Assembly: GCA_038213805.1 (NCBI GenBank) | Contig: JBBQSO010000099.1 | Coordinates: forward strand, 1 to 18,182 | DNA: 18,182 nucleotides | Source: Planctomycetota bacterium | Lineage (GTDB): Bacteria; Planctomycetota; UBA11346 | Reading direction: 5' to 3' | In this document: one piece after another, positions 1 through 18,182 of the stretch | How positions within the stretch are numbered: position 1 is the first letter of the stretch | Layout of the letters: the number at the start of each line of letters is the position of its first letter | Program-made: the position numbers and the translations under genes | The notes under the pieces: model-generated | The model's input: only the letters and a program-made list of their open reading frames with translations | Database searches by the model: none | What the model was told of the DNA's origin: nothing

Positions 1-50
1 CCTCCGCCGCAGTCCGGTAGCGAATCGGATGTTTGATGGGGACGAAGCCA

Positions 51-77
51 GCCGAGCTGGGGCTCGGCGCTCCCAGG
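51..77. repeat. REP-like palindrome GCCGAGC-TGGG-GCTCGGC followed by GCTCCCAGG
   Basis: Perfect 7-bp stem (51-57/62-68) with a 4-nt loop. The minus strand reads CCTGGGAGCGCCGAGCCCCAGCTCGGC, a short conserved-looking head next to a GC-rich hairpin, which is REP-type architecture. Only one copy in this window. Confidence 0.45.
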
Positions 78-326
78 CCGGTCGACCCACTCGCCCTGGG
101 TTCTGCAATGCTCTCTCCAGTCGGGTGACAACTGCCGGAAAGTGCGAGCCTGCATCTCCTTGGCAGGGAAGATTGTCGAGTTTCGTCTCCTGGCCCGACT
201 CACTGGTGAGCATGGGTACGGGTGAGCAGTGCGGGCCGGCACTTTCTGGGTTGGTTCAAGCATCTCCCTCGTAATGACTTAGCACAACGTTGGTGATGTG
301 GCATCCACTTGGGCGACCATAGGGCG

Positions 327-878
327 ATGCACAGCCCTGACATCCATGATCTCGCCGTCGCCGCCTGCGCGGGCGATACCAATGCCTTTGATGCGTTGAT
401 CGGGCATCTGGGGCGCGATCTGCGCATCTTCGTCGCGTCGCGCGCGGTGAATCAGGAGCAGATGGAGGAGATCTGCCAGACCACGTGGGTGACGGCGTGG
501 GAGCGGCGGGCCACGTGGCGTCACGAGGCACCGTTCGACAGCTGGGTGCGGGGCATCGCGCGGAATCAGTTGCTGCAGGATCTGACGCGCCTTGCACGCG
601 AGCGGAAGCGGCATGGCAGCGATGAGATCGACCAGGTGTTGGCGAACGATGGGCTGGCCCAGCTCGATCAGGCCACGGACGTGCGCGCCGCGCGGCTGAC
701 CTCGTGTCTCGACCAGCTGTCGCCGCGGGCCAGGACGATGCTCCTTGCCCGCCATGGCGCGGGCGAATCCATGGCGAGCCTGGCGCGCCGCTTCAAGCAG
801 CCGGTTCCGACCTTGGCGACGGTGCTGTGGCGACTGCGCGCCAGCATCCGCCAGTGCGTGGAGGGCGTGACGCCATGA
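327..878 (+). CDS. ECF-type RNA polymerase sigma-70 factor (183 aa)
   Basis: Region 2 motifs (GDTNAFDALI..LRIFVASR..MEEICQTTWVTAW..FDSWVRGIARN) and region 4 (LTSCLDQLSPRARTMLLARHGAGESMASLARRF..TLATVLWRLRASIRQCV). ATG at 327 preferred over the track's TTG at 309. Stop overlaps the next ATG (ATGA, 875-878). Confidence 0.92.
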   Translation: MHSPDIHDLAVAACAGDTNAFDALIGHLGRDLRIFVASRAVNQEQMEEICQTTWVTAWERRATWRHEAPFDSWVRGIARNQLLQDLTRLARERKRHGSDEIDQVLANDGLAQLDQATDVRAARLTSCLDQLSPRARTMLLARHGAGESMASLARRFKQPVPTLATVLWRLRASIRQCVEGVTP

Positions 879-2662
879 CCACGCGCCTGGCTGAATTCTT
901 CGAACGCGCCGGCGATGGCGATCTCAACCCCGCGGAGGACGCCGAGCTGCGTGCGCTGCTTGCGGATGCTGATGGTCGCACCGCGGTGATCGCGCAGCGC
1001 CGTACTGCGTTGCTGCTGGCGGCCTGCTGGGATGAGCGCAGTGCGGGCACGATCGGGGCCCTGGCGCGGTCCGCGTCGACCGTGCAGCGGCCCAGCCGAA
1101 TACACCTGCGTATCCGCGCGCGTTCAGCGCGGCGGCGGCGGTTCGGCATCGACTGGAGCATGAGGCGCGTGCTGGTGGCGGCGGCCGCGCTGATCCTGGT
1201 GATCCTCGGTGGTCGCGCCTGGTGGTCGCAGCCCGGCGATCTGCCGCTGATCGCGGCCGGATCGGTCACGACCGGCGCGGGGGTGCAGCTCATCGCCGGT
1301 CAGGTGGTCCCGGCGGGCGCACGGGTAAGGAATCAGGCCGGTGCCGAGGCACGACTGCGCTGGCGCGATGGGACGCACCTCGACCTGGCGCCTGAGAGCA
1401 CGCTCGTCGTCGAGGTCGGCAAGCAGCTGCGTCTGGAACAGGGCGTCATCCACTGCGTGGTCGCGAAGCAGCCCGAAGCGCAACCGCTGCGCGTGCGCAC
1501 CCTGCAATCCGAGACCCGGGTGGTGGGCACTGAATTCACGGTGACGATCGACGCTGGGGTCACGCGGCTGGCGGTCTCGTCGGGGACGGTGCTCTTCACC
1601 GACCTGGCGAACCAGCATGTCACCACGGTGACCGTCGGCGGCGTCGCCAGCGCTGGCGATCAGGCGCTGCCGCCGGCCTTGGCGCGCGGCATCAATCTGC
1701 TGGTGACGGATACCAATGGCGGGGCGTGGCCGGCGGATGCGCGCGGTCTGCGCCAGCTGGACGCCATCGCCGCCGCCGGCTTCAGTTTCGTGCGCGTGGT
1801 CATTCCCGGGAAGCGTCCGAGCGCAGCCGAGGGTTTGGAGCGCGGCACGCTTGCAGCGCTGGACGCGCTGCTGGATGCCCTCGCTGCCCGCGGACTGGCC
1901 AGCATGGTCAGCCCGTATCCGCTTGAGGACACCGATCCCGCCACCGCGCGCCTGGATCAGCAGCGCGTCTGGCCGGCGTTGGCCGCGCATTTGGCGCGGC
2001 GATCCGCCGACCGGATGTTCTTCGAGCTGTCCAATGATCCGCGTCAGACCACCGCGGAACGGCGTGCGCAGGTGGTGTCGCTGGTCGCGGCCATCCGCAG
2101 TTCCGCACCAGCGCACACCCTGGTGATCGACACGCACATGGGTCTCAGCGGATCCGTCGAGGCGCTGGAAGCGGTCGTGCCCATGACTGACAGCGGCATC
2201 ATCTATGCCGTGCGCTTCTTCGAACCGGTGCTGTTCACGCATCAGGGGGGTGCCTGGATCGGCGAACCCTACGGCCAGGTGGCGTCGGTGCCGTACCCGA
2301 GCGATGCGCAGGCGGTGGTGGCGGCAGTGGCGCGGACGCCTGCGGCGCAGGCGGCGCTGACGCGGTATGGCGCCGAGCGCTGGACCGCGGCGCGGATCGA
2401 TGCGCTGCTGGCCGCCACCGCGGCCTGGGGCGAGCGCAACCATGCTTCCGTGCTGGTGACGAATTTCGCCGCGGTGGCCGCTGCTCCGGCAGATGCCAGA
2501 ACCGCCTGGATGCACGATGTGCGTACGGCGTGCGAAGGCCACCACCTGGGCTGGTCGGTGTGGCAGGACAGCGGCGTGTTCACGCTCTGGGCCGGGCCGA
2601 CCAGGGATGCGTTCGATCTCCAGACGCTGCAGGCGTTGGGCCTGCGCGCTGCTGGGCCATGA
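875..2662 (+). CDS. FecR-domain anti-sigma factor fused to a GH5-fold domain, predicted catalytically inactive (595 aa)
   Basis: ATGA coupling to the sigma gene. Short N-terminal helical region, Arg-rich stretch, one TM helix (VLVAAAALILVILGG), FecR motifs (ARLRWRDGTHLDLAPESTL..LRLEQGVIHCVVAKQ..PLRVRT..VVGTEFTV..TRLAVSSGTV), then GH5 landmarks (LARGINL, AGFSFVRVVIP, FFELSNDP, FEPVLFTHQGGAW, GWSVW). Confidence 0.88.
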   Translation: MTTRLAEFFERAGDGDLNPAEDAELRALLADADGRTAVIAQRRTALLLAACWDERSAGTIGALARSASTVQRPSRIHLRIRARSARRRRFGIDWSMRRVLVAAAALILVILGGRAWWSQPGDLPLIAAGSVTTGAGVQLIAGQVVPAGARVRNQAGAEARLRWRDGTHLDLAPESTLVVEVGKQLRLEQGVIHCVVAKQPEAQPLRVRTLQSETRVVGTEFTVTIDAGVTRLAVSSGTVLFTDLANQHVTTVTVGGVASAGDQALPPALARGINLLVTDTNGGAWPADARGLRQLDAIAAAGFSFVRVVIPGKRPSAAEGLERGTLAALDALLDALAARGLASMVSPYPLEDTDPATARLDQQRVWPALAAHLARRSADRMFFELSNDPRQTTAERRAQVVSLVAAIRSSAPAHTLVIDTHMGLSGSVEALEAVVPMTDSGIIYAVRFFEPVLFTHQGGAWIGEPYGQVASVPYPSDAQAVVAAVARTPAAQAALTRYGAERWTAARIDALLAATAAWGERNHASVLVTNFAAVAAAPADARTAWMHDVRTACEGHHLGWSVWQDSGVFTLWAGPTRDAFDLQTLQALGLRAAGP

Positions 2663-2694
2663 GACTTGAAACCACGAAAGTGAAGGAATCACCC

Positions 2695-5322
2695 ATGAAC
2701 ATCTCGCGTATTGCGACCGCCCTGCTGTCCCTGGCCATCGTCCTGGCCACGGTGTGCTGCGCTCTACCGGCGGCGGCTGGCGAATCGGTGACCGTCGACT
2801 GGGACGTGGTGCAGCGGGCGGTTGACGCCAAGGCGTATGGCGTCAACGGACCGAACATGTTCGATCCCAATGCCGCCAACAACGCCACCTACCTGGCGGG
2901 CTTGTCGGGGATCACGCAGAAACGTGGGTTCATCCGCCTGCACGGCTGGGGCATGGTCGAACGTTCCGACAGCAACAACCAATACTGGCTCAATGCCGAT
3001 GGCAGCTGGAATGCGGACAAGATCCGCAGCGCGCTGTCGGGCGCGGCGGGTGCCGGCCTGATCCCGTCGATCATGATCAACATCCCCAGCGGACCGGGAG
3101 GCGGAACCGACTATCAGGACGTCGATAGCTTCGTCCGGGCCGCCGCCAGCCTGGTGCAGATCGTCAACGTCGACAATCATTTCGGCGTCACCTATTGGGA
3201 ACTGCCCAACGAGCGCGAGGCGGGTTTCCAGTCACCGGGCCTGACCGCCGGGCAGGCGGCGACGCTGATCTCGGCCTGTTCCCGCGCGATGAAGGCCAAG
3301 GATCCGAGCATCAAGGTCGGCGGTCCGGCAACCGCGTGGATCAACGTCGATTACATAGCGAACGTGGTGGCGGGCTGCCTGGGCGATATCGACTTCGTCA
3401 GCTGCCACACCTATGGCGGCGATGGCAGCGCGTCGGATGCGGCGATCTATGATTCCGCCCAGGCCGTGCAGGGCGCGGTCGCCTCGTTGCGGTCCAGGCT
3501 TACCGCGATCAGCGGCGGAAAATACCTGCCGATCTACGTGGACGAGCATAATTTTGCCTGGCAGGGAACCGGTCGGATCCACACCAACAAGGAAGCGGTC
3601 TACGATGCGATCGTGCTGAGCGGCGTCATCGCGGGCGGTGGCGACGCGTCGATGTACTGGCACGATGCCGGTTCGTCGATGGGCCTGATGGACGAGGCCT
3701 TCAGGCCTTATTACACGGCCACTACCTTCACCATGTTCAGTGCCTGGTTCCAGGGTTCGCAGGTCAGGAGTTCGTCGAGCAACGCAGCGGCGGTCATCGC
3801 CTATGCGACCCGCAGCGACACCGCGAACGCCCTGTGCGTCGTCAACCGCAGCGCGGGGCAGCAGACGGTGACTATGGCGTATAACGGCTTCACGCCGACG
3901 ACCGTCGATCGCTACCAGGTCTCGTCGGCCGGTTTCTCGGGCCCGAACGCGATCGCTTGGCCGTCTATCGTCGGCAGTGGCCTGACCGTGCCCGAAAACT
4001 CGGTCACCTTCCTGATCGCCAGGCCGCCCCCCAGCGCGATCGCGCCGGTGATCACCGCACAGCCGGACAACGTGACCGTCGCGGTTGGACAGACGGCATC
4101 CTTTCGCGTGACCGCGACGGGCACGCCGGCACCAGGCTACCAGTGGCAGCGCAACGGCACTGACATCGCCGGCGCCACGACGACGACTTTTACGACTGCC
4201 TCGACCACGACGGCGGACCAGGGTGCGACCTTCCGCTGCGTGGTGGGCAACAGCGCTGGCAGCGTGACGTCGGCTGACGCGACGCTGACGGTGACCTCGG
4301 GCAGCGGCGGAGCCATCGCCATCAACTGCGGGGGCGGAGGCGTCGGTGCCTACATCGCGGATGCCTATGTCAGCGGCGGCACCACCACCACGAACTGGAC
4401 CGGCGCCGTCGATGTCAGCGCCGTGACCAGCCCCGCTCCGGCCACGATCTATCAGAGCGAACGCTATGGCGCGTCATTCACCTATACCATTCCCGGTCTG
4501 GCGGTGGGTGGTTCGTACACGGCACGGCTGCATTTCAGCGAGGACTGGCATACGGCCGCCGGCAAGCGCCTGCAGGACGTCTCGATCAATGGTGCGCGCG
4601 TGCTGAGCAGCTTCGACATCTTCGCCAGCGCCGGCGCGATGCACAAGGCGGTCATCCGGCAATTCACGGCCACTGCCGACGCCGCGGGCCGGATCGTGAT
4701 CGCGTTCACGGGTGTGCCCACCGATGTTGATGATGCGGCCAAGGTCGATGGCATCGAGATCGCGGTCAATGCCTGGACGAACCGCGACATCGGCGGTCCC
4801 GGTCTGGCGGGCTCGGTCGCCAGCGTCGACGACACCATCACCGTGACGGGTTCGGGTGTGGATATCTGGAATGCCAGCGACGGGTTCCAGTTCGTGGCGC
4901 AGCCGCTGACCGGCGATGGCACCATCGTGGCACGCGTGGTGTCCATGCAGAACACCAACGCGTGGGCGAAGGCCGGCGTGATGATCCGTGCCGGGACCAC
5001 TGCCGGCGCCGTGCACGCCTTCTGCTGCGTTACTGCGGGGAATGGCGTGGCGTTCCAGCGCCGCACGGTCGCCAACGCCGGTTCGTCGCACACCGCCGGA
5101 TCCCAGAGCGCCGCGCCGCGCTGGGTGAAGCTCGTCCGGCAGGGGGCGGTGCTCAGCGGTTATGAATCCGCGGACGGTACGACCTGGCGCCTGGTGGGCA
5201 CGACCACCATCAGCATGGCCAATCCCGTACAGATCGGTCTGGCGGTGACCAGCCACGACAACAGCCGGCTATGCATCGCGATGTTCGACCACGTGCTGGT
5301 GACGCCCAGCGGCAACGGCTGA
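2695..5322 (+). CDS. Secreted multidomain clan GH-A glycoside hydrolase (GH39-like) with Ig-like, malectin and C-terminal ConA-like (DUF1349-type) modules (875 aa)
   Basis: AAGGAA SD before ATG 2695; alternative ATG at 2659 overlaps the upstream stop. Signal peptide (..LPAAA/GES). YWELPNE, IKVGGPA, DIDFVSCHTY and PIYVDEHN catalytic-domain motifs. Ig module APVITAQP..YQWQRNG..FRCVVGNSAG (~4042-4293). Malectin AINCGG..YQSERYG..LHFSE..DVSING (~4318-4766). WTNRDIG..GSGVDIW..WAKAGVMIR module (~4774-5310). Confidence 0.85.
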   Translation: MNISRIATALLSLAIVLATVCCALPAAAGESVTVDWDVVQRAVDAKAYGVNGPNMFDPNAANNATYLAGLSGITQKRGFIRLHGWGMVERSDSNNQYWLNADGSWNADKIRSALSGAAGAGLIPSIMINIPSGPGGGTDYQDVDSFVRAAASLVQIVNVDNHFGVTYWELPNEREAGFQSPGLTAGQAATLISACSRAMKAKDPSIKVGGPATAWINVDYIANVVAGCLGDIDFVSCHTYGGDGSASDAAIYDSAQAVQGAVASLRSRLTAISGGKYLPIYVDEHNFAWQGTGRIHTNKEAVYDAIVLSGVIAGGGDASMYWHDAGSSMGLMDEAFRPYYTATTFTMFSAWFQGSQVRSSSSNAAAVIAYATRSDTANALCVVNRSAGQQTVTMAYNGFTPTTVDRYQVSSAGFSGPNAIAWPSIVGSGLTVPENSVTFLIARPPPSAIAPVITAQPDNVTVAVGQTASFRVTATGTPAPGYQWQRNGTDIAGATTTTFTTASTTTADQGATFRCVVGNSAGSVTSADATLTVTSGSGGAIAINCGGGGVGAYIADAYVSGGTTTTNWTGAVDVSAVTSPAPATIYQSERYGASFTYTIPGLAVGGSYTARLHFSEDWHTAAGKRLQDVSINGARVLSSFDIFASAGAMHKAVIRQFTATADAAGRIVIAFTGVPTDVDDAAKVDGIEIAVNAWTNRDIGGPGLAGSVASVDDTITVTGSGVDIWNASDGFQFVAQPLTGDGTIVARVVSMQNTNAWAKAGVMIRAGTTAGAVHAFCCVTAGNGVAFQRRTVANAGSSHTAGSQSAAPRWVKLVRQGAVLSGYESADGTTWRLVGTTTISMANPVQIGLAVTSHDNSRLCIAMFDHVLVTPSGNG

Positions 5323-5373
5323 CGGGGCTTTCTGCACAGCGCTTCGCTTCACCCCATCGCACAAGGATCTCCC

Positions 5374-5823
5374 ATGCGCATCCCACCTCAGATCATGACC
5401 CATGTGTTCGCGGCAGCGATCGTCGCCCTGCTCGCCTCCTGCGGCGCGGGGGGCGGTGGCGCGAGTGGCGGAAGCGCCCCAGGGCCATCAGCAGGCGCCG
5501 CCCTGGGTGAGCGCGCAGTGCCTGGTTACACGCTGCGCGCCCGGCGCGTGAGCACCGCGGCGGACGGGACCATCACCGTACGTGTCCATGTCACGCCGGA
5601 TGCGGGGCATCCGCTGCCGACCGCCGTCACGTGCTGGATCGCCGGCGACTACCGGGCGGAAGCGTCCACCAGCCCTGCCGCGCTGGCGGCCGGCATGAAC
5701 GACGAATTCGAGGTGATGCTCGCGATGCCGCAGCCGCTGCCCGCCGATGCCGCCGTCTGGGTGCGTCTGACCTTCCCTGATGGCACGGTCCTGGAAGTGG
5801 GACGCGCAGCGTTTCCCATCTAA
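5374..5823 (+). CDS. Hypothetical lipoprotein (149 aa)
   Basis: AAGGA SD. Hydrophobic N-terminus ending in lipobox LLAS-C, Gly/Ser linker, then a ~100-aa beta-rich domain. No family recognised. Confidence 0.7.
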   Translation: MRIPPQIMTHVFAAAIVALLASCGAGGGGASGGSAPGPSAGAALGERAVPGYTLRARRVSTAADGTITVRVHVTPDAGHPLPTAVTCWIAGDYRAEASTSPAALAAGMNDEFEVMLAMPQPLPADAAVWVRLTFPDGTVLEVGRAAFPI

Positions 5824-5832
5824 GGGTTTCTG

Positions 5833-6426
5833 CTACGGGTCGAACTTGCCCGTCAGCGAGCGCATCGCGCGCAGGATCTCATGGTCCAGGCCGGCCGCGG
5901 CGGCGAGCAAGGATTCGAGTGAACGGCTGTCGGCGGGCGCGTCGGTGGTCGCCTGCTGGTGGTCCTCGGCGATGCCGGGATAGCGCTCATTGGCGCGCTC
6001 GAGGACCGTATTGAGGCGGCGCAGCAGGGGGACGACCTGGCGCTGCTGGTCCTGAAGGGCCTTGTAGGCGAGCGCCAGCCGCACGCTGCTGGCGAGTTCT
6101 TCGCGGCTGCACGGTTTCAGTAGCAGGCGGAATACGTTGCCATCGTTGAGCGCGCGGACCACCGAGCCCGCGGTCGCCTGCCCGGTGAGCAGGATGGCGA
6201 TGACCTGGGGGTGCGAGACGCGCACCTCGGCGAGCAGATCGACGCCGCCGATGCCCGGCATGAGCTGGTCGGCGACCAGCAGGTCGATGGGTTCGCGGGC
6301 GATGATGTCGAGGGCCTCTTCACCGCTCGTCGCCCACAGCGCGCGATAGGGTTCGCGGTGCACGGTGCGCCGCAGGCCGTCGATAAGGAGGGCATCGTCG
6401 TCGACGAACAGCACGGTCGCGGCCAT
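5833..6426 (-). CDS. Response regulator: receiver domain plus helical C-terminal extension (197 aa)
   Basis: AGGAGGGG SD before ATG at 6426; the track's longer N-terminus is unlikely. VLFVDDD, LLVADQLMPG (phospho-Asp), LLTG and LLKP motifs. No HTH seen. Confidence 0.9.
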   Translation of the reverse strand: MAATVLFVDDDALLIDGLRRTVHREPYRALWATSGEEALDIIAREPIDLLVADQLMPGIGGVDLLAEVRVSHPQVIAILLTGQATAGSVVRALNDGNVFRLLLKPCSREELASSVRLALAYKALQDQQRQVVPLLRRLNTVLERANERYPGIAEDHQQATTDAPADSRSLESLLAAAAGLDHEILRAMRSLTGKFDP

Positions 6427-6516
6427 ATCCCCTCCTAGGACCCGGATCCGCCCGCCACGGGGGGGGGCAGGCAGGGCGGTCGATGTCACAGCCGACGCCC
6501 GGGGGCGTGCCGGGTC

Positions 6517-6545
6517 AGTGTACCCGTGAAGGGCGAGGGCCGCAA
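6517..6545 (-). promoter_or_regulatory. Putative sigma70 promoter TTGCGG-N17-TACACT for the 5833-6426 regulator
   Basis: On the minus strand, -35 = complement of 6540-6545 and -10 = complement of 6517-6522, with exactly 17-nt spacing, ~90 nt upstream of the start codon. Confidence 0.55.
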
Positions 6546-6601
6546 ATGCGCTGGGCGCCTGGGTCTCGCGGCTGGACAGGAGGGGGCCGCTCGTGGCGGA
6601 T

Positions 6602-6630
6602 TTGCATGGCGGCGCGGCCTGGGGTACCAT
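6602..6630 (+). promoter_or_regulatory. Putative sigma70 promoter TTGCAT-N17-TACCAT for the HDOD/HD regulator pair
   Basis: -35 at 6602-6607 and -10 at 6625-6630, 17-nt spacer, in the divergent intergenic region. Confidence 0.55.
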
Positions 6631-6787
6631 GAGGAAGCCGCGTGCCGGCAGAAGCTCGCGGGAATCGCGCGAGCGGCCAGCGCGCACCGGCGCGCGCTGG
6701 CCGGTGCGCAGCGTCCGCCCGGGCCGCGCGCAGCGGAGTGGGCCTGGCGGCTTTCATTCTTCCACCGCATGCTCCATGGAGTGGCTC

Positions 6788-7981
6788 ATGGTGACGGTCC
6801 GACATCGGCGCATCCTCTTTGTGGATGATGAGGTCCGCATCCTGGAGGGCATCCAGCGCATGCTGCGGCCGATGCGCGAGGAGTGGGACGTGCTGGTGCG
6901 CGACAGCGGCGTGAAGGCCCTGGACCTGCTCGCGAGCGAAAAGATCGACGTGGTGGTGTCGGACATGCGCATGCCCGGCATGGACGGCGCCGAACTGCTG
7001 CAGACGGTGATGCAGCGCCACCCCCAGGTCGTCCGCATCATCCTCTCGGGGCAGGCGGACCGCGACTCCCTGATGCGCTCGCTGGGCGCCACGCACCAGT
7101 ACCTCGCCAAGCCCTGCGACCCGGAACGGCTGCGCCAGGCGGTGGCTAAGGCCTGCGCGCTGCGCGACCTGCTGCACGATGAACGGCTGCAGCGCCTGGT
7201 CGCCAGCCTGGGGACGGTGCCCAGCCTGCCGACGCTGTACCAGCGCATCCACGAGGAACTGAGCAAGGACGAGTCCAGCGCCCGCGTGATCGGTGAGATC
7301 GTCGCGCAGGACATGGGCATGTCGGCGAAGCTGCTGCAGCTCACCAACAGCGCGCGCTTCGGGGTGAGCCGCCAGGTGAACTCCGCGGTGGACGCGGTGG
7401 GCATCATCGGTCTTGGCACGGTCAAGTCGCTGGTGCTCGGCGCGCACGCCTTCACCACCCTGGCCGGGGCCACCTCCGGCGGCGTGGCGACCGACCAGCT
7501 CTGGCAGCGCGCGCTGCAGGTCGCCACCCTGGCGCGCGCCATCGCGACGACCCTGCGCCTGGCCGCGCCGGCCGTGGACATGGCCTACACCGCCGGCCTG
7601 CTGCAGGACTGCGGCATGCTGCTGCTCGCGGTCAACCGCAGTACGGAATACGCGGCCGCGCTGGGCGACGCCACGCACCCCGACATCCCCGCGGCCGAGT
7701 GCGCGCACTTCAGCGCTGATCACGCCGCGGTGGGCGCCTACCTGCTCGGGCTGTGGGGACTGCCCGAGCCCATCGTCGAGGCGGTGGCATTCCACCATCG
7801 CCCGCTGGACGCGCCGATCACGGTGGTCAACCCGCTGGTGGTGGTGCACGTGGCCGGCGCGCTGATCGATGAGCCCGCCGGCGGACGCGCCGCCGTGCGC
7901 CTAGACCCCGGGATCGTCGAGCGCTTCAATCTCGCGGGCCACCTCGATACCTGGCGCCGCGCGCGCACCCAGGGGGGCTGA
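6788..7981 (+). CDS. Response regulator with HDOD output domain (397 aa)
   Basis: GGAG SD before ATG 6788 (alternative ATG 6776). REC: ILFVDDE, VVSDMRMPGMDG, LSG, LAKP. HDOD: VPSLPTLY..IVAQDMGMSAKLLQLTNSARFG..AVGIIG..AYTAGLLQDCG..DHAAVGAYLLGLWGLPEPIVEAVAFHH. Confidence 0.92.
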   Translation: MVTVRHRRILFVDDEVRILEGIQRMLRPMREEWDVLVRDSGVKALDLLASEKIDVVVSDMRMPGMDGAELLQTVMQRHPQVVRIILSGQADRDSLMRSLGATHQYLAKPCDPERLRQAVAKACALRDLLHDERLQRLVASLGTVPSLPTLYQRIHEELSKDESSARVIGEIVAQDMGMSAKLLQLTNSARFGVSRQVNSAVDAVGIIGLGTVKSLVLGAHAFTTLAGATSGGVATDQLWQRALQVATLARAIATTLRLAAPAVDMAYTAGLLQDCGMLLLAVNRSTEYAAALGDATHPDIPAAECAHFSADHAAVGAYLLGLWGLPEPIVEAVAFHHRPLDAPITVVNPLVVVHVAGALIDEPAGGRAAVRLDPGIVERFNLAGHLDTWRRARTQGG

Positions 7982-7984
7982 GCG

Positions 7985-9106
7985 ATGCCTGAACGCGTCC
8001 TGTGCGTCGATGACGACCCCAGCATCCTCGCGGGCTTCCAGCGCAATTTGCGCAAGCGCTTCGAGCTCGAGATCGCGGTCGGTGGCGAGGCCGCCATCGC
8101 CGCCTTGGAGAAGGGTCCTTACGCCGTGGTGGTCTCCGACATGCGCATGCCGGGCATGGACGGCATCCGCCTGCTGGCCACGGTCAAGGAGCGCTGGCCG
8201 GAGACCGTGCGCGTGATGCTGACCGGAGAGAGCGACATCAAGGCGACCATCACCGCGGTGAACGCCGGCAACCTGTTCCGCTTCCTCACCAAACCGTGCA
8301 CGCCCGACGAGCTGGCCGTCACCATCGAGGCGGCGGTCGCCCAGCACCGTCTGATCGTGGCCGAGCGCGAACTGCTCGAGAAGACCCTGTCGGGCAGCGT
8401 CAAGGTGCTCACCGAGGTGCTGTCGATCGTCAGCCCGCGCGCCTTCGGCCGCGCGCTGCGCGCCAAGCGTTATGCGCGCCACCTTGCCGAGCGCCTGGGC
8501 CTGCGCGCGCGCTGGCAGGTCGAGCTCGCGACCATGCTCTCGCAGATCGGCTGCATCACGCTGCCCGCCGAGGTGCTGGACCGCCTGGTGGCGAACCAGC
8601 CGCTGGTCGGTGCGGAGCAGGAACTCGCGGATGGCCGCCACCTGGTCGCGCGCAATCTCATCGCGCACATCCCGCGCCTGGAGGCGATCGCGCGCATGAT
8701 CGAGCTGCAGGGGGTGATGGGGCGGGCCACTTGGCCAGAGGATCCGTGCATCCTCGGCGCGCAGGTGGTGTACGTCGCCCTCGAGGCGGACACCCTGATC
8801 GCCCAGGGCATCGTACCCAGTGTGGCCCTCGGCCAGCTCGGCCCGCGCCTGGGCAGCCGTTTCGCCAGGATCCTGGAGGCCTTCGCCAGCTACGATTTCG
8901 GCAATGCCGGCCAGGCGGTGCGCGCGATCTTCTCGAAGGATCTGATGCTGGGCATGATCCTTGACGAGGACGTGCGCACCAAGACCGGCCTGTTGCTGGT
9001 CAGCAAGGGGCAGGAGGCCACTCAGGCGGTCATCGAGCGCCTGCGCAACTACGCGAAGCAGATCGGCATCGTCGAGCCCTTCCGCGTCCTGGTGTCGTCG
9101 CCCTGA
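7985..9106 (+). CDS. Response regulator with degenerate HD/HD-GYP-like (RpfG-like) domain (373 aa)
   Basis: REC: VLCVDDD, VVSDMRMPGMDG, LTG, LTKP. Linker ERELLEKTLSGSVKVL. HD-like region with LATMLSQIG where LHDIG is expected, and no GYP motif. C-terminal LMLGMILDEDVRTKTGLLLVSKGQE module. Starts 3 nt after the HDOD gene. Confidence 0.88.
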   Translation: MPERVLCVDDDPSILAGFQRNLRKRFELEIAVGGEAAIAALEKGPYAVVVSDMRMPGMDGIRLLATVKERWPETVRVMLTGESDIKATITAVNAGNLFRFLTKPCTPDELAVTIEAAVAQHRLIVAERELLEKTLSGSVKVLTEVLSIVSPRAFGRALRAKRYARHLAERLGLRARWQVELATMLSQIGCITLPAEVLDRLVANQPLVGAEQELADGRHLVARNLIAHIPRLEAIARMIELQGVMGRATWPEDPCILGAQVVYVALEADTLIAQGIVPSVALGQLGPRLGSRFARILEAFASYDFGNAGQAVRAIFSKDLMLGMILDEDVRTKTGLLLVSKGQEATQAVIERLRNYAKQIGIVEPFRVLVSSP

Positions 9107-9151
9107 CGGCAGGGCGGTGGCGACCGGTCCGGTGGACGCCGACGCCGGGAC

Positions 9152-11893
9152 TCAGCGTTCCTGGGCCTGGACCAGCGGCAGGGTGACGATGAAGGTCGTG
9201 CCGACGCCCTCGGCGGTCTCGAAGGCGATGGTGCCGCGATGCCGCTGGACGACGATGGTGTGGCAGATGTAGAGCCCCTGCCCGGTGCCCTTGCCGACGG
9301 GCTTGGTGGTGAAGAAGGGATCGAAGATCCTGGCCCGCGCCGCCGCGGGGATGCCGGCCCCGTCGTCCTGGAAGCGCAGTTCGACCGCCTCGCCCAGCCG
9401 CCTGGTGGAAATGGTGATCAGCCCCTTGGAGCCATCGCCGCGCGCCGCGCCGATGGCGTGGGCGGCGTTGACCAGCAGGTTGAGGAAGACCTGGTTCAGT
9501 TCGCCGATGAAGCAGGAAACCGCCGGCAGCGCGGGATCGAAAGCGGTGCGCACCTCGGCCACGTATTTGTACTCGTTGCGCGCCACGGTCAGCGTGGTCT
9601 CGATGGCGTGGTTGAGGTCGGCCGGCTGGCACCCGTCCTGACCTGGGTGCGAGAACTCCTTCATTGCCCGGATGATGCCCGCGACGCGCGCGACGCCTTC
9701 GCTGGACTGCTCGATCGCGCGCGGGATCTCTGCGCACAGGTACGGCAGGTCGGCCTTGGCCCAGGCCGCGGCGGCCTGAGCAGCCGCGTCGGGGTCGTGC
9801 GTCTGGCCAGCGCCAGCGAGCAGGGCGCCCTGCTGCAGGCGCAGGGCGGCGTCCAGGTCGGCGAACGATTCGCGCAGGAAGCGCAGGTTGTCGCCGATGA
9901 ACTGGATGGGGGTGTTGATCTCGTGTGCGACGCCCGCAGCGAGCTGACCGATCGATTCGAGCTTCTGGCCGTGGTTGTGCTGGGCCTCGAGGTGCTTGCG
10001 CGCGGTGGTCTCGATGCCGAGCAGAAGGATCTCCGGCTCGCTCTCCTCCAGCCCGGTATCGGCGGTGTTGGCGAGGATGGTGAGGGAGAGGAAACCGCCC
10101 CGGCCGGAGGTGTGCTCATAGCGCACGTCCACCAGCTCCGCCTGGTCCCTGGCCATGCGGCAGGCGGCGATCGCCGCCATGATCGCTGCGTCGGAGGCGG
10201 CGAGACCGCTGGCCGCGAGCGGCATCCCCACGGCGGTGACCGCGGGGATGCCGAAGGTGCGTTCGGCGGCCTCGTTCCAGCGCGCGATGGTGTTGTCAGG
10301 GCGCAGGCCGATGAGCACGGCCGAGATGCTTGAGAGCAGCAGTTCCGCCTCGGCGTGGGCCTTGCGCAGGTCGCGCTCGGTCGCGCGCCGCAGCCCGATG
10401 TCGCGGACCAGCAGCAACGAGGCGGCCTGGCCGACGTGCTGGGTCGGGGTGGTCATGACCTCGACGTGGATGGTGGTGCCGTCGCTGCGCCGCCACTCCT
10501 GCTCGGGCAGGGTGCCGGCCGCCTCGGACGGCGCGGCGGTCGTCGCGGACGCCGCCGCGGCGGGGCGCGCGCCGGCGGTGAAGTCCTCCGCGCGGCGGCC
10601 CGCCGCAAATTCCGGCTCAGTCGTGCCGAGCAGCCGGTGGCCCGCGGGATTGGCGTAGACGAAGTGGTTCGCGCTCTGGATGAAGATGGCGAGCGGTGAG
10701 AGTTCGATCAGCAGCCGGTAGCGCTGCTCGCTGAGCATCACCCGGATCTGGGCCTCGCGCGCGTCGGTCACATCATTGAGGATGCCGATGTGGTTGGTGA
10801 CGGCGCCGGCGGCATCGCGGATCGGGCTGAGGGAAAGTTCGTTCCAGAACTCGCTGCCGTCCTTGCGCCGGTTGCGCAGCACCGCTGTGCATGGGTTTCC
10901 CGCCCTCAGCGCGGCGCGGATCCGGGCGAGATCCGGCTGGTCGCGGTCGCCGCCCTGCAGGAAGCGGCAATTCCTGCCCAGCATCTCGGCCGGGGCATAC
11001 CCGGTGATGCGCTTGGCGGCAGGGTTCGCGAAGATGATCGGGTTGTCGGCCTGGCGCGGGTCGGTGATGAGCACGCCGTTGCCCGCTGCCGCGATGGCGC
11101 GCTGGAGCAGGTGCAGCTCCTCGAGCATCCGCTTGCGCCGGCCGATGTCGCGGATGATGAGCTGCCATTCGACGCGCCCGGCGGACTCCATCCGGGAGAA
11201 GATGAGTTCGACGTCCAGGCGCCGCCCGTTCGCGTCCTGCGCCCAGGTCTCAAGCGCAGGCGAGGTCCGGACCCCGGCGCCATCCGGGTCAGTAGGGAGC
11301 AGGCGGTCGATATCCGGCAGGAAGCGCGCCACCGGGATGCCCGCCGCCAGCGGGCGCACCAGCCCCAGCAGGCGCAGTCCGGCCTCGTTGATCAGCTCTA
11401 GCCGCCCACTGGCGCTGATCAGAATGGCATCCGGTGAGTGCGAGAAGGCCGCTTCGAAGCGCAACGTGGCGATCTGCGCCTGGCGGGCGAGGCGATGCTC
11501 GGCCACCACCCGCCGCACGGCGGGCACCAGCCGCGCGAGGCGGTCCTTGAGCACGACGTCGGCGGCGCCGCCGCGCAGCGTGCGCACCGCGACTTCCTCA
11601 TCGAGGGAGCCGGTGAGTACGATCAGCGGGATGTCCACGCCCCGCTCCTTGAGCAGGGTCATGGCGACCAGCGCGTCCATGTCCGGCAGGAAATGGTCGG
11701 CGATGACCACGTCGAAGTCCGCGGCGAGGTGGTCCAGGAATTGCTCGCGGGTGCGCGTCGAGACCATGTCGAACGCCAGACCTGAGTCCACGAGGTGCTG
11801 GCGCAGGAGCACCTCATCGTCGGCGCGGTCCTCTACCAGCAGGATGCGCAGCGCCACATCCGCTGATCGTGGTGGAGGCGGGGGTCCGGGCAT
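9152..11893 (-). CDS. Soluble hybrid histidine kinase REC-PAS-LOV-PAS-PAS-HisKA-HATPase (913 aa)
   Basis: N-terminal REC (ILLVED, VIADHFLPD, LTG, LK). Four PAS-type repeats, the second with the LOV signature DNPIIFAN..GRNCRFLQG..RKDG..FWNEL. H-box [13 protein letters not shown]-box LNQVFLNLLVNA, G1 DDGAGI, F-box FDPFFTTK, G2 GTGQGL. No TM segment. Confidence 0.95.
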   Translation of the reverse strand: MPGPPPPPRSADVALRILLVEDRADDEVLLRQHLVDSGLAFDMVSTRTREQFLDHLAADFDVVIADHFLPDMDALVAMTLLKERGVDIPLIVLTGSLDEEVAVRTLRGGAADVVLKDRLARLVPAVRRVVAEHRLARQAQIATLRFEAAFSHSPDAILISASGRLELINEAGLRLLGLVRPLAAGIPVARFLPDIDRLLPTDPDGAGVRTSPALETWAQDANGRRLDVELIFSRMESAGRVEWQLIIRDIGRRKRMLEELHLLQRAIAAAGNGVLITDPRQADNPIIFANPAAKRITGYAPAEMLGRNCRFLQGGDRDQPDLARIRAALRAGNPCTAVLRNRRKDGSEFWNELSLSPIRDAAGAVTNHIGILNDVTDAREAQIRVMLSEQRYRLLIELSPLAIFIQSANHFVYANPAGHRLLGTTEPEFAAGRRAEDFTAGARPAAAASATTAAPSEAAGTLPEQEWRRSDGTTIHVEVMTTPTQHVGQAASLLLVRDIGLRRATERDLRKAHAEAELLLSSISAVLIGLRPDNTIARWNEAAERTFGIPAVTAVGMPLAASGLAASDAAIMAAIAACRMARDQAELVDVRYEHTSGRGGFLSLTILANTADTGLEESEPEILLLGIETTARKHLEAQHNHGQKLESIGQLAAGVAHEINTPIQFIGDNLRFLRESFADLDAALRLQQGALLAGAGQTHDPDAAAQAAAAWAKADLPYLCAEIPRAIEQSSEGVARVAGIIRAMKEFSHPGQDGCQPADLNHAIETTLTVARNEYKYVAEVRTAFDPALPAVSCFIGELNQVFLNLLVNAAHAIGAARGDGSKGLITISTRRLGEAVELRFQDDGAGIPAAARARIFDPFFTTKPVGKGTGQGLYICHTIVVQRHRGTIAFETAEGVGTTFIVTLPLVQAQER

Positions 11894-11899
11894 CCGCTA

Positions 11900-11928
11900 A
11901 GCGTATCGCCCTTTCACCACCAAGACAA
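11900..11928 (-). promoter_or_regulatory. Putative sigma70 promoter TTGTCT-N17-TACGCT positioned for a leaderless LOV-kinase mRNA
   Basis: -35 = complement of 11923-11928, -10 = complement of 11900-11905, 17-nt spacer. The ATG at 11893 follows the -10 after 6 nt, with no SD. Confidence 0.6.
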
Positions 11929-12014
11929 TCACCGGCAGCGGCGCGCGGGCCCCTGATCCGCAACGGTGGTATCGGGAATGGCCACCGGCATGGCGAAATC
12001 CTTGAGGAAACCGG

Positions 12015-12043
12015 TTGACTCGCGCGGCTGACGAGGGGAAGCT
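12015..12043 (+). promoter_or_regulatory. Possible sigma70 promoter TTGACT-N17-GAAGCT for the barrel/PBP/kinase operon
   Basis: Near-consensus -35 (12015-12020), weak -10 (12038-12043), ~75 nt before the likely start. Confidence 0.35.
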
Positions 12044-12119
12044 TCAGGCTGGGCATCATCTGGGAAAGCGCGCCTGTTTCGACGCCCGCCCACCACGTTC
12101 CTCGGCAATGGGAGCCATG

Positions 12120-13496
12120 ATGCTCGAACCCCGGTGTCCCAAGGTCTGCGCGCGGCATCATGGGCCGGGTGGACATGCGCAGCACGGGGTGCCGCGGCCC
12201 AGCGGCGGTGCGCAGGACCGCGCCACAACGCGTGGACGGCCGCGCCGATTTCAGGTCGCAACGGGCGCGCTGCTCGCCTTTGGCGCCGCGGTTCCGGCCT
12301 GCGCCGTCGACCTCGGCATCGACCTGCATGGCTTCGCGAGCCAGGGCTACCTCATCACCACGGGCAACAACTACCTCGGCCCGACCCTGCAGGACGGCTC
12401 CTTTGAATTCAATGAGGTCGGGCTCAACGTCGTCGCCACCCCGGTCGACCGGCTGCGCGTGGGCGCCCAGGTGGTATCGCTCGACGCCGGAGATTTCGGC
12501 AACAACCAGGTGGAGATCGACTGGGCGTACGGCGACTACCAGCTTGATCAGCGGCTCGGCTTCAAGTTAGGGCGCTTCAAGATCCCGCTCGGCCTGGCCA
12601 ACGACACGCGCGATCTCGATTTGACGCGGACCCAGGTGTTCCTGCCCCAGGCCGTCTATCCCGTGCCGCTGCGGGACTTCTACATCGCGGTCAACGGCGT
12701 CGGCATCTACGGGACGGCCCCGATGGGCGGTCTCGGGACCCTGGATTACACGGCATACATCGGGGGCCAGAACATCACCTCGCAGAGCGCGACCGCCCGG
12801 TACTTCACCAGCCTGGGTGCAGGCGACACCTTCAGCTTCATCCATGTGAGCAGCATCGAGGGCGGCGCCCTGACCTGGAACACCCCGGCCGATGGGCTGC
12901 GCCTGCGCGCCTCGCTCTACCATGCCTACCGCCTGAACGTGCTCGGACACACGCTTGGCGCGGCCACCTCCGCGGCCGGCGTGTTCTCCGACAACGACAT
13001 CCACGCGCAGCTTCACGACTTCTGGAGCGGGATCCTCTCGGCGGAGTACCAGTGGAAGGACCTCACCCTCGCCGGGGAGTACCTGCGCAACTACTCGCGC
13101 AACGATGTGGTGGTGACCTCCCACCCGTTCATCAACGCGCCTGCCGCCGGCGGACCACCGGGATCGACGGTGCGGGTCGACCTGCCCGTGACCACAACCC
13201 GCAGGATCAGCTACCTGCGCAATGAGGGCATGTACCTCAGCGCCGGCTACCGCTTCCTCGAACGCTTCGAAGCCAGCGTGGGGCGCGAGATCTACTTCGA
13301 TGACACGCAGGCGCGCGGCGCGTCCTTCTTCCGCTCCTGGGATCTGTCCTTGCGCTGGGACATCCTCGACCACTGGCTGGCGAAGGCGGAATGGCAGCAC
13401 GTCGACGGCACCGCCTTCGCGTCGCGCCAGGACAATCCCCAGGGGCTCAAGGACTCCATGGATGTCCTGTCCCTCAAGACCACCTTCGATTTCTGA
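12120..13496 (+). CDS. Putative outer-membrane beta-barrel (porin-like) protein (~458 aa; start uncertain)
   Basis: GGGAG 5 nt before ATG 12120; in-frame ATGs also at 12108 and 12117. Signal-like RRFQVATGALLAFGAAVPACA/VD. Alternating beta-strand patterns IDLHGFASQGY, VEIDWAYGDYQ, FKLGRFKIPLG, WLAKAEWQHVDG. C-terminal Phe (LSLKTTFDF), typical of BAM substrates. Confidence 0.8.
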   Translation: MLEPRCPKVCARHHGPGGHAQHGVPRPSGGAQDRATTRGRPRRFQVATGALLAFGAAVPACAVDLGIDLHGFASQGYLITTGNNYLGPTLQDGSFEFNEVGLNVVATPVDRLRVGAQVVSLDAGDFGNNQVEIDWAYGDYQLDQRLGFKLGRFKIPLGLANDTRDLDLTRTQVFLPQAVYPVPLRDFYIAVNGVGIYGTAPMGGLGTLDYTAYIGGQNITSQSATARYFTSLGAGDTFSFIHVSSIEGGALTWNTPADGLRLRASLYHAYRLNVLGHTLGAATSAAGVFSDNDIHAQLHDFWSGILSAEYQWKDLTLAGEYLRNYSRNDVVVTSHPFINAPAAGGPPGSTVRVDLPVTTTRRISYLRNEGMYLSAGYRFLERFEASVGREIYFDDTQARGASFFRSWDLSLRWDILDHWLAKAEWQHVDGTAFASRQDNPQGLKDSMDVLSLKTTFDF

Positions 13497-13960
13497 TGGA
13501 CCAGCCCACCCCCATCCCGTCCATGCGCAGCGGGAGCCACCGCATAAATGCCACGCTGCGCGCGTCCGTGCTCGCCTGGCTCGTGCTGCTTGCGCCGACT
13601 GCAGGCGCCGAGGAGTTCCTGATCGTCAATCCCGGCGTCACCGGTGCCGGCCTGCAAGCGCGGGCGCTGCGCGACATCTTCCTCGGCAAGCGCGTCAACT
13701 GGGATGATGGCCAGCGCATCATCATCTTCATGACCAGGGAGGGTCCCAGCCGGGACGTGCTCCTGAAACGCCTCGGTCGCACCTCCGCGCAATTCGTCTC
13801 GGGTTGGAAGCGACTGGTGTTCACCGGCAGCGGTACCCTGCCGCAGGTTGTCGAAGGCGATGCCGCGCTGCAGGCCGCGGTGGCCCGGACACCGGGGGCG
13901 GTGGGCTTCGTGGTGGCGGCCCAGGCGGGCGACGGGGTCACGGGGATCGCGCTGCCATGA
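13496..13960 (+). CDS. Small exported periplasmic-binding-protein-like protein (PstS/PBP2-like fragment, 154 aa)
   Basis: TGATG overlap with the barrel gene. Signal peptide (..VLLAPTAGA/EE). LIVNP..LRDIFLGKRVNWDDG..WKRLVFTGSG..VARTPGAVGFV matches the short family often annotated as 'phosphate ABC transporter substrate-binding protein'. Confidence 0.82.
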   Translation: MDQPTPIPSMRSGSHRINATLRASVLAWLVLLAPTAGAEEFLIVNPGVTGAGLQARALRDIFLGKRVNWDDGQRIIIFMTREGPSRDVLLKRLGRTSAQFVSGWKRLVFTGSGTLPQVVEGDAALQAAVARTPGAVGFVVAAQAGDGVTGIALP

Positions 13961-14015
13961 ACGCGCCACGTCGACCTGTGGCGGTTTCGGCGGGCCCGGG
14001 CACAGGAGGGCGGCC

Positions 14016-16097
14016 ATGCGCATCGTGACGCAGATCTGGATCAGCTTCATCATCCTGCTGTGCGGCTATGCCGCGACCGTCGTCATCAACGACACCCTGT
14101 CGCGCAAGGGCGAGGCGTTTCTGCAGCACGCGCAGGCCGATGTCCTGCCCGCGATGATCGCCGCCCAGGAGGCCAGCACCGCCTTCAAGCAGCTTTTCCA
14201 GGCGAACCAGGACGCGGTGGTCTTCGGCGACGCCACCTCGCTGGAGCGCGCGGCGCCGCTGTTGCGCCAACTCGACCGCGATCTTGAGCGCATCGCCGCG
14301 TCCACGTCCCTGGGCGCGGTCTGGAGCACCACCGCCGCCGGCTGCCGCACGGCGGTCGCCGACTTCGCGCACGATGCCGAACCCACCTACCGGGCCCTGG
14401 CGCATGGTGACCCGGATGCGGCCGTGCAGGCCCAGGCGGCGCGGCTGCAGCAGCGCTATGACGGGATCTCCGCCGCGCTCGACCAGCTCACCGCCGGCCT
14501 GAAGGGTGCGCTCGCCGCATCCATGACCGAGCGGACCGTGACCGGCACGCGCGAACGCATGATCAGCGAACTGGTCCTGACCGTCGTCGTCCTCGCGGCC
14601 TTCGGGATCATCATCACCATCACCATGGGCTGGTCGAAGCGCCTCACCGCGCTGATCGACGCGAGCCACCGCATGAGCGCCGGCGACTACGATACGGCGA
14701 TCGTGGTCTCGGGCCGCGATGAGGTGAGCCTGCTGGCGGACGGCTTCTCGCAGATGCGGGAATCGATCCGCAAGCGCAACCGCGAGCTGCAGGAGTTCAA
14801 TGGGCGCCTTGAGAGCGAGGTCAGCGAGCGCACCGGCGAGCTCAAGGCGAAGAACAATGATCTGCTGACCCAGATGGCCGAGCGCCAGCGCGTCGAGCAC
14901 TCGCTGCGCCTGCTCGAGGTGGCGGTGGGGCAGATCGCCGAAGGGGTGGTGATCTCCGCGCCTGAGTTGGCCGCGTCGCGACCTCCTGACTACGCCAATG
15001 CGGGCTTCCGCTCGCTCTTCGCCCTGTCCCCGGAAGACGCGCTCGCAGGTGGGCTCGCCACGCTGTTCGCGGGGCACGTGCTGCCGCCAGAGCTGGAGGA
15101 GGCCTGCGCCATGGCCAGGGCCGGGCAGTCACGGACGATCGAGACGGCGCTGGTCCTGGCCGACCAGCGCGAGTGCGTCATCGAGTGGCACGTCGCTCCT
15201 ATCCGTGACGGCGCCGGCCGGATCACCAACCTGGTCTCGATCATGCGCGATCTGACTGAGCGCAAAGCCCAGGACGCGCAGCGCCAGCAGGGCGCGAAGC
15301 TCGAATCGATCGGCCTGCTCGCCGCGGGGGTCGCGCACGAGATCAACACCCCCATCCAGTTCATCGGTGACAACCTGCGCTTTCTCGGGGACGCCTTCGG
15401 CGACCTGGTGCGGGTCATGGCCGCCAAACGGAGCGTGGTCGAGGCGTGCCGGGCGGCCGCGAGCCACCCGGAACTGGTGGAGGCGGTGGACGCAGTCGCG
15501 CGCAGCGCCGATTTGGAATACCTCCGTGGCGAGATCCCCAAGGGCGTCGGCCAGGCCCTGGAGGGGGTCAACCGGGTCGCGGAGATCGTCCGGGCCATGA
15601 AGGAGTTCTCGCACCCCGACCAGCAGGAGATGGCGCCTGCCGACATCGCCAAGGCGATCACCACCACGCTGATCGTCGCGCGCACCGAGTACAAGTACGT
15701 GGCGGACGTGGTCACGGACTTCGACCCGGACCTGCCCCTGGTGCCCTGCCTGGTCGGCGAGTTCAACCAGGTGATCCTCAACCTTGTGGTGAACGCGGCG
15801 CACGCCATCGCTGACGCCGTCGGCACCAGCAACGCGCGCGGCACCATCACGATTTCCGCCAAGCGCAACGGCGGCAACGTGGAGGTGCGCGTCGGCGACA
15901 CCGGCACCGGCATCCCGCCGGCGGCGCGCGCCCACATCTTCGCGCCGTTCTTCACCACCAAGCCGGTCGGCAAGGGCACCGGGCAGGGCCTTTCCCACGC
16001 CCACACGGTGGTGACGAAGAAGCACGGCGGCACCATCACCTTCGAGACCCAGGTCGGGAAGGGAACGACCTTCATCATCGGGCTGCCGATGGCCTGA
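14016..16097 (+). CDS. Membrane histidine kinase TM-helical periplasmic sensor-TM-HAMP-PAS-HisKA-HATPase (693 aa)
   Basis: AGGAGG SD before ATG 14016. Two TM helices ([37 protein letters not shown]). HAMP ([30 protein letters not shown]), PAS ([26 protein letters not shown]), H-box AHEINTP, and N/G1/F/G2 boxes. Confidence 0.95.
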
Positions 16098-16122
16098 AGG
16101 GGGTCGTGGAGGGCGCGAACAT

Positions 16123-16372
16123 TAGGTTTTTCGTCATTCGTGGCCGATTCATTGCCTCCTTGGTTCTCGTCGATCAAATCAGGAAAGTCAGGATCGAACA
16201 AGAGGAACGGAGGACAGCCAGGAGATGGCGAGGCCGTTTTTCCGATTTCGCTTTTTTCCACTGGCTCCCTGTCCTCCTCCGTTTCTTCGTTCCTCTTGTT
16301 CAATCAGGTCTTGATACCCGGCGATGGATGGTAAGTAACCACCTCGTACGACGAGGAACCGAAAATTACCTA
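16123..16372. repeat. Lower-GC intergenic element with nested imperfect inverted repeats
   Basis: Perfect 14-bp IR GAACAAGAGGAACG (16196-16209) / CGTTCCTCTTGTTC (16288-16301). Inner GAGGACAG/CTGTCCTC (16210-16217/16269-16276). Outer ATCAGGA/TCTTGAT, GGTTCTCGTCG/CGACGAGGAACC and TAGGTTTTTCG/CGAAAATTACCTA. Confidence 0.65.
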
Positions 16373-16598
16373 GGCGCGCGCAGATCTGAGCGATGACCAC
16401 CTGGCAACGGATGGGGTCGGTTCATCGCCTGGAAGGGGCGACCGGTCACGGCAGGGATTTCGTGGTCATGGTGGGGAGCCGACCGCGTCGGTCGCGGTGG
16501 TGGTGGCGTGCTGGACGACAGCCCTTCACCGCCCTGACCAAACCCCACGCCACGCCCTGGTCAACACGCCGCCACCGGCGCGTATCTCATTGCTGAGC

Positions 16599-18182
16599 AT
16601 GCTGATGGACCCCGCATCCTGCTTTGTGAAACGTGCCGGCCACGGCGTGGCCGCTGCGCTGGTGTCCCTGGTGGCCGCCACCGCCCTGGCAGCCCAGGAC
16701 CAGCCGCCGTCCGCGCCGTTCCAGCCAGCGTTGACCAGCATCGCCGCCCTGCGCCCGCTCACCCGCGAGGAGGCGCTGCTCCACCCCGCGGTGCGCGTGC
16801 GCGGGGTGGTGACCTTCAAGTGGGGCGAGGGGCGGCAGTCCTTCAGCCTGCAGGACGGCGATGCGGCGGTGTGGGTCTCGGCCTCACCGGGCCTGAGCGC
16901 GCCAGTGTGGGTGGGCGACGATGCGGTGCTCGCAAGCCTGCACGCGGGCATGGAGATCGAGCTCGATGGGGTGATGGACGGCGGCGGCTACTCGCCCGAC
17001 ATCCTGCCGCGCGCGCTGCGCGTGCTCGGCGAGCCGGGCCTGCCGCGGGCGCGCGTGGTCACGCCGCAGCGCCTGATGGGCGGTGCGGAGGATTCGCAGC
17101 GCATCTTGGTCGCGGGCGTGGTGCAGAGCTTTGAGGCCTCGCGCACCGGGACCTGGCTGCTGCGCGTGGACACCGGCACCGGCAAGCTGCTGGCCAACAT
17201 CCCTAAGGACCCCACCGTCGACCCGGCGCGCCTGATCGACGCCGAGGTGCGCCTGGCCGGCGTCGCGGCCTCATCACGCAATTGGCGCGCGGAATACGTC
17301 TGCCCGCGCGTGCTGGTCGGCAGCGTCGCCGACCTGGTGGTCGAGCGCGCGGCGCCGCCCGATCCCTTTGCCGTGCCGGAGGTGCCGCTGCGCACCCTGG
17401 CCGGTTACGCGCCCGACGGGCGCGCCCTGCATCGCCGGCGCATCGCCGGTACGGTGACGCTGTGCCAGCCCGGTGCCTTCGCCTACCTGCAGGACGGCGC
17501 CTGCGCGGTGCGCATCGGCCTGGCCACGAGTGAGGCGCTGCAACCGGGCGACCGCGTCGAGGCGGCCGGCTTCATCGACACCACCCGCGCGGTGGCCGGG
17601 CTCGACCAGGCGCTGGTGCGCAAGCTCGCGGACGGGCCGCCGCCGACCGCGCTCGACGCCGGATTGGAGGACATCCAGGCGGCCTTCCGCTCGGTGCGCG
17701 AGAAAGGGCGGCCGGCCAGCCCGCACGACTACGACGGCCTGCTGGTCGCGGTCACCGGGCGCCTGCTCAGCATCCAGCACGACGATCCCGACGGCATCGT
17801 GCGCCTGGCGCTCGACCGCGGTGGCGCGCTGACCAGCGCCGAGCTGGGCGGCACGCGCCCCGACGGCGCGGCGCTCGCCGCCCTGCTGCCGGGCAGCATG
17901 GTGCGCGTGGTCGGCGTGGCGCTGGTGCAGTACGCGCCCGGCGACCAGGTCGCCGATTACATCCAGCCCAACCGCCTCGACCTGCTGCTGCGCAGCGCGG
18001 GCGACGTGACGCTGCTGCAGGCGCCGTCGTGGTGGACGCCGGCGCGCCTGACCGCGGCGCTGCTCGGCAGCGGCGCGGTGCTGGCCGCCGCGCTGGCGTG
18101 GATCCTGGCGCTGCGCCGCGCGCTGCGCCGGCGCAGCGCGCGGCGGGGGGAGGTGAGGCGCACCCCCCCCGACAGCGAGCGC
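16599..18182 (+). CDS. Membrane sensor protein with repeated OB-fold-like extracytoplasmic domain, probable histidine kinase; 3' truncated at the window edge
   Basis: Not in the ORF track because it has no stop. Manual translation gives 528 stop-free codons with GC3 bias: signal peptide (VAAALVSLVAATALAA), LTSIAALRPLTREEA..VRVRGVVT..SLQDG, a second repeat HRRRIAGTVT..YLQDG..LQPGDRVEAAGF, then LLLRSAGDVTLLQAPSWWTPARL and a TM helix. The output domain lies outside the window. Confidence 0.85.
   Translation, partial: MLMDPASCFVKRAGHGVAAALVSLVAATALAAQDQPPSAPFQPALTSIAALRPLTREEALLHPAVRVRGVVTFKWGEGRQSFSLQDGDAAVWVSASPGLSAPVWVGDDAVLASLHAGMEIELDGVMDGGGYSPDILPRALRVLGEPGLPRARVVTPQRLMGGAEDSQRILVAGVVQSFEASRTGTWLLRVDTGTGKLLANIPKDPTVDPARLIDAEVRLAGVAASSRNWRAEYVCPRVLVGSVADLVVERAAPPDPFAVPEVPLRTLAGYAPDGRALHRRRIAGTVTLCQPGAFAYLQDGACAVRIGLATSEALQPGDRVEAAGFIDTTRAVAGLDQALVRKLADGPPPTALDAGLEDIQAAFRSVREKGRPASPHDYDGLLVAVTGRLLSIQHDDPDGIVRLALDRGGALTSAELGGTRPDGAALAALLPGSMVRVVGVALVQYAPGDQVADYIQPNRLDLLLRSAGDVTLLQAPSWWTPARLTAALLGSGAVLAAALAWILALRRALRRRSARRGEVRRTPPDSER

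Follow-up and report, generated by a model that had tools for sequence, protein, structure and literature searches.

The window, by which we mean the whole stretch of 18,182 nucleotides that was analysed, encodes what is likely a soluble multi-input histidine kinase whose second sensor is a working, flavin-binding LOV domain of the natural LOV-deltaQ class, a class that keeps the conserved LOV residues, including the adduct-forming cysteine, and has no active-site glutamine (Dietler et al., 2022; PMC9098866). The replacement of this glutamine by Leu372 is genuine and conserved, and it falls within an already described minority class. The sequence and fold of the LOV domain, its conservation and the selection acting on it are established here. 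By analogy with engineered LOV proteins carrying the same leucine, the kinase is probably a working, slow-cycling blue-light sensor.

Domain layout of the kinase and identity of its LOV domain

The open reading frame (9152-11893, minus strand) translates without a stop into 913 amino acids (Table 1); note also that one gene call for it, P0006 of the protein collection, begins 12 codons further downstream and yields 901 amino acids. Three neighbouring receivers are encoded at 5833-6687, 6593-7981 and 7985-9106. The setting proposed by the sequence-only reading, a REC / multi-PAS histidine kinase, is borne out by Pfam matches of the REC and HATPase_c domains above their cut-offs. Residues Glu21/Asp22, Asp66 (11696-11698), Thr94 and Lys116 were all located in the REC domain, and we take them, on inspection by eye against REC motifs, to be the phospho-acceptor set. 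Three PAS domains in addition to the LOV domain had also been claimed. Two of them, PAS-A and PAS-C, exceed Pfam cut-offs (scores obtained from fragments 11123-11500 and 10361-10741, respectively); the third, PAS-D, falls below, and its AF2 model (pLDDT 83.7) matches solved PAS domains, with 3lyx and FixL 8js5 as the best Foldseek hits (TMq 0.67-0.77). PAS-D adjoins the kinase core and has a module in common with paralogous kinases. HisKA scores for the DHp region (17.3 and 20.4 bits) lie below the Pfam cut-off of 26.9, and NCBIfam kinase models align over residues 638-907, every one of them under its family cut-off. Within HATPase_c, box-like stretches start at residues 805, 843, 857 and 869, which, when compared by eye with kinase motifs, look like the N, G1, F and G2 boxes. 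Judged from its sequence, the kinase core appears intact.

Table 1. Positions of the sensor kinase gene, its domains and selected LOV residues in the window (bits are Pfam scores).
Feature	Position	Strand	Details
Sensor kinase gene	9152..11893	(-)	913 aa; REC / PAS-A / LOV / PAS-C / PAS-D / DHp / HATPase_c; from ORF list and translation
REC, N-terminal	11522..11845	(-)	residues 17-124; Response_reg 42.7 bits (cut-off 30.2)
PAS-A	11144..11434	(-)	residues ~154-250; PAS_9 33.4 bits (cut-off 27), PAS_8 29.0 (cut-off 21.8)
LOV	10754..11110	(-)	residues 262-380; PAS_9 131.7 bits
Ala293, conserved C-alpha Phe position	11015..11017	(-)	GCC; AsLOV2 F434 by offset Cys-16
Cys309, adduct-forming cysteine	10967..10969	(-)	TGC; codon identical in orthologue
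Asn341 and Asn351, flavin-binding Asn	10871..10873; 10841..10843	(-)	both intact
Arg342 in NRRKDG	10868..10870	(-)	CGG; Tyr site in relatives
Leu372, I-beta active-site Gln position	10778..10780	(-)	CTC; AsLOV2 Q513 by offset Cys+63
PAS-C	10397..10723	(-)	residues ~391-499; PAS_8 30.9 bits (cut-off 21.8), PAS 28.7 (cut-off 22.6)
PAS-D	10010..10318	(-)	residues ~526-628; PAS 21.4 bits, below cut-off 22.6
DHp / H-box	9857..9949	(-)	residues 649-679; His657 (9923-9925) in GVAHEINTP
HATPase_c	9170..9499	(-)	residues 799-908; 82.3 bits (cut-off 26.4)

The span to which a LOV photoreceptor had been assigned earlier, 10766-11083, corresponds to residues 271-376 and is the LOV core. In phmmer comparisons with PDB chains, 135 distinct sequences match this domain at E <= 1e-5, the best being the Pseudomonas short LOV protein PF5-LOV (7r5n; E = 2.1e-37, 52% identity), a similarity that greatly exceeds what chance would produce. 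The AF2 model of the domain (pLDDT 87.4), in which the LOV fold is flanked by A'alpha and Jalpha-like helices, agrees with solved LOV proteins in Foldseek comparisons (TMq 0.91, rmsd 1.1-1.6 A). PF5-LOV, SBW25-LOV (7yx0) and PpSB1/PpSB2-LOV are the closest solved structures (45-52% identity, TMq 0.88-0.91); these Pseudomonas short LOV proteins share the A'alpha and Jalpha helical extensions of our model, but they stand alone and carry Gln, Phe and Tyr at the three positions where the present domain deviates. The order LOV, then PAS, then histidine kinase is also that of Brucella abortus LOV-HK (6ph2, 6ph3, 6ph4, 6pps), whose LOV domain matches ours with an E-value of about 1e-24 and TMq of 0.87-0.89. 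Differently from our protein, LOV-HK presumably has a single intervening PAS domain and no N-terminal REC that we know of (the chains hit are of 266-482 aa), and its kinase core is probably of a different type. In the dual-sensor REC-LOV-GGDEF cyclase LaRldC, an N-terminal receiver likewise precedes the LOV domain in a single polypeptide and phosphorylation is integrated with blue light, as described in a preprint (bioRxiv 10.64898/2026.02.07.704614); its output is a diguanylate cyclase, whereas the present protein has three further PAS domains on either side of its LOV domain and a kinase output.

The intact flavin-binding and adduct-forming motifs read earlier from the letters alone were found again in the translation, and the alignments agree with them. 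GRNCRFLQG occupies residues 306-314 and is aligned to the motif of solved LOV proteins, with Cys309 at the position of the adduct-forming cysteine, LRNRRKDG begins at residue 339 (Asn341, Arg342), and FWNEL begins at residue 349 (Asn351). Arg310, Gln313, Asn341 and Asn351, the putative polar flavin ligands, are all present, in columns that are 95-100% conserved in 114 relatives. At the 38 columns that are >=80% conserved in 205 related LOV domains, the present domain departs at two, and two is also the family median.

Leucine at the glutamine site: reality, constraint and recurrence

Leu372 lies in HIGILNDVT, which begins at residue 368, and it stands opposite the Gln of FIGVQ or YIGIQ in every alignment inspected, among them four with PDB sequences and one with plant phototropin, just as the sequence-only reading had assigned it to the I-beta Gln; the alignment with phototropin LOV2 extends over 100 columns with zero gaps. 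LOV-deltaQ domains were defined by conserved LOV residues in combination with the lack of Gln, the substitute being neither Pro nor bulky aromatic nor charged (Dietler et al., 2022; PMC9098866). In our domain the conserved residues are kept, Gln is absent and the substitute is Leu.

An assembly error at this codon had been named beforehand as grounds for abandoning the claim. It is hardly credible that sequencing or assembly wrongly placed CTC in what is really a canonical, Gln-containing LOV domain, even though the source genome is a metagenome-assembled genome (MAG; 180 contigs, 90.3% complete), since CTC is two base changes away from either Gln codon (CAA/CAG). Moreover, the same CTC occupies the Leu372 site in the single orthologue found, which is full length, 82% identical and encoded in a different genome of the same genus (G010:C441). 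In a second sample, the stretches 10500-10790 and 10789-11400 are covered by contigs that show 0 differences and are thus identical across the codon; this sample and the probable source belong to one study, and the evidence from the sample consists of contigs rather than raw reads. A full-length orthologue was detected in only one of the ten congeneric genomes searched, and since these are 62-89% complete, absence of the gene from the others is not established.

Comparison with the orthologue gives dN/dS values of 0.18 for the LOV domain and 0.175 for the ATPase domain, against 0.37-0.60 for PAS-A, PAS-C and PAS-D and 0.60 for REC. Of the sensor domains the LOV domain is the most constrained, and it and the ATPase domain are under stronger constraint than any other part of the protein. 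The kinase as a whole is 82% conserved versus 90-97% for the neighbouring proteins. The idea of a decaying LOV domain was rejected in view of its dN/dS and of its departures from conserved columns, which stand at the family median.

Natural Gln-less LOV domains had been described as a reported minority, which is correct: about 350 have been listed, with Leu and Ile as the commonest substitutes (Dietler et al., 2022; PMC9098866). The rarity implied by that description was overstated, as Leu is the commonest natural substitute and the site has changed many times. Among LOV domains with the Cys and both Asn residues, Leu occupies the Gln site in 12 of 114 and 23 of 113 members of two samples of nearest relatives, which speaks against its being very rare, although these frequencies may be slightly too high because both samples list relatives in order of their similarity to a query that itself has Leu. 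The idea that Gln was lost only once was rejected as well. On a FastTree phylogeny of 207 domains and 126 columns, for which only local supports are available, we counted 25 changes of state, or 28 when the Gln column was left out, and well-supported branches require at least seven Gln/non-Gln changes. Only with the Gln column included does a Gln-less clade of six members form around the present domain; the sole grouping kept after its removal joins our domain with P0097 and P0108, both of which have Leu (support 89).

Ala293 and other deviations in the LOV pocket

Besides Leu372, the pocket deviates at Ala293, a position that went unmentioned in the sequence-only reading. Phe is found here in 198 of 205 related LOV domains (~97%) and Ala in none; the residue aligns gap-free to the Phe of phototropin LOV2, and the orthologue likewise has Ala. 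In AsLOV2, the equivalent F434 has been counted as one of the residues that face inward around FMN, and the F434M variant was reported to populate less of the light state, to recover at a doubled rate and to have a midpoint potential raised by 20 mV (PMC11151830). Ala293, alone or together with Leu372, could weaken the packing of the chromophore. A pattern scan with one genome per species recovered at least 14 loci with Ala at the Phe site in a motif that is intact apart from it; Gln is present at 8 of these and absent from 6, and one is the sequence of the orthologue itself. This recurrence rules out Ala293 as unique to the lineage; the six Gln-less loci are too few and too non-independent for a claim that Ala is coupled to the loss of Gln. 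An unrelated LOV domain, Verrucomicrobiota-labelled (L043), combines Ala and NRRKDG with the non-Gln residue Thr; it was rejected as an orthologue, the identity being 55% across the LOV domain only, in a frame of 1369 aa.

The earlier observation that NRRKDG takes the place of NYRKDG also stands, Tyr occurring in 98 and Arg in 5 of the 114 relatives (Arg in 5 of 205 in the larger set). Arg342, which takes the place of the Tyr on the sheet surface, is shared by the orthologue, where it is encoded by the synonymous codon CGA, and His368 stands at a site of Phe/Tyr. Concerning the beta-sheet's hydrophobic surface, the accessible part of PMC8184817 makes general statements, none of which concerns the residue equivalent to Tyr342. 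Leu372, Ala293, Arg342 and His368 are held as a set under strong purifying selection in two species, and there is a small chance that together they reflect a conserved remodelling of chromophore pocket and outer sheet, possibly a LOV subtype. Were this the case, the adduct might be extremely long-lived, so that dim light is integrated in soil or sediment; the flavin potential might be shifted, so that a single domain would answer to light as well as to redox state; or the domain might prefer a different flavin.

Expected function and competing readings

The engineered variants YF1 Q123L, NmPAL Q347L and AsLOV2 Q513L carry Leu at the same I-beta position as our kinase, and YF1 is, like it, a LOV histidine kinase. 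Flavin binding and formation of the 390-nm adduct are preserved in YF1 Q123L, whose recovery is 10-fold slower and whose switch from kinase to phosphatase operates at about half the amplitude, and in the case of AsLOV2 Q513L recovery is ~22-fold slower, with near-identical structural changes in the light state (Dietler et al., 2022; PMC9098866). The sequence-only reading had stated that Gln couples N5 protonation of the flavin to output. This was too strong, given that the Gln-to-Leu variants of YF1, PAL and AsLOV2 retain flavin, adduct and signalling (PMC9098866), and Gln is no longer regarded in the literature as essential. These variants are laboratory point mutants in otherwise canonical LOV domains, whereas the Leu described here occurs naturally, is conserved and comes together with Ala293 and Arg342. 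Only one natural Gln-less LOV receptor that has been tested was found in the literature searched, a Met-type cyclase from Mesorhizobium loti (LOV-deltaQ-GGDEF-EAL), which is under blue-light regulation (PMC9098866). It has Met at the Gln site and a diguanylate cyclase output, whereas in our protein Leu is combined with a histidine kinase output, additional REC and PAS inputs are present, and the C-alpha Phe is replaced by Ala.

Our inferences for this protein concern flavin binding, the photocycle, the direction in which the kinase is regulated and its partner regulators. Blue light would drive formation of the Cys309-flavin C4a adduct with N5 protonation; Leu372 being inert, the signal would be relayed to the beta-sheet and the Jalpha-like linker via a transient water, as proposed for the engineered Gln-to-Leu variants, and would then pass through PAS-C and PAS-D to the DHp helices, altering the autophosphorylation balance at His657. 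Phosphorylation of REC (Asp66) and ligands of the other PAS domains may modulate the same output. By analogy, a blue-shifted dark spectrum, a dark recovery some 10-20 times slower and a reduced but real signalling amplitude would be expected, and the slower recovery would in turn confer higher sensitivity to dim light.

Two other readings of the domain deserve consideration. The LOV domain might bind flavin and serve mainly as a redox or oxygen sensor, Leu372 and Ala293 tuning the midpoint potential and not the photocycle, which we consider unlikely. Methionine at either deviating site does raise the midpoint potential of AsLOV2 (by 26 mV for Q513M, and likewise for F434M; PMC11151830), and a descent of LOV receptors from redox-active flavoproteins has been suggested by Dietler et al. 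(PMC9098866), but every Gln-to-Leu variant tested in the same report retained its photocycle in light, and the codon of the adduct-forming Cys is identical in both species, within a GRNCRFLQG motif that is whole. The run labels, which are those of soil and sediment metagenomes, and the lack of a family match for photolyase (PF00875) or phytochrome PHY (PF00360) in the 90.3%-complete MAG would also fit a redox role, yet the MAG encodes two BLUF proteins, an investment which makes blue-light sensing plausible for the organism. Light and redox sensing are, moreover, not mutually exclusive. More doubtful still is the view that chromophore or photochemistry has been lost through Ala293, Arg342 and the missing Gln, leaving a PAS domain of LOV descent with no role beyond structure or dimerisation. 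The complete lack of Ala at the Phe site among the 205 relatives would agree with such a loss, as would the behaviour of YF1 Q123R, which loses flavin, and of Q123H, which has no photocycle, but Leu is a substitute that specifically supports function (PMC9098866). In addition, loss is difficult to reconcile with the constraint on the LOV domain, with the retention of all polar flavin ligands, with departures from conserved columns that do not exceed the family median, and with the recurrence of Ala in species whose motif is otherwise intact, more than half of them with Gln.

The reading that we favour, a working LOV-deltaQ sensor kinase, does not overturn current understanding. It suggests that a planctomycete-like bacterium of soil or sediment brings light, phosphorylation and other PAS inputs together in one kinase. 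With a natural, conserved LOV histidine kinase of the Leu type, the water-relay model could conveniently be tested a second time, on the natural form that is commonest and on a protein that shares its output class with the workhorse YF1. Because Ala293 is present as well, such a kinase would also allow one to ask, in a natural setting, how the packing of the pocket acts together with the Gln site on the lifetime of the adduct and the potential of the flavin, two properties that are relevant to the tuning of optogenetic tools.

We also would like to point out two observations made elsewhere in the genome. HD-GYP enzymes have HDIG at the position where the neighbouring REC-HD_5 protein has SQIG, and inspection of this neighbour by eye revealed no GYP, so that its candidacy as a light-controlled c-di-GMP phosphodiesterase is unsupported. 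The only other Cys-bearing LOV domain encoded in the genome has Val at the Gln site, and the lineage may therefore have abandoned Gln-based LOV signalling.

Leucine at the active-site glutamine position of a sensor histidine kinase

The sequence-only reading had described the product of the open reading frame at 9152-11893 (hereafter LOV kinase) as a REC-multi-PAS kinase, whose LOV photoreceptor domain carries Leu in place of the I-beta Gln (the Gln site). This observation is confirmed, and every residue position and coordinate given for it is correct. The domain matched 135 distinct PDB sequences at E <= 1e-5 (phmmer), the best match listed being the Pseudomonas short LOV protein 7r5n (E = 2.1e-37), and Leu372 stands opposite the Gln of FIGVQ or YIGIQ in all four alignments printed. 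The alignment with a plant phototropin is gap-free over 100 columns and pairs Ala293 with the Phe of SDSF, Arg342 with the Tyr of NYTKSG, and His368 and Leu372 with the Phe and Gln of YFIGVQ. Ala293 and Leu372 lie at -16 and +63 from the Cys, a spacing identical to that of F434 and Q513 from C450 in AsLOV2 (published numbering). The AlphaFold2 model built for the domain from an alignment of 8 sequences (pLDDT 87.4) overlays solved LOV photoreceptor structures with a TMq of 0.91 and an rmsd of 1.1-1.6 A, N- and C-terminal helices included.

The inter-domain pieces were scanned one by one against Pfam, and PAS-D, the fourth of these, was modelled from an alignment of LOV kinase, its orthologue and paralogues (pLDDT 83.7; TMq 0.67-0.77 to the solved PAS domains 3lyx and FixL 8js5). 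The Pfam matches and this model therefore give the architecture REC / PAS-A / LOV / PAS-C / PAS-D / DHp / ATPase, in agreement with the one first proposed.

Features of LOV kinase, its neighbourhood and related genes (G000, same genome; identities of neighbours refer to the orthologous locus)
Feature	Location	Strand	Observation
LOV kinase	9152-11893	-	913 codons, open throughout; 82% identity; convergent with REC-HD_5
REC	residues 17-124		Pfam receiver, 42.7 bits (cut-off 30.2); dN/dS 0.60
PAS-A			PAS_9 33.4 (cut-off 27); dN/dS 0.37
LOV	residues 262-380		PAS_9, 131.7 bits, very strong; dN/dS 0.18
PAS-C			PAS_8 30.9 (cut-off 21.8), PAS 28.7 (22.6); dN/dS 0.51
PAS-D			PAS 21.4, slightly under cut-off (22.6); dN/dS 0.60
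DHp (HisKA)	residues 649-679		Pfam, sub-threshold; dN/dS 0.30
ATPase (HATPase_c)	residues 799-908		Pfam, 82.3 bits; dN/dS 0.175
Ala293	11015-11017	-	common to orthologue
Cys309	10967-10969	-	TGC; GRNCRFLQG
Asn341, Arg342			LRNRRKDG
Asn351			FWNEL
His368	10790-10792	-	Phe 70, Tyr 36, His 5 among 114 related LOV domains
Leu372	10778-10780	-	CTC; HIGILNDVT
FecR-domain protein	704-2662	+	
930-aa protein	2530-5322	+	
REC protein with extension	5833-6687	-	90% identity
REC-HDOD	6593-7981	+	90% identity
REC-HD_5	7985-9106	+	97% identity
493-aa ORF	12015-13496	+	90% identity
HAMP-PAS kinase	13848-16097	+	90% identity; paralogue, 59% identity in kinase core only
Paralogue	G000:C25:23138-24397		67% identity to PAS-D / DHp / ATPase
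Paralogue	G000:C1:4765-6012		47% identity to PAS-D / DHp / ATPase
BLUF gene	G000:C86:20227-20502	-	103.5 bits, above cut-off; open frame 192 aa
BLUF gene	G000:C144:352-624	-	94.1 bits, above cut-off; open frame 208 aa
Second Cys-bearing LOV	G000:C12, L030:1013-5956	-	1647-aa hybrid kinase

Conservation and recurrence of glutamine loss

Among 10 congeneric genomes (62-89% complete), one (G010) encodes a full-length orthologue (82% identity), and the check for Leu in orthologues proposed with the original observation came out positive: the Leu372 codon is the same CTC, the Ala293 codon is identical and that of Arg342 synonymous. The orthologue's organism carries the label Planctomycetes/Planctomycetota MAG in one source. 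Besides the orthologue, two observations speak against an assembly error at Leu372: a Gln codon (CAA or CAG) could arise from CTC only by two substitutions, and contigs from a second sample show no differences over 10500-10790 and 10789-11400. That sample comes from the study which also includes the probable source, and the comparison was made with contigs and not with raw reads.

Per-domain dN/dS between LOV kinase and this orthologue identifies LOV as the best-conserved sensor domain. Decay of the domain is rejected on its dN/dS together with its median-level deviation from conserved columns: a reference set of 205 non-identical LOV domains with Cys and both Asn, pooled from two homologue searches, has 38 columns conserved to 80% or more, and the domain deviates in only 2 of these, the median of the set being likewise 2.

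A word-indexed search, in which the best 120 proteins gave 114 domains with Cys and both Asn, yielded Gln 90, Leu 12 (the orthologue being one of these), Ser 6, Ile 4, His 1 and Val 1 at the Gln site. An exhaustive representative search returned 3230 proteins at E <= 1e-30; of the best 150, 132 were new and supplied 113 further such domains (in 74 proteins), with Gln 71, Leu 23, Ala 4, Met 4, Ile 3, Thr 2, Ser 2 and one each of Pro, His, Phe and Asn, the Leu share in both samples being possibly somewhat too high, as they were ordered by similarity to a Leu-bearing query. On a tree of 207 domains (FastTree), the site must switch between Gln and non-Gln 25 times (28 without the Gln column), at least 7 of these changes being imposed by well-supported branches, and Gln loss is therefore recurrent. 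The query and its orthologue cluster, with or without that column (local support 89), with P0097 and P0108, two homologous proteins having Leu-type LOVs within larger hybrid kinases. The loss in the LOV kinase lineage is probably older than the genus.

Ala293, Arg342 and predicted photochemistry

The interpretation given with the observation was largely right. The feature falls in a class, LOV-deltaQ, that was already described in 2022 together with its mechanistic rationale, and Leu is its commonest form. About 350 natural receptors, mostly with Leu and Ile, are reported, and among the natural proteins a LOV-deltaQ-GGDEF of the Met type shows a blue-light response (Dietler et al., 2022, PMC9098866). 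According to the same source, YF1 Q123L binds flavin and forms the 390-nm adduct with 10-fold slower recovery, lower light doses suffice, and it switches from kinase to phosphatase with about half the amplitude; NmPAL Q347L retains its light response, and in AsLOV2 Q513L the spectrum is shifted to the blue and recovery slows about 22-fold, while the structural changes induced by light are nearly identical. LOV kinase is predicted from its sequence to bind flavin, to photocycle and to be light-regulated, and by homology its signalling may use the relay through a transient water proposed by these authors (PMC9098866).

A further deviation, which the sequence-only reading did not mention, is Ala293: the C-alpha-helix residue is Phe in 198 of the 205 relatives and Ala in none. 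The inward-facing residues listed around FMN in AsLOV2 include the counterpart of this position, F434; in F434M the light state is incompletely populated, recovery is roughly twice as fast with a lower activation energy, and the midpoint potential is raised by 20 mV (26 mV for Q513M) (PMC11151830). When one genome per species was scanned for the pattern, 14 loci from many phyla had this motif with Ala, one having the orthologue's sequence, with Gln 8, Leu 3, Thr 1, Met 1 and Phe 1 at the Gln site. One of them, L043, combines Ala with NRRKDG and with Thr at the Gln site, its LOV domain (55% identical over LOV alone) lying within a different, 1369-aa protein. Arg occupies position 342 in 5 of the 205 relatives; judging from strand alternation, its side chain should point toward the outer beta-sheet surface, in general the docking place of flanking helices or a dimer partner (PMC8184817). 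The conserved Ala293/Arg342/Leu372 combination adds modestly to the interest of the domain.

Genomic setting

The genome (5.5 Mb, 180 contigs) is 90.3% complete, and both Cys-bearing LOV domains found in it lack the active-site Gln, which is of modest added interest. The second, with Val at this site (GRNCRFLQG ... FVGVVSDVS), belongs to a CHASE / LOV / PAS / PAS / HisKA / HATPase / REC / REC / Hpt kinase. The PAS-D / DHp / ATPase module of LOV kinase is part of a paralogous kinase family within the genome. Among congeners, the Cys + Val form recurs at L022 (G003), and large proteins at L024 (G005), L025 (G007), L027 (G009) and L028 (G006) have LOV-like domains that lack the adduct Cys (GRNSRFLEG, GRNGRFLEG, GRNPRFLYG), in which the I-beta site keeps Gln or is His.

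Gene order around LOV kinase is kept on the orthologue's contig (C441), and three paralogous receivers (the REC protein with extension, REC-HDOD and REC-HD_5) adjoin two kinases. The longest frames of the first two share 6593-6687, and at least one true start is therefore probably internal. HD-GYP enzymes carry an HDIG motif. Read by eye, the HD_5 domain has SQIG at this position, apparently lacking the HD dyad, and shows no GYP; as an output domain it is therefore probably non-catalytic, and c-di-GMP output is not claimed. The 493-aa ORF has no match in Pfam or NCBIfam, and a protein-atlas feature search offers, as a lead only, a porin-like outer-membrane protein; a minus-strand ORF overlapping it is 84% identical to the orthologous locus. 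Unrelated to the signalling cluster are the FecR-domain protein and, following it, the 930-aa protein, which has glycosyl hydrolase 39, Ig-like, malectin and DUF1349 matches.
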